Sequence record: PQ327946.1
Length of the DNA: 64,000 nucleotides
Strand: one strand, 5' to 3'
Source of the DNA: a phage
Of this stretch, positions 1-64,000 are shown in pieces. Under the pieces are notes generated by a model. It did not search any database. It saw only the letters and a program-made list of their open reading frames with translations, and had not been told where the DNA came from. The number at the start of each line of letters is the position of its first letter. Position 1 is the first letter of the stretch. The position numbers were made by a program, and so were the translations under genes.

Positions 1-152
1 AACCCGGCATTCAGTGCACCACCTAATGCAATATTCAACATCGGAATACGAGTAGGGACTTCATCACGATTATTAAACAGCTTAGACTTAGTCAAGTCTG
101 CAGTCATTTTAGAAGTAGAAGCTTTAATCAGACGAGATTTTAAATCAGACAT
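1..152 (-). CDS. uvsX: UvsX RecA-like recombinase, N-terminal ~50 codons; gene continues past window start
   Basis: ATG at 152..150; translation MSDLKSRLIKASTSKMTADLTKSKLF... matches the T4 UvsX N-terminus as I recall it; synteny with gene 42. Confidence 0.8.
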   Translation of the reverse strand, partial: MSDLKSRLIKASTSKMTADLTKSKLFNNRDEVPTRIPMLNIALGGALNAG

Positions 153-205
153 TGTATTTTTCCATAGGCATCATTATATTTTACTCATGTTTAAAAGATA
201 AGACG

Positions 206-233
206 ATTATATACTAAGGGTTATACAGCATTT
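206..233 (-). promoter_or_regulatory. Candidate MotA-type middle promoter upstream of uvsX
   Basis: Minus strand reads AAATGCTGTA, 12 nt, TATAAT, resembling a MotA box plus -10. Confidence 0.3.
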
Positions 234-252
234 AAAAACTTTAAACAGGCTC

Positions 253-801
253 TTAACGAGCCCATTTGATAATTTCTGTAATCAAATTATTACGTTCGCT
301 TGCATTAAATCCTATAACTTTGTTAGCACCATCATGATTAAGTAATTGATACGTTTGGATTTCGTTATGAATTGCAAACTCTTCAAAATATGAAATGACT
401 GTATTAAAACCGAATGAAGACAAAGTAATAAGGTCGTCTTCAAAACTTTCAGTCATTTCGTTACGTGTTAAAATAATTGTGAACACATCATGGTTTTGGC
501 AAAGACGAACATAATCCTGTTCATAAACGTCAAGAACCGAGTCCGCATCTTGTCGAATACGTCCATAAACCCAGTTACTAATATATCCACGGTCTAACAG
601 ATAAATCTTAGTAGGGTCTAAATAATTCAACATCGTTTCGAAACAGCCAACTTCATTTCGAGACTTAACATCGAAACGTCCATCAACTGTTCGTTTAAGG
701 AAATCAATCTTTACATATCTTTCACTAATTTCCATTATGTCATTAATGAAAGTTGTTTTACCAGCATTATCCGGGCCATCTACTAAAATAATTTTAGCCA
801 T
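253..801 (-). CDS. P-loop NTPase, small kinase-like protein
   Basis: 182 aa ORF; Walker A GPDNAGKTT near N-terminus; ATG at 801..799. Confidence 0.55.
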   Translation of the reverse strand: MAKIILVDGPDNAGKTTFINDIMEISERYVKIDFLKRTVDGRFDVKSRNEVGCFETMLNYLDPTKIYLLDRGYISNWVYGRIRQDADSVLDVYEQDYVRLCQNHDVFTIILTRNEMTESFEDDLITLSSFGFNTVISYFEEFAIHNEIQTYQLLNHDGANKVIGFNASERNNLITEIIKWAR

Positions 802-802
802 T

Positions 803-1702
803 TTATTCCTCGATTACGACATCTTCATATTTAGGTATATTATACGGTGAAGAAATTAAAGCGTTAAAGTAGATGAACTCACCAAGACCTGGATGGAATA
901 CTTCTTCAGGATTTTCGAAATATTGAATCTTCGGACGTCCTTTAAGAATTTGATAGTACTCAGTTTTAGTTGGATTAAAAATTCGAATCAGCGCTTCTTC
1001 AGGATACTTATTTCTGTCGAAACTATTATTTGGATCAGTTATATAAAGCGGTTGACCTAATTGAATTGCGCATTCAACCACTTGTTCAAAACGATAGCAC
1101 GGGTCACTAATTCGAAATGGATGAAAAATACCATCTAGATGAATAGGAGCCAAATCACCTACAAGACGCTGCATGATGGAAGGACGTATAACTTTCTGCG
1201 TTACGATAATCTTATTACCATCCGCACCAGCGTTAACCAGCACTTCCTTTTGACGTTCATTCAACACAGTAGTTTGAAGTGAACGATTAACCGACAACAT
1301 GTCGGTTTTTAAGAATTCGTCAATATAAAAACGCGGTTTATTAGGGTCTGCGGTGATATTGAAATTGAATTCTACATCAAAAGCACCATCATATCCAGTG
1401 ATATCTGTTATTAGAAAATCACAATCATAATAAGCAATTAATGAATCAACCACAAATTCATTTTCAGACCAGAAATATTTACGAGTGTTATACGCGTTAT
1501 CTTTATACCATAATGGAACAAACTTAAATTCTGGGAAAAGACGTTCACATTCTTTAATATCAGATGCATTACGTGGATATGTAATCACATCACCTGGATT
1601 AGCACGGTGCAAATGAAGTTGGAAGTTGCCATCCTTAAGGATAGCATACTGTCCAGTTTCATAAGACCGCATACTCAAGATAGGTACGCGGAAAATAGCC
1701 AT
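803..1702 (-). CDS. Hypothetical protein in the syntenic slot of T4 beta-glucosyltransferase; candidate novel DNA-modifying transferase
   Basis: 299 aa ORF between uvsX and gene 42; no resemblance to T4 beta-gt as I recall it. Confidence 0.5.
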   Translation of the reverse strand: MAIFRVPILSMRSYETGQYAILKDGNFQLHLHRANPGDVITYPRNASDIKECERLFPEFKFVPLWYKDNAYNTRKYFWSENEFVVDSLIAYYDCDFLITDITGYDGAFDVEFNFNITADPNKPRFYIDEFLKTDMLSVNRSLQTTVLNERQKEVLVNAGADGNKIIVTQKVIRPSIMQRLVGDLAPIHLDGIFHPFRISDPCYRFEQVVECAIQLGQPLYITDPNNSFDRNKYPEEALIRIFNPTKTEYYQILKGRPKIQYFENPEEVFHPGLGEFIYFNALISSPYNIPKYEDVVIEE

Positions 1703-2418
1703 TAGTCAAGGAATCCTTTAACATAATCAAAATCACGTTCAAACACATGGGCACTTACCATGGTATGAGTATAATCACCAACTTCTACACCACATTCGTT
1801 AGCGATATAATGAAGTAATTTTCCTTGGAGATAAAAATCCAACTGCATAACAACAGCACAGTTCTGAGAACGCATATGGCAGTGGGTATAAAGCTTACCA
1901 TCACGAATATAATAAGTCACCGAGTCAGTACATGGATATTCAAGCGTTTCGTCCGAATCAAGCAAAGCCTGATCAGAACTTTCTAGAATTTGGAACACAA
2001 CTCTTCGGGAGTTAGGCTTCTCTTTAAGTTCTTTTAGAAGAGCTGGTAATTGGGCCGCAATGCGAGGACCATAGAAAGTGTTGAAGTTCGCCGGCAAAAC
2101 ATCTGATTTTGGTTTAGAAATAAATTTAGCGACATTAGGATATGCCTTAAACGCTTCTTCTGCGTCAGTACCACCAGAAATCATAAACTTCCAGAAGTCT
2201 TCGGCATATTCATAAGAGATGCGGTTAATACGTGGGTCGGTCATTTTGAATGATGATGGAGTGTCAACAACTACTGTCATAGACCCAATTTCATTACAAC
2301 GTCCAATACGAGAATCAGTTACGAATTCCGGGTTTTCTAAAATTTCACGATTGACTGCTTTAAATGCGGTTTGAAAATCTGCGGCTTTGATATATTTCAT
2401 TGTGTTATGTTTTCCCAT
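1702..2418 (-). CDS. 42: dCMP hydroxymethylase (thymidylate synthase family)
   Basis: 238 aa; ThyA-family motifs YPCTDS and MRSQN; position upstream of gene 43 as in T4. Confidence 0.75.
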   Translation of the reverse strand: MGKHNTMKYIKAADFQTAFKAVNREILENPEFVTDSRIGRCNEIGSMTVVVDTPSSFKMTDPRINRISYEYAEDFWKFMISGGTDAEEAFKAYPNVAKFISKPKSDVLPANFNTFYGPRIAAQLPALLKELKEKPNSRRVVFQILESSDQALLDSDETLEYPCTDSVTYYIRDGKLYTHCHMRSQNCAVVMQLDFYLQGKLLHYIANECGVEVGDYTHTMVSAHVFERDFDYVKGFLD

Positions 2419-2696
2419 GTTTACCTCAATACAATTTATTATATACTCAATTCGTAAAGCTTATTTGAATTTCTTGACAATGTTGATATAACGTAAAGCT
2501 TCAGCATCGATACTTCCAAGAACACTATGAAGAAATGCATCAGCGTAGTATTCCAATTAAACAGGTTCTTTAATCACTTTAGCCGCTTTAGTTTCAAACA
2601 GGCCCATCAGGGCCTTTTTAAGAATTTGTTCGATGCTGTTAATTTTCATAGTCAAAATCTCTTCGTTAAGTTGGTGGTTAAAAGTTTTTCTAGAAA

Positions 2697-3857
2697 TCAT
2701 TCTGGGTACCTCAAAGCGTCGTCAGAGTTAGTTATATCAATAATAGATATAGAATTTTCTGATAACCCATTTTTAGATAACTGACGTTTATAATATCTTT
2801 CACAATATGTACACGTCGTCCCGCAGATTTCATTAGCACAATCGAAATCTGGATGTTTGAACCACCTTTTTTCTAAAAAGCCATCTAACAAAGAGGTTTC
2901 AATATTTACCGTATGTGAAAACTCGGTCTCATTTTCAAGAGTGAAAATGGTCTCTAAAGGCTTCCACAATTCCAACAAATTACCTTCAAATTTTTCGGAA
3001 GCATAAGCTTCAAGAACTTTCAAAATGTAGTCTGTGCTACCTGTACGTCCTGAAACTTTGAATTGAGTGATACCAATATCATTATAAAGTTTCAAATCTT
3101 GAGGACGAACAAAACGAGTTCTCAACCAGTTAAATGGGTCTGTATCACGAGCTTTAATACAGTGCTGCATTGGATACCCATTTAAGGATTTGGCATCATC
3201 TACTGTAACATCGGTGCTATGGAAAATATAGCAAGAGTCACGATAACTACAATGTGTTGTATACCCTTTACCAGCATTAGAACAGAACTCATTTACAAGA
3301 ACTTCAAATATTATATTGTTCTTATTACAAAACTCTGCTGCACGCTTCAGGAAAGAAACTGAACGGTTCTTATGAATTCCGCAGCAGACCTTTTTGATAT
3401 TATATTGGTCATGCAAGTATTTGATTTGAGTTACAGCATCGACATGTAGAATTGTTGAAACTTCAATCTCAATGTCTTTATTGACTTCACGAACAATTTC
3501 CATAACAACAGGGTTAGCGATAGTAATACGCCATACGCCTATTGACCAAAGATACTGAACATAATCCTGAATAGCTTTCTTCTTCCACTCAACTAGTTCT
3601 CTTTTTGAACCAGGATTTATCGTGTTGAGTGTATAGTTAAAGCAAATACCTAATTCGTTACAACGTTTAACGTAGTCTTCTAACATCTTTTTGTCAACGT
3701 CAGGAAGCCTAAAATCAGGTCTGGCTGCTACAAAAGCCATTTCTCTTGTAGAGCCATATACTTCGTTTATCAAGCTATTAGGATAGGTTTTATTGAGCTC
3801 TACGATTTTATCAAGAAGAGCTAAATCAAAATTCGTTCCGATTTTAAAAGTATTCAT
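2697..3857 (-). CDS. U32-like TIM-barrel protein with C-terminal cysteine cluster
   Basis: 386 aa; N-terminal pattern resembles U32 family; C-terminal CANEICGTTCTYC cysteine cluster. Confidence 0.45.
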   Translation of the reverse strand: MNTFKIGTNFDLALLDKIVELNKTYPNSLINEVYGSTREMAFVAARPDFRLPDVDKKMLEDYVKRCNELGICFNYTLNTINPGSKRELVEWKKKAIQDYVQYLWSIGVWRITIANPVVMEIVREVNKDIEIEVSTILHVDAVTQIKYLHDQYNIKKVCCGIHKNRSVSFLKRAAEFCNKNNIIFEVLVNEFCSNAGKGYTTHCSYRDSCYIFHSTDVTVDDAKSLNGYPMQHCIKARDTDPFNWLRTRFVRPQDLKLYNDIGITQFKVSGRTGSTDYILKVLEAYASEKFEGNLLELWKPLETIFTLENETEFSHTVNIETSLLDGFLEKRWFKHPDFDCANEICGTTCTYCERYYKRQLSKNGLSENSISIIDITNSDDALRYPE

Positions 3858-3914
3858 TTTTTTTGCATCCCACGTTAATTGATGCGATGGTTTTTGCAGG
3901 TCTTACTTAAATTA

Positions 3915-4316
3915 TTATAGATTCGGTTTATATGATTTAAATGTTTCGAATTCGCCTTTATTCATAAGAGCTTTGAATTCGTCAGGACGCATAGCTTTGT
4001 CGTCGATAATCCAATCATATACTGGTTTATGTGTTAGCAAATTATGGTACTTCAATCCAATGTTTGCCAAGTTCTGAATCAGACTTGGGAGAATGTCAAT
4101 TGCTATACGACCAGGACCGACTGACTTCATACCGCGAGCAGTGTAAAGCGTTATGGTATGCCCTGCATCATACAGGGCATTAATGGCAGATACCATTTCG
4201 ACGTCTGGTTTGAAGTTCACGTAATCACGATTGTTATTCCACTCTGTTATACAATCATCGACATCAAAACAAAGATTAAGCATGTTTTCTACACGGTGCA
4301 TTAGATTCGTTCCCAT
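3915..4316 (-). CDS. HAD-superfamily phosphatase-like protein (start uncertain)
   Basis: 133 aa ORF; FDVDDCIT fits HAD motif I (DxD); alternative ATG starts at 4301 or 4283. Confidence 0.5.
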   Translation of the reverse strand: MGTNLMHRVENMLNLCFDVDDCITEWNNNRDYVNFKPDVEMVSAINALYDAGHTITLYTARGMKSVGPGRIAIDILPSLIQNLANIGLKYHNLLTHKPVYDWIIDDKAMRPDEFKALMNKGEFETFKSYKPNL

Positions 4317-5986
4317 TGATGAGTGATATCGCCACCGATTGGACGATAAGAAACACCAGTTTCTTTATCAGTTAGTACCCATTTACCAGGATTTTTTGTA
4401 ATCAGAGTAGCCGTTACAGGTTCTGCTACATCATAACTAATAGTGCCGTCCTGAAGTACACGGCCCATGTTACGTAATTGCTTAGTCAGAAGTTCCATAC
4501 CTTTATAATATGCGGCTACCGCTTTAAGTGGATTATTCTTGAAATAACCACCTAATGCAATCCAGATAATTGCTACAGCCAAATGATGATACTCATTAAA
4601 CGAACTCATCTTTCCATATTTGTAAACTAATGGATTGATGTTAATAGTCACATTACAAGTTGTTTCATCAATAGTAAACTGACCCCAGGTCGGATTAGCG
4701 TTGAATTCATCATAACCTGAAACAGCATAAAGCACTTTAGCTTCATCATACAATTTTGGCCCATAAATCTTGGTTTCACCAAAATATCCACGAGGGTCGA
4801 TAAACTTGACTTCACCATTATCAGTAATCATAGTATTACTGAAGTTCGGGTCACCATGAATAACAGAGTACTGTCCCTGAGAACGGTTATGATAACGAAT
4901 AAGGTGTTCTAAAGCTTGTTTCAGCATTGGCTTCAGACGCCCAATCTTAGTGTAGTTCACATGTGTGATTTTACCAAATGAATCAATCAATGGTTGAATA
5001 CTTTCACAACGATCAATAACTTTCGTATAGAATTCTTTAGTGAAATCACGACGAACAGTTTCAGGACTTACAAAATAAGTGTCTGTGCTGAATTTCAGTG
5101 CGTCTAAAATTGCATCAACAATTTGTGGACGAGCAAGACTCGATTTGGATTTAATATATTCAAATGCTGGCTTACCTTTAATGCGTTCCATTTCAAAGTT
5201 ATTTTCATTAACAGAAACTAACTGAGGAACTGAATCTGATTTCACTTTAAGATACCATGAAATCTCATCTTTCTGAAGAGCTCGTCCCTGTTCGGTTAAT
5301 GCGAATTTAGTTACAGTTTCTTCACCAATTTCAACTGCATTAAAACTACGATTAAGTTCACGAACTTCATGAGCTTTTTCAAGTTTAGGCATATCACCTA
5401 AATCAATTAGATTCATAAGCTCTGATTTATTGAATGCGCTGCCGTAAAGGAATTCTACGAAATCACGTCCTTTGCAGTATTCATGAATTTCCTCATCAGT
5501 AGAACCCATATAGAATTCCCAGTCTTTGAACTGATAAATTCCTACAACATTACCACCTGTTGAACCTACGTTAGTGATATTTTCGCCGTCGAAATTATAT
5601 CGACATTCGTCACCCTTAACATAGATTGCGTTAACATTCCAAGACCATGAACCAAAATCAGGAATAATATCACACCAGTTAACAATTACATTATGACCGT
5701 CTAAATCTTTGTGTAATTTAGCAAGAGCATAAGCAGAACCGTACGCTTCATCAACTGTACGAATAGTCACATTGAACCCTTCTTGCTCACAATAAACTCG
5801 AACAGTTTCAGCAAATTTTGAATGAACTACTACAATAATTTCATCTGCGCCAAGGTCAGAATAAATTGTATACAAATTGCTCAGAATAGTGTCTTGTTTA
5901 TAGTTAACAAGCACCTTAGGAATATGATGCGTTATTGGATACAAACGAGTTGCCAGTCCAGCACCAAGAATAACAGCTTTTTTCAT
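4301..5986 (-). CDS. Bifunctional sugar-1-phosphate nucleotidyltransferase / APH-fold sugar kinase
   Basis: 561 aa; N-terminal ILGAGLATRL nucleotidyltransferase signature; C-terminal HGDPNFSN ... DPRG kinase motifs. Confidence 0.6.
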   Translation of the reverse strand: MKKAVILGAGLATRLYPITHHIPKVLVNYKQDTILSNLYTIYSDLGADEIIVVVHSKFAETVRVYCEQEGFNVTIRTVDEAYGSAYALAKLHKDLDGHNVIVNWCDIIPDFGSWSWNVNAIYVKGDECRYNFDGENITNVGSTGGNVVGIYQFKDWEFYMGSTDEEIHEYCKGRDFVEFLYGSAFNKSELMNLIDLGDMPKLEKAHEVRELNRSFNAVEIGEETVTKFALTEQGRALQKDEISWYLKVKSDSVPQLVSVNENNFEMERIKGKPAFEYIKSKSSLARPQIVDAILDALKFSTDTYFVSPETVRRDFTKEFYTKVIDRCESIQPLIDSFGKITHVNYTKIGRLKPMLKQALEHLIRYHNRSQGQYSVIHGDPNFSNTMITDNGEVKFIDPRGYFGETKIYGPKLYDEAKVLYAVSGYDEFNANPTWGQFTIDETTCNVTININPLVYKYGKMSSFNEYHHLAVAIIWIALGGYFKNNPLKAVAAYYKGMELLTKQLRNMGRVLQDGTISYDVAEPVTATLITKNPGKWVLTDKETGVSYRPIGGDITHQWERI

Positions 5987-6167
5987 GTTGTGGTCCTCAT
6001 TGGTAAGTAGGAGTATTGTACACTATTCTAGTTAAAGCATTCATACTTTGCTTGTAGTCCAATCATAATCCATCCGATTATAAGAGTCGGAATCATTACT
6101 GGAGCCGTTAAGCTCCAGTAGATAGTCATGACAAGCATCAATAGTAAAAGTCCTATTGTTATTGCTT

Positions 6168-6803
6168 TCATTGTTCGCCTCGTAACATGGCACCTAGTGC
6201 ACCGCCAGGGTGGAACTTAAGGAAGTCATTAGAGGTAAATCCACGTTCAGACGAAAGGTTGATAGCAAACGTATCGATAAGCGCTAACAACAATGTAGTG
6301 GACATAGTCGGAGCCAGAGAATTCTCATCAACCTCTACTGCGATGCCTGTACAGAACGTATAATCAAAAAGAGCTTCGTATTCTTGTGGAATGTCTGGGT
6401 TACAATGCAACAGAATCTGTTTGACGTTCGGACGAATCATTTTAAGATGCTTAGCCACGCCTATCATTTCTTCAGTTTTACCAGAACGACTAATATGAAT
6501 CAACACATCATTAGGCGCAATGAATCCTGCATCACCGTGAGAATAATGCCCGGTGTTCAAGTACATACTCGGGATACCGAGTGAAGCAAATGTCTCAGAA
6601 GCTTTAGTTGCGATATTAGCGTTCTTACCAACACCTGTAATAATTACACGACTTTCATAATTACTAAGTCCTGGGCGTCGAAGAGTTTCTAGAATAGCAT
6701 TATAACGAGCAGGGTTTTGACTAATTACTTTGGCCATAGCGGCCAAAGAAGAAGCTTGTTTTATGATTGCGTCAATAGCGATAGTAATAGGAGTAGTTTT
6801 CAT
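6168..6803 (-). CDS. SIS-domain sugar-phosphate isomerase
   Basis: 211 aa; ITGVGKNANIA ... HISRSGKTEE pattern typical of SIS domains. Confidence 0.6.
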   Translation of the reverse strand: MKTTPITIAIDAIIKQASSLAAMAKVISQNPARYNAILETLRRPGLSNYESRVIITGVGKNANIATKASETFASLGIPSMYLNTGHYSHGDAGFIAPNDVLIHISRSGKTEEMIGVAKHLKMIRPNVKQILLHCNPDIPQEYEALFDYTFCTGIAVEVDENSLAPTMSTTLLLALIDTFAINLSSERGFTSNDFLKFHPGGALGAMLRGEQ

Positions 6804-6843
6804 ATTTCTCTCATTTAATTAGTTTACCGTCCATGGCATTATA

Positions 6844-9555
6844 TCAAAAATCGAACATATCGAACAGAGATGCTTTCTTCTCGTAATCGAGTTTCGCTGC
6901 TGATGTGAATCCTTCAAGTGGTTTAATAAATGTCTTCTCAAGGAGAACAGTGTAGTCCATCCAATGAAGTACGTCGTCTTTAATTAAATCTGTGATTTCA
7001 GTACCAGAAGGCCATGCGATACATTTATCACCGAATGGGTTTCCTTCACGTAAAGGCAGAACATATACTTTTTCACCTTCTACAACTTGCGGTGCATCGA
7101 TATTACCTTTGATAGCACGGTTATACGTCAGAATTCCACGAATATGGAATGGGCATTTGGGACCAGGGAATCCACCTACATCATATTTAGCAATGTTATT
7201 CGCAGAAGATACCGACGCGATGCTAATATAATTCAATTGACGGAATTCTTTTTCAAACTCTTTAAAATATTCTTGTAATGATTCTTCACCTTCTTGAAGC
7301 ATACGACGAATACATTCTTTAAGAGCTTTCTGTACTGCTTTAGGAGTCGAAGATTTCTGAGTCTCTAGACCCATGATTTTGAGTTTAGGCTCAGCATAAC
7401 GAGTACCTTCCATATCCCACACGTTTAATGCATAACGTTTCTTACCAGTCCAGAATCCACCAATACCTTTAGAACCGAGTGGAGGCCCGGCGATAGCTTC
7501 TCGGTCCATGAACATTAAGTGTTGTTTATTGTTCATGTATTCACACATTTCACGGAAACCTCTATCAATAGCTGGTTCCATACGTTCACGTGCAAACTTA
7601 TCTAAGAAGTCTACCCAATGGTTGGTATCACGGAATTTAGATTCACCAACCTTATCGATAATTTTATCAGCAGATACGTAAATAGAGTCTGTATCACCAT
7701 AAAGAACGAAAGCTTCACCTTCTGTACCACAAACTTCATTCAGATATTCATTAACTTTACGTTCAATCCACTGTAAAGCCATTTGACCAAATGTTGTGAT
7801 TGCAGTAGCATTACGCAAATCGTAATAACGGAACCAAACGTTTCCAAGTGCACCATAAAGCGAGTTGATGAGCAATTTACGGTTAATCTGTGCAGTCATA
7901 CCTGCAACTTCAGTACGTTGAGCTCTAAACAACATTTCATTAAGAGATTTAGCAGACAACTTTTTAATCTTTTCTTTAATCTCATCACTGAAGTCGAAAC
8001 GATAATCAACATCTAATGGTTCGTCAACAGAAAGATTAGGATTATGCAATGCCTCTTTAATTATTTCACCATTACGTTGAGCCGCAAGCATATAACCTTT
8101 ATGTTCTTTACGTTGATTAAAGACTTTAGTGATTTCAGTTGGAACAACACCGTCACGGTCTTTATAATACATCATGCCGTTAGGAGAACAACTGTACACA
8201 TCAGAAGGACGTTCAGCAACAGCGTTAATATAATCATGCAATGGAGCTACTTTAAACGTTCCTGCTATTGTTTCCGGGCTAATATTCACTTGGCGAATAA
8301 TACTTGGATACAGAGATGTAAGGTCGAAACTCATTACATATTTGTATCGATTTGGAATAGGTTCCTTAACAAAAGCGCCGGGATAAGGTTGAACCGGGTG
8401 AGAACGACCTTGTGGAATCACCTTGTTCTGCTCTTTAAGGCTATTAAAAATAATAGCATCCCATGTTTTAATTGGGCTAAACACGGATTGAATCTGTATC
8501 TTAGCATAATAACCCATGTCCAAACTCAAGTTGATGAACTGACGCTTAGCATCAATTTGCAATACACGATACACGTCGATAATGTTATAAGAAATATATC
8601 GTTGGTGATTGCTTTCACGAAGCTTAGAAATAGGGCCGTCATATTTCAGTTTACCAACGTTCAATTCAAATTCTGAAATGTAATCCAGAGAATACGACGG
8701 TTGATTGGTAAAAGAGAATTTTTTGTAAAGGTCAATGTAATCAAGAACAGAGATACCGAATAATGTAATGATTTCACGAGAACCATACATGTTTTCGATA
8801 ACTTTAACACGAGTTTTACGATGTGGTGATAAACGTTTCGCAGTAGATTCGCCAAAAATATTCTTGATTCGGTTATACACATATGGAATATCAAATGACT
8901 CAACGTTCCATCCAGTCAAAATGACAGGAGTTTTCTGTTGCCAGAAATTGAGATATTCCATCAATAATTCTTTTTCGTTATCGAACGGCATATAAATGAT
9001 TTTATCGATAATTTCGGATGGAACTTCATCACCACCTTGTTCTTGAAGCTTAGCCGCAATTTCGATAGACCATTCTTCTACATTACCATATGGAGAATTC
9101 AATAGATCAAATACGTAGAACCTGTCGTCAATTGAGTCATAATGGGTGATAGCATCAATCGGATGTTTTGCTTGTGACGGCTCAGGGAACCCATCCGGAG
9201 ATGTTACTTCGATGTCGAAGTTAGCCACACGAATTTTTGTATGATCGTATTTGATTTCATAGTTATAAGTGTCAGACAAATACGCCAATTTGAAATCGTC
9301 CATGCCAAGTGCTTCAAGACCGATATCTTCCATGCGTTTAATCCATTGGGAGGCATCACGCATATTGGCGAACAACTTACGAGTACACGGCTTACCGTAG
9401 ATATCGAAATATTTCGTAGCCTGACTTTCCGGACAATGAGCAAACAGTGATGGTTTATATTCTACTTCACGAGTACGTTCACGGCCATTAGAATCGATGT
9501 AACGTTCAAAAATTGAATCACCAATCTGTTCAACCGTTAAGTAAAATTCTTTCAT
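6844..9555 (-). CDS. 43: DNA polymerase (family B)
   Basis: 903 aa; exonuclease and polymerase motifs (FDIE, YGDTDS); N-terminus matches RB69-type gp43 as I recall it. Confidence 0.97.
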   Translation of the reverse strand: MKEFYLTVEQIGDSIFERYIDSNGRERTREVEYKPSLFAHCPESQATKYFDIYGKPCTRKLFANMRDASQWIKRMEDIGLEALGMDDFKLAYLSDTYNYEIKYDHTKIRVANFDIEVTSPDGFPEPSQAKHPIDAITHYDSIDDRFYVFDLLNSPYGNVEEWSIEIAAKLQEQGGDEVPSEIIDKIIYMPFDNEKELLMEYLNFWQQKTPVILTGWNVESFDIPYVYNRIKNIFGESTAKRLSPHRKTRVKVIENMYGSREIITLFGISVLDYIDLYKKFSFTNQPSYSLDYISEFELNVGKLKYDGPISKLRESNHQRYISYNIIDVYRVLQIDAKRQFINLSLDMGYYAKIQIQSVFSPIKTWDAIIFNSLKEQNKVIPQGRSHPVQPYPGAFVKEPIPNRYKYVMSFDLTSLYPSIIRQVNISPETIAGTFKVAPLHDYINAVAERPSDVYSCSPNGMMYYKDRDGVVPTEITKVFNQRKEHKGYMLAAQRNGEIIKEALHNPNLSVDEPLDVDYRFDFSDEIKEKIKKLSAKSLNEMLFRAQRTEVAGMTAQINRKLLINSLYGALGNVWFRYYDLRNATAITTFGQMALQWIERKVNEYLNEVCGTEGEAFVLYGDTDSIYVSADKIIDKVGESKFRDTNHWVDFLDKFARERMEPAIDRGFREMCEYMNNKQHLMFMDREAIAGPPLGSKGIGGFWTGKKRYALNVWDMEGTRYAEPKLKIMGLETQKSSTPKAVQKALKECIRRMLQEGEESLQEYFKEFEKEFRQLNYISIASVSSANNIAKYDVGGFPGPKCPFHIRGILTYNRAIKGNIDAPQVVEGEKVYVLPLREGNPFGDKCIAWPSGTEITDLIKDDVLHWMDYTVLLEKTFIKPLEGFTSAAKLDYEKKASLFDMFDF

Positions 9556-9567
9556 TTAATTTCCTTT

Positions 9568-9583
9568 AGACGAGTTATTGTCT
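9568..9583 (-). promoter_or_regulatory. Candidate gene 43 translational operator hairpin
   Basis: mRNA AGACAAUAACUCGUCU (4-bp stem, 8-nt loop) directly 5' of SD AAGGAAA and ATG, the architecture of the T4 gp43 operator. Confidence 0.4.
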
Positions 9584-9602
9584 TTTGTTTGTTGATGAAC
9601 TT

Positions 9603-9633
9603 ATTATACTCCAAATGGGACCGAAGTCCCATT
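9603..9633 (-). promoter_or_regulatory. -10 TATAAT element plus UUCG-tetraloop hairpin downstream of regA
   Basis: Minus strand AAUGGGACUUCGGUCCCAUU (8-bp stem) then TTGGAGTATAAT, shared with promoters at 27553 and 28546. Confidence 0.45.
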
Positions 9634-9636
9634 GCT

Positions 9637-10014
9637 TTAATTACCAATTGTATATTTTGCTTTCAAAGTCCAGTCATCTTTCTGTTTAAAAGAGATAACA
9701 CGGAAGTTATTAGTCAGGCCAAACAGATCTTCACGAGCAGAGTCTTCAATAACAATCAATCCCCATTCTTCAAGCAACTGAGCAATCGAATCACGTCGCT
9801 GATAGTCTTCACCGTCAATATCAACCTGACGTCCGTCCATACGCAACATTTCTTTAAAGTGGACGATATAGTACTTACCTTGCTTTTGGAGGATATGACA
9901 AGACTGGTAAAGGACTTTATCTTTGTTATTAGCGATGCCCATACGAGTCAGAGTCTCTTTGACTTTCAGAAAATCTTCAGGGTTCTTCAATTTAATTTCA
10001 ATCATTTTTACCAT
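9637..10014 (-). CDS. regA: Translational repressor RegA
   Basis: 125 aa; synteny between 43 and 62; sequence resembles T4 RegA. Confidence 0.85.
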
Positions 10015-10571
10015 TCCAATGCTAATTTTTTAAATTGTTTTTGTTCTTTCACATTTTTTGTAACTTCTTTGAGAAACTCATCAGTGACCATGGCCTTCAG
10101 TTCTTTAAGGACTATTGGCAACTTGTTATTTTTTTCAAGGAGCCGCTTATACTCAGTAGCATCATTCATGTTGATTGTGTAATGTTTCATCAACAGTTTG
10201 ATAACTAGTAACTCTGAAGTGTCTTCGACTAGTTTAGCCCATTTAGAGAATCGACGACCACGTGGAATTGCCGCCATCATATAGTTGAAGTGCGCTTCAT
10301 CACTTAATTCAGAACCGACTAAGTTCATCATGTAAACGGCTGGCATACATTCTGGAAACTGGGATAATGAGTTCTCAACCATAAATTTTGAGTAGTCGAC
10401 CTGAGCAATTGACATAGATTTCTTTTCATTAATAGCATTAATGATTTTAAAGAATTCATTCTCAGGTTTTTCTTTAAACATATCAGCACATTTTTGAATC
10501 GCATCAGCGTCATTAGACTTCCATGCAATTTGGTGCTCGTTAAGCCGGACGTCATCATCGAATAAGTTCAT
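10008..10571 (-). CDS. 62: Clamp loader small subunit
   Basis: 187 aa, same length as T4 gp62; between 44 and regA. Confidence 0.85.
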
Positions 10572-10572
10572 A

Positions 10573-11535
10573 TTATTTCCAAGTCAGTTCGCAGGTCAGT
10601 TGAAGAAGCATATACATAACATGTAATTCAATATTACTTGCTAATCCATGAAACTTATTGTTTTCGCCTGCAATTTCATAAAGCGAAATAATACTTTTAC
10701 CAGGTGCAACTTGGTCATAACATTCTGAAACTAATTTATCGATGAACCATGAATAATCTGCGGCATATTTTGGAGCTAATGCACGAAGCTGTTTGATATC
10801 TTTGTTCTTCATTGCTTCGATAACATCAGAGACTGTGCCACGGTCATTAGTTACGATAGACAAAATACCCGCATCAAGAACACCTTTAGACGAGTACTGG
10901 TCTAATTGACCAATTGTGCGACGAAAGTCTGGGAAGTTCTTTTTAACCAGAGCTGCAACAACTTTCATATCAGCGATTTCGATATTTTCATTCTTACAGA
11001 TTTCAACCATACGATGAATCATTTTCTTCATCATCGAGATTTTATCTTCTTCGGTTGGACGCCCGAATTCGATAACTCGACAACGACTACGTAATGGTTC
11101 AATAATTCCATCGATGTTGTTAGCAGTAATAATAATAGAACAGTTACTAGAGAATTCTTCCATGAATGTACGAAGGTGACGTTGTGATTCGGCGAGGCCA
11201 CTACGGTCAAATTCATCGATAACAATAACTTTCGGCTTGCCTTCCATTGAGACTGAACGAGCGAATGCGGTTAACGGTCCGCGTACAAAATCAATCTTAC
11301 AATCAGAACCGTTGACGAACATCATTTCAGCGTTGATATCATTACACAATGCTTTTGCTACGGTTGTTTTACCTGTACCAGGAGAAGGAGAGTGCAAAAT
11401 AATATGAGGAAGTTTTCCTTTAGATACTAAAGACTTGAATGTTTCATGGTCATACGCTGGCAGAATACATTCGTCAATGGAAGAAGGACGATATTTCTGT
11501 TCTAGAATGTGTTCTTTGTGATTGATAGTAATCAT
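10573..11535 (-). CDS. 44: Clamp loader ATPase subunit
   Basis: 320 aa; Walker A GTGKTT and Walker B VIVIDEFD. Confidence 0.9.
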
Positions 11536-11610
11536 GTAATTTTCCTCATTATCATTAAACTGGAGGATTTCTCCTCCATAATAGTACTACATTAAACGTA
11601 AAGCTTTGAC

Positions 11611-12297
11611 TTAGAAGTCGTGAGTAGAATCGGCTTCCATCGCAATAACATAACTTACTTGAGGGCTTTCAAACTTGGCTGCAACTTTATCACCAGCTCC
11701 CCACAACATTACTTTATAATTACCCGGCTGAATTTTCATATTAGCCATATTGATTACGAAGTTAAAGTTGTTAGAACCATCATAATCGGTAAGAGTCAAA
11801 GAATACTTAGGACGAGTTAGTCCGGAATCTTCAACTTTATTATAGCCATTGATAACAATTTTACCATCTTTATTTGTAATAGCAATTGTATCAATCTGAA
11901 GACCACGTGAAACTCGAAGCAATTGTTGAAGGTCTTCAGCTTTAATTTCAGTAATCACAGAAGCCACTGGGAATTGAATTGGCTTATTAGGAAAAACAAT
12001 GGTGCTCTTGTCAGCGGCAGGCCAATAAACCGTGGAACGTGTATCTGCAATTTTAATATTGCCATCGGTGTGCATTGAAATTTCAGCATCATCAGACACT
12101 AGACTCAAAATGCTTAAGAAGCTATTCAAATCATAAAGTGCTACGTCAAAATCAATTTCATCAGAGATATTTGCTTCCGCATAAGTGGTGCCATTAACTG
12201 CACGAGTCATAATAAATTTACCTTGACTCAGCAGAATACCGGAGTTAATAGAGGCAAAGTTTTTCAGAATAGCGATAGTATCTTTAGACAGTTTCAT
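11611..12297 (-). CDS. 45: Sliding clamp
   Basis: 228 aa from ATG at 12297; MKLSKDTIAILKNF matches T4 gp45 start. Confidence 0.9.
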   Translation of the reverse strand: MKLSKDTIAILKNFASINSGILLSQGKFIMTRAVNGTTYAEANISDEIDFDVALYDLNSFLSILSLVSDDAEISMHTDGNIKIADTRSTVYWPAADKSTIVFPNKPIQFPVASVITEIKAEDLQQLLRVSRGLQIDTIAITNKDGKIVINGYNKVEDSGLTRPKYSLTLTDYDGSNNFNFVINMANMKIQPGNYKVMLWGAGDKVAAKFESPQVSYVIAMEADSTHDF

Positions 12298-12337
12298 TTT
12301 ATTTCCTTTCAAGACAATTCAAAGTTTAACAAATTTA

Positions 12338-12754
12338 TTATGCAGCAACCATTTGCTTTTTAATAGCTTCAGGCAGTGATTCAATATATTCTGGAATTTT
12401 AGAAGCAACAATTTCGCCAGCTGCAATTAGTTGTTCGTCGGCATCAACACAATAGAAATCTTCCAGACGTTCAGAACCATCTTTATCAAGAACGATTTTT
12501 CCGCCGGCTTCAATAGAATCTTTATAGTGCTTACGCATCAGATGAATCCACATATCAGATACATCATTATCAATAAAACCATAAATCATAAAACGAGTTT
12601 CTTGTGGCAAAGATTGGAGTTTTTTAGCACTTGCGTCATCACAATGCAGGACCCATGCTTTACGAACACGATTATGGTTATGTGGGTTAGCGTCAGTACG
12701 GATAGAAGTAACTTTCAGATCAGCAGCAGTGAAACCTTTAGCAGTAGTAAACAT
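12338..12754 (-). CDS. rpbA: RNA polymerase-binding protein RpbA-like (by synteny)
   Basis: 138 aa ORF in the position of T4 rpbA. Confidence 0.5.
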   Translation of the reverse strand: MFTTAKGFTAADLKVTSIRTDANPHNHNRVRKAWVLHCDDASAKKLQSLPQETRFMIYGFIDNDVSDMWIHLMRKHYKDSIEAGGKIVLDKDGSERLEDFYCVDADEQLIAAGEIVASKIPEYIESLPEAIKKQMVAA

Positions 12755-12766
12755 ATTATTTCTCTC

Positions 12767-12958
12767 TTATTCGTAGAAGTCGGTAACTGTCCATGCGGAA
12801 TTGCGATTAGACATTATTTTATTATACTCATCTTTAAAAGCAGATTTGAGCATTTGTTCGGTAACAATATGTTCTTCACCTGAAAACGTATTGGTCAAAA
12901 CATATTTTTTAATTTCAGGGACAACGAGAAGATGTTGCCCGGTTGAATACTCCGCCAT
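12767..12958 (-). CDS. 45.2: Small protein, 45.2-like
   Basis: 63 aa ORF in position of T4 45.2. Confidence 0.45.
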   Translation of the reverse strand: MAEYSTGQHLLVVPEIKKYVLTNTFSGEEHIVTEQMLKSAFKDEYNKIMSNRNSAWTVTDFYE

Positions 12959-12982
12959 TATAAATCTCCGTGTTTAAAGCAA

Positions 12983-12990
12983 TATAAATA
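12983..12990 (+). promoter_or_regulatory. Late promoter TATAAATA for the HNH endonuclease gene
   Basis: Exact TATAAATA on plus strand about 45 nt upstream of ATG 13036; SD AAGGA at about 13023. Confidence 0.5.
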
Positions 12991-13035
12991 GGTTTATCAA
13001 TTTATCTGTTGCTGTATCAAATAAGGATTTAGTAA

Positions 13036-13752
13036 ATGAATTATAACTCAATATACGAAAAGCTTATCGCCAATGCTAAATCAAGAAGTTTAGATGGTTA
13101 TACAGAACGTCATCACATTATACCACAATGTTTAGGTGGAAGTGATGATGCTTTAAACTTAGTAGACTTAACACCGGAAGAACATTATTTGGCACATCAA
13201 CTGTTGGTCAAAATCCATCCAGATAATGCCTCTTTAATATATGCCGCTCGTATGATGACAATATCATCTCCTAAAGCAGATAGAAGCAAAAACAAATTAT
13301 TTGGATGGCTTCGACGTAAGAATCAAGAAGTTCAAAAGAACAAAGAATTCACTGCTGAAACCCGTAAGAAAATGTCTGAAGCCGCTTTAAAGAGACCAAA
13401 GATTACCTGTCCACATTGTAATAAATCTGGATACGTTTCTAACATGCGTCGTTGGCATTTCGACAACTGTAAGCATGGACCCAACAAGTGTGTACATACT
13501 ATACCTGAATCACAAAAGCAAAAAATAAAAGACGGGTTAAAGAATGTGGTTCACACTATAGTCCAATGCCGGTATTGTAACATGGAAGGTATAAAGTGTG
13601 TTATAGCAGCACATGAAAAATTCTGTAAATCAAATCCCAATAGAAAGAAAAAAGAGGACAAGAAAATTCAGTGTCCTCATTGTGATAAAATAGGAATCCC
13701 TGCTAATATGTATCGTTGGCATTTTGATAATTGTAAACACAAGCCTCATTAA
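13036..13752 (+). CDS. HNH homing endonuclease with tandem C-terminal zinc-finger repeats
   Basis: 238 aa; HHIIPQCLGG ... EEHYLAHQ HNH motif; two repeats CPHC.K.G...NM.RWHFDNCKH; opposite strand to all neighbours. Confidence 0.75.
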   Translation: MNYNSIYEKLIANAKSRSLDGYTERHHIIPQCLGGSDDALNLVDLTPEEHYLAHQLLVKIHPDNASLIYAARMMTISSPKADRSKNKLFGWLRRKNQEVQKNKEFTAETRKKMSEAALKRPKITCPHCNKSGYVSNMRRWHFDNCKHGPNKCVHTIPESQKQKIKDGLKNVVHTIVQCRYCNMEGIKCVIAAHEKFCKSNPNRKKKEDKKIQCPHCDKIGIPANMYRWHFDNCKHKPH

Positions 13753-15437
13753 GAGGCTTTCATTACAGTAAATCGTCCAACTTTGCTCATTTGAAGATGT
13801 TGTCCATAACGTTGAGGGTCATGGTCTCTATGAGAGATAATGAACACGTTAGTATTTTGTAAACTGCCAAGGATGGTATCTATAGCCTTAACAGCCTCAG
13901 AATCAACAGCTCCATCAAAAACCTCATCAAGAATCAACGTGTTGATTTTAACACCAGAAACCTTTTCGGCAATATCTCGCCATGTAAACAACAATGCGAT
14001 ATCGATACGTGCCTTTTCACCTTGACTAAATGAAGCATAACTGAACTCTTCACGACCACGTGATTTTATAGATTCATTGAATTCTTCATCAATAGAAAAC
14101 ACGTAATCAGCTTCCATGATTTTAAGATAATGGTTAATCTGCTTGTTGAACAGAGGCACATATTTTTTAATGATAGCACCTTTAATACCAGAATCTTTTA
14201 ACATATCTGTGATAATACCACGATGGTATTTTTCAAGAACGATATCTGATTTTGTTTTAATGATTTTATCAAGTTCTTTTTGAAGCAAAGCTATCTCATC
14301 GGCATGGTCGATAAATTCTGCTGAGGCTTGTTCTATTGCGGCTTTAACTTTCTTAGCTTTATCAATAGTGGCAATCATTGCTTGTTTCTTGGTACGAATA
14401 TCAGATGCAAGGTCCTGTTTAGTCTTAACATTAGCTCTATATTCGTCCACTAGGACACTCAGATTATCTCTGTGACATGTAAGTTGCTCGAATGAGTGAT
14501 TACATTCGTGAAGCTTATCGGTAATCTTAGAGACAATAGGGTCACCCTGGTGCAACTGTGACGCACAAGTAGGACATGTGCCACCGTCATGATACATCTT
14601 AATAACTTTGTTATATGAGTCGATTTTAGATTTAATCAAGAATGCTTCTTGTCCGATCTTGTTGAATGCCTCAGTAGGGTCTTCATCAAGAACGATATTA
14701 AGTAGTCGCTCATTAGCTTCTTCGATTTCTGCTTTTAATGAACGAGCTTCTTTGGCTAGGTCATCATACATATTCTGTAGACGCGCTACATTATCACCAG
14801 ATAATTTCTTTTGACGTTCGATATTCTCGTTATAAATCTTAATTTGTTGGATAACACCATCTTTCTTGGCATCGAGAACTTGTCCCTGGGAATTAAGTTC
14901 TCGAACTTGAGACTTATTGATTTTATCCATTTCAGCGAGTGTGCCGACTTCTAAAAGGTCTTCGACAAGTTTTCTACGAGCAGGGGTGCTAAGAGCCATG
15001 AAAGGGGTATACCCTGCCGTCCCAAGCACAACGATTTGTTTAAAAGACGCGTATGACATTCCGATGCTACGTTCAAATTCTTCTTGGAAGTCACGACTGC
15101 TGGCAGATTCATCGAGACGAACACCGTCAACGGAGATTTCGAAAATATTGGGCTTTTGGCCACGTTTAATGAAGTATTTTTTACCATCGAATTCCATCCA
15201 AAGCTCAACTAAGAGCTCTTTCTTGTTCGTGCTATTAATGATTTGCCCTTTCTTAACATCACGAAATGGTTTACCGAAAAGTCCGAAAGTAATGGCTTCT
15301 AACATCGTAGATTTACCACCACCATTTTTACCAGTGATTAATGTCTTTTGGACTTTATCTAATTGGATGTCAATAGGATTCCCACCTACCGACATGATGT
15401 TTTGATAACGAACACGATTTAATTTAAATGATTTCAT
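13749..15437 (-). CDS. 46: Recombination nuclease subunit (SbcC/Rad50-like)
   Basis: 562 aa; Walker A GKNGGGKST, C-terminal ABC signature region; T4 gp46 is 560 aa. Confidence 0.9.
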   Translation of the reverse strand: MKSFKLNRVRYQNIMSVGGNPIDIQLDKVQKTLITGKNGGGKSTMLEAITFGLFGKPFRDVKKGQIINSTNKKELLVELWMEFDGKKYFIKRGQKPNIFEISVDGVRLDESASSRDFQEEFERSIGMSYASFKQIVVLGTAGYTPFMALSTPARRKLVEDLLEVGTLAEMDKINKSQVRELNSQGQVLDAKKDGVIQQIKIYNENIERQKKLSGDNVARLQNMYDDLAKEARSLKAEIEEANERLLNIVLDEDPTEAFNKIGQEAFLIKSKIDSYNKVIKMYHDGGTCPTCASQLHQGDPIVSKITDKLHECNHSFEQLTCHRDNLSVLVDEYRANVKTKQDLASDIRTKKQAMIATIDKAKKVKAAIEQASAEFIDHADEIALLQKELDKIIKTKSDIVLEKYHRGIITDMLKDSGIKGAIIKKYVPLFNKQINHYLKIMEADYVFSIDEEFNESIKSRGREEFSYASFSQGEKARIDIALLFTWRDIAEKVSGVKINTLILDEVFDGAVDSEAVKAIDTILGSLQNTNVFIISHRDHDPQRYGQHLQMSKVGRFTVMKAS

Positions 15438-15688
15438 ATGTATTCTCTTCGAATGAAGTCCTCTACATATTTTAACATGTCATCTCTATCAGCAAAATAT
15501 TCATCTAGTTCTGCATACATAACAACACCTGGTGCGTACTCACAGGTAACATACATTGTTCCAAAGAAACGAGGAGTTGATTCCTCGTAATTCTCAGTCC
15601 ATTCAACGATACCAATATAACCGTCACCAATACTAAATTCATGACGATGGATTTCATAATCAGTCTTCGTCATTATACGCGTCCTCAA
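15434..15688 (-). CDS. 46.1: Hypothetical small protein
   Basis: 84 aa ORF between 46 and 47. Confidence 0.45.
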   Translation of the reverse strand: MRTRIMTKTDYEIHRHEFSIGDGYIGIVEWTENYEESTPRFFGTMYVTCEYAPGVVMYAELDEYFADRDDMLKYVEDFIRREYI

Positions 15689-15917
15689 TACATGCTTCAG
15701 CCATTTTAAGAATAGAACCAGGAGTATCGTTGTCCATTATATTAAAGCTAAATTCAATAGCCCAGTCGGTGCAGACATGAACTGCTTTAACTTCATTGCC
15801 TTCAACGCGTAATGGCTCAATCCAATACTTGATAGCGTTCTCAAATCCATCATCGTCTTTAACGTCCATTTCAACTTCAAGTCCAAGCCCAGCATTGTTA
15901 AATTCATCTAAAGTCAT
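15660..15917 (-). CDS. 46.2: Hypothetical small acidic protein
   Basis: 85 aa ORF between 46 and 47. Confidence 0.45.
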   Translation of the reverse strand: MTLDEFNNAGLGLEVEMDVKDDDGFENAIKYWIEPLRVEGNEVKAVHVCTDWAIEFSFNIMDNDTPGSILKMAEACIEDAYNDED

Positions 15918-16933
15918 TGTGTTGCCTCAATATAAAGTTCGTTGGAATATTTGACCAGCGCTTCTCTGTCTTCGTCTGAGATATCTGGAATCGCGTCAAT
16001 ATATTCTTTAATGATATCTTGAAGTGATTTAATCTCGATTTCCTGGTCGTCATCAGATTCAACACTGTTATCAACTTTAGAAACCATACGAAGAGAGTGA
16101 ACTACTTTTTCAAGTTCAGATTCAAACTTAGTCAACTCTGAATCAATTTCTGATACTATAACACGTATGGCTAGATTAGTATAATCAGAATAATTGATTT
16201 TGCCTTTAAACGGATAAGTGATTCGTCGATGCCATGTTGTTTCATTAGGAATAAATTCCATACGTTCAACATCAGTGTCAAATACCCAGAATCCGCGTGG
16301 GTCGTTCTCATCACCTGCAGTAAGTGTCCACGGTGTCCCAATATATTTGACGTTAGCAGCTTCAGAGATTGTGTGGAAGTGGCCGGACCAGACTTGTTTA
16401 TAGGTCTTTAAGAAATCAGGTTCAAGCCCATGAGACTTCATTCCTTTATAGAAATAAAAGCCGTTCAGTTCCCAGTGACCAACACAATACGCCGCGGAAG
16501 AAGTCTTGATGTGCTCTAAGATTTCACCTGTATTTTCTTCACACATCCATGGAATGATATCAATCAGACATCCGTCAAAATCTACAGTAGTTGGATGTTC
16601 GTAAATAGTAAAGTTTTCAAATTGAGTTAACAATTCAGAAACAGTGTTAGGTGTTATTGTATTCTTAAACGCCATGTCATGGTTTCCTATCGTGACATGA
16701 ACGTGAATGCCTGCTTTAGAAATCATATCAACGATTTCACGATTGAATTCCATCGTACGATGTGTAATTGCTTTACGGACGTCAAACCAATCACCGTACT
16801 GAATCCAAGTTTTAATCCCGTGTTTCTTAGAGTATTCAATTGCTTGACGAATACCATCACGTTGAATATCTTGAACCCATGGGTCGTCTTGTTTGACTCC
16901 GATATGGAAGTCGCCTAAGTGCAAAATTTTCAT
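15914..16933 (-). CDS. 47: Recombination nuclease subunit (SbcD/Mre11-like phosphoesterase)
   Basis: 339 aa; calcineurin-like motifs GDFH, GNHD. Confidence 0.9.
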   Translation of the reverse strand: MKILHLGDFHIGVKQDDPWVQDIQRDGIRQAIEYSKKHGIKTWIQYGDWFDVRKAITHRTMEFNREIVDMISKAGIHVHVTIGNHDMAFKNTITPNTVSELLTQFENFTIYEHPTTVDFDGCLIDIIPWMCEENTGEILEHIKTSSAAYCVGHWELNGFYFYKGMKSHGLEPDFLKTYKQVWSGHFHTISEAANVKYIGTPWTLTAGDENDPRGFWVFDTDVERMEFIPNETTWHRRITYPFKGKINYSDYTNLAIRVIVSEIDSELTKFESELEKVVHSLRMVSKVDNSVESDDDQEIEIKSLQDIIKEYIDAIPDISDEDREALVKYSNELYIEATQ

Positions 16934-17215
16934 ATTATTTCCTCATTAGTTAATTCATTCTATCATCCGTTTATAAAGCAAAAAAGGAACTCCGAAGAGT
17001 TCCTATCCACATAGTACACCGTACAGAGGCTCATTTGAACTTTTAAATCGAATGGGCTTGTATGTAATAGTTCCTTCGGCTTTAGCTTTATCATAAGACT
17101 CTTTAAAACGTCTCATTCTTTCTGCTTTGCCTTTACGGATTTTATCGAAATTTTCAGAAGTCTGGGTGTTCGTCATGCATAATCACCTCTCAGAAAATAC
17201 CTAAATCGATTTCTC

Positions 17216-17437
17216 TCATCGTTTCCACCATTTCTTAACTTGAAATGAATCAACCCACACGAGTTGTTTTGGGTCTGCCTTTACAATAGGTGGACAAATT
17301 TCTGTAATAGAACTGTCGTGATATTCCTTTTCAGAGATTTTAACACAAAGAGGACCTCCCAATTTAATGGAGAATCCTGCGTTCAGATTAAGACGTTTAA
17401 ACTTTGTTTGAACTAGCGCCATTAATGATGTCCTCAA
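17216..17437 (-). CDS. Hypothetical protein (alpha-gt slot)
   Basis: 73 aa ORF. Confidence 0.3.
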   Translation of the reverse strand: MRTSLMALVQTKFKRLNLNAGFSIKLGGPLCVKISEKEYHDSSITEICPPIVKADPKQLVWVDSFQVKKWWKR

Positions 17438-17720
17438 TAGCCTGACGAGTAGTAATCCACTGGATTTTAATTAACTTGTCATTATATGGTTGTCGTAGAA
17501 TATCCCGAGATTTCTTAATAGCATATTCATAAGCTTCGAAGTTGTTTTGAATTGCTGCTTCTTGAGCATGAGCATAAAGACGGTTTAGTTCAAAACGATT
17601 CTTTTTAAGAATCTTTTCGGATTTTTTACGTGCTTCAGCTTCATTTTTCTTTTGGATTTCTTGTAGCATTTTAGCTACTGCATCTTCTGCTTCTTTATTT
17701 TCAATAATCTCGGTAGTCAT
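17397..17720 (-). CDS. Hypothetical protein (alpha-gt slot)
   Basis: 107 aa ORF, charged/helical. Confidence 0.4.
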   Translation of the reverse strand: MTTEIIENKEAEDAVAKMLQEIQKKNEAEARKKSEKILKKNRFELNRLYAHAQEAAIQNNFEAYEYAIKKSRDILRQPYNDKLIKIQWITTRQAIEDIINGASSNKV

Positions 17721-17721
17721 A

Positions 17722-17931
17722 TTATCTCATTAAATTAAAATAAAAACGTCCATCCTCTTCAATACAGAACTCATACTCAACCGGAGTCCCATTTATCGAA
17801 AATGACACGTCATGTGGGTTCAAAGGGTCGATGTCAAAATTAATTTTAAATTCACGACCCAACAGTTTTACCAAATAAGGGATTGCTTCGTCAAAAGGTT
17901 CTTCTAAGTAGTTAGAGATGTCAATTGTCAT
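17722..17931 (-). CDS. Hypothetical protein (alpha-gt slot)
   Basis: ORF trimmed to ATG at 17931, just after gp55 stop. Confidence 0.4.
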
Positions 17932-18496
17932 CCTCATATAAAAAATCCAAACTAGGCGAATCGCTAACAACTTCCTTCTTTTCAGCCCCAGGAGCTTTAT
18001 AAGCGGATTCTTCATAATGCGTCATTTTATCGTAGATGTCTTGAATAAACGTTTCATCTACCAACGCTACCATATCATCGTCATGACTGTCGTAGACATT
18101 ATGAACGAAGTAACTATATTTCTTTGCAACTTCCTTACGTTCTTTTTTGATACGTTGGACAAAAGCATTAAAACAAGCTCGAGTTATGTATGCATGTGGG
18201 TTATTGTACTTAGTTTCGTCGAAATTATGAAGTCCCTTAATAGAGGCTTCAATCCCATCTGCAATCATCTCCTGCTTCCAAGACTGGGTATATCCTGAAA
18301 AGTTGAAACGTTTGGACAGGCCTTCGGCGATAAGCATAATTGCTAAACCGATGGTATCATTCTGACGAATAATTTTGTTTGGGTCTTTATTATTTAAGAG
18401 CTCCTTTTTCCACTCGATTATAGCGGCGAGAAGCTCTTTATTATTCACATAGTTATTTTTAGGTTTTTGTTCAGTCATAAGTACCTCTTGGCTCAA
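17921..18496 (-). CDS. 55: Late-transcription sigma factor
   Basis: 191 aa; sequence closely resembles T4 gp55 as I recall it. Confidence 0.85.
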
Positions 18497-18633
18497 TTCA
18501 TAGGTCTATTATATCATAATATTTAGAGACCTATCTTAAAGCACGAGATACTATCAAAGATACGTAACTTTCATAAAGTTGTCGACTTAAAATTCACCAA
18601 ACTTTTCTTCGGTTATAGCGATTCAAGATAGTT

Positions 18634-18861
18634 TCATTCTATTTCCTTTGCTGCAAATAAGGCAGCATCCAACGAATCAAATTGGTCAACGAAATCAATA
18701 TTCAACGCATCGTCAACCGTAGCATATAACCACCATTGTTTGAATTCGTATTCAAGAATAAATCCGGGACCTTCAATCTGAGGAAGACCTAGGCTATTTG
18801 TACCAACTTCGTAACCAGCTAGACGCAGGTCATTAATCAAAGTTTCTGTTAATACGCTCAT
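18634..18861 (-). CDS. Hypothetical protein
   Basis: 75 aa ORF. Confidence 0.4.
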   Translation of the reverse strand: MSVLTETLINDLRLAGYEVGTNSLGLPQIEGPGFILEYEFKQWWLYATVDDALNIDFVDQFDSLDAALFAAKEIE

Positions 18862-19190
18862 TTTACCGCCTTAACAATTTTCAAGTCAGCGAATTTTTTC
18901 TTACGTTGATTTTTCATACGACGGATAGTTTTTTCAGAGATTTCATGTTTCTGATAAGCTTTAGATTCAACACCAAATGCAGCAACGTCAAATTCAGAAA
19001 GAATATATTGTACTAGAATTTCGCGAATAGAATTACGTCCAATTTTCTGGTCGTGTTTTTGCATGATTTCATAAAGACGGAATTCCCACGCGTCAAGAAC
19101 TTGAGGAGTAACAATATTGCCGGATTCAAGAAGAGCAACAACTTTATCGAAAGCGAAAGAATTAACTACGTTTTTGATTTTAGTAGACAT
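18858..19190 (-). CDS. Hypothetical protein
   Basis: ATG at 19190 with SD GAGGAAA; longer track ORF begins with TTG inside promoter. Confidence 0.45.
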   Translation of the reverse strand: MSTKIKNVVNSFAFDKVVALLESGNIVTPQVLDAWEFRLYEIMQKHDQKIGRNSIREILVQYILSEFDVAAFGVESKAYQKHEISEKTIRRMKNQRKKKFADLKIVKAVK

Positions 19191-19208
19191 ATTATTTTCC
19201 TCGGTTAT

Positions 19209-19255
19209 TTTATTATCCAATGATAGAATTATACTCTGCTCTCAAGAGTTTGTAT
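19209..19255. repeat. 47-nt promoter/stem-loop cassette repeat, copy A
   Basis: 45 of 47 nt identical to 48662..48708. Confidence 0.7.
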
Positions 19256-19256
19256 A
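19228..19256 (-). promoter_or_regulatory. Early promoter (TATACA-N17-TATAAT) with inverted repeat around -10
   Basis: Minus strand TATACA, 17 nt, TATAAT; part of 47-nt repeat shared with 48662..48708. Confidence 0.55.
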
Positions 19257-19258
19257 CT

Positions 19259-19498
19259 CTATTTTTTAAGCATGAAAAGTAAGTAATTTGTATCACGTGG
19301 AGTAATATCAACACCCATATCAAAGATGCCTTTATAGATTGGGTATTTGTTTTCGGTTGTATCGAAGCTGAAACTATTTCCATCACATCTAACAGTAATA
19401 GCATCTGTTAAAATGTCATACTCAATCCTAACAATTGAATCCCCAATTTTAACGTCGAGGTGTTTTTTGAATTTGATAAAATCTAATTCTTGTTCCAT
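19259..19498 (-). CDS. Hypothetical protein
   Basis: 79 aa ORF. Confidence 0.4.
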   Translation of the reverse strand: MEQELDFIKFKKHLDVKIGDSIVRIEYDILTDAITVRCDGNSFSFDTTENKYPIYKGIFDMGVDITPRDTNYLLFMLKK

Positions 19499-19561
19499 GA
19501 TATTTTCCTCATTTTAAGACGATAGGAAGATAATAACATGTCTTCCTATCGTTGTACATTA

Positions 19562-19774
19562 TTAACCGAACTTTTTAGCGCCTTTCCAGCCTTCGTACAT
19601 AACTGCGCAAGTCAGTAGTACAGCGTGCTGGCATTCTTTGTATTTGTAAATCCAGAACCAACGTAAAAAGTCTTCATCATCAACACCGTTGAGTTTCATA
19701 TTGGCAAAGAATTCGGCACGTTCTTCACGAAGTTGCCATGACACAATATTTTCAGGATTCATTTTGTGTTCCAC
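19562..19774 (-). CDS. Hypothetical protein
   Basis: 70 aa ORF. Confidence 0.4.
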   Translation of the reverse strand: MEHKMNPENIVSWQLREERAEFFANMKLNGVDDEDFLRWFWIYKYKECQHAVLLTCAVMYEGWKGAKKFG

Positions 19775-19893
19775 GCCCCATTTTCATCGATGAACTTAAT
19801 CCAGTCATTTACAGACCATTTAGTTGTATCACCCTTTGGATTAGCATTTAAAGTATATAATCCCTGCTTAAAAAGCATTCGTTTGATATTCAT
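19759..19893 (-). CDS. Hypothetical small protein
   Basis: ATG at 19893 preceded by SD GAGGAAA; 44 aa. Confidence 0.35.
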   Translation of the reverse strand: MNIKRMLFKQGLYTLNANPKGDTTKWSVNDWIKFIDENGAWNTK

Positions 19894-19900
19894 AATTTCC

Positions 19901-20194
19901 TCAACTGTAACGATAACATTCGTTAGCTTTACGTTTGGCTTCAGTATGAGAAGTATTATAATCATACTCTTCTTTACTGTAAACATCTTTTTTCAACTTA
20001 CGAACTTCTTTGCGGAGTTGTCGATTCATTTCATTCTTGACTTCAGAATCAACGCCTTTCATACGTTTCCATTTATCTGAGCGGAAGATGTTTTCAACCA
20101 TGTCTTTGTGGCTAACACCGTCAGGAGCTTTACGCTTACCAAAATAGTCGTAATCGCGAACTTTCAAATCTTTACGACGATATGTTTTACCCAT
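19901..20194 (-). CDS. Hypothetical basic protein
   Basis: ATG at 20194 with SD GAGGTA; lysine/arginine-rich. Confidence 0.4.
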   Translation of the reverse strand: MGKTYRRKDLKVRDYDYFGKRKAPDGVSHKDMVENIFRSDKWKRMKGVDSEVKNEMNRQLRKEVRKLKKDVYSKEEYDYNTSHTEAKRKANECYRYS

Positions 20195-20201
20195 AAGTAC
20201 C

Positions 20202-20453
20202 TCAGAGGTTGATTGATACAATGCGTTTGATAAAATTCACTTCACTTACTGAAAGGTGGTCTTTAAGACCGATTGATTCTAAACGCTGAGTAAGCGTCAA
20301 CATTGGGATATAGTCCCAATGTGTTTTAGACGTTTGATAAGTACGGACGCCATTAGCAATTTCAACGTTCAAATCGGAAATGGTAATGAATATCAGACGT
20401 TCGTTGTTTACATTAAGAGTTAGAACAACTTTCTTTGAATCTAAACCAATCAT
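20202..20453 (-). CDS. Hypothetical protein
   Basis: 83 aa ORF. Confidence 0.4.
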   Translation of the reverse strand: MIGLDSKKVVLTLNVNNERLIFITISDLNVEIANGVRTYQTSKTHWDYIPMLTLTQRLESIGLKDHLSVSEVNFIKRIVSINL

Positions 20454-20632
20454 GGCTTAATTTCCTTCGCAATTGAACAGAAGATACCACGGTCACAAAG
20501 CATTTCACCAATTTCTGGATATTTGATCGAACGGTACCAAACATCCAGGCTTGAAACTCTGGTTATCTGTACTGCACTACCGTTGACAGAATAGTACTGG
20601 TCGACCTTAATTTCTTTATCTTCAATTGTCAT
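20450..20632 (-). CDS. Hypothetical small protein
   Basis: ATG at 20632 after promoter-like GTTTAC-N17-TAAGAT. Confidence 0.4.
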   Translation of the reverse strand: MTIEDKEIKVDQYYSVNGSAVQITRVSSLDVWYRSIKYPEIGEMLCDRGIFCSIAKEIKP

Positions 20633-20797
20633 TTTATTTTCCTCTATAGTAGATGGTTTAATCTTAACACATCTATTGAGGATGTAAACTGTTTTATGAA
20701 AATATTTTCGATTTGAGAGGGGCACAAGGAGATAGTGAAGTGAAGATTCCAATGGATTATATTAGAAATGAGATAAAGAAGACCAGGCGGCACCTGG

Positions 20798-21091
20798 TCA
20801 ATCTTCTATGATATCAGAGTCATATCCTAATGAAATCAAGGACTTTTTAAACTCTGCGATATTCCTTTGTTTCTTATCATTTAAAAATATGACAGGATAA
20901 CGAATATTAAGTGAAGTGAATCCTGCACGTTTAGCAAGAGATACGATTAAAGGACGGTCATATTCAATCTTACCATTATTAGTGAGGACTTTATAAAATG
21001 TATAAGGAGCATTGAGCTCCTTTAAAAGTTTTGTAACAGTATAACATCCCGGACAACGTCCTACTTCTTCAGGGATGCCATAGATTTCAAT
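20798..21091 (-). CDS. nrdH: Glutaredoxin-like NrdH-type redoxin (start codon unresolved)
   Basis: CPGCYTV CxxC motif after KIEIYG; no in-frame ATG near expected N-terminus. Confidence 0.5.
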   Translation of the reverse strand: MEIYGIPEEVGRCPGCYTVTKLLKELNAPYTFYKVLTNNGKIEYDRPLIVSLAKRAGFTSLNIRYPVIFLNDKKQRNIAEFKKSLISLGYDSDIIED

Positions 21092-21404
21092 CTTGTTCTT
21101 TAAGTTCGAGTTTTGTTCCACGAGAAATAATTCCTTGGTAAGCCCAATATGGCGGGTTAACAGAATCATCACCGGAGTTTTCTTCAGGAAAATAAACCTG
21201 GATAACAAATCCGGATTCATCAAAGGTAAAATAAACCGTAGGCAGTTCACCTAACAATTCGGCACGAGCATTAATTTCTTCGAGATCTCGTTCACGTCCA
21301 GCCCAAAAACTAGGATTTAGATCACATTCGTAAAAATAATAGTCATTACCGAACATATCAAACCCCTTCCAACTCTCTACCACATACTGCTCAAAACTAA
21401 TCAT
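21087..21404 (-). CDS. Hypothetical acidic protein
   Basis: 105 aa ORF. Confidence 0.45.
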   Translation of the reverse strand: MISFEQYVVESWKGFDMFGNDYYFYECDLNPSFWAGRERDLEEINARAELLGELPTVYFTFDESGFVIQVYFPEENSGDDSVNPPYWAYQGIISRGTKLELKEQD

Positions 21405-21406
21405 AA

Positions 21407-21622
21407 TTAAGCCTTTTTATCAAGAACAGAATTCAGTTTATTAGTAATTTTGTCCAAACGTTCATTGAATTCGCTGGAGGATAATCCCTTTTCCGGAGAA
21501 ATTAAACTAATCAAGAAAAATACAACAGTAAAAGGAATAAGAAAAATAGCTCCAACTGCCATAAACAAAAAGAACGTTACAGTTGTAAGAAAATCAGCTA
21601 AACCTTTACGAAATTTATACAT
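21407..21622 (-). CDS. Small membrane protein
   Basis: 71 aa with a long hydrophobic helix. Confidence 0.45.
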   Translation of the reverse strand: MYKFRKGLADFLTTVTFFLFMAVGAIFLIPFTVVFFLISLISPEKGLSSSEFNERLDKITNKLNSVLDKKA

Positions 21623-21732
21623 ATTTACCCTTAATTAACTAAGCATTGATAAACACCAAACTATACTGCGAATAAAATTCTGGACCAAAACGAAAAATCA
21701 TATCATTTATAGTATCCATAATGTAATTCAAT

Positions 21733-22203
21733 TTAATCATGTTTCCACACCCCATCGGTATTTGACCAAAGTCGCTGATTATCTGATCCTCGCCACATCT
21801 TTTTAGTCGGAAGATTTTTCTCATACTTCCCATCAATAATAACATCAACATATTTAAGCATTTCTAGTTGTTTAATATCTTCAAACTTATATCCTGTCCA
21901 CAACCAAATGCTTTTATTGGGATAAAGATTTTTTACTGTTTGAGCAATGCGATGAATAACATCTCGGTTATCAGGATAGAGAGGATCTCCTCCGGTTATA
22001 GTTAATCCTTCTATATAATCATTATTCAAACATTCAATCAATTGTTCTAGTGTTTCACCAGTGAATGGAATACCATTTCTAGCGTTCCATGTTGATTTAT
22101 TATAACACCCTTCGCATTTATGCAAACAACCTGTAACGAAAAGAACGACCCTGCAACCAGGGCCATTCACAAAATCGCAAGGATAAAATCTATCATAATT
22201 CAT
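21733..22203 (-). CDS. nrdG: Anaerobic ribonucleotide reductase activating protein (radical SAM)
   Basis: 156 aa; CxxxCxxC motif GCLHKCEGC. Confidence 0.9.
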   Translation of the reverse strand: MNYDRFYPCDFVNGPGCRVVLFVTGCLHKCEGCYNKSTWNARNGIPFTGETLEQLIECLNNDYIEGLTITGGDPLYPDNRDVIHRIAQTVKNLYPNKSIWLWTGYKFEDIKQLEMLKYVDVIIDGKYEKNLPTKKMWRGSDNQRLWSNTDGVWKHD

Positions 22204-24017
22204 TGGTGTTTAACCCTATGCATGATTTCTTTATTTTTACCGAGATTAAATCCGCGTTCGTTCGGATTTCCCAAATAACCACATGTTCTTCTTATGGTGT
22301 TCATCTTTTTAGGATCACTTTCTCCACAAACTGAACAAACAAATCCGTTTTCAGTAGGAGTCATTTCATGAGTACTTCCACATGTAAAACATTTATCTAC
22401 TGGCATATTAACACCAAAATAATCTAAATGTTGTGCAGCATAATCCCAGACAGCCTCAAGACCTTTTAAGTTATTTTTCATATCTGGAAGTTCAACATAA
22501 GAAATGTGACCGCCTGTTGCAATGAAATGATATGGGGCTTCGCGAGAAATCTTTTCAAATGGAGTAATATTTTCTTCTACTGAAACGTGGAAACTGTTAG
22601 TGTACCAGCCTTTATCGGTAACATCTTTTACACTTCCATATTTCTCAGTATCAAGTTTACAGAAGCGATAGCACAGGTTTTCAGCAGGAGTAGAATACAG
22701 GCTAAAAGCAAAACCGGTTCTTTCAGTCCACTGCTTAAGACGAGCATTCATTTTAGTTAAAATTTCCTGTCCAATATCACGTCCGACAAGAATATTCAAT
22801 TCGTGAATACCAATGTATCCTAGGGACACTGAACTTCTGCCGTTTTTAAATAACTCAATTATATCGTCATCAGGTTTAAGACGAACCCCGAATGCACCTT
22901 CTTGGTAAAGAATAGGAGCAACAGTAGCTTTAACTCCTTTTAAGGAACTAATTCTGCACATCAATGCTTCAAAACATAAATCCATTCGTTCATTGAATAA
23001 TTCAACAAATTTCTGTTCATTGAACTGTGTTCCAATATAAGAATCTAACGCAATACGAGGAAGATTCAGTGTTACAACACCAAGATTATTACGTCCATCA
23101 AGAATTTCATTACCAGTCGAATCTTTCCATACGCTCAAGAAACTACGACAGCCCATTGGAGAAACAGGAACAGATGAACCAGTGATAGCTTTATTATTCT
23201 TAACTGAAATAATATCAGGATACATTCTTTTGCTTGCACACTCTAGAGCAAGCTGCTTAATATCATAATTCGGATCGTCTTTATAAAGATTAACACCTTC
23301 TTCAACGAACATAACAAGTTTAGGGAAAATAGGAGTTATCCCATCGCGACCAAGACCTTTAATACGATTTTTCAGAATTGCTTTCTGAATCATTCGTTCA
23401 GTCCAGTCAGTTCCAGTACCAAATGTAATTGTCACAAAAGGCGTTTGTCCGTTTGAACTAAAGAGAGTATTTACTTCATATTCATAAGCTTGGAATGCAT
23501 CGTATACGTCTTTTTCTGTTTTAGATTGGGCATAATTCAGCGCATCAGCGATTTGCCATTTTTCTGCATCTTCAATATGTTTTGCGTAGGTGCGTTTAAC
23601 ATAAGGAGAAAGGACTTTATCTACATTCGCAAATGTAGTTCCACCGTATTGATGGGAAGCAACCTGCGCAGTAATTTGTGCCATAATTGCAGTAGCAACA
23701 CCAATCGATTTAGGCGTTTCAATTTGAGCATTGCCTAATTTAAATCCATTCTCAAGCATCCCCTTTAAATCGACTAAACAGCAATTAGTAAATGGAAGAG
23801 CAGGAGAATAATCAATATCATGCATGTGGATAATTCCACTTTCGTGTGCTTTCATAATAAAAGACGGGACCATATTTTTGGCAATGTGCTTAGACACAAT
23901 ACCAGCCATAAGGTCCCGTTGAGTTGGAAAAACACGAGAATCTTTATTAGCATTCTCGTTCAAAAGATCTTTATTAGTTTTATGAATTAATCCTTCAATT
24001 TCTTTTTCAATTTTCAT
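22200..24017 (-). CDS. nrdD: Anaerobic ribonucleoside-triphosphate reductase
   Basis: 605 aa; C-terminal zinc-ribbon cysteines and glycyl radical motif RTCGYLG; uninterrupted. Confidence 0.93.
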   Translation of the reverse strand: MKIEKEIEGLIHKTNKDLLNENANKDSRVFPTQRDLMAGIVSKHIAKNMVPSFIMKAHESGIIHMHDIDYSPALPFTNCCLVDLKGMLENGFKLGNAQIETPKSIGVATAIMAQITAQVASHQYGGTTFANVDKVLSPYVKRTYAKHIEDAEKWQIADALNYAQSKTEKDVYDAFQAYEYEVNTLFSSNGQTPFVTITFGTGTDWTERMIQKAILKNRIKGLGRDGITPIFPKLVMFVEEGVNLYKDDPNYDIKQLALECASKRMYPDIISVKNNKAITGSSVPVSPMGCRSFLSVWKDSTGNEILDGRNNLGVVTLNLPRIALDSYIGTQFNEQKFVELFNERMDLCFEALMCRISSLKGVKATVAPILYQEGAFGVRLKPDDDIIELFKNGRSSVSLGYIGIHELNILVGRDIGQEILTKMNARLKQWTERTGFAFSLYSTPAENLCYRFCKLDTEKYGSVKDVTDKGWYTNSFHVSVEENITPFEKISREAPYHFIATGGHISYVELPDMKNNLKGLEAVWDYAAQHLDYFGVNMPVDKCFTCGSTHEMTPTENGFVCSVCGESDPKKMNTIRRTCGYLGNPNERGFNLGKNKEIMHRVKHQ

Positions 24018-24487
24018 TTTAAACTCTTTCTAAGCTGCTTTTTGAATGAAGCTATTAATTGTGTTTTGGTATCAGATTCATTATATTCAAATCCTCTTTG
24101 AAGCATCTCGGCCATCATTTCCTCTTTACCTAGTCTTGAGAACTCTTTAGTTTTGTCTGGAACAAAATTAGGATGGATATTATTATCAGAATAATCTTGT
24201 TTCAAATAAGCAAGAAGAGCTTCAAGCCATTCTAAGTAGTCAACGTTTTGTCCTTTCAAACCGGAACGGTTGAACTTATGCTTCATTTGACCTTCTGCTG
24301 CGTTGCACAGATTACAGAGTAAACCACGAACTCTACCTGCTTTTGGCCCGTTTAATTCGTGGTCGTGGTCAAGATGGTTACCTTGAACATCAGGGTCTAA
24401 TTCACGGTGGCAAATAGGACACTTACCATTCTGTGCATCATAAAATTTTTGTTTTTCTTCTTTATATTTTGCGCCTGATAATAACAT
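24014..24487 (-). CDS. 49: Endonuclease VII (Holliday junction resolvase)
   Basis: 157 aa; sequence closely matches T4 endo VII as I recall it, including zinc-binding cysteines. Confidence 0.9.
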   Translation of the reverse strand: MLLSGAKYKEEKQKFYDAQNGKCPICHRELDPDVQGNHLDHDHELNGPKAGRVRGLLCNLCNAAEGQMKHKFNRSGLKGQNVDYLEWLEALLAYLKQDYSDNNIHPNFVPDKTKEFSRLGKEEMMAEMLQRGFEYNESDTKTQLIASFKKQLRKSLK

Positions 24488-24492
24488 AATAA

Positions 24493-24524
24493 ACCCTTAC
24501 CTTAAATAGATAAGGGTATTTATA
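24493..24524 (-). promoter_or_regulatory. Gene 49 late promoter plus SD-sequestering hairpin
   Basis: Minus strand TATAAATA followed by ACCCTTA ... TAAGGGT inverted repeat whose 3' arm contains the SD. Confidence 0.55.
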
Positions 24525-24526
24525 AT

Positions 24527-24952
24527 TTAGTAAACGTTATAAAAGTCTCGATGAAAACGTCTTTCTAAATATTCAATGTATTCCGCTGCGGCTTGCATCA
24601 GATTACCTTCATAACCGTCATTATTTTCTTGGGCGGCTAATTTAGCTAGAGCATAAGAAATACGTTCACCTTCGAATTTGCCAACACAAACTACTTGGTC
24701 AATTTCTTCGAGTTCATCTATTGAATGGGATTCCCAGAAGCACCAAAGAGAAGTATCACGGTCATAGATGCAAAGTTTATCACCTGTGTTCAACATCACT
24801 TCGTTAATGCCATGGCCGCCATAACCACCTTCGGTAGTAGTACCAATTACCTTGATGAGTGTTCCTTTCTTTAATTCAGGAAACTTGACTTGTAGTTCTT
24901 CATCTTCTTTAACAATCTTGAACCATTTACCGCGAGTTTCAGAAATATTCAT
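24527..24952 (-). CDS. Hypothetical protein
   Basis: ATG at 24952 (MNISETRG...); track N-terminal extension looks like off-frame read-through. Confidence 0.5.
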   Translation of the reverse strand: MNISETRGKWFKIVKEDEELQVKFPELKKGTLIKVIGTTTEGGYGGHGINEVMLNTGDKLCIYDRDTSLWCFWESHSIDELEEIDQVVCVGKFEGERISYALAKLAAQENNDGYEGNLMQAAAEYIEYLERRFHRDFYNVY

Positions 24953-24953
24953 A

Positions 24954-25151
24954 TCAATATTCTCTATAAAAGTTACGATGAGAACGTTTAGCTTTGCGAA
25001 GCTGACGTTTAGTAGGACGAACTGTAAATGGTTGTCCAGAGAAAAAATTCGGATCGGTTTTAATAAGCAAATACCAATCATGCTTGCCATTTTTTAATAA
25101 ACGGTACAATAATTTAACTTGCATAATAATCTCTTCCCATTTCCATATCAA
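24954..25151 (-). CDS. Hypothetical small basic protein
   Basis: 65 aa ORF. Confidence 0.3.
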   Translation of the reverse strand: MIWKWEEIIMQVKLLYRLLKNGKHDWYLLIKTDPNFFSGQPFTVRPTKRQLRKAKRSHRNFYREY

Positions 25152-25252
25152 TTAATTCATTTATTGAAGGTTCATCATAACACGTTTCTTCGTCATTGTA
25201 AACTGTTTCGACGTCTGGCTCGACTGTCTCCCATCGAGCCGAATACCACGGT

Positions 25253-25609
25253 TTAACCCCGGAGTTTATTGAGCTCTTCATAATCAATCCAGGATTCTAG
25301 CCCTGAAGGCAGGTCACATTCAATGTTCCACAGAAGCTCTTCAATGGCTTGCAGGCGATTATATTCTTCAACGGTAATGGTAACCATTGGTGCAACCGGT
25401 TCTGCCTTTTTAACCATCATATCGTTCATCAGGACGTAAAGGTCATCACGAACGACAGTGTCGTTCCAACCCCATGATTTGGCTTCGTAAGCTAATGATG
25501 AAGGGAGCACATTTAAAACTTCAATAATAGTTGGAGCATCAGGACCAAGTTCATTGGCACAAACTTCGTATACATCTTGGAAATCTTTAAGATTTAATGA
25601 ATATGTCAT
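25253..25609 (-). CDS. Hypothetical protein
   Basis: 118 aa ORF. Confidence 0.45.
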   Translation of the reverse strand: MTYSLNLKDFQDVYEVCANELGPDAPTIIEVLNVLPSSLAYEAKSWGWNDTVVRDDLYVLMNDMMVKKAEPVAPMVTITVEEYNRLQAIEELLWNIECDLPSGLESWIDYEELNKLRG

Positions 25610-25869
25610 TTAAAATATTCTCGCAGTTGGTCAAATCCACCAATATGACTTCCGTCAGGAGCAAACACTTGAGGCATAGTCAATCCGATTTGTGATTCAC
25701 GTCCAAGCTTAACCAGAAGCTCAGCAATTTTCTCATCATCAAAAACACCTTTTTCCGGCATAACATTAATGAATTCGAATGGCTGTTTCTTAACGGTCAG
25801 CAATCGTTTCGCATTATCGCAATAAATGCATTTATGAATAGTAGAGTCATAACCATACACTTTAAACAT
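25606..25869 (-). CDS. nrdC: Glutaredoxin-like protein (T4 thioredoxin NrdC)
   Basis: 87 aa from ATG at 25869; CIYC CxxC motif; matches T4 NrdC. Confidence 0.85.
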   Translation of the reverse strand: MFKVYGYDSTIHKCIYCDNAKRLLTVKKQPFEFINVMPEKGVFDDEKIAELLVKLGRESQIGLTMPQVFAPDGSHIGGFDQLREYFK

Positions 25870-26275
25870 TATTTTTCCTTTCATCGATTAAATATGCAAT
25901 GCCAAATACAATACATGTAATAAAACCTGTGATACAGATAGAAACCAACAACACTGTACCAAAGAACCAAATCAAGTTATCTTTAGTAGTTTGTTTGATA
26001 TCCATCTCACGAATTTCTATAGCTATCGTATCACCTTTATTCAGAAGCGTATAAAACGATGGCGATACACGCCTGTCAAAAACTCGTCCTTGCTCATCTT
26101 TATAGACTGCAATAAATTCTAATTTAGAATATTTTCCTGTAGATTGGCCTGAGATTAATTCCACTACCTCCACAGGAATTACTTTAGTTTCCATGTAAGT
26201 ATTCTGGCTGTTCCAAATGAATGGAATGATGGCAAAAACTAAAGCTGCAATAAAGCAACGAAGGCTATATCTCAT
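25862..26275 (-). CDS. Membrane protein
   Basis: 137 aa with N- and C-terminal hydrophobic helices. Confidence 0.5.
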   Translation of the reverse strand: MRYSLRCFIAALVFAIIPFIWNSQNTYMETKVIPVEVVELISGQSTGKYSKLEFIAVYKDEQGRVFDRRVSPSFYTLLNKGDTIAIEIREMDIKQTTKDNLIWFFGTVLLVSICITGFITCIVFGIAYLIDERKNNV

Positions 26276-26580
26276 TATAATGTTCTCTCAAATTTGTGGA
26301 AGCATTTACGGCATTTCAATTTCAAGTTATCAGTGGTCCAGTTAACCAGTTGGACTTGGATAGTTCCACATTCCGGACATGGATGTTTTGCTGCCGATTT
26401 GGCAGCATTTTCACGTCGTTCAACCATTTTCATTATTTCGTTCCATGCCGGAGGAACGAACTCTTCTTCACCGTGGATTTTATCTCGCTGAACAAATTCA
26501 ATCTTTGAACTATCGTCAATAAACTTAACCAAGCCATGATTAGTGCTCATATCAATATCCTCTAAAAGACGTAGTTTCAT
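26275..26580 (-). CDS. Zinc-ribbon protein
   Basis: 101 aa; CPECG ... CRKC pairs. Confidence 0.5.
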   Translation of the reverse strand: MKLRLLEDIDMSTNHGLVKFIDDSSKIEFVQRDKIHGEEEFVPPAWNEIMKMVERRENAAKSAAKHPCPECGTIQVQLVNWTTDNLKLKCRKCFHKFERTL

Positions 26581-27524
26581 TATAACACCTCAATGGCATT
26601 TCGTAAGCCATCCGCTTTCGCATTCAGAGCTTTTAACGATTTAGTTTGTTCTGCAATCTGGGCTTCGACTTCTTTCAGACGAGATTTGAGATATTCGCGT
26701 TCTTCTCTTAAGTTATCAACTTTTTCTGCTTTAGGCTCTTTAATAGGCTTATACTCATTAGGGTTCTTCAACTTAATTTGAATGCGAGAACTGTATAACA
26801 TTGAACCGTTATCTTCGGTTTCGCTGAACATTTCAACAACATCCATAGTCTGTAATATCATACGAAGTTTATAAGACAGCGAACTAACGGTTTTGTTGCG
26901 CTTATTAATTTCTTCGGCTTTCATGGTACCGAGATTACGTGAGTAGTAATAAGGAACCTGGATATCAATTGACAATGATGCGTTACCATTACCAGTTGGT
27001 TTGAATACTGCAGTAACCCAATCTTTAACATGAACTTTATTTGTACGACCGTCGCCGCCTGTGAATAATTTACGTGAATGTTTAAAAAGCATATTCACTT
27101 GGTTATTGAATTCACAAGCAAATTTATCAGCAAATTTAGTTTCAGGAATGGTAGATAACCAATCAGCTAAATAGGTCTTTTTAACATCGTTAACAATAGT
27201 AAATTCAACCAAATCGGTTATAGATGTCGCAGTTTTAATGAATCTCGGCTTCATAAAGTTTTTAATGTTATCGCGAGCTACAGTAGAAGATAACATACGA
27301 GAACGTTTAAACCATTGAAGCAAATTGCCCAACGAATGAGAATAAGCGTTCTGTGTATCTTTACAGATATGATTTTCTTGACCTGTGTATGTACCAAAAT
27401 CGCGAAGAATACCACTTACTACAACTCGGTGTGGAACATCAAATCCTAATGAACCGGAAGCACGTTGGGCATGAACGTTAGCGATAAGACCTGCAAAATA
27501 ATCAACATAATGTGAACGTGTCAT
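26580..27524 (-). CDS. Hypothetical protein with C-terminal coiled coil
   Basis: 314 aa ORF; ATG at 27524 with SD GAGG. Confidence 0.55.
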   Translation of the reverse strand: MTRSHYVDYFAGLIANVHAQRASGSLGFDVPHRVVVSGILRDFGTYTGQENHICKDTQNAYSHSLGNLLQWFKRSRMLSSTVARDNIKNFMKPRFIKTATSITDLVEFTIVNDVKKTYLADWLSTIPETKFADKFACEFNNQVNMLFKHSRKLFTGGDGRTNKVHVKDWVTAVFKPTGNGNASLSIDIQVPYYYSRNLGTMKAEEINKRNKTVSSLSYKLRMILQTMDVVEMFSETEDNGSMLYSSRIQIKLKNPNEYKPIKEPKAEKVDNLREEREYLKSRLKEVEAQIAEQTKSLKALNAKADGLRNAIEVL

Positions 27525-27552
27525 AATATTTTCCTCTCGTTAAGATAGAAAG

Positions 27553-27581
27553 ATTATACTCCAACCATCCTTGGTTGTAAA
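27553..27581 (-). promoter_or_regulatory. Early promoter TTTACA-N17-TATAAT with hairpin in spacer
   Basis: Minus strand TTTACA, 17-nt spacer with CAACCA/TGGTTG stem, TATAAT; 27 nt identical to 28546..28572. Confidence 0.6.
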
Positions 27582-27586
27582 CTGAT

Positions 27587-28519
27587 TTATGATTTTAATG
27601 CATTCATTGCGTTAAAAAGTTTAGAGTACTGCAACTGGAGCTTGGTAACTACTTGTTGAGCATCACGAAGCTTAGCTTGTGCTTTGTCAAGTTCAACAGA
27701 CAGTTGGTCCACAGTGCCTTTGATTTGATTATAATAGTAATCTTCGGCAGGAAGAAGACCGTTAGAGATTTCCAGTTTAGTCGACGGTGTGCCGTTAAAC
27801 ATAACAGGTTGTGCTGAAGCTGCATTAATCTTACCGATAGTTGGGGCGACAATAATTGACGCTTCGAACGTTGCATTTTCCTTTTTAAGATTTTGATAGT
27901 ATTCAGAGTCTTTGTGCCACCATGGCGCAGGAACCTTTTTACCAATAGATACACGAGCCTGGATAGCGATATGGCCCTTATTCTTGATAGGGTTGATAAT
28001 ATTAAGCTCACGAGAATAAATTGCTTTAATCTGGTGAATATTATCACCTAGCACTTCCAACGCTTGGTGGAATACACGAGCAACGTTATCATTCTTAGGT
28101 TTATACGTAAGAGTGAACTCGTTCTCACTGATAACCATGATTTCCAACTTATCGTAAGTATATTTCAAATGTTTCATGTTAATTGCTTGAGGACGAATAC
28201 GAGAAGCAATGGCCATCAGATTGTTAAGGTTATTCCGGAACTGCTTAGCGAAATATTGTCCTTCATCGCCAATACAAAAATTACGAAGTTTCTGTTTGGC
28301 TAATAAACGGCTGAACTCACCATTTTTAATGAACTCTTTAACGGGTGTGTTAGTAACGCATTCAAATTGAGTAAACTTACGAGAAGTAATCCCATAATAT
28401 GAACAGATTTCCTCAATCTCTTCAGGAGTCTTTACAGGCATACGGATAGGATTAGGACCTGGGGTATATGCGTTCGAGGTAAATTCTTTGATAAGTTCTC
28501 TACGTGTAATAGAAGCCAT
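27587..28519 (-). CDS. Hypothetical protein with C-terminal coiled coil
   Basis: 310 aa ORF. Confidence 0.55.
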   Translation of the reverse strand: MASITRRELIKEFTSNAYTPGPNPIRMPVKTPEEIEEICSYYGITSRKFTQFECVTNTPVKEFIKNGEFSRLLAKQKLRNFCIGDEGQYFAKQFRNNLNNLMAIASRIRPQAINMKHLKYTYDKLEIMVISENEFTLTYKPKNDNVARVFHQALEVLGDNIHQIKAIYSRELNIINPIKNKGHIAIQARVSIGKKVPAPWWHKDSEYYQNLKKENATFEASIIVAPTIGKINAASAQPVMFNGTPSTKLEISNGLLPAEDYYYNQIKGTVDQLSVELDKAQAKLRDAQQVVTKLQLQYSKLFNAMNALKS

Positions 28520-28545
28520 TTTATATTCCTCATGTTGAAAAATTT

Positions 28546-28574
28546 ATTATACTCCAACCATCCTTGGTTGTACA
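28546..28574 (-). promoter_or_regulatory. Early promoter TGTACA-N17-TATAAT with hairpin in spacer
   Basis: Same spacer and -10 block as 27553..27581. Confidence 0.55.
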
Positions 28575-29570
28575 TCATTCCTTAAGAAGTTTTACTACTT
28601 GAATAAGATTAGCTCGTTCTGTTTTATTTTTACCGTTTAAGCCTGCTAATCGTGAGATTTCATCATCAGTCTGTTGAATAGTTACATTAAGTTCGTTAAT
28701 CAAAGCTTCAAAGTATTTGATTTGCTCAGCATGTTTTGATTCAAATTTTTGAACCGGAATAACGTCTTGGTTTAGTTCATCAATAAGGTCTTTAAGAGCA
28801 TCTTCTTGGTTGATATCATATTCAACTTCTTTTATTTCTTCAACGAGCTCGTCTTTATATCTAACGTCTTTTAGTCCTGGTGCTGGTCCTGAAATCTCTT
28901 CTTTAAGAGTACAAACATATCCAATACGGTATCCAATACCGTCTCGCTTGATAACAACTTCGTCAATAAATCCACAATGTTTAAGACCGGAGCCGATTAG
29001 GTCAAAATATCCTTGACGTCGTCCTTCAAACGTTACACGAACTACTAAGACAGTTTTACCTGCAACCTTTTGAAGCTCACATTTATAAAAGTCTGTTGAA
29101 CCTGAATAACGTGGATGAGTTTTAAAGTTCATCTGACGATCTAGGCCCATTTGTAAGCGTGCTGATACGGCCATAAAACGTGTTTGGTTCTCGTTAAGAT
29201 GAGCAACAATCCATTTCAAAGGCATTTTACACTGTTCACGACCGAACAAATCAGTACGTCCTAGATTACGCAGGATGTTGTTAGAGTTAATCATCGACAG
29301 AACGTTAAGTTTATTCAGCGCGCTGAAGATTCCATCGGCCATTGATTTTCCGTAACCTTTACACGCTTTAATAAGCGCTCGCGGTAGATTAGTATAGATT
29401 TCAGACGGCATATGAAAATCAAATTTACTAGTCAGTAATTGATGAACTTGGATAGCAATTTGCTCATAATTAAGTGCTCTGCGATCATTATGGTCTTTAA
29501 ACCACACTTTAATCTGTGAAGCACATAAACCGTTAATTTCATGTTTTACCGCATCAGATGTAATGCTCAT
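28575..29570 (-). CDS. Hypothetical protein with C-terminal coiled coil
   Basis: 331 aa ORF. Confidence 0.55.
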   Translation of the reverse strand: MSITSDAVKHEINGLCASQIKVWFKDHNDRRALNYEQIAIQVHQLLTSKFDFHMPSEIYTNLPRALIKACKGYGKSMADGIFSALNKLNVLSMINSNNILRNLGRTDLFGREQCKMPLKWIVAHLNENQTRFMAVSARLQMGLDRQMNFKTHPRYSGSTDFYKCELQKVAGKTVLVVRVTFEGRRQGYFDLIGSGLKHCGFIDEVVIKRDGIGYRIGYVCTLKEEISGPAPGLKDVRYKDELVEEIKEVEYDINQEDALKDLIDELNQDVIPVQKFESKHAEQIKYFEALINELNVTIQQTDDEISRLAGLNGKNKTERANLIQVVKLLKE

Positions 29571-29632
29571 AACTATTTCCTCAGATTGAATTGGAACTCA
29601 AAACCATTATAACCCGTCCTTGGGTAAAGCGT

Positions 29633-30160
29633 TTATGCGTGAACCGTCTTTAAACGTTCTTCAAATTTCCGAAGAGTACTAATACGTTCTGCTTTCTGTT
29701 TTGTATAGTTTGCAATACGTTCTGAAGTGAGAGCGTATCGTTCGTTTACTGTTTCTTTCATGAAGTCAGGGATTTCACGAGAAGCTTTAATTTCATCAAA
29801 CTTATCGAGTACTGCCTGGTCTTCAGCGATTAAATTTTCGTACATCTCGATATCTTTCTTGATAAACTCGATATCTTCCTGGGTTACTTTGGATAAACGA
29901 GATGCTTTATCCTTTTTGTACTGCTCGTTAGTTTCACGAGACCAGAATAATGTACGTTTTTTGTTAGTGTTTTTGTAGACTTCCACAATTCCAACTGAAT
30001 CGATGATAGCAATCCAATTCCAGCGAGATTTGAAAATCTGACCTCCGTCCACGGTAATCTCGTTACCATAAGCAACGTCATTAAAGAACTTGCTTTGTGC
30101 TTCAGATTTAAATTTACCGTCGTTATAATTTACCAGGTTGAAAATATCTTTAGCGTTCAT
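29633..30160 (-). CDS. Hypothetical protein
   Basis: 175 aa ORF. Confidence 0.5.
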   Translation of the reverse strand: MNAKDIFNLVNYNDGKFKSEAQSKFFNDVAYGNEITVDGGQIFKSRWNWIAIIDSVGIVEVYKNTNKKRTLFWSRETNEQYKKDKASRLSKVTQEDIEFIKKDIEMYENLIAEDQAVLDKFDEIKASREIPDFMKETVNERYALTSERIANYTKQKAERISTLRKFEERLKTVHA

Positions 30161-30187
30161 GTTTTACCTCCAGTAGTTGATAGGTCT

Positions 30188-30216
30188 ATAATAACATAAC
30201 CATAGACCTTGTAAAC
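30188..30216 (-). promoter_or_regulatory. Early promoter GTTTAC-N17-TATTAT within inverted repeat
   Basis: Minus strand GTTTAC, 17 nt, TATTAT; AGGTCTAT/ATAGACCT inverted repeat. Confidence 0.5.
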
Positions 30217-30218
30217 AA

Positions 30219-30506
30219 CTAAAAGAAACTTTTTTCGGTATTTTTTCCACTGAACCAAACCGATTTCGGAATTTTCTGTAATTTTTCAGATTTAAGTTTC
30301 TCTTCCTGTTCTTTCTTATATGCATCCTTGTCGTACTGGAACAACTCTAAGGCATTCTTTTGTAGACGGTCTAAGGTAATTAAGGCTTTAGTTTTTCCTT
30401 TCAAGGAAGAGTCCTGGCGAACCTCCTCGCTATATTGCATCGTAGAACTAACCATACGATGAGCATAGAGTTCTACTGCGGCTTTAATTTTTTGCATAAA
30501 ATCCAT
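30219..30506 (-). CDS. Hypothetical protein
   Basis: 95 aa ORF. Confidence 0.4.
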   Translation of the reverse strand: MDFMQKIKAAVELYAHRMVSSTMQYSEEVRQDSSLKGKTKALITLDRLQKNALELFQYDKDAYKKEQEEKLKSEKLQKIPKSVWFSGKNTEKSFF

Positions 30507-30644
30507 AACATATCCTCTTTGATTTGTACATCATTATTTTTAAATATTTCTATGCCCTCAGTAGGTTCCTGGTGTCCTTCTTTGAGGTAAGCCATATGAT
30601 TATTCATCTTTATGGCTTTTGTTACCTCAGAACTTCCTATAAGC

Positions 30645-31646
30645 TTATTTCAGTAAAGTTACTTCAGAGATTTCCTCCCAACCATCTTTATCAGTTGAAA
30701 TAAAATCTGCTACGTAAAGAGCCGTACGTAATGATACATTGCGAAGACGAGATACGTTAGCCTTCATCCAGGACAATGCTTTATACGTTTCTGCATCCGT
30801 CAGACCACGTTTCTGCATCATGTCAGTAGATAATATTACATCTTCAACTCGAACCATAATCTCTTCATTAGAGTGTACTCCAAGGTCGAGATACACTGAA
30901 CGAGATACTAAAGCTTGAAGGTGTGGGGCAAGTTTCGAACCGCGTTCTAACTCTTTATCGATATCAACGTTTGTAATGAAAACGATAGTACCTTCAAACT
31001 CAAATTCTTTATCAATACCCTTATCATCGAGATAAGATGACGCAGTGCTCCAACAAACTTTGCGTTTATCTCCAGTATCTAATGCTGCTTTAAGAAGGTT
31101 CAAGATGTCCATATCTGAGAATACGTCAACGTCGTCGATTAAGAGAACGCTGTCTGCATCACGGTTGAGCCAAAGTTGTTCGTAAAGGCCGATACCAGAG
31201 ATTTTACCATTAATGCTTTTGTATTTGATGAAACCATTATCATTAGCGTTATTAAGTGCTTTATCCAGAGAATACGTCTTACCAATACCAGCTGCACCTG
31301 AAATAATGAGTGAACGAATTTTACCATCGATAATGCCATTCGTCATCATGTTCATTACTTTAAAGCGTTTGTTGATACGAGTTTTCATATCTTCAGTGCT
31401 TTCAACGACTGCAACTGGTGATGTCTCAACTCCTTCCATTACGATGTCTGATTTGAAGACCCATACTCCACGTTCAGAACCGTCAATCATAACGAAGATT
31501 TTACCATCACCTAAGTGGGAACATTCAGGATTAAGCTTTGCCGGGAACCAGGTCTTTGTGGCAACATAAGAACCAGAGATTTCGTTATTACGATAGATAC
31601 CTTTTTTGATTTGAACGTTGAACATTTTATTCTCCAATTTACTCAT
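30645..31646 (-). CDS. AAA-type ATPase
   Basis: 333 aa; Walker A GAAGIGKT and Walker B VLLIDDVD. Confidence 0.6.
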   Translation of the reverse strand: MSKLENKMFNVQIKKGIYRNNEISGSYVATKTWFPAKLNPECSHLGDGKIFVMIDGSERGVWVFKSDIVMEGVETSPVAVVESTEDMKTRINKRFKVMNMMTNGIIDGKIRSLIISGAAGIGKTYSLDKALNNANDNGFIKYKSINGKISGIGLYEQLWLNRDADSVLLIDDVDVFSDMDILNLLKAALDTGDKRKVCWSTASSYLDDKGIDKEFEFEGTIVFITNVDIDKELERGSKLAPHLQALVSRSVYLDLGVHSNEEIMVRVEDVILSTDMMQKRGLTDAETYKALSWMKANVSRLRNVSLRTALYVADFISTDKDGWEEISEVTLLK

Positions 31647-31663
31647 TTCGTTTCGATAGGTCT

Positions 31664-31691
31664 ATAATAACATATCCTAAAAGCATGTACA
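31664..31691 (-). promoter_or_regulatory. Early promoter-like element (TGTACA-N16-TATTAT)
   Basis: Minus strand TGTACA, 16 nt, TATTAT upstream of ATPase gene. Confidence 0.4.
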
Positions 31692-31720
31692 CCACTTTTT
31701 AAAAATATTTTATCCCCCTA

Positions 31721-31738
31721 AAGGGCCTTCAGGCCCTT
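31721..31738 (-). terminator. GC-rich hairpin after nucleotidyltransferase gene
   Basis: AAGGGCC-TTCA-GGCCCTT directly after stop at 31740; weak U-tract. Confidence 0.35.
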
Positions 31739-31739
31739 A

Positions 31740-32753
31740 TCATTTATAGTACGAATTGTGGTTTTCTAAGTAAACTTGTTCAAGGAAGTCATCCCAGAAA
31801 CTCATATCTACTTTTTGCTGCATACCATTCTTAGCGGCTTGTTCTGACGCATGTTCTACCTGGTCAACAATATCTTCCAGGAATTCTTGTACAGTTTTAA
31901 ACGTATGTTTACCAAGCTTAACATCGAGAATAAATGGAGCATCTTGAAGCGGGTAAACCAGGTCGCCGGTTTTGTAAATTTCCAATAATTGAAGTCCACC
32001 ACGGCATGCATGACTCAATGCTTTCCAGTCAATACCTTCGTTAGCTTCTGCCTTACGAGCACGTTCACCGTATTCGGCATCAAGTTTATTCAAAGACTGC
32101 TTAAGCTCAATAAGAGAAAGTGTTGTCTGATATTTACGACCCAACACAGTGTAGAACGTTTGTGGGCCGGTTTTCTCATGATTATGGAATACCCATTCAC
32201 AAAACTCGTTTTCAGGGAGTCGGTGTTTGATATCTTCTACCTTAGTTCGGCGTAAACGATCTGGAATTCCCTCTTGGTAATCAACCCACTGGTCAGGGAT
32301 TTGATTAACTACTTTCAATACATCACGTAATGCGGCCAATCGAGAACCCTTGACGCCATATTTAGAAGCTTGCTTACGGACATACCCTAAATAAGATTTC
32401 ATGTTAGTAGTATAGAAACGAGACCTGTTGTCTCGAATATACTTCCACACGTCAGGCAAATCAGATTTAACTACTAAACTTGGTGGAGTGTGAAGCATAT
32501 CTAATGCGACTGTTTCACCATCTGCAGCTAGTTTAAAGAAATATTTGAGACTATACAACTCATGGTCCACGTCGTCTTTTGTGTTCTTAGAAGACGTGTT
32601 ATTCGTGTTCTTGCTCATATGTTCTTTAACGTTACCGGTCAAGATATCACGAGCATGAGGGACGTAAATTTCTTTAAAATCGACGTCAGATTCAGGAGTA
32701 GACGTTCCATAAAGGTGACTACCAAAATAAGTTTTCACAATTGTTTTCATCAT
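31740..32753 (-). CDS. Pol-beta superfamily nucleotidyltransferase-like protein
   Basis: 337 aa; N-terminal GS ... SDVDF minimal NTase motif. Confidence 0.5.
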   Translation of the reverse strand: MMKTIVKTYFGSHLYGTSTPESDVDFKEIYVPHARDILTGNVKEHMSKNTNNTSSKNTKDDVDHELYSLKYFFKLAADGETVALDMLHTPPSLVVKSDLPDVWKYIRDNRSRFYTTNMKSYLGYVRKQASKYGVKGSRLAALRDVLKVVNQIPDQWVDYQEGIPDRLRRTKVEDIKHRLPENEFCEWVFHNHEKTGPQTFYTVLGRKYQTTLSLIELKQSLNKLDAEYGERARKAEANEGIDWKALSHACRGGLQLLEIYKTGDLVYPLQDAPFILDVKLGKHTFKTVQEFLEDIVDQVEHASEQAAKNGMQQKVDMSFWDDFLEQVYLENHNSYYK

Positions 32754-33223
32754 TTAGCCTTATATTCAAGAGTAGGACAGACTTTTTCTTTACGAGCTTT
32801 AAGGTATTCACCTATTAATGATTTCTTACGTTCAATAGGCTCAAGTCCATTTTTAATTCGTTCTTGGTTTTGTGCAATGAGCTCAACTTCTTTATAATAC
32901 TTCCGCTCTCTGTATAAGTCGATTAGCCACGGTATGCCTAATACTAAAACTATAGAAATACCAACACATAATGCAATGAATAAAACACCTACGCCAATTG
33001 AGGCCGGAACTAATGACCATAAACTACTAAAGACAAAGAATTTAGTTAAAATTTCCTGGCCAACGATTGTGGCCGCTGCTAAAATCGCAAATCCAATAAT
33101 CGAAACAAACAATACCGGGAGAAACGTTTTCCAAAAATAAGCACACAACGTTTTCGGGCGATTCCATGTACTATTGAACGCGGCGTAAATTTTAAAGTGC
33201 CAAGAGTTTTCATTGATAATCAT
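32750..33223 (-). CDS. Membrane protein
   Basis: 157 aa with two to three hydrophobic helices. Confidence 0.5.
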   Translation of the reverse strand: MIINENSWHFKIYAAFNSTWNRPKTLCAYFWKTFLPVLFVSIIGFAILAAATIVGQEILTKFFVFSSLWSLVPASIGVGVLFIALCVGISIVLVLGIPWLIDLYRERKYYKEVELIAQNQERIKNGLEPIERKKSLIGEYLKARKEKVCPTLEYKAK

Positions 33224-33232
33224 AATAATTCC

Positions 33233-33763
33233 TTATTTCAAAGTTGGGATAATAGAATCGAGATAAGCTTTAAGAGCAACTGCTTCATCTTTGTCTAATG
33301 TAACGATATGCTGACGAAGGTCATCAATTTGACGAATAACTACAACATCGCCATCTTCATAAGAAGGATTAACACCTAGGATCGTTGTATAGTCAGGGCG
33401 GTCCTGATTTGTAATAAAAGCATTACGGCATTTAGCCCATTGAAGTTTGGCTTTTTTGTCTGTTTCAGATTCCATGAATTCTTTCACCTTAGTGACGAAT
33501 GTTTTCCAATTATTAATAGAAAAACATTCGTCTTCAGTTTCGATATTAACCCCACTATAAAGTCCGTGATAAAAACGAACTTGAAGGTCTTCATCAATGT
33601 TAATTACAGATGCATGGCCGGGTGGATTGAGTTTCAAAATCTTGTCCAGTTCCATAGGAAGAATAGTAGCAGCATCATCTTCTTGTGTCAGAACATACAC
33701 ATAACCACGTTTTTCGATACATAAATCACCAAACAACTCGGTTGTTTCAATTACAGTTTTCAT
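33233..33763 (-). CDS. Hypothetical protein
   Basis: ATG at 33763; track start is TTG. Confidence 0.5.
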   Translation of the reverse strand: MKTVIETTELFGDLCIEKRGYVYVLTQEDDAATILPMELDKILKLNPPGHASVINIDEDLQVRFYHGLYSGVNIETEDECFSINNWKTFVTKVKEFMESETDKKAKLQWAKCRNAFITNQDRPDYTTILGVNPSYEDGDVVVIRQIDDLRQHIVTLDKDEAVALKAYLDSIIPTLK

Positions 33764-33764
33764 A

Positions 33765-33944
33765 TTATTCACCAATTAAAGTTTCAACAAAATTCACCAA
33801 AGCATTCTGGCAAGCATCAACCTGATTTTCATAAAAGTCTCCGTTATCATTTACCGCATGATAAGCTACATCATTCAAATCTGAATCGGCTTCACGTAAG
33901 TCATGGATAAGTTCCATCAATTTATTAGCTTGTTCACGGGTCAT
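33765..33944 (-). CDS. Small ORF (59 aa) below the track cutoff
   Basis: Hand translation MTREQANKLMELIHDLREADSDL...; ATGA-type junction with downstream gene. Confidence 0.35.
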   Translation of the reverse strand: MTREQANKLMELIHDLREADSDLNDVAYHAVNDNGDFYENQVDACQNALVNFVETLIGE

Positions 33945-34108
33945 TTTACCATACTCATTTCAATAAGATTCACTATGCCGTTTACCATGTTATAAGTAAA
34001 CATCGGATAATTGTATTGTACTACAACATAAGCGATAAGCAAAAGTTTCATTTTGTTCTCCATTTGTTTTGGTAGGATTACTATATCATAGTCCTACCAA
34101 GACGTAAA

Positions 34109-34324
34109 CTACCGATTATGTTTTAAAATGCTATAAAGAGCTTCTACTTGGCTTGCATCCAGGTAAATAACATCATCATCTTGCTCAATGGAAATCCCAC
34201 CAGTATTACCTGCAACAAAATTACATTCACATACTTCAACTGGGCGGTATACGTCACCAACTGGATGCTCAGGTTCCAGAACAATCACACCATTTTCAAA
34301 ATTACCACTTGGGTCATACAGCAT
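34109..34324 (-). CDS. Small protein, MLYD family paralog 1
   Basis: ATG at 34324; MLYDPSGNFENGVIVLEPE parallels neighbour. Confidence 0.45.
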   Translation of the reverse strand: MLYDPSGNFENGVIVLEPEHPVGDVYRPVEVCECNFVAGNTGGISIEQDDDVIYLDASQVEALYSILKHNR

Positions 34325-34415
34325 TACAGTTTCCTCGCTAACCATGAAAAGAATAAACCAATTAAAACAGGCCCTATAGCCATTGTTAACCAAGCCCAAG
34401 GTTCAAGATAGTAAA

Positions 34416-34580
34416 TCATCTCATGCTCCTGTGCCAACAGTTTCTTGGTTCACGTTTAAAAATTTCATCACGCATTGATTGACAACCAACACAAAACATC
34501 ACTACCATATCATCTTCAGCGCTTTCAGGTAAAAGTTCAAGTACACCGTCTTCAGATTTTCCAGTATAATCGTAAAGCAT
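34416..34580 (-). CDS. Small protein, MLYD family paralog 2
   Basis: ATG at 34580; MLYDYTGKSEDGVLELLPE; CxxC pair. Confidence 0.45.
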   Translation of the reverse strand: MLYDYTGKSEDGVLELLPESAEDDMVVMFCVGCQSMRDEIFKREPRNCWHRSMR

Positions 34581-34587
34581 AATATCC

Positions 34588-34767
34588 TCACATAATCTCG
34601 TTAACATACATTTGCAATTCGGTGTGGGCTTCGGCCATCTTTTTCATAGCTCTGTTAATGTCGATGTCTCCATCTTCGCAACCATGAGCATTTTCCCAAT
34701 CAGATACCGCATTAGCATACTCTTCAATCAAAAACATCAACTTAGAAATCTTTTCTTTACGTGACAT
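34588..34767 (-). CDS. Hypothetical small protein
   Basis: ATG at 34767 (MSRKEK...). Confidence 0.4.
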   Translation of the reverse strand: MSRKEKISKLMFLIEEYANAVSDWENAHGCEDGDIDINRAMKKMAEAHTELQMYVNEIM

Positions 34768-34794
34768 AACGTTCTCCTCTAGTAAGTAAGGTCT

Positions 34795-34823
34795 ACTATA
34801 ACACAACCTGAGGAGAAGTAAAC
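34795..34823 (-). promoter_or_regulatory. Early promoter GTTTAC-N17-TATAGT
   Basis: Minus strand GTTTAC, 17 nt, TATAGT; flanked by TTCTCCTC/GAGGAGAA inverted repeat. Confidence 0.5.
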
Positions 34824-34833
34824 TGCTAAATGC

Positions 34834-34861
34834 AAAAAAGCCCCAACCGTAAGGAAGGGGC
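34834..34861 (-). terminator. Rho-independent terminator (repeat family copy 1)
   Basis: Minus strand GCCCCUUCCUUACGGUUGGGGC followed by U-run. Confidence 0.6.
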
Positions 34862-34868
34862 TAGTAAA

Positions 34869-35171
34869 TTAGATAGATGTAGGCTCTAATTTTATTTTCA
34901 TGAACTCGGCAAATTGTCTGGCAGTTTTTATGCCTTGTTCATGACATTCAAATGCATCATCACAGGGGCTATTTTTGTAATGCTTTGCCATATACTTATA
35001 GAATTTTTCAGAATTCTCGACATTTTGAATTTCAAACAAAGTATATACGTTTTTAATCCCTGATTCCATAAAGTTATCAAAATATGGGTCGGTGTACGCA
35101 GTACCAACGTTAGGAGTTGTTGCTGCAAAAAACCCCAGCATCGCCATGACAGCTATCGCTCTTAAGGCCAT
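34869..35171 (-). CDS. Secreted small protein
   Basis: 100 aa; N-terminal signal-peptide-like hydrophobic segment. Confidence 0.5.
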   Translation of the reverse strand: MALRAIAVMAMLGFFAATTPNVGTAYTDPYFDNFMESGIKNVYTLFEIQNVENSEKFYKYMAKHYKNSPCDDAFECHEQGIKTARQFAEFMKIKLEPTSI

Positions 35172-35183
35172 ATAGGCCTCCTG

Positions 35184-35396
35184 TTAATTTTGGCCAGTAT
35201 TTATTTTTCGCCTTTGGACGGCCTTAACATCTGTGAGGTATTTTTCCAGCTTGCGCTTGCGTGTATAATCAGCTTTAGAACCAGTTTGACGGATATCCTC
35301 GTTTAAATGAGAAATAGAATGTCCTATTTCTCTTCGGATTTCATCCAATTGGGTTACAGTAAGATTACGAAGTTGTCTTTCGTTTAATTGCTGCAT
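35184..35396 (-). CDS. Hypothetical small protein
   Basis: 70 aa ORF. Confidence 0.4.
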
Positions 35397-35420
35397 ATAT
35401 ACCTCTTGGTTAGATATTAG

Positions 35421-35428
35421 TATTTATA
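35421..35428 (-). promoter_or_regulatory. Late promoter-like TATAAATA
   Basis: Exact TATAAATA on minus strand about 25 nt upstream of ATG 35396. Confidence 0.4.
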
Positions 35429-36005
35429 ACAACCCTGTCAAATCATTCCAATGCTTCCGGCATAATGACACATATCTATCGGTATCACCAATTTCAATTT
35501 GACTGCCATCTGTAATTGGAAGTCCGTCTTCCGTGACTCTAGCTACCATTGTGGCCTTTTTACCACAATGACAGACACCTTTAAGTTCAACAAGCTTATC
35601 GGCAATAGCCATTAATGCTTGAGAACCTTCAAATAGATTACCTTTAAAATCTGTTCGTAGTCCATATGCCATTACCGGCACATTGTATACGTCAACAATA
35701 CGACTAAGTTGATACACCTTTTCAGTAGTTAAGAACTGAGCTTCGTCAACAAATACACAATGAATATCCTTTTGTGCTGCAGCCCATTTATAGAATTCAA
35801 AGATATCCATGTCTTTTGTAATTATATTGGCATCCTGACGAATACCAATACGAGAGACTATTTCACCTTTTGAATCACGAGTATCAATAGCCGGTTTAAG
35901 AACTAATACACCCATGCCACGTTCTTTATAGTTGTGTGCGGCTGTAAGTAATGAAGCAGACTTACCAGCGTTCATAGCGGCGTATGTAAAAATTAAACTC
36001 GCCAT
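35424..36005 (-). CDS. tk: Thymidine kinase
   Basis: 193 aa; P-loop AMNAGKS; zinc ribbon CHCGKKA. Confidence 0.9.
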   Translation of the reverse strand: MASLIFTYAAMNAGKSASLLTAAHNYKERGMGVLVLKPAIDTRDSKGEIVSRIGIRQDANIITKDMDIFEFYKWAAAQKDIHCVFVDEAQFLTTEKVYQLSRIVDVYNVPVMAYGLRTDFKGNLFEGSQALMAIADKLVELKGVCHCGKKATMVARVTEDGLPITDGSQIEIGDTDRYVSLCRKHWNDLTGLL

Positions 36006-36006
36006 T

Positions 36007-36195
36007 TTAATCCTTAGTTAAATTTTCTAAATATGTTTTTAAATCATTTTCAGCTTTATCGATAGATTTTACTAATTCGTAATATGTTTCGGCATCTCCA
36101 TATTCAGAAGATATTTCAAAAGACAAATCCTTTTCTAAACTAATAATTTCACCAACTAAAAATAATATTTCGTTCTTTTGTTCGCGAGTAATCAT
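36007..36195 (-). CDS. Small protein, paralog pair member
   Basis: 62 aa; similar spacing of EQK ... EY.EL.K to neighbour. Confidence 0.4.
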   Translation of the reverse strand: MITREQKNEILFLVGEIISLEKDLSFEISSEYGDAETYYELVKSIDKAENDLKTYLENLTKD

Positions 36196-36383
36196 AAGGA
36201 ATTTATATAATTAATAAGTTCTTGTTCTTTATTATCGAATTCTTTAGAAAGTTCTTCGTACTCGTTTGCACTAAAAGGACCGCATTCATTACAAACTTTT
36301 TCCAATTCACTATTTTTATCCATAACTTCGTGGATAAGAGAAAAGAGTTTGTCTTTTTGTTCTTTACTTAAACTCATAACCAT
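36192..36383 (-). CDS. Small protein, paralog pair member
   Basis: 63 aa ORF. Confidence 0.4.
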   Translation of the reverse strand: MVMSLSKEQKDKLFSLIHEVMDKNSELEKVCNECGPFSANEYEELSKEFDNKEQELINYINSL

Positions 36384-36601
36384 GTCACCTTTAAGCAGTA
36401 TTCTTCTACATGCTGTTTACGACCTTTCTTATCAATAAAGGTATATTCAACGAATGTTCCGATGTAGTCTTTATCTACATCATGTGGACTATTAATTGGA
36501 CATTTGGTACGACAAATGCGTTCCCATTGACGAATAATTACTACCTTATTCTTTGGGTCATATGGATGTGGATAATGTATATTCATAATAACGGTTCCCA
36601 A
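36374..36601 (-). CDS. Hypothetical small protein
   Basis: 75 aa ORF. Confidence 0.4.
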   Translation of the reverse strand: MGTVIMNIHYPHPYDPKNKVVIIRQWERICRTKCPINSPHDVDKDYIGTFVEYTFIDKKGRKQHVEEYCLKVTWL

Positions 36602-37080
36602 TCAACAATCACAATTTCTAGTTTAGTGGAATACGTATCTAAAATCTCTTCGATGACATCCCAGTTTCCACCACCGATACCTGCACCAATTCTTGGCATA
36701 TAAATTACAGGCTTTGTTATCTTATTCTTTCCGAATTCATTTAATTCTATTATACAATTCATTAAAGCAGAGTACTCAAAATTAGGTCCCGGCTCAAACT
36801 GCGTATAAAGATTAAAGCAATAAGCTTTATGGGTCTTAAAATATTTTTCATAAACTGAATAAGTCCCGAGTTTAGACTCGTCTCCGAATTCGGTTTGAAG
36901 TTTATCGGCTTCTAAAATTTTTGGATAAGCCTTTGCTAATTGGCCTGCTACACCGGCGCCCATTGTATGAAAACAATTACACCCATGAGCAATATTATTA
37001 CCTTTAGAAAACAGGGCGACAATATCGCCCTTGATATAGTTTTTAATCACTTGCTGCAAGTCCTCTATTATAAGAGTCAA
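36583..37080 (-). CDS. Macro-domain (ADP-ribose binding/processing) protein
   Basis: 165 aa; glycine-rich MGAGVAG and IGAGIGGG segments in macro-domain arrangement. Confidence 0.6.
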   Translation of the reverse strand: MTLIIEDLQQVIKNYIKGDIVALFSKGNNIAHGCNCFHTMGAGVAGQLAKAYPKILEADKLQTEFGDESKLGTYSVYEKYFKTHKAYCFNLYTQFEPGPNFEYSALMNCIIELNEFGKNKITKPVIYMPRIGAGIGGGNWDVIEEILDTYSTKLEIVIVDWEPLL

Positions 37081-37390
37081 CTAGACGGTCCACCATAGAA
37101 TTGCATGCTGCTTTATCTTTAGGTTCCGCCACCGAGCATTCTAATATTTGCCATTTTTTATAGTATCTTTTAATTAAGGTAGACGCCTTGAACCTACTAG
37201 ACGCCCCATCTTTTTCTCCGTCTTTATACGCATATAACAATTTTTGTGAAAAATCTACTTTACACTCTTGACTTTGACCACAATAATCAGATGCCGTTCT
37301 GTTTGTATACTCCGTTACATCAGTATATGTAGTATTAGCAAGAGCGTTAAATGAAACCAAGCCAACTATTAAAGCCAACATTTTGGTCAT
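37043..37390 (-). CDS. Secreted/periplasmic protein
   Basis: 115 aa; signal-peptide-like N-terminus. Confidence 0.5.
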   Translation of the reverse strand: MTKMLALIVGLVSFNALANTTYTDVTEYTNRTASDYCGQSQECKVDFSQKLLYAYKDGEKDGASSRFKASTLIKRYYKKWQILECSVAEPKDKAACNSMVDRLVDSYNRGLAASD

Positions 37391-37929
37391 TCTTTTATTT
37401 CCAGTAGTTTGTTTGATTTAAGGTAATTAGCCTTTTCTAGGACTTCAGAAGCATATTTACTTCCAGCACTCGTCTTCCATCCCGCATTATATGAGGATAT
37501 AGCTTTTCTTATATCCCCGTTATGTATATTTAACCAATAAGAAAATTCGATATAAGCCCATCTGGCTGAATTAGACCGCTTAGATAGCATTTTCTTAATT
37601 TGGGCATCAGACATATTATAACCAAGCCGGTTAATTCTTGCCCTCATTGTTGGTAGATAATTTTGGAACATTCCATACGCATGGTGACCTTTCTTATCTT
37701 TAAGATTAATACCAGCAGATGATTCCTGCCATAGTATTGCGGCCATTATGTATCCAAGTCCTTTCTTATGCATATTTTCATGCGTTTTAAATTTTCCATC
37801 CTTAGAAAACTGTTCCCCAAACTGATAAGCATAATTCAAGTTATCGAGTTGGACATTACTAAAAGTATGCTCGGAGCTATGTGCTGATAACGAAAGAGCA
37901 AATAGACCAGCGAGTAGTGCTTTTCTCAT
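37387..37929 (-). CDS. Secreted lytic transglycosylase-like protein
   Basis: 180 aa; signal peptide; WQESSAG ... GMFQ ... YNAGW resembles SLT-domain motifs. Confidence 0.5.
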   Translation of the reverse strand: MRKALLAGLFALSLSAHSSEHTFSNVQLDNLNYAYQFGEQFSKDGKFKTHENMHKKGLGYIMAAILWQESSAGINLKDKKGHHAYGMFQNYLPTMRARINRLGYNMSDAQIKKMLSKRSNSARWAYIEFSYWLNIHNGDIRKAISSYNAGWKTSAGSKYASEVLEKANYLKSNKLLEIKE

Positions 37930-37937
37930 GTTTACCT

Positions 37938-38396
37938 CTAGATTTTAATCACTGCTTTAGAAGCTTTTCCTGGTAGTCGTTTACTGTTAATAATAGCCAT
38001 TCTACATTGAAGAGTCTTCATTTTGAATGCTGGATTTTCGCGACAAACTGTAAGTCCTAGCCAAAGATTTCCATCAGTTATTTCTAAACGGCCTGGACGA
38101 TATTCGACACCTTCGACAAAATCTTCATCAACATCTGGACGTGCCGGCATTGATAAAAATTCTGCAACTTCTTTAACATGATTTTTTACTTTACGAAATA
38201 ATTCAAAAACGTAGTTCTCATCTATTTCTCTCTGGATAGCACGATCTAAGAGATGTTGAGAATACTTGATATGAAAGCCTGGTAGTCCAAGAGACTTTGC
38301 AGCATCTTTTATACCGGCATTTATTTTGCGGAACTCCGTTTCAAAGATTCGACGGAGTTTATTACGGCGGATAAAAACGTCAGAATTGATAGTCAT
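37938..38396 (-). CDS. regB: Endoribonuclease RegB
   Basis: 152 aa; sequence closely resembles T4 RegB as I recall it. Confidence 0.85.
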   Translation of the reverse strand: MTINSDVFIRRNKLRRIFETEFRKINAGIKDAAKSLGLPGFHIKYSQHLLDRAIQREIDENYVFELFRKVKNHVKEVAEFLSMPARPDVDEDFVEGVEYRPGRLEITDGNLWLGLTVCRENPAFKMKTLQCRMAIINSKRLPGKASKAVIKI

Positions 38397-38404
38397 TTTT
38401 GATT

Positions 38405-38454
38405 TCTCCTCTAGTTGACAGGTCTATAGTAACACAACTAGAGGAGAAGTAAAC
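38405..38454 (-). promoter_or_regulatory. Early promoter GTTTAC-N17-TACTAT inside a 13-bp inverted repeat; SD-sequestering hairpin for regB
   Basis: Arms TCTCCTCTAGTTG (38405..38417) and CAACTAGAGGAGA (38435..38447) flank the -10. Confidence 0.55.
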
Positions 38455-38753
38455 TACTCTTTGAAAGGAATTAACTTTTTAACTGCTTTAGATACTTCGT
38501 CACGAACCTGGTGGAAGTTCTTGAGCTGTTCAAGGCGTTGTTCGTAATACGCAATCTCATCTTCTTCAAGACAATCGTCAGCGTCTTCTTTCAGATATGC
38601 CTTGTACTCATTAAAGAGGGCCCATAGGCGATTCTCAAAGTCATCAAGGCTTTGAATTTTCTTGTGCTTCGGAACAAGGCCAAAAGGATTGCTTTCAGTT
38701 ATGCGTCGAGATGCTTCATAATGAGTTCCAAAGCCTGATAGGATTTGAGCCAT
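38454..38753 (-). CDS. Hypothetical protein
   Basis: ATG at 38753 overlapping upstream stop. Confidence 0.4.
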
Positions 38754-39019
38754 TAGTATTTTTCCTCTGGTCGAAATACCGCACGGCATGCCCACATGCT
38801 GGCTTCTTTTAGATGTTGCTTAGCATACTTAAGAGCCTGCACTGCATCCATATCTTCTTTGGTTTGTTGCTCTGATTCATTTTCTTTCAAGATATATGCT
38901 TCTTCAATCAGAGCATCAAACATCAATCCAAGACGGACTTCTGCGTCTTTAATAGCGTTCACTTTACTGATTTTATCATCGGTATGTGGCTTGTAGCCTT
39001 TGATGTCTTCAATCGACAT
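38753..39019 (-). CDS. Hypothetical protein
   Basis: ATG at 39019 with SD GAGGAAA. Confidence 0.4.
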
Positions 39020-39233
39020 AAGGAATTTCCTCATCGGTGGCAAGGTCATATTCAACCAATTGGATAGGCTCATTAATACCATATCCGCGTACAGTGATAT
39101 CAGTTGTCGGATATTTTCCAGTAATATCACCCGTTCTAAATGCTTCAATGAATGATTGCTCGCCTGAGCAACTAAACCAGGCGGCAAAACATTTTAAAAC
39201 ATCTTCAGACCCTTCTATAATCAATTTAGCCAT
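39009..39233 (-). CDS. Hypothetical small protein
   Basis: 74 aa ORF. Confidence 0.4.
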   Translation of the reverse strand: MAKLIIEGSEDVLKCFAAWFSCSGEQSFIEAFRTGDITGKYPTTDITVRGYGINEPIQLVEYDLATDEEIPYVD

Positions 39234-39595
39234 TATAGACTCTCAGTAAAGGTACGAGCGATAACGTCGCGCTGCTGTTCCGGAGTCAGAGAGTTAAAGC
39301 GAACTGCATAACCGGATACACGGATGGTCAACTGCGGATATTTTTCCGGATGCTTAACTGCATCTTCCAGAGTTTCGCGACGCAGAACGTTAACGTTCAG
39401 GTGTTGACCACCTTCAATTTTAACTTTAGGTTGATGTTCAATTTCAATTTCACGGGCATTCAAACCGTAGAAAATTTCCGGGTCTACAATAGCGTCTTCT
39501 TTAAAAGTCTTAGAGACAATAATCCGGGCTTGAGTACCGTCTTCAAAATAAATAGTGCCTTTGTGTGTGCCTTCAAGAATTTGATATGCTTTCAT
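39233..39595 (-). CDS. Autonomous glycyl radical cofactor-like protein (GrcA/YfiD-like)
   Basis: 120 aa; C-terminal RVSGYAVRF glycine radical motif. Confidence 0.65.
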
Positions 39596-39601
39596 ATAAC
39601 C

Positions 39602-39910
39602 TCAATTAGAAAATAAATTTATCCAAGATTTTTCTTTAATCAAAAATGGGTCGGAATTAAACGCCATTAAACTTTGAGTGATTAATCCCTTAAATGGCCC
39701 ATCAATAAATTCCATTTTGAAATGCGGAATACTAGTCATCAACCGTGCATTAGGAGCAGTACAAAGAACCTGCTGACCTGCGAACGGACCTTTAGTCAAA
39801 CGATATCGTTTAGGTTTAAAATGGTAGATCTCGTAATTTTCTACAAGAGCCCTTTTATTGCATACTGGACTGTTATAACAATACTCAAAAACTTCAATAG
39901 TGGTCATCAT
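39602..39910 (-). CDS. Hypothetical protein
   Basis: ORF trimmed to ATG at 39910/39907. Confidence 0.4.
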   Translation of the reverse strand: MMTTIEVFEYCYNSPVCNKRALVENYEIYHFKPKRYRLTKGPFAGQQVLCTAPNARLMTSIPHFKMEFIDGPFKGLITQSLMAFNSDPFLIKEKSWINLFSN

Positions 39911-40446
39911 TGCATTCCAATCACAAAAAATTGAGGACGAGCAGTACCGCCTATGCAATATTTGCTTTTGCAGCAGTGCTGTACTGATTTAATATGGACA
40001 TTGTAAATCTTATCCATATCAGGAGCTTTAATAGGCTCGTCAATTATGTATAGAATACGAGAAAGCGTTAATCCACGGAATTTAGAACCTTCATTGCCAA
40101 TAAAACTACGGACAGAATCAGTAAATAAACGGAATCGAATATCATCGCTAGAATAACGAGAAAATTCTTTTTTAATGTTGCCAGCAGAAATTTTAGCATA
40201 AGCTGAAGTATTAGAAAGAACAATAACTGTTCCATCGTCGTGCAGCCAATTAGCAGCAAAATTAGTTACTGCAGTGGATTTACCTGATTGTCTGCCACCG
40301 TCTAAACGAAGTGTACAGTACTGCTTGAGTATGTCTTCAAATGGTGGGACATAACCGTTCTTACAAATTTCTTCTACTCTAGCATCAGAATGGTGTGTAA
40401 AAGCATTCATCAGGGATAGATAAGGTCCAGTTAAAAATGTTTTCAT
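39907..40446 (-). CDS. P-loop ATPase
   Basis: Walker A GGRQSGKST and Walker B ILYIIDEP; start at 40446 or 40494. Confidence 0.5.
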   Translation of the reverse strand: MKTFLTGPYLSLMNAFTHHSDARVEEICKNGYVPPFEDILKQYCTLRLDGGRQSGKSTAVTNFAANWLHDDGTVIVLSNTSAYAKISAGNIKKEFSRYSSDDIRFRLFTDSVRSFIGNEGSKFRGLTLSRILYIIDEPIKAPDMDKIYNVHIKSVQHCCKSKYCIGGTARPQFFVIGMQ

Positions 40447-40718
40447 TTTGTTCTCTCTAAGTTTGGGCCATTCCATGGCACATGAATTGTCCATTTCTGT
40501 ATTTACCCATTACCGCACTTGGGCTCGACCTTATTACAGGTTGGCGGGAATCCCTCATAGAATCATGAGGTCCAGCTTGTTCCCATGTTATTTGAATGTA
40601 AATATTTTTGCCTTAATACTTATACCAGTGTGGCTTCATTAAAATTTTTTCATCGAGTCATTTTACCTCTCCAAGTAATTATGATTATACTATCACAATT
40701 CTAGGAGAAAGTAAACTG

Positions 40719-41021
40719 TTATTTACCTTTAATTACTTTAGCTGCTTCGATAGCCGCTTGCTGAAGGTCATCCATAGACATACCGAATTTAGAAGCAAAG
40801 TTATCAATTTTCTTTTCAACAGCATTCAAAGGCTTGGCCTGTTTACCTTCATTAGCGCCAGGAAGAGCGAGAATACGCTCTTTGTCAATATAAAGGCTTA
40901 CAAGTTTCTTACGGTCTTTATCGGACAAATCGTGAAATGAATGGGCCTTTTTATTTATAGCGGCTTCTAATTTACCTGCACTCACTCGCGCTTCAGTAAT
41001 AAATTCTTGATATGTTTTCAT
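40719..41021 (-). CDS. Internal protein candidate with capsid targeting sequence (IPII/IPIII-like)
   Basis: 100 aa; N-terminus MKTYQEFITEA matches the T4 internal-protein targeting sequence. Confidence 0.55.
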   Translation of the reverse strand: MKTYQEFITEARVSAGKLEAAINKKAHSFHDLSDKDRKKLVSLYIDKERILALPGANEGKQAKPLNAVEKKIDNFASKFGMSMDDLQQAAIEAAKVIKGK

Positions 41022-41112
41022 TTTTGTTTCCTTGTTTGTTTTGATAGAGTAATTATACCATATTAATACTTAAGCGTAAACTGTTTAAGCTTTACCATCG
41101 CAACCTTTTTCC

Positions 41113-41526
41113 TTAGTAAATTGATTTACCATAGTATTTGTACCAAGTAGGACGTTGAGCAATTTTTTCATCTAAACGAGCTTGACTTATCGCAATGGAC
41201 GCTTCGGTCGGGACATAATTATTACGAAATTCGGCAGGGATGTCGGAAATATCTTGGACAGTCGTGTCCTTGATTTTGAAACCACGTTTCAAGCATTCAG
41301 CGATTAGCTCGATTTGACGTAAACGTAAAAATTCGAGTTTGTCGTAAAAGAATGTTACATGACCTGTGCCTAAGATAAATGTCGGGGAGATTTTAAAATC
41401 CTTTACACGTTTACCGTTTTGAACATGTTTACGGACTGCACCAAATACGCGTGGTAATTCACGATACTCAGCCATAAGATGTTGGTCGGTCAGTTCAGAA
41501 ACAAGTGTTAAATTGATACGAGTCAT
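41113..41526 (-). CDS. denV: Endonuclease V (pyrimidine dimer DNA glycosylase)
   Basis: 137 aa from ATG at 41526; [12 protein letters not shown] matches T4 DenV. Confidence 0.9.
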
Positions 41527-41529
41527 AAT

Positions 41530-41583
41530 TTCCTCCAAGTAGTTGATGAATGTATAGTATCAAAACCCTTGGAGGAAGTAAAC
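41530..41583 (-). promoter_or_regulatory. Early promoter and SD-sequestering inverted repeat upstream of denV
   Basis: Arms TTCCTCCAAG (41530..41539) and CTTGGAGGAA (41568..41577) flank -10 TACTAT; -35 at about 41577..41583. Confidence 0.5.
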
Positions 41584-41584
41584 A

Positions 41585-41866
41585 CTATTTTTCTGAAGCG
41601 CCTGAAATGTATTTTTCAAGACGTTGTTTCATCAGCGAGCCGTTCTTAGCGATTTCTTCCGGTTTATCGCACATACGCAACAAGGCTTCAAGCTTAACGA
41701 TATCACTGGTGCGCTCAAATTTGCGAGTATCTATCTTACTAGCAAGTTCAGAAATACGTGCTAATAGACTTTCAGCTTCAACCAAAGCTGCACCTAGCTT
41801 AGTTGCAAATGTGTCAGTAGCTTCGTTAAGAATAGATTCTGATAAAAATTCACTATATGTTTTCAT
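41585..41866 (-). CDS. Internal protein candidate with capsid targeting sequence
   Basis: ATG at 41866 overlapping lysozyme stop; N-terminus [10 protein letters not shown]. Confidence 0.55.
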
Positions 41867-42351
41867 ATATACGCTTTCCAAGTTCCTGTTTTAAATGTTG
41901 AGATTACGCGTTTCGCGCGATTAGGTGTCTGACGATACCATTTAGATTGTGCTAGATTTACTGCCGCTTCGTCCCAACGTTTCTGTTGAAGCATACGAAG
42001 AGAATTAGTAAAACCGGCAACGCCTGCTACACCCATTTGGAAGACCATATTGACCAATGCACATCGACGAACTGCATCTAAAGAATCATACACCGGTTTA
42101 AGTTTAGCATTACCCAAGATTCCACGAACGGCTTTATCAACGTCTTCATTAAATAGCTTTTCAGCCTCATCAAGGGTAATTGTACCGTTGCATTTACGTC
42201 CGATCATTCTGTCAAGTTCAGCTTTAGCTACGGTTAAAGACGGGTTCTTTGTTACTAAATGACCTATGCCAATCGTCCAAAAGCCTTCAGTGTCTTTGTA
42301 TAAAGTCAGTCTAAGACCTTCGTCATTACGAAGCATTTCAAATATATTCAT
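41863..42351 (-). CDS. e: Lysozyme (endolysin)
   Basis: 162 aa from ATG at 42351; [15 protein letters not shown] matches T4 lysozyme. Confidence 0.93.
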
Positions 42352-42352
42352 A

Positions 42353-42378
42353 ATACCTCCCACGTTTATAGGAGGTAT
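42353..42378 (-). promoter_or_regulatory. SD-sequestering hairpin with late-promoter-like loop upstream of gene e
   Basis: ATACCTCC/GGAGGTAT arms; loop contains TATAAACG on minus strand; SD GGAGG in 3' arm. Confidence 0.5.
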
Positions 42379-42385
42379 TTATTAC

Positions 42386-42844
42386 TTATAGGATGGTAGT
42401 GAGCACCTTATATAATGATTTGCCCATTACATATTCCCATTGAGAAGGTTTAATTAAAGCGAATGCATCAAATTCAGGAATCTGTCGTCCGTCTGGGAAT
42501 GTATGATAGGAATTACAAACACTGTTTCTGAATTGCTCGTGCTCTACAGGGATGGTATATAGGAACAGATGAATATTCTTATTGTCTGAGTAATGATGTT
42601 CACCTAGGTCTTTCAGGAAGGCAGGGTCATATTGTGTAAACCCAGTTTCTTCTTCGCATTCACGAATAGCGGCTTCGATAGGAGATTCACCGGGCTCGAC
42701 ACGACCTTTAGGAATATCCCACCGATGAGCTAAAGAACCTTTAGGACGAGAACCAGTTACACGCCCCATGAATAACTCTTTATCTTTTGTCATGAAGATA
42801 ATACCGGCTGATAGTTCTTTCACTTTATTTTTCTTACTCATCAT
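42386..42844 (-). CDS. nudE: Nudix hydrolase
   Basis: 152 aa; Nudix box GRVEPGESPIEAAIRECEEETG. Confidence 0.8.
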   Translation of the reverse strand: MMSKKNKVKELSAGIIFMTKDKELFMGRVTGSRPKGSLAHRWDIPKGRVEPGESPIEAAIRECEEETGFTQYDPAFLKDLGEHHYSDNKNIHLFLYTIPVEHEQFRNSVCNSYHTFPDGRQIPEFDAFALIKPSQWEYVMGKSLYKVLTTIL

Positions 42845-43085
42845 CTCGGTCCCATGATTTAGCCATTAATTCGGACATAAATTCTTCAATGCGCGTTTCT
42901 TTAGATGGACTTTCACTATTAGAGACCGCAAGTTTGTAATCTGCAATAGGACAGAACATATCAAGGTCCATATTAAGATCGTCTTTGATTTTTTCTTCTG
43001 ACACGTCTTTATCGTATGTGTACAGATAACTATCACATGATTCTGATTTAATGTAAATTGCTATACTCATCTCAAATTCCTGCAT
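42834..43085 (-). CDS. Hypothetical small acidic protein
   Basis: 83 aa ORF. Confidence 0.4.
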   Translation of the reverse strand: MQEFEMSIAIYIKSESCDSYLYTYDKDVSEEKIKDDLNMDLDMFCPIADYKLAVSNSESPSKETRIEEFMSELMAKSWDRDDE

Positions 43086-43558
43086 TCGGTAATAAAACGT
43101 TCAACTTCATTATTCTTGGCCTTTATCTTGTCTTTACGTTCCTGTAAACTACTTTTAACAAGATTAATAGCGATGCCTACAGTACCTCCACCAATAATAC
43201 CACCAATAATACTTACAATAGTAGATGCTAATAAGATAGCGATAATATCTAGTACAGCAAAGGCACTTACTTTAGTACTAAAAAACCATACCGACGGTAC
43301 AAATATAATCCATCCTGTTATCCATTGGCACTTATTGAAAAACTTTTCAAGATCAGCTTGAGTTGTTCGTATTACTTCATCGATAGGTTGATATCCATTA
43401 ATGTATCTGTTCACAATAATACCTGCTGGCTGGTCGATTTTAAATTCTTGGCAAATATGTTTCACTAAATAGGATGGACATCCCGTCCAATCTACTGAAT
43501 AGTATGAAATACCTTCGTTGTCATCGTCTATATTAGACCAATATGTTTTGTTAATCAT
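43067..43558 (-). CDS. Membrane protein
   Basis: 163 aa; central hydrophobic helices and glycine-zipper-like segment. Confidence 0.5.
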   Translation of the reverse strand: MINKTYWSNIDDDNEGISYYSVDWTGCPSYLVKHICQEFKIDQPAGIIVNRYINGYQPIDEVIRTTQADLEKFFNKCQWITGWIIFVPSVWFFSTKVSAFAVLDIIAILLASTIVSIIGGIIGGGTVGIAINLVKSSLQERKDKIKAKNNEVERFITECRNLR

Positions 43559-44244
43559 TACCAGCCTTCCATAGGGAATTCTAGATAAACTTGAGCGTTG
43601 ACACGAATTTCATTGGTAATCTTTTTAACTCGGTCTGTATTACGAGATACACGTCCGAACCAACGCCATCCATTACTAATTGCACGAGAACCAGTGTGCC
43701 ATGTTTGCCAATCAAACTGAAGAAGAGTACGATCTGGAGCTTCCCATTTCTCTAGTTCACCTTTTTCAATTTTTTCGAGGACTTCTTTGTGCCACTGGCG
43801 ATAGATAAGTTCGCCATCAGGAATCTGACTGAACTCTGCAGTTCCTGTTGCAAAATGAGTAGGACACACATCAGCGTTAACAAGACCAAGAATATGTTCA
43901 GACAAATAACGAGGATTGTCATAATCAGGTTGTCCTGCAGTAATAAAATGTTGTCCTGTTGGAATATCTGGGCGCGGTACGTCATCATGGTGATATCCAG
44001 GAATAGCAGGGTACCAACCAGGCATCAGCATGTGGACTCGTGAATCAAATACTACATCCGAGTCTTTCCAATCGTCAGGAAGATTTTGGATAAAGCTACG
44101 AGTAATCGGGCCGCCATTATCAAAAGTAAAATTCAAATCACAGTTAAAGAACATAGGCTCGTTTTTAATCTGGTCGTTTTTAATCGCATGAGCAAAACCG
44201 CCTACTGCACGAGCTTGGCTATTAAACACTTTAGAACTATTCAT
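43558..44244 (-). CDS. Hypothetical protein
   Basis: 228 aa ORF. Confidence 0.5.
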   Translation of the reverse strand: MNSSKVFNSQARAVGGFAHAIKNDQIKNEPMFFNCDLNFTFDNGGPITRSFIQNLPDDWKDSDVVFDSRVHMLMPGWYPAIPGYHHDDVPRPDIPTGQHFITAGQPDYDNPRYLSEHILGLVNADVCPTHFATGTAEFSQIPDGELIYRQWHKEVLEKIEKGELEKWEAPDRTLLQFDWQTWHTGSRAISNGWRWFGRVSRNTDRVKKITNEIRVNAQVYLEFPMEGW

Positions 44245-44245
44245 A

Positions 44246-44551
44246 TTATTTTCCTCGACATTCTTTAATGAAATTTTCTAGATTGGTAGATTCAATAGCT
44301 TTTTTACGAGCTTCTGCGTGTTCTTCTTCAGACAATTTACATTTATAATTGACCCAGACATTATGGTCGAAACTAGTCGTGGCATATAATAACAATGCTC
44401 CGACGAATAATAAAAACGGTGATAAGAATACAAAACCAGGAACACCATCCATATCGTAAGCCTTTTGTAATACTGCAACAGAAAGAGCTGCGTAAAAAGG
44501 TGATGCAAGTATTGTTAAAAGACCAATTCGGTTGGTTTCTGTTAATTTCAT
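44246..44551 (-). CDS. Membrane protein
   Basis: 101 aa with two hydrophobic helices. Confidence 0.45.
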   Translation of the reverse strand: MKLTETNRIGLLTILASPFYAALSVAVLQKAYDMDGVPGFVFLSPFLLFVGALLLYATTSFDHNVWVNYKCKLSEEEHAEARKKAIESTNLENFIKECRGK

Positions 44552-44579
44552 AATATTCTCCTCATGTTTTAATAGGACT

Positions 44580-44609
44580 ACTATAACATAGTCCTATAAT
44601 TGTGTAAAC
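44580..44609 (-). promoter_or_regulatory. Early promoter GTTTAC-N18-TATAGT with inverted repeat
   Basis: TAGGACTA/TAGTCCTA inverted repeat around the -10. Confidence 0.45.
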
Positions 44610-44622
44610 AGTTTTTGCGAAA

Positions 44623-45579
44623 TTATTTGAAAGGTTTTACCATATGAAAGTTTTGTTTGAAACGCTTGACGTAATCGTCGTGTCCTAAGCTTTGGTACAT
44701 ACTTACTACTTTGCTATAATTTTCCCAAGCGAACTCACGGAACCAACCGGAGGTGATGCTTGTGCAGACTTTTTCTAATGCCATCATGAAACTGGCTTCA
44801 GGGTTAATTTCAAAGTTATTAGGAATCTGAGAACGTTCTAACGCTAGTACACATGATTCTTCGTATACACCGGCCAATTTGACCATTTCCGGAAGTGATT
44901 CAAACTTCTCGCGTGAGGTCATTACTTCAGAACCGTCTTTCATATAAAACGTATAAGCCGGACGGTCTGTTAGTGCAATGGCTTCATGAATAGTATCATG
45001 GTCATATGTATAGATGTCATCTTTAAAGAACGCACTTTTAGAAGTGTCAAGAATCGGGTGAGCATAGTTCAAGGTTTCTTTCTGGCGTTTCAGCATAATT
45101 TCAGTAAGTTCATCGTTCAGTGTAACACCTTTACCACGAAGATACTGAATATGGTTCATAGTCTTTAAAAAGAATGGATTATTTTTCTTGAAACGATGAG
45201 ACATCTTAATTGCAAGACATATCTCAGGAGTTGCCCAGTAAAACCCGTTCAAACGGTCTTTAGTCAAATTTTTCTTGGCGTATTTTAAAAGGTCATAAGA
45301 AGACGTGAAATCTTCAGGAGTGAGTTCACCGACTAATTCACTGACATTAGTGATTGCCGGAACAATATATGCTTCAAAATGAGTTTCGCGTCCATTATGG
45401 AAGCATTTGAAAACTTGGACATCAGGGTTATCTTGATGAACATATACACCCATCATTTGATTTTTGAATGCATTCCAAGAACCTTGGTCTGCAATAAAGT
45501 CCCAGTCACTATTTTTGATAGCGTTAGAATCAATAAGACCGTGATAGTGAAGTGCACGAGAACCAATAACTAACATCAT
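44623..45579 (-). CDS. Hypothetical protein
   Basis: 318 aa ORF. Confidence 0.5.
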   Translation of the reverse strand: MMLVIGSRALHYHGLIDSNAIKNSDWDFIADQGSWNAFKNQMMGVYVHQDNPDVQVFKCFHNGRETHFEAYIVPAITNVSELVGELTPEDFTSSYDLLKYAKKNLTKDRLNGFYWATPEICLAIKMSHRFKKNNPFFLKTMNHIQYLRGKGVTLNDELTEIMLKRQKETLNYAHPILDTSKSAFFKDDIYTYDHDTIHEAIALTDRPAYTFYMKDGSEVMTSREKFESLPEMVKLAGVYEESCVLALERSQIPNNFEINPEASFMMALEKVCTSITSGWFREFAWENYSKVVSMYQSLGHDDYVKRFKQNFHMVKPFK

Positions 45580-45604
45580 AATAATTTCCTCGAATTTAGA
45601 TTAC

Positions 45605-45856
45605 TTAAATTTCACGACATGCGATATTATATTCATCCCAGAGGTCGTCATGTGAAGCCTCTACCAATGGAACGATTGTACCGTTTATGTCTTCATTATA
45701 AGGACAAATTGTACAGTGCGCATCTTCGAATCGGATGCCTTTGTGTTCAGATTTTTTATAACGCATATCGAATATCTTTGCAAACTTTTCACGAGTAATG
45801 GTTTTACCAACCACTTTGGTTCCGATACTTTCGTAATAAATCATTGTGGACTCCAT
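45605..45856 (-). CDS. Hypothetical small protein
   Basis: 83 aa ORF. Confidence 0.4.
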   Translation of the reverse strand: MESTMIYYESIGTKVVGKTITREKFAKIFDMRYKKSEHKGIRFEDAHCTICPYNEDINGTIVPLVEASHDDLWDEYNIACREI

Positions 45857-45872
45857 TTAATTTGATAGGACT

Positions 45873-45902
45873 ACTATAACATAGCCCTATCTTGTTGTAA
45901 AC
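45873..45902 (-). promoter_or_regulatory. Early promoter GTTTAC-N18-TATAGT
   Basis: Same cassette type as 44580..44609. Confidence 0.45.
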
Positions 45903-45906
45903 TGTT

Positions 45907-46104
45907 TTAGCAAGAATAACTAGATGATACCCAGCCTTGAACAGTAATGCTATTATTGGATAATGAGATCGCGTCCTGGAGATTCAGACCTGCGTTATCT
46001 TCAATCCACAATGTAACTTCTTCGCGTTCTTCTGTTGCAATTTGGAACAGGTTTTCCAGAGCAGCTACTGCCGTACGTACAGCACAATCTAATTCACGAG
46101 ACAT
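45907..46104 (-). CDS. Small protein, tandem paralog family (C-terminal W-x-S-S-x-x-C)
   Basis: 65 aa ending GWVSSSYSC. Confidence 0.45.
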   Translation of the reverse strand: MSRELDCAVRTAVAALENLFQIATEEREEVTLWIEDNAGLNLQDAISLSNNSITVQGWVSSSYSC

Positions 46105-46113
46105 ATGGTTTCC

Positions 46114-46386
46114 TTAGCAAGTGTGAGAAGATGCGATCCAACCACCAGTTTCGAGGCTCAGGTTGTAGTCGTATTGGTAAACATCAGCCCATTCAGCATA
46201 GCCGTTTTTTGTACAACGTTCAAGATCGGCTTTAAGTTGTCCGGGTGAATGATAGGTTCCACCCATACCATAAGCTGGATACAAGTCGAATGTTGTGTTT
46301 TGTTTATCAGCAATTTCTTTGGCAGCCTCAATAGCTGCATAGATTTTTGCTACAGCTTCAGCCAGTTCGGTTTGTTCTTTAGACAT
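46114..46386 (-). CDS. Small protein, tandem paralog family
   Basis: 90 aa ending GGWIASSHTC. Confidence 0.45.
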   Translation of the reverse strand: MSKEQTELAEAVAKIYAAIEAAKEIADKQNTTFDLYPAYGMGGTYHSPGQLKADLERCTKNGYAEWADVYQYDYNLSLETGGWIASSHTC

Positions 46387-46395
46387 AATGATTCC

Positions 46396-46701
46396 TTAGC
46401 ACAACGCAGAAGACGAAACCCAAGCACCTTCAGTAATAACGTAACCATTACCTTCACGCTTAACATCGCCACCATTATTTTCAATTTCATCTTTCATCCA
46501 CTGGGATACGATTTCACCCTTAGGATAATAAGTACGACCGCTACCATAATCACCTACAGAAAATGATACGGCGTATTGGTCTGCGATCTTTGTTGCTTCT
46601 TCTTCGATACGTTCAGCTTGATTCAGAAGTTTATAAATTGCATCTGAAGCGGATTTGGCATCATTAAACTCTGGTACTTTAATTTCAATAATCTTACTCA
46701 T
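46396..46701 (-). CDS. Small protein, tandem paralog family
   Basis: 101 aa ending GAWVSSSALC. Confidence 0.45.
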   Translation of the reverse strand: MSKIIEIKVPEFNDAKSASDAIYKLLNQAERIEEEATKIADQYAVSFSVGDYGSGRTYYPKGEIVSQWMKDEIENNGGDVKREGNGYVITEGAWVSSSALC

Positions 46702-47057
46702 TTTCTACATTCCTTAATAAAGTTTTCTATTGTTTCATTTTCACGTCTAGCTAGGAGTTCATTATAACTAATCATTTGAGAAGCGTAAACCTTTTTATTT
46801 TTCTTGTTATGGCTTATAAAATCATAGTAAAAATAGACTACAGTACAAAAGGATGCGATGGATGCAAAGGCTTGGGTATACCGTAAGTCCTGCCATTGGT
46901 CTGTGAATCCACCGGTGTTCCCTATAAATCCTAACACAACGCCGTCAATAAGAAATCCAACTAATCCAAAGGCAAATCCCATGCCAATACTCATAATAAA
47001 AATTAGAATGTTCTCGCCAAGAGAAGGCCATACGGTTAAGAGTTGAGGCTTTTGCAT
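46698..47057 (-). CDS. Membrane protein
   Basis: 119 aa with hydrophobic helices. Confidence 0.45.
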   Translation of the reverse strand: MQKPQLLTVWPSLGENILIFIMSIGMGFAFGLVGFLIDGVVLGFIGNTGGFTDQWQDLRYTQAFASIASFCTVVYFYYDFISHNKKNKKVYASQMISYNELLARRENETIENFIKECRK

Positions 47058-47461
47058 CTTATTTCCTTAACGAATTCCATAGCTTCTTCATATTCATACT
47101 TTTTAACAGCTTCATCATACTGAGCTTGGGCTTTTGCGCACTGAACTTTCCATTCTCTTAATCGGGCTCTGTGATGGCGTCCTTGGTACCAATATCCCAC
47201 CCAGTTAATAGGCATTAATAAAAATGGTACAATAAACGACCCGGCTATAATAAGTAAAAACACTGCATCAGACGATATAACTTTATTGGAATCTAAAATA
47301 GCTCCTATAATCATAAAGATTAAAAATGCTAAAGCTAAAATAGGGCCAAATAGTACTTCATTTGGGATTAATTTACGCTTGTATTCATACGCCCAGGGCT
47401 TACTTGGCATGTATAGGGTTGGCTTTGACATATTCTCTACATTCCATAATAAATTGCTCAA
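47036..47461 (-). CDS. Membrane protein
   Basis: 141 aa with two hydrophobic helices. Confidence 0.45.
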   Translation of the reverse strand: MSNLLWNVENMSKPTLYMPSKPWAYEYKRKLIPNEVLFGPILALAFLIFMIIGAILDSNKVISSDAVFLLIIAGSFIVPFLLMPINWVGYWYQGRHHRARLREWKVQCAKAQAQYDEAVKKYEYEEAMEFVKEIRCKSLNS

Positions 47462-48017
47462 GGATTAAATTGTTAGTGAAATTAGGACTAACAACCATGG
47501 TTTCATAAAGCGCATCAATAGCACTTAAAGCATCAACTCTTTTAAGCAAAGGCTTGCCTTCATACATAGTTTCAGAATCGACGATTAACGTAAAGTAATA
47601 TTTTTTATTATTGACCAGAACTTCTGTATCAATATAAAACATGTTAGATCTTAAAAGCTTGTCTCTAAAGCCTACGTAATCATCTGAACGTTCGCTGATA
47701 TATTCCCATTCAGTGTTTAAACAACAAACAGACCACGTAGGAGCAACGAAATCAGTGAATCTAATATCATGGTCTGCAACTAGTTTAGCAATAGCTCCGA
47801 TATCATGAATCATAATACCTGGGGCTAATAAAGATTTTCGGCGATTTGCATATTCAGTTGTCTCATAAGAAGACGACCAGTACCATTTACGTCCAGTTGC
47901 AACATGTCGTAATGAATCAACTAAAGACGTAGGTGGATTTACCTTATCTCGGAACTCTTCGAACATTGAGTCAATATCATTATTTTGGTTTCGCATGTTA
48001 ACTCCTTTATTATCCAA
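47400..48017 (-). CDS. Hypothetical protein
   Basis: 205 aa ORF. Confidence 0.45.
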   Translation of the reverse strand: MDNKGVNMRNQNNDIDSMFEEFRDKVNPPTSLVDSLRHVATGRKWYWSSSYETTEYANRRKSLLAPGIMIHDIGAIAKLVADHDIRFTDFVAPTWSVCCLNTEWEYISERSDDYVGFRDKLLRSNMFYIDTEVLVNNKKYYFTLIVDSETMYEGKPLLKRVDALSAIDALYETMVVSPNFTNNLILEQFIMECREYVKANPIHAK

Positions 48018-48045
48018 AAGGAGGACCGGAGTCCTCCGTATTATT

Positions 48046-48639
48046 TTATTTCAAAGAGTTAATATATTCTTGTACATCAGCAGAAGTGGTTTCGACACCA
48101 GCTGGAGTGCCATTGAACGTTTCAACACGAGTCAGAGTGTCTTCGATATCAACCTTAGTCAGTGCAGCGATTTCAATTACATCATCAGCCGTAGAGATAC
48201 CAAGGGCATTGGCTGCTCGAGTTTCACGAATGTATTCGAGTTTGATTGCCAGGTTCTGACGAGCATCGTCAAGTTCAACAACCTTACGAGCAATTTCAAT
48301 TCGCATAGCGGCATACCCGTCAGCTTTTGTATTAAGTTGTTCGGCCGTTCGACGATACAGAAGACCAAGCTTAGCATGCATGGTAACATCTTGTCCTTCA
48401 GCCAGGAGCTTACGAATTTCACGTTCCTTAGAAGCGGCTTGCTTGTTCTTTTCATTAACAAGTTCGCGAATACGTTTTTCTTCATTAATAGATTTAACAG
48501 AAGCCGTTTTTAGTTCTTTGATTTGGGTAATCAACTTATCTGCAGCTGCGTTATACTGTTCTTCGACAGTCAGATTTTTAGCCATAGCAGTACCCAGTTT
48601 AGTGCGGATGAATTCAACAAGTTTCTTCAGTGTGTTCAT
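48046..48639 (-). CDS. Coiled-coil protein, possibly PspA/IM30-like
   Basis: ATG at 48639 (track start is TTG); long heptad-like helical sequence. Confidence 0.4.
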
Positions 48640-48661
48640 ATTATTACCTTTCAATTGGTGG

Positions 48662-48708
48662 TTTATTATCCAATGAGAGCATTATACTCTGCTCTCAAGA
48701 GTTTGTAA
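48662..48708. repeat. 47-nt promoter/stem-loop cassette repeat, copy B
   Basis: 45 of 47 nt identical to 19209..19255. Confidence 0.7.
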
Positions 48709-48709
48709 A
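48681..48709 (-). promoter_or_regulatory. Early promoter TTTACA-N17-TATAAT with inverted repeat
   Basis: Part of 47-nt repeat shared with 19209..19255. Confidence 0.55.
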
Positions 48710-48937
48710 TTATTTTTTAATCAAATTGACATAAAACTCGGCGTCTTCCGGGTGCATGCCTTCGCAGTATTCTTCAACCATGAACTTCTTAACAGCTTCA
48801 TAAGGACCACTCAGATTAAGCTCAGTTGTCCAGAACTTGGAATCTTGGACTGAATCGATACGAACTTCAGGGTGGCGGTTGCGAATAACTTCTTCGGTGT
48901 ATTCATAATCAACGACATCAATACTAACTGTAGCCAT
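48710..48937 (-). CDS. Hypothetical small protein
   Basis: 75 aa ORF. Confidence 0.4.
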   Translation of the reverse strand: MATVSIDVVDYEYTEEVIRNRHPEVRIDSVQDSKFWTTELNLSGPYEAVKKFMVEEYCEGMHPEDAEFYVNLIKK

Positions 48938-48966
48938 TTTGTTTCTCCTCTGTAGTTGATAAGTCT

Positions 48967-48995
48967 ATAGTATCACCATCTTTGGTGCTTGTACA
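48967..48995 (-). promoter_or_regulatory. Early promoter TGTACA-N17-TACTAT with hairpin spacer
   Basis: Spacer contains CACCA/TGGTG stem. Confidence 0.5.
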
Positions 48996-49004
48996 TCATT
49001 ATTT

Positions 49005-49310
49005 TTAATTTTTCCAACTTAACAACTTGTAGTGTCCTTCATTCATACGTGGTTTATCCCAAGAAATACTAATATATGATTCGCTGTCAATAGAAGTCGC
49101 CGGGTTTTTCTCTACCGTAAGACCTTCACTTTCCAGCCATTCAATAGTATTTGCGCATAAATCGGAAGAACACCTCATCGGAAACCTGCAAGATTTTTCA
49201 CCTTTAGATGCAGCGTTATACATCTTTTCTAAAATACGCTTTTGCACGTTTTTAAAAATAGTTTCAGCAGATTCTTCAGATTTTTTATTCAGTTCAGTAT
49301 AAAGACTCAT
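49005..49310 (-). CDS. Hypothetical protein
   Basis: 101 aa ORF. Confidence 0.45.
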   Translation of the reverse strand: MSLYTELNKKSEESAETIFKNVQKRILEKMYNAASKGEKSCRFPMRCSSDLCANTIEWLESEGLTVEKNPATSIDSESYISISWDKPRMNEGHYKLLSWKN

Positions 49311-49338
49311 AACATTTTCCTATGTGGTTGATAAGTCT

Positions 49339-49367
49339 ATAGTATCATGTCCTTAGAAGAAGTAAAC
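49339..49367 (-). promoter_or_regulatory. Early promoter GTTTAC-N17-TACTAT
   Basis: Consensus-like -35 and -10 with 17-nt spacer. Confidence 0.5.
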
Positions 49368-49400
49368 ATCTTTATGAAATATTTTTATGCCCTAGATACC

Positions 49401-49427
49401 AAAAAGCCCCAACCGTAAGGAAGGGGC
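49401..49427 (-). terminator. Rho-independent terminator (repeat family copy 2)
   Basis: Same GCCCC...GGGGC hairpin plus U-run as 34834..34861. Confidence 0.6.
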
Positions 49428-49433
49428 ATTCTA

Positions 49434-49898
49434 TTATTTAATTTGTTTAGCAGACCAGATACGGTCTTTAATAAGTTTTTGGATATCTTCAACATACTCG
49501 AGGCTATGAGCGTGAGGATTATCTTTGAAGCTATGTGCTCGTGCCAGTTTCCGGCCTTCTGTTTTGATTACTAAAAGCTCTTTAAGAATTGCTTCATACT
49601 TAGAAATAATTCCTTTGGCGATATTTTTTTCTTGAGCGGCTTTAGGGTCCGCTTTTGGCGTAGGTGCTTTACCTGTAGCTTTTTGGAACAATTCACCTGA
49701 TGCAGCTAGGCTTTTAAAAACTCGGCTAACAGTATTAGCATTAGTAAAACCTTCGGCTTTAAAATCTCTAATAAAACGGAAACGTTCTTCATCAGAGGCG
49801 TCTTTGTAAGAATATTTACCTGCTTGAATTGCTGCAATCGCAGCGGCTTTTACATCTGAACTAGATTGTTCAGTCAAAAATTCAGCGTATGATTTCAT
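49434..49898 (-). CDS. Internal-protein-like protein with capsid targeting sequence
   Basis: 154 aa; N-terminus MKSYAEFLTEQ; flanked by terminators. Confidence 0.5.
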   Translation of the reverse strand: MKSYAEFLTEQSSSDVKAAAIAAIQAGKYSYKDASDEERFRFIRDFKAEGFTNANTVSRVFKSLAASGELFQKATGKAPTPKADPKAAQEKNIAKGIISKYEAILKELLVIKTEGRKLARAHSFKDNPHAHSLEYVEDIQKLIKDRIWSAKQIK

Positions 49899-49942
49899 GT
49901 TGCTTTTCCTAAGTTAATTAACTTATCTATTTATTATTATAC

Positions 49943-49971
49943 AAAAAAAGCCCCAACCTTTCGGAAGGGGC
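49943..49971 (-). terminator. Rho-independent terminator (repeat family copy 3)
   Basis: Minus strand GCCCCUUCCGAAAGGUUGGGGC plus U7. Confidence 0.6.
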
Positions 49972-50024
49972 TATGCCTTGCGGCAACCTTGTCGGGGTTC
50001 CACCTGCTAAGGCAAGTGTTTGTA

Positions 50025-50048
50025 CGAAACGCCGGGATTCGAACCCGG
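50025..50048 (-). other. tRNA-like T-arm/acceptor remnant
   Basis: Minus strand CCGGG-TTCGAAT-CCCGG; no convincing D or anticodon arm found by hand. Confidence 0.3.
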
Positions 50049-50283
50049 TTATTAAGCAGTTGACACTACTCAATATTTTTAAAAGGCCATATCTCGACCA
50101 TATCCGAACGTTCCGTCAAAAACGCTACTCGGCTTACGGCAAAGATATTTCCTCGAATCGATAATTCTGTGCGCCGTTTCTGCTGTGATGTAAGGGGATA
50201 TTAACGAATCATAAAGATTTATTAAGACCAGTCCTTACACAGGGAACATCAGTCCGACGACTTGCCGGTAGCGACCCGGCTTC

Positions 50284-50628
50284 TTATTTTGGCATATCAT
50301 CAATTTGCTCTCGACGCCGACGCCATAGATTAATCGCTTCATAAACACATTCGGCATTTGGTATATGGCGGCAATAATATAATGATTCACGTTTCTGGAA
50401 CCGATGTTGCAATGGGATTTCGTTTAAAAGGTCTTTACGGTCAAAGTATTCAAAACTAGTTAACCCGGAACGATTTTTAATGAACTTCCAATGTCCAAAT
50501 TCATTTTGAACATAGATGTAATCGGCATGCTGATACAGCGAATTAATCAATCGATGAGAAATAACTGTATCATATTCGTTAAAATAAAACGTTAAATCAT
50601 GAACTACCAGATAAATATTGCCTTTCAT
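50284..50628 (-). CDS. Hypothetical protein
   Basis: ATG at 50628 with SD GAGGAAA; track extension would overlap tRNA-Arg. Confidence 0.45.
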   Translation of the reverse strand: MKGNIYLVVHDLTFYFNEYDTVISHRLINSLYQHADYIYVQNEFGHWKFIKNRSGLTSFEYFDRKDLLNEIPLQHRFQKRESLYYCRHIPNAECVYEAINLWRRRREQIDDMPK

Positions 50629-50646
50629 ATTTTCCTCACTTAAAGT

Positions 50647-50723
<77 letters not shown>

Positions 50724-50729
50724 AATATA

Positions 50730-50803
50730 TGACCCAGACCAGATTCGAACTGGTAACCTTTCCCTTATGAGGGGACTGCTGCTAACCATTGAGCTACAGG
50801 GCC
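50730..50803 (-). tRNA. tRNA with anticodon CAU (Met or lysidine-Ile), non-canonical D arm
   Basis: Acceptor GGCCCTG/CTGGGTC, T arm ACCAG-TTCGAAT-CTGGT, loop CTCATAA; 6 nt downstream of tRNA-Arg. Confidence 0.6.
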
Positions 50804-50882
50804 TAAATAACTTTCTATTATGAAAGGCACTTTAGAGCACCTTTGGTAATAGATGGTATGAATTAATAATAACACATAATTC

Positions 50883-51398
50883 TTAAAGCAAATCAATCAT
50901 TTTAACTGTTGGCAAAACGATTTCTTCTTCAATATAAGCAAATTCGACACGTTCAACTACACGCAAGAAATCATAATCATAATATTCAGAAGCATGGCCA
51001 AGAATATCAGTGAGACCTTCTGATACCAAATATTCATTCTCACGGAACAGGTCGAATACACGCGATTCGTCTTCTTCAGATTTATTACCGAGGTCGACTT
51101 CAATATCAAAGACCTTTTTAATGAATTCTGGATAAAGCTGGTCTGAGAACAGTCCTTCAACCAAGTATTCATAGATTAAAAGCGAGCAATCACTGAATAG
51201 TGTATTACCACAGTAACGTTCAGCTTTAGTACTAGAATGACGACTCTTAAATTTCTTCAAGAGATATTTAAACTGTTGGAGCTCATGCTCTTCTACACCA
51301 AATAATGTTTTGGTTTTATAGTTGTCACTGTCATTTTCCCAAGTAGTGACATCAATTACATAACCTTTAGGAATTGTACTGCCTAAACAAATATTCAT
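50883..51398 (-). CDS. Hypothetical acidic protein
   Basis: 171 aa ORF. Confidence 0.45.
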   Translation of the reverse strand: MNICLGSTIPKGYVIDVTTWENDSDNYKTKTLFGVEEHELQQFKYLLKKFKSRHSSTKAERYCGNTLFSDCSLLIYEYLVEGLFSDQLYPEFIKKVFDIEVDLGNKSEEDESRVFDLFRENEYLVSEGLTDILGHASEYYDYDFLRVVERVEFAYIEEEIVLPTVKMIDLL

Positions 51399-51402
51399 TT
51401 AA

Positions 51403-51693
51403 TCACCGTACCATATTAATGTAATTATATTCAATGCAACGTAATTTCAAAGGGTTCTTGAAAATATCATATTCAAGAGGGCCTGATTCAGTTTCAATAA
51501 AGAAATCAAAGTTAACTGTGTTAAATTTATCATCTTCACAGAGTAATTTAACCTGTGAAGACGAACGGTCGATGTAAACCTTTTCAACTTCAAAACATGT
51601 TAAAATGCCATAATCATCAATCAAGGCTTTAGCTGCTTCTTGATCATATTTATATCCATTTTCAATGGATGATACTTTCGCATAAAGAATCAT
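51403..51693 (-). CDS. Hypothetical protein
   Basis: 96 aa ORF. Confidence 0.4.
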   Translation of the reverse strand: MILYAKVSSIENGYKYDQEAAKALIDDYGILTCFEVEKVYIDRSSSQVKLLCEDDKFNTVNFDFFIETESGPLEYDIFKNPLKLRCIEYNYINMVR

Positions 51694-51695
51694 TA

Positions 51696-52079
51696 TTAAC
51701 CTTTATCAACAATAGTATGTGTATGGGCATTTACGATTTGCCACCAGTCAAAACTATCGCCAAATCGTTTTGATTTATTGTCTTCAATAATTTGGCGTAA
51801 TTCATCTTCAGTAGCGGCTTTCGCGATTAAATCAGCATATCCACCACGAGGATAATAATTATCACCTGCAAAAAGTAAAAAGTTTGGTTTAATATTATTA
51901 AACTCTTCAAGAGTAATAACTGTTCCACCAGGTTGAACAATATCTACATAACTATATCCTAATTTTTGAGCAGCATCTACTGCTTCAAGCAGGGTATCAT
52001 GAGCCCATCCAATTTGGCAATCTGGCTTTTCAGATGGATTAGCCTGATAATCCGCGTACACTTTATACATTCTATTCAC
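51696..52079 (-). CDS. Hypothetical protein
   Basis: 127 aa ORF. Confidence 0.45.
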   Translation of the reverse strand: MNRMYKVYADYQANPSEKPDCQIGWAHDTLLEAVDAAQKLGYSYVDIVQPGGTVITLEEFNNIKPNFLLFAGDNYYPRGGYADLIAKAATEDELRQIIEDNKSKRFGDSFDWWQIVNAHTHTIVDKG

Positions 52080-52257
52080 CTTTAGAAATTTTATCCATAA
52101 CGATAGCGATTAAACCGATTAGAAATGCTACTACCAATGAGATAGAATTTTCTGTTGTTGTCAGTAGTCCACAAATGAATCCTACAAACATCGAAAAACT
52201 AAAAGCCATTGAAGCAATTACTACAGCAACATTACGAATCAGTTCAGCGCGTTTCAT
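52072..52257 (-). CDS. Small membrane protein
   Basis: 61 aa, two hydrophobic segments. Confidence 0.4.
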   Translation of the reverse strand: MKRAELIRNVAVVIASMAFSFSMFVGFICGLLTTTENSISLVVAFLIGLIAIVMDKISKGE

Positions 52258-52287
52258 TTTATTATCCTCTCATGTTTTGATAGGACT

Positions 52288-52317
52288 ACTATAACATAGT
52301 CCTATCAGCATGTAAAC
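52288..52317 (-). promoter_or_regulatory. Early promoter GTTTAC-N18-TATAGT with inverted repeat
   Basis: TAGGACTA/TAGTCCTA repeat around -10. Confidence 0.45.
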
Positions 52318-52321
52318 TACT

Positions 52322-52609
52322 TTACAGAAGAGTTTTTGCAATAATTTTAAGCTGAGCTACAGAAATATGCTTAGCTTTAAACAGTGTAGTCTCTTCAGCC
52401 GGAGAGATAACAATAGTAGCGCCGTCTTTCTTAGCAGACCATCCATCACCTAAGTAAACAGTACCTTTTACTTCTTCGCCGTCAACCAGACTAATCATCG
52501 GTTTACCCTCACGTCCTTTATTTGCTTTAATAACTTCGGAAGTAAGAGTTGCTTCAGTCAGAGTAGAAACGTTAGCAACAGGTGATATAAATTCTTTATA
52601 GGTTTTCAT
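52322..52609 (-). CDS. ipI: Internal protein I-like (capsid targeting sequence)
   Basis: 95 aa, same precursor length as T4 IPI as I recall it; N-terminus MKTYKEFI; directly upstream of 57B. Confidence 0.6.
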   Translation of the reverse strand: MKTYKEFISPVANVSTLTEATLTSEVIKANKGREGKPMISLVDGEEVKGTVYLGDGWSAKKDGATIVISPAEETTLFKAKHISVAQLKIIAKTLL

Positions 52610-52643
52610 TTTATTTCCTTGAGGTCGTTTATTTGATAGGATG

Positions 52644-52673
52644 ATAGTAACACACCATCATCCTTATGTAAAC
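52644..52673 (-). promoter_or_regulatory. Early promoter GTTTAC-N18-TACTAT
   Basis: Cassette with GGATGAT/ATCATCC inverted repeat. Confidence 0.45.
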
Positions 52674-52686
52674 TGTTTTGTGAAAA

Positions 52687-53372
<686 letters not shown>

Positions 53373-53376
53373 TTTA

Positions 53377-54111
53377 TTACCTTAAGATTGTTTCAATTTT
53401 AGAATAAAGCTCTTCTAAAGAGCCGTCGTTTGTAATAACTAAATCGCCTTCTTCAATAGGCAACCCAGCTTCTGTAATATGTTTATCAGTGGATTCCGTA
53501 CCAGAGCGAACCACATGAATAACTGTAGCACCCATCGCTCTAGCGGTTTCCATTTCATGGACTTGGCGTGTATCGGTTACAACATAGTAATCGAAATCAC
53601 TTCCAATATAATCCATATAGTTTAATGCAAAAAGTTTAACCCAATACATACGGTCAAATAAATTAACGACAACATCCGTACCGAGGGCTTGCATAAGACG
53701 GCGGATTGACCATGTGTCGTTGATATTATTTATAGCTTCACGCAGGGCTTCATATGGTTTAATATCTAGATATGAATACCCACCTTCTAATGATGATAAT
53801 ACTTTAACATTATTAATTGGTAAATATTGACTTTGTAAATAAATTAGCGCTTCTTCCAATAATTCAATAACATCCAACTTATTGAGATTTAATGGTGTTT
53901 CACGGTCGTATCCAACACCTTCGAAGTATTCATATTTCAACTCAGTGAATACATCAGGATTTTCAGCATGCCTACGTCCCCAGGCTATTGCTAGAGCGTC
54001 TTTAATCGGATATGCCAATTGGTATTTTACGGATTTAAAGTTTGAATTGATGTAATCGGCAGTAGTGTCTTTACCACTACGTTTGATGCCGCTTAAAAAG
54101 ATTAGCTCCAT
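53377..54111 (-). CDS. 1: Deoxynucleoside monophosphate kinase
   Basis: 244 aa; P-loop SGIKRSGKDT; closely matches T4 gp1. Confidence 0.9.
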   Translation of the reverse strand: MELIFLSGIKRSGKDTTADYINSNFKSVKYQLAYPIKDALAIAWGRRHAENPDVFTELKYEYFEGVGYDRETPLNLNKLDVIELLEEALIYLQSQYLPINNVKVLSSLEGGYSYLDIKPYEALREAINNINDTWSIRRLMQALGTDVVVNLFDRMYWVKLFALNYMDYIGSDFDYYVVTDTRQVHEMETARAMGATVIHVVRSGTESTDKHITEAGLPIEEGDLVITNDGSLEELYSKIETILR

Positions 54112-54164
54112 AGGTTTTCCTCATATAATTTATGAATGATTATAACATACGGAGCTAGAAGCGA

Positions 54165-54749
54165 TTAACGCAAGGAAGGGTGTCTAGAAATGGATTTAGA
54201 TTCGACCGCTTGACGTGGCTGTTGAGATACAATGACTTCGCCATCCTTTTCTATCGTCATATACGCGTAGTGAATAGTTGCTACGCACGTAACGGCAGGG
54301 TCAGAGTCTTCGGTGTAACTAAATTCAATTTCACTCAAATCAGAAATCCATGGTTTATAGAAATTTGCCGTCAAAACTACTTCGGTCTTATTGTTGTTTA
54401 AAATGTGCAAAGTAACAAACTCAGGACCATCTGAGTGGGCCGTATTATGTCCGGTTATATAGTTATTAGTGCTGAGCATCCATTTATACATGTTCATCCA
54501 GGACGTCATGTCTTCATCAACTATAAATCGTACAACAAAAGGGTCATATTCAAATGTGGTGCCTGCACGCATTGCACGTCCTAACCCCATTGTGCCTGTC
54601 ACAGTTTCAACAACAGGAATTCTCACACCTGGCAATGGAGCCGTTTGGGCATTGAGCACAAAACCTGAAGTTCGTGTACTATCTGGGATATCCACAACAA
54701 AGTTTGTTATATTTGTTTGGTTAAAAATCTGTCTCGCTGGACGAGTCAT
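54165..54749 (-). CDS. 3: Tail completion / sheath stabilizer protein (by synteny)
   Basis: ATG at 54749 with SD GAGGTG; position between genes 1 and 2. Confidence 0.6.
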   Translation of the reverse strand: MTRPARQIFNQTNITNFVVDIPDSTRTSGFVLNAQTAPLPGVRIPVVETVTGTMGLGRAMRAGTTFEYDPFVVRFIVDEDMTSWMNMYKWMLSTNNYITGHNTAHSDGPEFVTLHILNNNKTEVVLTANFYKPWISDLSEIEFSYTEDSDPAVTCVATIHYAYMTIEKDGEVIVSQQPRQAVESKSISRHPSLR

Positions 54750-54851
54750 AAGCACCTCAAAAACGCTTTAATAAAAATGCAGTATAATGGTTTTAGGTCT
54801 CTTCCATTAATCCGGTTCAACAGAATATCAGAAGAACGGAAGAGAATAGAA

Positions 54852-55673
54852 TTAAGATTTCCAAACAGTATTCGCAGAGAAACGTTTTCCTTTTGACATA
54901 AACTGCTGAGTAGGTAACATGATTATGTTAGCCCAGTCTTTAGGAGCTATTTCTGTTATTGTTCCTCTAATGTGGCCTGGCAGGTATGCTTTAATCATTT
55001 TGTCAGCACCTTGAAATCCTTTCACCTTGCTCCAGTCTATCTTCAACTTTGTGTTATTAGTAATAGTAGTTGTGCTAGCATATTGCTTCAGCAATTCTTC
55101 AAGAAACTGTTGTCGTGCTTTAGGTGGGATATAGTGTAAGTTTAACCCATACATCAAATTATGTTTACCTAATCCTAAATAAATAATCAAAGGATATCGG
55201 TCCCAGTACGGCAGAGTATCTTTATGTTTAGCATCATACACGTAAGTATAAATTTTGCCTGGCGTAGGCTTGACTACTTTATGACCTTTTACACTTTTCT
55301 TAATTGTTTCAACAAACCACTTAGATGATTTGTTGTTTACTGCTGCGCCTTCATTTCTAATCTTTTCTCGTATTGAACTGCGAAACGAGTTTATCATCAG
55401 AAGTTGACGTTCTTGCTTATTGAGTTTATTTTTAGGTTTAGATTCAAGTGTTTCAATTTTCTGTGCAGTCTTAATAGATGATGCATATCTAGACATTGCA
55501 GATGTAAACGACGAGTATTTTATTCCTTTTGATTCTGCAAATGCTTTTGCAGTGATTCCTTTCTCTTTAGCTTTCTTGTATTCTAATCCTATCTCAATCC
55601 ATTTTCTTTCATTCATAGACTGAGCAATCTTAGGGGCTTGTACGCCTTCAGATATAATTTGGAATATGCTCAT
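54852..55673 (-). CDS. 2: DNA end protector protein (by synteny and length)
   Basis: 273 aa (T4 gp2 is 274 aa). Confidence 0.65.
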
Positions 55674-55675
55674 AA

Positions 55676-56125
55676 TTACCCCTTGTATCCGAGTTTTCTA
55701 AGACCATCCTCGGTTAGAACTCGGAATTTTATATTTCTCTTTTCAGCAACAGCTGAGGCAGCTTTCCATTTATCACAGTTCACAGACCAGGTATATATTT
55801 CATTCATATAACGTTTCTTTGCTGCAGTCGTAAGATTTGCAGGCTTAATAGGTGGTTGAGTTTCTTTCTTTGGTTTTATTTCTACAAAGAACTCTTGACC
55901 TGATGCATCCTTCATCCATATATCCATAAAGTATCGACGTTTTTTACCTTCTGCGTTACAGAAATATGGAATTACTGCTGTTTCACTACCCCATGCAATA
56001 ATTTCTGGATTTTTATCCAACCATTCGAAAAAGAATTTTTCCCAGTTTGAACGATACGTTATTTTGGTATGGTCTCCACGGTATTTTTTTAAATTTTTTG
56101 GGACCCATTTACCAGAGTAGGCCAT
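55676..56125 (-). CDS. 4: Head completion protein
   Basis: 149 aa from ATG at 56125 with SD AAGGAGG. Confidence 0.65.
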
Positions 56126-56136
56126 GTTGTCCTCCT

Positions 56137-56144
56137 TATAAATA
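56137..56144 (+). promoter_or_regulatory. Late promoter TATAAATA (gene 53 direction)
   Basis: Exact TATAAATA on plus strand between divergent genes 4 and 53. Confidence 0.5.
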
Positions 56145-56151
56145 GTATTAT

Positions 56152-56159
56152 TATTTATA
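56152..56159 (-). promoter_or_regulatory. Late promoter TATAAATA (gene 4 direction)
   Basis: Exact TATAAATA on minus strand about 27 nt upstream of gene 4 ATG. Confidence 0.5.
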
Positions 56160-56186
56160 CCAATTTCATATTGGAAGGAGACTATC

Positions 56187-56762
56187 TTGTTATTTACATT
56201 CTTCGACCCAATAGGATATAGTGCTAAAACAGTTAATAAGAATGCACCTACTATTCCTATGACAGACATATTTCGTAACTATAAAGAGTACTTTAAGCGT
56301 GTTGCTGCCAATTATAGATTACGTTCTTATTATATTAAAGGCTCTCCGCGTCCTGAAGAACTAGCAAACATAATTTATGGCAACCCTCAATTATACTGGG
56401 TCCTTTTGATGTGTAATGACAACTATGATCCGTATTATGGTTGGATTACATCTCAGGAAGCAGCGTATCAAGCTTCTATTCAGAAATATGCTAATGCTGG
56501 CGGCGACCAAGTTCTTTATCATATTAATGAAAATCGTGAGAAATTTTACAATTTGGTTTCATATCCGGACGAGCCTTTAGTGTGGTACGATAAAGGTGAT
56601 GAAGCTCGTAAGTATCCGCAATATAAAGGACCTTTAGCTGCAGTAGATACTTATGAAGCGGCAGTATTAGATAATGAAAAACTTCGTAAAATAAAAATTG
56701 TTGCAAAAGAAGATATAAACTCGTTTATCACAGATTTGATTCGTGAGATGGAGATTGCATAA
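56187..56762 (+). CDS. 53: Baseplate wedge protein
   Basis: 191 aa; LFTFFDP N-terminus matches T4 gp53; TTG start with SD GGAAGGAG. Confidence 0.8.
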   Translation: MLFTFFDPIGYSAKTVNKNAPTIPMTDIFRNYKEYFKRVAANYRLRSYYIKGSPRPEELANIIYGNPQLYWVLLMCNDNYDPYYGWITSQEAAYQASIQKYANAGGDQVLYHINENREKFYNLVSYPDEPLVWYDKGDEARKYPQYKGPLAAVDTYEAAVLDNEKLRKIKIVAKEDINSFITDLIREMEIA

Positions 56763-58495
56763 TGGAAATGATTAGCAGTAGCCTTAATTGGTTCGTGGGT
56801 GTTGTCGAGGATAGAATGGACCCATTAAAACAAGGGCGAGTTCGAGTTCGAGTCGTTGGTCTTCATCCGGCGCAGAGAACACAAGGTGATGTACAAGGTA
56901 TTCCTACAGAAAAACTTCCATGGATGACTGTTATTCAACCTATTACGTCTGCATCAATGTCAGGTATTGGTGGTTCTGTTACAGGTCCTGTTGAAGGAAC
57001 TCGAGTATATGGTCATTTCTTAGACAAATGGAAAACAAACGGGATTGTACTTGGTACATATGGCGGAATAGTACGTGAAAAGCCTAATAGACTTGAAGGT
57101 TTTTCAGACCCGACAGGTCAGTATCCGCGACGTTTAGGTAATGATACGAACGTATTAAACCAAGGTGGTGAAGCTGGTTATTATTCAAACTCTAACGTAA
57201 TTCAAGATAACAACTTGGATTATGGTATAAACCCAGATGATACAGATTTAGCAAATATTCCAGAAGATGATGACCCTAATTTTACAATAACAGAAATGTT
57301 ACGTCGTGACGAAGGTCTTCGTGATAAAGTGTATTGGGACCATCTCGGGTATCCTACAGTAGGTATTGGACACCTTATCGTAATGGAAAAGACCCGAGAT
57401 ATGTCTCGAATTAATAAATTGTTATCTGATCAAGTAGGGCGTGAAGTAACAGGAAATCCGGGAACTATTACATTAGAAGAAGCAACAGCGTTATTTGAGA
57501 AGGACCTTGCTAAGATGCAGAAAGACATTCGTTCTAATTCTAAAGTAGGTCCTGTTTATGCTAAAATGAACAGATCTCGCCAAATGGCGTTAGAAAACAT
57601 GTGCTTCCAGATGGGCGTTGGTGGTGTAGCAAAATTCAATACTATGCTTAAAGCAATGGCCACAGGTGATTGGAAAACCGCATACAAATCTGGACGCGAT
57701 TCGTTATGGTTCCAACAGACTAAAGGGCGTGCTTCACGTGTAACAACAATTATTTTAACTGGTAACATGGAATCATATGGCGTTCCTGTTAAAACACCAC
57801 CTTCACCAGGAGTTGGTGCTGATTTAGTTACTAGAAATACCGATCCAGAAGACCCAGCTGGTCCTCCTGTTCCGTTAGATTCACGCATCCTTTTTAAAGA
57901 ACCGGAATCAAGTTATCGTGGTGAGTATCCATACGTTCATGCTATGGAAACAGAAAGCGGACATATCCAAGAATTTGACGATACTCCAGGTAATGAACGT
58001 TATCGCTTAGTTCATCCAACAGGGTCATATGAGGAAGTTTCTCCGTCTGGGCGTCGTACTCGTAAAACTGTAGAAGACCTTTTTGACATCACTAATGGCG
58101 ATGGGAACTTCTTGATTTCTGGTGATAAGCTTGTTAACGTTGGTGCTAACGAAATATATTATAACATGGCAGACCGCCTCCATCAAATAGATGGCAATGA
58201 CACAATCTTTATTCGCGGTAACCAATCTAAAACTGTTGAAGGCGATGGAACTCTTTACGTTAAGGGTAATATCAAAATAGTTGTTGACGGAAATGCAGAT
58301 ATTCTTGTTAAAGGTGATGCTAAAACTCAGGTCGAAGGGAATCATGATTACACCGTCAACGGAAACGTTAAATGGACTGTTAATGGTAATGTTGATATGA
58401 CTGTTGCCGGGGATTGGGCAGAAACAATGTCTACAATGAGCTCAGTAGCTTCAGGACAATACACTGTTGACGGATCTCGTATTGATATTGGGTAA
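56762..58495 (+). CDS. 5: Baseplate hub and tail lysozyme, cell-puncturing device
   Basis: 577 aa; central T4-lysozyme-like domain; C-terminal VxGxxxxxV beta-helix repeats. Confidence 0.95.
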   Translation: MEMISSSLNWFVGVVEDRMDPLKQGRVRVRVVGLHPAQRTQGDVQGIPTEKLPWMTVIQPITSASMSGIGGSVTGPVEGTRVYGHFLDKWKTNGIVLGTYGGIVREKPNRLEGFSDPTGQYPRRLGNDTNVLNQGGEAGYYSNSNVIQDNNLDYGINPDDTDLANIPEDDDPNFTITEMLRRDEGLRDKVYWDHLGYPTVGIGHLIVMEKTRDMSRINKLLSDQVGREVTGNPGTITLEEATALFEKDLAKMQKDIRSNSKVGPVYAKMNRSRQMALENMCFQMGVGGVAKFNTMLKAMATGDWKTAYKSGRDSLWFQQTKGRASRVTTIILTGNMESYGVPVKTPPSPGVGADLVTRNTDPEDPAGPPVPLDSRILFKEPESSYRGEYPYVHAMETESGHIQEFDDTPGNERYRLVHPTGSYEEVSPSGRRTRKTVEDLFDITNGDGNFLISGDKLVNVGANEIYYNMADRLHQIDGNDTIFIRGNQSKTVEGDGTLYVKGNIKIVVDGNADILVKGDAKTQVEGNHDYTVNGNVKWTVNGNVDMTVAGDWAETMSTMSSVASGQYTVDGSRIDIG

Positions 58496-58498
58496 TAT

Positions 58499-59014
58499 AT
58501 GGCACAAATACTTCCTTTAAATACCGACTTAGGAGAAGACATGGAAGGGGCGTCTATTGACGTCCTTTTTACTCCACAGTTAGAAACAACCGAAACTTTA
58601 GTGTCAATAAATATAACAGATTATGAACCGACACAAGGCATTACGGTAGATGGTAATCGTTTATATGGAACATATGAAAGTGTGTTTAGCTTTTCTTCGG
58701 ATGCATTGAAATACCGATTAAATGATGATTTTGAAACCGCATCTTCATGGGATGATTTACCAAAAGATGAATCCACACAGTTATATTTGTGGAGAGCTCC
58801 TCAGAATCTTCGTAAAGTGTTTAGTTATACGGTTGAAATGATTTATAACTACCAAGAAGAAAGTTCATCAGGCGGTTCTAGAAGTGACTCTGGTACAGAA
58901 CCTCCACCGGCTCCAGTACAAAAAACTCTTACTAAGGTTTATACAAAAACTATAGTAGGAAATTGGAGCAAATGGGCTCAACAATTACGAAACTATGTTT
59001 ATGTGAGGCCGTGA
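58499..59014 (+). CDS. 5.1: Baseplate-associated protein
   Basis: 171 aa ORF after gene 5. Confidence 0.6.
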
Positions 59015-59016
59015 AA

Positions 59017-59310
59017 ATGTCTGGCTTAAGTTACGACAAGTGCGTTACAACAGGTCATGAAGCATGGCCTCCTACTGTAATAAATGCTTCCCAATCTAAA
59101 GTATTCACCGGTGGTATTCCTGTTCTTGTGGCAGGAGACCAAATAACACCTCATACAGAAATTAAAAAACCATACGAGACTCATGGAGGTGTTACTGAAC
59201 CTCGTACATCTAAAGTATACGTCACCGGTAAAAAGGCCGTTCAAATGGCTGACCCAATTTCATGCGGGGATACTGTTTCTCAGGCCTCGTCAAAAGTCTT
59301 TATAAAATAG
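59017..59310 (+). CDS. 5.4: PAAR-repeat spike tip protein
   Basis: 97 aa from ATG at 59017, same length as T4 gp5.4. Confidence 0.7.
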
Positions 59311-59318
59311 GAATTAAA

Positions 59319-61292
59319 ATGGCAAACACTCCTGTAAATTATCAATTAACACGAACAGCGAATGCTATTCCCGAGATTTTTATCGGGGGCACATTTGCCG
59401 AAATCAAACAGAACATTATCGAATGGCTCAATGGGCAGAATGAATTTCTTGATTATGATTTTGAAGGTTCGCGTTTAAACGTATTGTGTGACCTTTTAGC
59501 ATATAACACTCTTTACATCCAACAGTTCAGTAATAGTGCAGTGTATGAAAGTTTTATGCGTACTGCAAACTTGCGTAGTTCTGTTGTACAAGCGGCTCAA
59601 GATAACGGATATCTGCCTTCATCTAAATCAGCAGCACAAACAGAAATTATGCTCACATGTACGGATGCATTAAATAGAAACTATATCACCATTCCACGTG
59701 GCACTCGTTTCTTAGCATACGCTAAAGATACTTCTGTTAACCCGTATAACTTTGTTTCTACTGAAGATGTCATTGTAGTTAAAGACAAAAATAACCAATA
59801 TTTTCCACGTCTTCGATTAGCTCAAGGACGTATTGTTCGCACTGAATTAACATTTGATAGATTAAAACCTATCATTATTCGTGATAAGAATATTGACCGT
59901 AATTTGGTTAAGCTGTATGTTGACGGAGCAGAATGGATTAACTGGACTCGTAAGTCGATGGTTCACGCTGGTTCTACGTCAACAATCTATTATATGCGTG
60001 AAACAGTTGATGGGAACACCGAATTTTATTTTGGTGAAGGCGAAATCTCTATTAACACATCAGAAGGTGCGTTAACATCTAACTATATTGGTGGCCTTAA
60101 ACCTGTTCAGGGTTCTAAAATCGTAATTGAGTATATTTCTACTAACGGCGCAGATGCTAACGGTGCTGTAGGATTTTCTTATGCTGATACATTAGCTAAT
60201 ATCACGGTAATCGATATTAACGAGAACCCTAGCAATAACCCAGACTTTGTTGGGGCCGACGGCGGCGGCGACCCTGAAGATATTGAACGTATCCGCGAAT
60301 TAGGCACAATTAAACGCGAAACTCAACAACGTTGTGTAACCGCTTCCGACTATGACACATTCGTCTCTGAGCGGTTTGGTTCTATTATTCAAGCGGTTCA
60401 AACATTCACAGATTCATCTAAACCAGGGTACGCATATATTGCTGCTAAGCCTAAATCTGGATTGTATTTGACTTCTGTTCAACGTGATGATATCAAAAAC
60501 TATTTGAATGATTATAACTTAGGGACTATTACACCTGTTGTTATTTCGCCTGATTATTTGTTTATCAAAATGAATATCAAAGTTACGTACGCGTTGAATA
60601 AACTCCAAGAATCAGAACAATATCTTGAAGGGCAGATTATTAATAAAATTGACCGTTATTATATTGAAGATGTAGAAATTTTTAACTCATCGTTTGCAAA
60701 ATCTAAAATGCTAACTTATGTCGATGATGCAGATATTTCTATTATTGGTTCTTCAGCTACTATTCAAATGGTTCGCGAAGTACAAAACTTCTATAAAACG
60801 CCTGAGGCCGGTATTAAATACAATAATCAGATTAAAGATAGATCGATGGAATCTAATATATTCTCGTTTGATTCGCACAGACCTAATCCAGAAAATGCAA
60901 ACGAAACTATTAAATACGGTGTTCGCATAGTATCTTCTGACCGTAATGATCGTGGCATAGGTCAAGTTATTATTGGTCCATTTGCAGACGGTGATGTTGT
61001 TGAAAACGAAAATATACAACCTTATACAGGTAATGATTTTAATAAACTTACTGTTACTGACGGACGAAACAAATACTATTCAATTGGTGAAGTGAATTAT
61101 CCTGCCGATTCGATTTATTGGAACATTGCTAAAATTGACCTCACTTCAGACCGTTTTGAAGTTCAAACAATTGAACTTTATTCCGACCCTGCAGATGATA
61201 TTATTTTTACAAAGGATGGTTCTTTAATCGTATTCGAAAATGACTTACGTCCTCAGTACTTAACTATAGATTTGGAGCCTATTTCACAATGA
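59319..61292 (+). CDS. 6: Baseplate wedge protein
   Basis: 657 aa from ATG at 59319; size and position match T4 gp6. Confidence 0.8.
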   Translation: MANTPVNYQLTRTANAIPEIFIGGTFAEIKQNIIEWLNGQNEFLDYDFEGSRLNVLCDLLAYNTLYIQQFSNSAVYESFMRTANLRSSVVQAAQDNGYLPSSKSAAQTEIMLTCTDALNRNYITIPRGTRFLAYAKDTSVNPYNFVSTEDVIVVKDKNNQYFPRLRLAQGRIVRTELTFDRLKPIIIRDKNIDRNLVKLYVDGAEWINWTRKSMVHAGSTSTIYYMRETVDGNTEFYFGEGEISINTSEGALTSNYIGGLKPVQGSKIVIEYISTNGADANGAVGFSYADTLANITVIDINENPSNNPDFVGADGGGDPEDIERIRELGTIKRETQQRCVTASDYDTFVSERFGSIIQAVQTFTDSSKPGYAYIAAKPKSGLYLTSVQRDDIKNYLNDYNLGTITPVVISPDYLFIKMNIKVTYALNKLQESEQYLEGQIINKIDRYYIEDVEIFNSSFAKSKMLTYVDDADISIIGSSATIQMVREVQNFYKTPEAGIKYNNQIKDRSMESNIFSFDSHRPNPENANETIKYGVRIVSSDRNDRGIGQVIIGPFADGDVVENENIQPYTGNDFNKLTVTDGRNKYYSIGEVNYPADSIYWNIAKIDLTSDRFEVQTIELYSDPADDIIFTKDGSLIVFENDLRPQYLTIDLEPISQ

Positions 61293-64000
61293 CAGTAAAA
61301 GCGCCAGCAGTCACAAGTCTCAGAATATCCAAGTTGTCCGCTAACCAAGTTCAAATACGCTGGGATGACGTTGGTGCTAATTTCTACTATTTCGTAGAAA
61401 TCGCTGAGACTAAAACGGCAGACGGGGAAATAATTCCCCCTGCCAGCTACAGATGGACAAATTTAGGATATACTCCTAATAGCAACTGGTTCGAAAGTAG
61501 CTTAGACCCATTAACTTCTTATATTATTCGTGTATCAACTGCCGCCGAAGGCTTCGAGAGATCTGATTGGGTATATACTGAAATATTTGAATCATTTCAG
61601 ACTAACGCGTATACATTTCAACATATGATTGAAATGCAATTGGCTAACACTTTTATTAGAGAAAAATTTACAAATAACAACATGGCTTATGTCGATTTTA
61701 ATAACGACACTATAATGGCAGCTCTAATGAATGAATCGTTCCAATTTAGCCCTGCTTATGCGGATATTTCATCTATTAAAAATTTCATTATTGGCGAAAA
61801 TGAGTATCATGAAATTCAAGGTTCGATTCAACAGGTGTGTCATGATATAAACCGTGTTTATTTGATGGAATCTGAAGGAATTCTTTATTTGTTTGAACGG
61901 TATCAGCCTGTGGTTAAAGTCTCTAATGATAAGGGACAAACCTGGAAATCGGTTAAATTGTTTAATGACCGTGTAGGGTACCCTGTATCAAGAACAGTGT
62001 ATTACCAGACAGATTACACCACGTATGTTCTTGGATATGATAAATTATTTTACGGCCGTAAATCAACCGACATTCGTTGGTCTGCCGATGATGTGAGATT
62101 TAGTTCTCAAGATATAACATTTGCTAAAATTGGTGACCAATTAAATTTAGGATTTGATGTAGAAATATTTGGTAACTACGCATCATTACCTGCTAACGTA
62201 TCACGTATTGCAGAAGCTATTGTTTGCAACGACGATTATGTATACGTTGCTGCTCGAGATAAAGTTCGTTTTATTAAAACTAGTAATGCCCCTATTGATT
62301 CAGACCCGTTATCTCCGACATATTCCGAACGTTTGTTTGAACCAGAAACATTTAACATCACAGGTAACCCTAAGGCCGTTTGCTATAAAATGGATTCTGT
62401 TGGTGGTAAAATATTTGCACTGATTATCGGTGAAGTTGTTAATCTTAATGACGACCCGAGGACCACTCCTATTGTTGATTCTGTTGATAAGGGTGTTTAC
62501 GTTCTAGACCATGATGCTGGCACATTTAAACGTGTGTTTGGTAATACTGAAGAAGAACGCCGTCGTATTGAACCTGGGTACACCAGTATGTCTACTGATG
62601 GTGTTGAGTTATCTATTTCATCTAGTAATTTTAAATTTTTAGAATCAGATATTGTTGATGACCCAAAAACACAAGCCAAGTACGGTTTAATCGGTGCTGT
62701 TAAATACGAGTATCCTCGCGAATGGTTGGCTGATAAACATTATCATATGATGTCATTTATTTCAACCGAAGACTCTCAATGGGAATCGTTCACTCCTCAA
62801 CCGATGGAATACTATGCTGAGCCATTCTTTAGTTATTCTAGAAAGTCTGGTACTCGTTGTTGGATTAATAACTCAGACAAGGCCGTTGTAATTTATTCTG
62901 ATTTACTTTACACTAAGGTTATTGAGAGTCATCCACTTAGTTCTCCAGACCGTGAAGTTCATGAATATTGGAAGGACGGTGACTGTACAATAGTGATGCC
63001 TAACGTAGATTTCACCGGATTTAAAAAATATGCATCCGGCATGATTTTCTATAAAGCATCAGGTGAGATTATTTCTTATTATGATTTTAGTTACCGTGTT
63101 AGAGATAATGTTTCTATAATTTGGAAGCCTACTAATGTATTCTTAACAGCATCGTTACAAAACCAAGAAAAAGATACCACATGGTCTCCTGTGGAAGAGA
63201 ATGGTATTGCGGACCCAGATTTACGACCATTGCTCACTACAATGATGCCGGAGTCTTATCTTTTAGATAATACAAACTTCGAAGCATTCTGTGAGGCTTA
63301 TATTCAGTATCTTTCTGACGGCTATGGGACCCATTATAACAACCTTTTAAATCTTATTAAAAATCAATATCCGCGAGAAGAACATGCGTGGGAATATTTA
63401 TGGTCTGAGATTTATAAACGAAACATTTACTTAAACGCCGAAAAACGCGATTTAGTGTCTCGTTTCTTTGAATCAAGAAGTTATGACTTCTATTCAACTA
63501 AAGGAACTGAAGCATCATATAAATTCTTGTTTAAAGTGCTTTATAATGAAGATGTTGAAATTGAAATTGAATCTAGTTCCGGGACCGAATATGATATCAT
63601 CATTGAATCTGATTCGTTGACAGAAGATTTGGTCGGACAAACCATATACACCGCTACAGGACGTTGTAATGTAACGTATATCGAGAGAAGTTACTCTAAA
63701 GGTAAATTACAATGGGCTGTAACAATTCACAACCTCTTAGGTCGTTTAATCCAAGGACAGGAAGTTAAAGCTGAAAGACTCCCTGGTTTTGAAGGTGAAA
63801 TTGTTCGTGGTATTAAAGGTAAAGAGCTTTCTCAGAACAACATCGATTACATAAATCGTGGTAGAGCATACTACGTAATGAAGATTAAATCTAAACTTCC
63901 ATCATCTCGTTGGAAATCAGACGTATTACGTTTTGTTCATCCGGTTGGATTTGGATTTATCGCAATTACCCTTCTCACAATGTTTATTAACACCGGATTA
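61289..64000 (+). CDS. 7: Baseplate wedge protein, 5' part; continues beyond window end
   Basis: ATG at 61289 overlapping gene 6 stop (ATGA); frame appears open to 64000. Confidence 0.7.
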   Translation, partial: MTVKAPAVTSLRISKLSANQVQIRWDDVGANFYYFVEIAETKTADGEIIPPASYRWTNLGYTPNSNWFESSLDPLTSYIIRVSTAAEGFERSDWVYTEIFESFQTNAYTFQHMIEMQLANTFIREKFTNNNMAYVDFNNDTIMAALMNESFQFSPAYADISSIKNFIIGENEYHEIQGSIQQVCHDINRVYLMESEGILYLFERYQPVVKVSNDKGQTWKSVKLFNDRVGYPVSRTVYYQTDYTTYVLGYDKLFYGRKSTDIRWSADDVRFSSQDITFAKIGDQLNLGFDVEIFGNYASLPANVSRIAEAIVCNDDYVYVAARDKVRFIKTSNAPIDSDPLSPTYSERLFEPETFNITGNPKAVCYKMDSVGGKIFALIIGEVVNLNDDPRTTPIVDSVDKGVYVLDHDAGTFKRVFGNTEEERRRIEPGYTSMSTDGVELSISSSNFKFLESDIVDDPKTQAKYGLIGAVKYEYPREWLADKHYHMMSFISTEDSQWESFTPQPMEYYAEPFFSYSRKSGTRCWINNSDKAVVIYSDLLYTKVIESHPLSSPDREVHEYWKDGDCTIVMPNVDFTGFKKYASGMIFYKASGEIISYYDFSYRVRDNVSIIWKPTNVFLTASLQNQEKDTTWSPVEENGIADPDLRPLLTTMMPESYLLDNTNFEAFCEAYIQYLSDGYGTHYNNLLNLIKNQYPREEHAWEYLWSEIYKRNIYLNAEKRDLVSRFFESRSYDFYSTKGTEASYKFLFKVLYNEDVEIEIESSSGTEYDIIIESDSLTEDLVGQTIYTATGRCNVTYIERSYSKGKLQWAVTIHNLLGRLIQGQEVKAERLPGFEGEIVRGIKGKELSQNNIDYINRGRAYYVMKIKSKLPSSRWKSDVLRFVHPVGFGFIAITLLTMFINTGL

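Follow-up and report, generated by a model that had tools for sequence, protein, structure and literature searches.

We identified ORF154, a 154-amino-acid open reading frame on the minus strand of a T4-type phage (positions 49434 to 49898; N-terminus MKSYAEFLTEQ), as a good candidate for an unannotated member of the phrog_2280 family of T4-type internal proteins. It is probably a new member of the known T4 internal-protein (IP) class, encoded at a third polymorphic locus. The window, i.e., the whole 64,000-nt stretch of DNA analyzed here (sequence record PQ327946.1), was found by sequence comparison to be 95 to 98% identical in this region to RB69-like Mosigvirus phages. Since only 5 codons lie between the upstream in-frame stop and the ATG of ORF154, there is no alternative upstream start.

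The leader resembles the capsid targeting sequence (CTS) of T4, MKTYQEFIAE (PMC8442874). The two are identical at M1, K2, Y4, E6, F7, and E10, with conservative replacements at S3 and L8. A suppressor mutagenesis of the T4 CTS assigned targeting to residues 4 and 7 and processing to residues 8 and 10 (PMC9026906), and all four critical positions are kept in ORF154 (Y4 and F7 for targeting, L8 and E10 for gp21 cleavage). The putative CTS, MKSYAEFLTE (codons 1 to 10; 49869 to 49898, minus strand; motif match), ends in an (L/I)-x-E site at residues 8 to 10 (L8-T9-E10, followed by Q11). This is a putative cleavage site for the prohead protease gp21, which cleaves after Glu at ITE and LTE, the latter being a proven site in Alt (PMC5694885). 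A strict CTS pattern, M[KR][ST][YF]x[EQD]F[ILVM]x[ED], had three matches in the six-frame translation of the window, each at the start of an ORF, against an analytic expectation of 0.0004; none of 300 Markov-1 simulations gave a match.

A looser CTS pattern brought in the IPI homolog as well, resulting in four CTS-type ORFs in the window (52322 to 52609, 49434 to 49898, 41585 to 41866, and 40719 to 41021). ORF154 is therefore one among four and not the third targeting-sequence protein, as which the original prediction had counted it. The other three, unlike ORF154, match families labeled as internal virion or head proteins. The ipI homolog (52322 to 52609, minus strand) matches Pfam IPI_T4. 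Its leader, MKTYKEFISPVANVSTLTE before an A, deviates at residues 9 and 10 and has lost the first LxE site; residue 19 holds the sole candidate for gp21 cleavage, in agreement with a propeptide of 19 residues. The ipII homolog (40719 to 41021, minus strand) matches a labeled internal-protein family, and the remaining gene (41585 to 41866, minus strand; 93 amino acids) matches phrog_3499, internal head protein. The latter has an acidic to neutral pI, stands in place of the T4 ipIII, and shares an ATGA overlap with the stop codon of the lysozyme gene e. The order of this second IP locus is e-ip-denV-ipII in the window versus e-ipIII-ipII-denV in T4.

The leader is also retained among the homologs of ORF154. 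Tequatrovirus alleles with 77 to 79% identity begin with MKSYTQFLNEAVLNEA or MKSYAQFLNEA, a Jiaodavirus homolog in KP1 (40% identity) begins with MKFKEFLAEA, and more distant homologs, down to about 30% identity, begin with MLKFNEFLAEG, MLEYSEFLKELFCEA, or MISFNEFVDGNLITES. Other homolog leaders recorded were MLEYSEFLKE and MISFNEFV...ITES. An LxE site is present in every homolog leader, and several alleles have two in tandem. The leader codons vary at synonymous positions among genes and phages, indicating that the conservation is selected at the protein level and does not reflect recent DNA exchange. Cleavage would produce the candidate N-terminus QSSSDVK, from Gln11, in the window protein and SSTEIQAVAK or VLNEASSTEIQAVAK in the Tequatrovirus alleles. 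The original prediction had proposed a targeting-sequence N-terminus and had named coincidental similarity as what might undo it. The number of strict matches is far beyond chance and the leader persists down to about 30% identity, which upholds a true match to the T4 CTS.

Virion proteomics data were available for one homolog. In the LC-MS/MS data set of the Yersinia phage fD1 (PMC8309999, Table S3; deposited as PXD026812), g140, a homolog of ORF154 (type A, hereafter), was particle-associated at the strict threshold, as were the fD1 CTS proteins g129 and g146; the g140 neighbors g138 and g139 were not. The particle-associated list contains 113 of the 277 gene products, with denV, lysozyme e, and NudE among them; the data set thus discriminates poorly, with low specificity, and the detection of g140 is weakly consistent with packaging of the A family. 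The Jiaodavirus phage VMC03, for which virion proteomics exists, was absent from the tblastn matches of ORF154, and the fPS-phage paper had no proteomics in it.

These data bear on the idea that the product is not virion-associated but acts in the cytoplasm, the leader being a relic or a translation-initiation feature of recombining T-even genes. It would agree with the label "hypothetical" in all annotations examined, with an fD1 list (113/277) that gives no specific proteomic proof, and with a locus outside the classical IP loci (PMC2839356). However, a relic would hardly be kept at the protein level despite differing synonymous sites, be retained where the mature parts are only 30 to 40% identical, and always include the LxE site, sometimes doubled. 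The late-promoter box of the relatives (see below) and the particle-associated match of the fD1 homolog also argue against a cytoplasmic product, and we consider this explanation improbable. We thus prefer the reading of ORF154 as a packaged internal protein.

The gene order on the minus strand of the window is as in T4, with 57B (Acb1), ipI, trna.4-.2, tRNA-Met, tRNA-Arg, a small ORF, rnaD/rnaC, and ORF154, after which the T4-like order goes on with the e.8-e.2 block, nudE, e, and the second IP locus. The rnaC homolog (species 1 RNA; about 50023 to 50161, minus strand) was located by alignment to the T4 annotation (NC_000866), is nearly identical to the T4 rnaC therein, and closes the tRNA/stable-RNA cluster as its final gene. 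ORF154 lies directly behind this cluster, as expected from its predicted site next to the tRNA region. It does not belong to either of the classical IP loci (57B/ipI and e/denV), being situated after rnaC and before the e.8/e.6 block; ipI is approximately 2.4 kb away and the e/denV locus approximately 7.6 kb. ARAGORN detected tRNA-Arg and tRNA-Met at 50647 to 50803, along with an odd tRNA with a 4-base anticodon at 50022 to 50116 (minus strand), inside the tRNA-like rnaC homolog. The 57B homolog (52687 to 53142, minus strand) matches Pfam Acb1, an anti-CBASS phosphodiesterase, which places a known anti-defense gene directly upstream of ipI in the window.

ORF154 was predicted to sit between two near-identical terminators, and folding and pattern search confirmed both of them. 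The upstream one is GCCCCTTCC-GAAA-GGTTGGGGC followed by T7 (hairpin 49950 to 49971, element 49943 to 49971, minus strand), and the downstream one is GCCCCTTCC-TTAC-GGTTGGGGC followed by T5 (hairpin 49406 to 49427, element 49401 to 49427, minus strand). They have identical 9+9-nt stems and a T-run after each, and differ in their loops. Owing to an AA/TT internal mismatch, neither hairpin was picked up by a generic terminator scanner. The upstream terminator folds at -21.6 kcal/mol (z = -3.7), and the terminator pattern appeared 0.00 times by chance in 100 shuffles. The tRNA/rnaC transcription unit ends at this upstream copy, which serves as the left direct repeat and left border of a cassette containing ORF154, with the downstream terminator as the right direct repeat; the single T4 terminator after rnaC has the same position and the same GAAA loop as the upstream copy. 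A third copy of the hairpin, the TTAC version and fully identical to the downstream one, is located at 34840 to 34861 (minus strand) after the rI antiholin gene, indicating that the hairpin is a reused terminator in the window genome. The rI gene itself (34869 to 35171, minus strand; Pfam PF24205) has AATAAATA before it and an early promoter, GTTTAC-N17-TATAGT, after it.

A late-promoter-like box, AATAAATA (49928 to 49935, minus strand), is present 29 nt upstream of the ORF154 ATG, matching the T4 late promoter TATAAATA at 7 of 8 positions and departing from the consensus at the first base. AATAAATA occurs three times on the minus strand of the window, each time a short distance before a gene start (that of ORF154, lysozyme e, or rI), and SA79RD has the same box as the window. 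Relatives in Tequatrovirus and Jiaodavirus have a perfect copy of the late promoter, TATAAATA, at the same place, directly behind the terminator. The relatives' TATAAATA and the occurrence of AATAAATA before gene starts in the window make late expression of ORF154 plausible. No early promoter was found in the 44-nt spacer from the upstream T-run to the ATG, and a ribosome-binding site, AGGAAA, was read from the sequence 6 nt before the ATG (49905 to 49910, minus strand). The two TATAAATA boxes before the T4 lysozyme gene e read AATAAATA and TATAAACG in the window (42376 to 42383, minus strand), and the late-promoter boxes of the window phage may tolerate an A at the first position. On the other side of ORF154, a T4-type early promoter, GTTTAC-N17-TACTAT (49339 to 49367, minus strand), serves the next gene (101 amino acids, 49005 to 49310). 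It is conserved in the Mosigvirus G2285 and forms, together with the downstream terminator, an element of the PeSL (promoter-early stem-loop) type.

Alignments with relatives revealed exact filled and empty sites. G2285 is without exactly 544 bp (window 49428 to 49971, minus strand), a unit composed of the upstream terminator copy, the late-promoter-like box, the ribosome-binding site, and ORF154, and it keeps the downstream terminator copy with a TTAT/TTAC loop. T4 has one terminator after rnaC, whose left flank is that of the upstream copy in the window and whose right flank (TTTTTGGTATCTAAG...) is that of the downstream copy; in alignments to SYGD1 and fD1, the gap in T4 covers precisely the late-promoter box together with the ORF and the second copy of the terminator. 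The cassette bracketed by terminators that had been predicted is thus borne out, as relatives gain or lose the unit exactly at the repeated hairpin. We infer that loss of the unit, or its swap for a paralog, proceeds through recombination within the terminator repeat; the indel pattern itself was observed directly.

We typed the state of the locus downstream of rnaC in 18 loci. The site is empty in T4 and G2285 and contains only A in the window, SA79RD, SYGD1, fD1, IME341, and one more. HP3, MLP2, OES_C-3, and two IMG/VR contigs have A, a second terminator copy, and then another gene, B, which is present by itself in CT01 and in RB69, where a frameshift splits it into ORF149c and ORF148c. Two contigs have unrelated genes at the site. 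RB32/RB51 and PP01 are also among the phages bearing A. Scanning IMG/VR with the exact pattern of the rnaC trailer yielded 6 loci only, too few to serve as a population survey. ORF154 is thus variable among relatives, with absence (T4 and G2285), truncated alleles, and alternative occupants of the site.

Gene B encodes 187 amino acids starting with MKTYAEFLTEA, a leader sharing 9 of 10 residues with that of A. Both match phrog_2280, and their BLASTP similarity is limited to the leader. A kinship through the leader alone was nevertheless rejected, because the C-terminal domains aligned after removal of the leaders (hhalign, 93.7%, E 2e-7); as judged from this alignment, B is a distant paralog of A in the C-terminal domain. 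Tegunavirus fHe-Yen9-01 also has a tandem gene pair with CTS-like leaders. The homologs in KP1 (L004, 2995 to 3528) and fHe-Yen9-01 (gp153; L019, 1480 to 2016) resemble A in the N-terminal domain but differ from it in the C-terminal part. A TPDLY motif in that part recurs in fHe-Yen9-01 gp154, the neighbor that aligned with type B, and domain shuffling is likely to have occurred within the ORF154 family.

Truncated or split alleles of A and B also occur in sequenced phages (P0007 to P0009, SfPhi01, and RB69 ORF149c/148c at L007, 7429 to 7991), which could represent decay or sequencing error. In a metagenomic protein of 94 amino acids (P0010), the start of the trna.3-like protein (window 51696 to 52079) is joined to the C-terminal 31 residues of the ORF154 family, suggesting a natural deletion of approximately 2.2 kb that removed the whole tRNA/rnaC cluster.

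The original prediction took the cassette to be independently acquired, and the comparison across relatives, which delivered the exact cassette sites, speaks against this part. A recent, independent acquisition by the window phage via horizontal transfer would be in keeping with the direct terminator repeats flanking the unit, with the exact empty sites in relatives, and with the apparently recent exchange of another internal-protein gene of the window, ipII. The latter (40719 to 41021, minus strand) is 95.3% identical to the T4 ipII at the nucleotide level with a dS of 0.12, compared with 1.1 to 2.1 for its neighbors versus T4, suggesting a recent exchange between Mosigvirus and Tequatrovirus. 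In contrast, ORF154 has dS values of 1.0 to 2.1 versus the Tequatrovirus alleles, the same as those of the flanking genes (1.1 to 1.2 for e.6, 2.1 for 57B, and 1.2 for e), indicating that it diverged along with its surroundings. In each of the genera Mosigvirus, Tequatrovirus, and Jiaodavirus, its homologs are found at the same site, following the tRNA/rnaC cluster, and other Mosigvirus records have copies with 95 to 99% identity in the same context. We therefore regard a recent acquisition as very improbable. The dS match to the flanks and the shared site in three genera point to an old resident with sporadic loss, and the empty sites are most simply explained as losses. By tblastn, the ORF154 gene was found in 512 phage records, and the rnaC region was matched by about 700; of the sequenced T4-like coliphage records, roughly two-thirds contain the family.

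The predicted mature protein (49434 to 49868 including the stop codon, minus strand) consists of 144 amino acids with a mass of 16.0 kDa and is basic, with a pI of 9.7 and 21 Lys residues; the T4 IPs have been described as highly basic (PMC8442874). ORF154 had a dN/dS of 0.07 to 0.16 versus its Tequatrovirus homologs, indicating a real gene under purifying selection. An AlphaFold2 model from a six-sequence alignment predicted an N-terminal three-helix domain, a disordered Pro/Lys/Ala-rich linker, and a long C-terminal helical hairpin; as the model is of moderate quality (mean pLDDT 75.7, pTM 0.45), no function can be read from the fold. Foldseek gave generic helical (ferritin-like) matches only against the PDB (E > 0.3, TM < 0.31) and matches to the protein's own family only against BFVD.

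ORF154 matched phrog_2280, annotated with "unknown function", and nothing in Pfam or PADLOC. Homologs are labeled hypothetical in all of the 40+ named database entries examined, including RB27_136, RB32ORF132c, and e112_137. For the family, a profile searched against 1.84 billion representatives matched 10 clusters only, one of which (P0058) looks like an assembly chimera. The idea of a diverged IPIII was rejected, with an hhalign probability of 1.5% for ORF154 versus the T4 IPIII. In searches with Pfam (including IPI, PF11634), PHROGs, and hhalign, the mature part was unrelated to IPI, IPII, and IPIII. With PADLOC and Foldseek added, it had no similarity to any characterized Ip or anti-defense protein.

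This composition raises the alternative that the protein is packaged by its CTS but has no specific target, being a generic Lys-rich, DNA-associated head protein for charge neutralization or DNA condensation and ejection. Such a role would suit the pI of 9.7, the 21 Lys residues, and the Pro/Lys/Ala-rich linker, as well as the DNA phosphate contacts made by internal-protein lysines in T4 heads (PMC3012670), and no fold or family suggests an enzymatic or inhibitor function. However, specific GmrSD targets exist for all three T4 Ips (PMC12373910), and the presence/absence polymorphism and paralog swapping are more in line with a gene in an arms race than with a housekeeping gene. Tight conservation of the N-terminal domain among homologs (AGKYSYKD.SDESRFQF) suggests a specific interaction. 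A purely generic head protein thus appears unlikely, although less so than a cytoplasmic product.

We propose that ORF154, as an internal protein, would be expressed late, from the late-promoter box that immediately follows the rnaC terminator, from transcripts reading through this terminator, or from both. The decapeptide MKSYAEFLTE would then dock the protein on the prohead scaffolding core like the T4 CTS does, and gp21 would cleave after Glu10, between LTE and Q. The 144-amino-acid basic helical product would remain in the head with the DNA and be injected along with it. By analogy with Ip1, Ip2, and Ip3, the injected product might disarm a host defense acting on the incoming modified DNA, and the A protein would most likely be an injected anti-defense factor. 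Ip1, Ip2, and Ip3 are injected inhibitors, each of a different GmrSD type IV restriction enzyme (PMC12373910), and IPIII has also been reported as an inhibitor of GmrSD elsewhere (10.1101/2022.04.14.488369). For some GmrSD/type IV variants that act on T-even phages, no inhibitor turned up among ten ip genes tested (PMC12373910). More tentatively, the A and B genes of phrog_2280 may form a third internal-protein locus behind the rnaC terminator and encode injected, subtype-specific inhibitors of defenses unmatched to any Ip. A GmrSD/type IV variant lacking an inhibitor among the ten ip genes would be one example of a possible target. It has been stated that T-even genomes have no IP genes other than those at their two classical loci (PMC2839356).

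Host immunity encounters injected internal proteins before any other phage molecules. The ORF154 family, common in T4-like coliphages of the therapeutic type, is a candidate new anti-defense effector and may help account for differences in host range. Its exact filled and empty sites offer a clean natural case of gene gain or loss by recombination between repeated terminators. As the CTS, the polymorphism of IPs, and terminator/promoter cassettes are already established, ORF154 extends a known picture and adds no new principle.

The closest known counterparts are the IP loci of T-even phages, which were reportedly found to be variable by Repoila et al. in 1994, the same pattern as that seen at the ORF154 site. 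Likeness to these loci includes an N-terminal CTS of approximately 10 residues ending in a gp21 site, a small, basic, and nonessential product, and variability between T-even phages with conserved regulatory sequences at the flanks. The differences are that the mature ORF154 sequence is unrelated to the IPs and its PHROG has no function label, and that the gene is directly after rnaC rather than next to 57B or e/denV. ORF154 is set apart from the unnamed variants of the 1994 study only via the annotations of RB14, RB32/RB51, and RB69.

The PeSL cassettes of T4-type phages (Arbiol et al. 2010, Comeau et al. 2014; PMC2839356, PMC4122927) generalize the IP-locus pattern, and the ORF154 site was not counted therein as an IP locus (PMC2839356). 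They resemble the ORF154 cassette in that repeated GC-stem terminators by promoters flank a small accessory ORF, with indel junctions within the repeat. However, the upstream stem-loop of ORF154 is paired with a late-promoter-like box and no early promoter, whereas the downstream element fits the PeSL type. The T4 ADP-ribosyltransferase Alt is head-packaged, injected, and processed by gp21 at ITE and LTE (PMC5694885), and thus resembles the path proposed for ORF154 in head packaging, injection, and the gp21 site LTE, which is putative in ORF154. Alt differs in being large and enzymatic and in having another leader, and it has no sequence relation to ORF154.

Follow-up and report, generated by a model that had tools for sequence, protein, structure and literature searches.

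Does internal protein I (IPI) keep its target when the phage that encodes it decorates its DNA with a sugar other than glucose? The question is raised by the ipI locus in a stretch of phage DNA of 64,000 nucleotides (PQ327946.1), referred to here as the window. A sequence-only reading of this DNA placed an ORF of 95 aa, beginning with MKTYKEFI, at the position of T4 ipI. It supposed that the phage may lack glucosyl-hmC and carry another sugar, and suggested that the IPI homolog may then have a different target. Its starting point, that T4 IPI blocks a restriction aimed at glucosyl-hmC DNA, agrees with the literature, in which the target is the type IV enzyme GmrSD. T4 Ip1 specifically inhibits GmrSD-CT596 (PMC12373910), and the inhibited enzymes are described as the CT596/Eco94-type GmrSD (PMC4437046; PMC12373910).

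The ORF list and the sequence itself showed an ATG start, 95 codons and the MKTYKEFI N-terminus on the minus strand; the coordinates of this gene and of the other features are presented in Table 1. The ORF matched the Pfam family IPI_T4 (PF11634) with 167.7 bits (E 5.7e-50), the cut-off of the family being 25 bits, and its residues 20–95 covered profile positions 1–76 out of 76. PHROG 4363, "internal virion protein", matched the ORF with an E-value of 1.6e-47. Chain A of PDB 2JUB, "Internal protein I", which is the solved NMR structure of T4 IPI*, aligned with residues 20–95 free of gaps, with 71 of 76 residues identical (E 2.2e-41). The gene order around ipI (trna.2, trna.3, trna.4, ipI, 57B, 57A, 1, 3) is the same in T4 and RB69. 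All the sequence-level defining features of the IPI_T4 family are present in the window gene, and the exact coordinates, the Pfam and 2JUB matches and the trna.4–57B synteny confirm the position given to it earlier. Judged from its sequence, the ORF encodes an ordinary, already described copy of IPI of the RB69 type, that is, the Mosigvirus allele. It is hardly conceivable that the ORF represents a chance frame or a pseudogene, considering that the ORF is intact and matches the family profile and the solved structure at full length, that a ribosome-binding site and a promoter-like motif lie upstream, and that homologs occur in approximately 290 phage records.

Table 1. Features of the ipI locus and of the arabinosylation cluster, in window coordinates.
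Feature	Position	Strand	Remarks
ipI gene, 95-aa internal protein I precursor	52322..52609	-	Stop codon 52322..52324; Pfam, PDB and RB69/T4 alignments
Capsid targeting sequence/propeptide, residues 1-19 (MKTYKEFISPVANVSTLTE)	52553..52609	-	T4/RB69 alignment
Mature IPI* domain, residues 20-95	52325..52552	-	76 aa, 8.07 kDa, pI 9.0 (computed)
Shine-Dalgarno-like AAGGA	52616..52620	-	6 nt before ATG; minus strand CCTCAAGGAAATAAAATG; putative role
Upstream PeSL-type motif	52639..52672	-	TTTACA-N17-TACTAT with TG, overlapping 12-bp hairpin
Downstream PeSL-type motif	52273..52316	-	TTTACA-N17-TATAGT with TG, overlapping 12-bp hairpin
trna.4	52072..52257		Downstream of ipI on the coding strand
57B	52687..53142	-	Upstream of ipI
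57A	53142..53372	-	Upstream of ipI
Gene 1	53377..54111		Upstream of ipI
RB69-type arabinosylation cluster, complete, uvsX to gene 43	253..6803	-	98-99.6% protein identity to RB69
299-aa protein, putative first DNA arabinosyltransferase (gp46:47)	803..1702	-	
561-aa nucleotidyltransferase-plus-kinase (gp52:53)	4301..5986	-	

The alignment with T4 and RB69 revealed the targeting motif MKT[YF]xEF at the N-terminus of IPI. In a motif scan, LTE (residues 17–19) was the sole [LI].E motif of the protein, and it stands directly before Ala20, the first residue of the 2JUB chain and also of the Pfam domain. For T4, the function of the targeting sequence and the L/I-x-E rule of the prohead protease gp21 are both established (PMC9026906).

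Megablast comparisons assigned the window to an RB69-like phage of the genus Mosigvirus. Over its first 6.9 kb the window shares 97.7% identity with RB69 and up to 98.7% with other isolates; in the ipI region the identity to phage JQD51 is 98.7%. A tblastn search with T4 a-gt and b-gt across the 64-kb window found nothing (best E 0.53 and 4.8, respectively); as positive controls, the same queries matched the Tequatroviruses UFV10 and Phaginator at 91%. The genes uvsX, 47, a-gt.2 and 55 were all found, and both canonical glucosyltransferase loci (47–55 and uvsX–42) are inside the window. No ORF of the size of a-gt is present between gene 47 (15914..16933) and a-gt.2/gene 55. The a-gt slot from 47 to 55 (16934..17920) contains only small homologs of a-gt.2 to a-gt.5, with neither a glucosyltransferase nor mobB. 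A glucosyltransferase relocated within the 64 kb was also considered and was ruled out by the search of the whole window.

The thymidylate-synthase-family protein encoded at 1702..2418 does not resemble a dCMP hydroxymethylase closely, having only 24.8% identity to T4 gp42. Over 238 aa it is 99.6% identical to RB69 gp48, whose activity as a 5-hydroxy-dCMP synthase has been shown (PMC13326640). The complete cluster listed in Table 1 also holds a U32-like protein, a 133-aa protein and a SIS-domain isomerase; the first arabinosyltransferase (gp46:47) and the sugar-nucleotide genes gp50, gp51, gp52:53 and gp55 are each present with an identity of at least 99%, with U32, NTP_transferase plus kinase-like, and SIS domains in Pfam. 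The arabinosyltransferase and sugar-nucleotide functions are described as putative in the literature (PMC13326640). The DNA of Mosigviruses contains mono- and di-arabinosylated 5-hydroxycytosine, in which the sugar is not linked to hmC (PMC13390438; PMC13326640). The loci of RB69 gp3, the second arabinosyltransferase (near rIIA), and of gene 21 fall outside the 64-kb window. As far as can be read from the DNA, this is a phage without glucosyl-hmC and with arabinose instead. The earlier supposition about the sugar was therefore well founded, given that a-gt and b-gt are absent from the window and that the RB69 arabinosylation cluster and the 5-hydroxy-dCMP synthase are present.

The ORFs of 299 aa and 561 aa in this cluster are intact in the window, and each of them is split in the RB69 reference (ORF046c/047c and ORF052c/053c, respectively). 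The published view is that the 46/47 split of RB69 is a sequencing error (PMC13326640), which the intact window ORF supports; the 52/53 split may likewise be a sequencing error.

Pairwise comparisons showed that the window IPI and RB69 gp155 are identical at 94 of 95 residues, and at 75 of 76 in the mature part, where the window has T75 and RB69 has A75. The alignment with T4 IPI, which had been proposed as a check, gave 83 of 95 identical residues overall and 71 of 76 in the mature domain, with seven differences in the propeptide and five in the mature part. The mature differences, from the window to T4, are V47I, T75A, V84A, Q86H and T93N; those from RB69 to T4 are V47I, V84A, Q86H and T93N, which are the "four residues" of the literature.

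For the mature domain compared with T4, dS is 0.80 and dN is 0.029 (dN/dS approximately 0.04), and dN/dS is 0.02–0.03 in comparisons with other Tequatrovirus alleles. In comparisons between genera that differ in their DNA sugar, dS ranges from 0.57 to 0.80, dN from 0.012 to 0.029, and dN/dS from 0.02 to 0.04. The propeptide evolves much faster, with a dN of 0.275 against 0.029 for the mature part in the comparison with T4. In relation to T4, no other protein of the neighbourhood is as conserved as mature IPI* (93% against 52–85%). Purifying selection acts strongly on the mature domain. A recent transfer of ipI from a Tequatrovirus was considered as a source of this similarity and was rejected because dS, at 0.57–0.80, is as high as in the neighbouring genes.

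The Tequatroviruses UFV10 and Phaginator present an a-gt (91% to T4), a second transferase of the T2/T6 type and gp42 (96–97%). Both share V84 and Q86 with RB69, and V47 is present as well in UFV10, so that the sole difference between the mature RB69 and UFV10 proteins is N93T (N in UFV10, T in RB69). Among the eight sequences sampled, T93 was confined to the Mosigvirus alleles, namely those of RB69 and the window. A75T is private to the window: it is shared by no record of the phage collection of 50,697 records, in which the best protein identity is 98.9%. The RB69-type substitutions thus do not track the type of sugar, three of the four being found also in glucosylating Tequatroviruses. Their explanation as adaptations to arabinosylated DNA was largely rejected, as V47, V84 and Q86 occur in phages with a-gt and gp42. 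This leaves N93T and the private A75T as the sole candidates for a functional difference.

We propose that this RB69-type allele encodes a protein that is very probably packaged, cut by gp21, injected, and active against CT596/Eco94-type GmrSD. This proposal about packaging, cleavage, injection and inhibition follows the work on T4 and RB69. The capsid targeting sequence would direct the precursor of 95 aa into the prohead core, where a cut by gp21 after Glu19 (LTE↓A) would yield the basic IPI* of 76 aa. Hundreds of copies of IPI* would be kept in the head and injected together with the DNA; the head of T4 has about 360 copies of IPI, injected with the DNA (PMC9026906). Once in the cell, IPI* would bind and inactivate CT596/Eco94-type GmrSD before the sugar-modified genome is cut.

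The sugar does not dictate the target of IPI, because IPI* acts on the nuclease protein: co-expression of IPI* abolished the toxicity of GmrSD-CT596 in cells that contained no phage DNA (PMC4437046; PMC12373910). Arabinosylated genomes are also attacked by enzymes of this family. BrxU, of the GmrSD family, cleaves 5-ara-dC DNA (PMC13390438); TgvAB restricts the Mosigviruses Bas46 and Bas47 (PMC11411939); and Thomas et al. 2018, in a summary of earlier work, report cleavage of RB69 DNA by CT596 GmrSD and protection against this restriction by RB69 IPI (PMC6024577). Since GmrSD-family enzymes attack Mosigvirus DNA, an arabinosylating phage would have the same reason as T4 for keeping IPI, and the same protein would be useful with glucose or with arabinose, its point of action being the enzyme, whose family attacks arabinosylated DNA as well.

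The proposed different target is consequently not supported for the window IPI, and nothing in its sequence suggests a new one. Its mature domain is 93% identical to that of T4 with dN/dS of about 0.04, its substitutions are not tied to the sugar, and the enzymes just mentioned, CT596 GmrSD with its reported block by RB69 IPI, BrxU and TgvAB, already act on Mosigviruses. The idea itself is not new, as Thomas et al. 2018 had posed the question. The presence of IPI in the arabinosylating RB69 and the matter of its substitutions have already been published (Thomas et al. 2018; NAR 2026), and RB69 gp155 has been named as an IPI homolog (PMC13326640).

A narrower version of the idea is that the Mosigvirus allele, with N93T and here also A75T, inhibits a different variant or range of GmrSD, tuned to the enzymes of arabinosylated DNA. 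The internal protein system does have a narrow range, since Ip1, Ip2 and Ip3 each inhibit one GmrSD variant (PMC12373910), and T93 was restricted to the RB69 and window alleles in our eight sequences. In addition, UTI89 GmrSD restricts RB69 and not T4, and Thomas et al. 2018 ask if this sensitivity of RB69 stems from its arabinose or from the four differences in IPI, leaving the part of IPI open (PMC6024577). We nevertheless regard such a shift as unlikely. Mature RB69 IPI* differs from its counterpart in a glucosylating Tequatrovirus at a single residue, dN/dS values of 0.01–0.04 do not indicate diversifying selection, and the protection reported for RB69 IPI in that summary of earlier work is against the same CT596 enzyme. 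Moreover, the UTI89 result represents a failed protection of RB69, not a new target; that an altered GmrSD range of the allele, and not arabinose, explains why RB69-like phages and not T4 suffer restriction of the UTI89 type is in our judgement improbable. If N93T or A75T did have an effect, it would be a shift of specificity inside a known inhibitor–enzyme pair.

It could also be argued that IPI is only a packaged basic head protein, associated with the DNA or the scaffold and kept by descent, with no role against restriction. The internal proteins, basic and abundant, were at first believed to bind DNA (PMC9026906), and the pI of 9.0 of the mature protein would suit that role. About one third of the records with the arabinosylation cluster appear to be without this ipI allele, which indicates that it is dispensable. 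However, the IP genes of T4 are dispensable for head assembly (PMC9026906), the role of IPI as a nuclease inhibitor has been demonstrated, and RB69 IPI is reported as protective in the account given in PMC6024577. That the mature domain is almost unchanged over a dS of 0.8 would be difficult to account for if IPI had no specific protein partner. We therefore consider a head protein of this kind very improbable and retain the proposal of an injected GmrSD inhibitor. With this proposal, one injected nuclease inhibitor would be nearly unchanged in phages that decorate their DNA with glucose and with arabinose, a constancy that fits a GmrSD family recognising several sugar modifications and an inhibitor that targets the enzyme. 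Beyond the correct annotation of the gene this has little significance; what is new is the small comparative point that three of the four "RB69-specific" residues are also found in glucosylating Tequatroviruses.

One motif lies on each side of ipI (Table 1); the two are similar and can be aligned with each other. A scan for consensus terminators around ipI found none, and the strong hairpins of this region have no T-run. The upstream hairpin has a folding energy of -15.4 kcal/mol (z -3.5). The downstream motif was a 10/12 match in the promoter scan and folds with -20.6 kcal/mol (z -5.5). In T4/PST and phages of the T4 group, the promoter-early stem-loop (PeSL) presents the consensus TTTACW-N17-TAYWAT with an AGNA-loop-TCNT stem, and has been linked to the shuffling of cassettes in variable regions (PMC4122927). 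The two motifs beside ipI match this published consensus, and we interpret the hairpins flanking ipI that lack a T-run as PeSL-type motifs. The downstream one likely ends the ipI transcripts and starts the transcription of trna.4, in putative terminator and promoter roles. Such bracketing motifs are consistent with the known variability of the ipI locus, at which many relatives align in two pieces in megablast.

The neighbouring genes differ in their closeness to RB69. The homologs of 57B, trna.4 and gene 3 are each more than 98% identical to RB69; 57A is 79% identical, with a dS of 0.55; and the trna.3 homolog (51696..52079, minus strand) is 43% identical to that of RB69 and 52% to that of T4. 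This mosaicism around ipI suggests recombination patches of the size of single genes. The 57B homolog presented a full-length match to Pfam Acb1 (E 1.8e-58), an anti-CBASS cyclic-nucleotide phosphodiesterase. As this match adjoins ipI, two counter-defence genes would stand side by side.

Other ORFs in the window deserve mention. Three more begin with MK[ST]YxEF, all on the minus strand: 40719..41021 (100 aa), 41585..41866 (93 aa) and 49434..49898 (154 aa). They are candidates for injected internal proteins from the second ip locus and from the e/tRNA region; the one of 154 aa matches PHROG 2280, of unknown function. Upstream of tRNA-Arg(UCU) and tRNA-Met(CAU), ARAGORN indicated a tRNA-like element of 95 nt at 50022..50116 (minus strand) with the four-base anticodon ttta, for which Rfam gave no match at E ≤0.01. 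Possible explanations are a degenerate tRNA, a small stable RNA of the T4 rnaC/rnaD kind, and a false positive. On the opposite (plus) strand, an ORF of 238 aa (13036..13752) separates gene 45.2 from gene 46; it has no counterpart in RB69 and only a weak zinc-ribbon match in Pfam. At the same position, UFV10 has a plus-strand ORF annotated as "homing endonuclease".

An IPI homolog is encoded in about 290 records of the phage collection. The Mosigvirus-type ipI allele, at a nucleotide identity of at least 95%, was found in 109 records, and the Tequatrovirus-type alleles (80–90%) in about 170. The arabinosylation cluster, also at 95% or more, was found in 156 records, which means that this ipI is present in around two thirds of the RB69-like records. 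The counts are approximate, since they include duplicate RefSeq and GenBank entries.

The closest known system is RB69 gp155 (NP_861845), which shares with the window IPI the targeting sequence, the cleavage site, the position adjacent to trna.4 and the arabinosylation background. The RB69 ipI annotation begins four codons further upstream than the window ORF. Between its ipI and 57B, RB69 also has RB69p156, a protein of 108 aa (MKTYQEFIAE...) with a capsid targeting sequence. The window is without it: where RB69 has this gene (segment 8750..9187), there is a spacer of 77 nt (52610..52686) with the PeSL-type motif. Mosigviruses are in this way polymorphic for the presence of an injected-protein cassette.

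T4 IPI (NP_049749) has in common with the window IPI the PF11634 family, the length, the locus, the targeting motif and the L/I-T-E↓A site. The phages themselves differ: T4 is a glucosyl-hmC phage, whereas that of the window is assigned arabinosylated 5-hydroxycytosine and has no a-gt or b-gt in the 64 kb. T4 Ip2, Ip3 and the other internal proteins of the T-even phages, encoded in two ip loci, share with IPI the MKTYxEF start, the processing by gp21 and the co-injection (PMC12373910). Their mature domains, however, show no sequence relationship to IPI*, and they are aimed at other GmrSD variants (ECOR21 and ECOR17). The distant members of IPI_T4 in the Dhakavirus phage dhaeg (57%) and the Moonvirus Salmonella phage KM16 (34%) have strongly diverged mature domains, but they occupy the same locus adjacent to 57B and conserve the targeting sequence and the core motifs NKGREGK and YLGDG.
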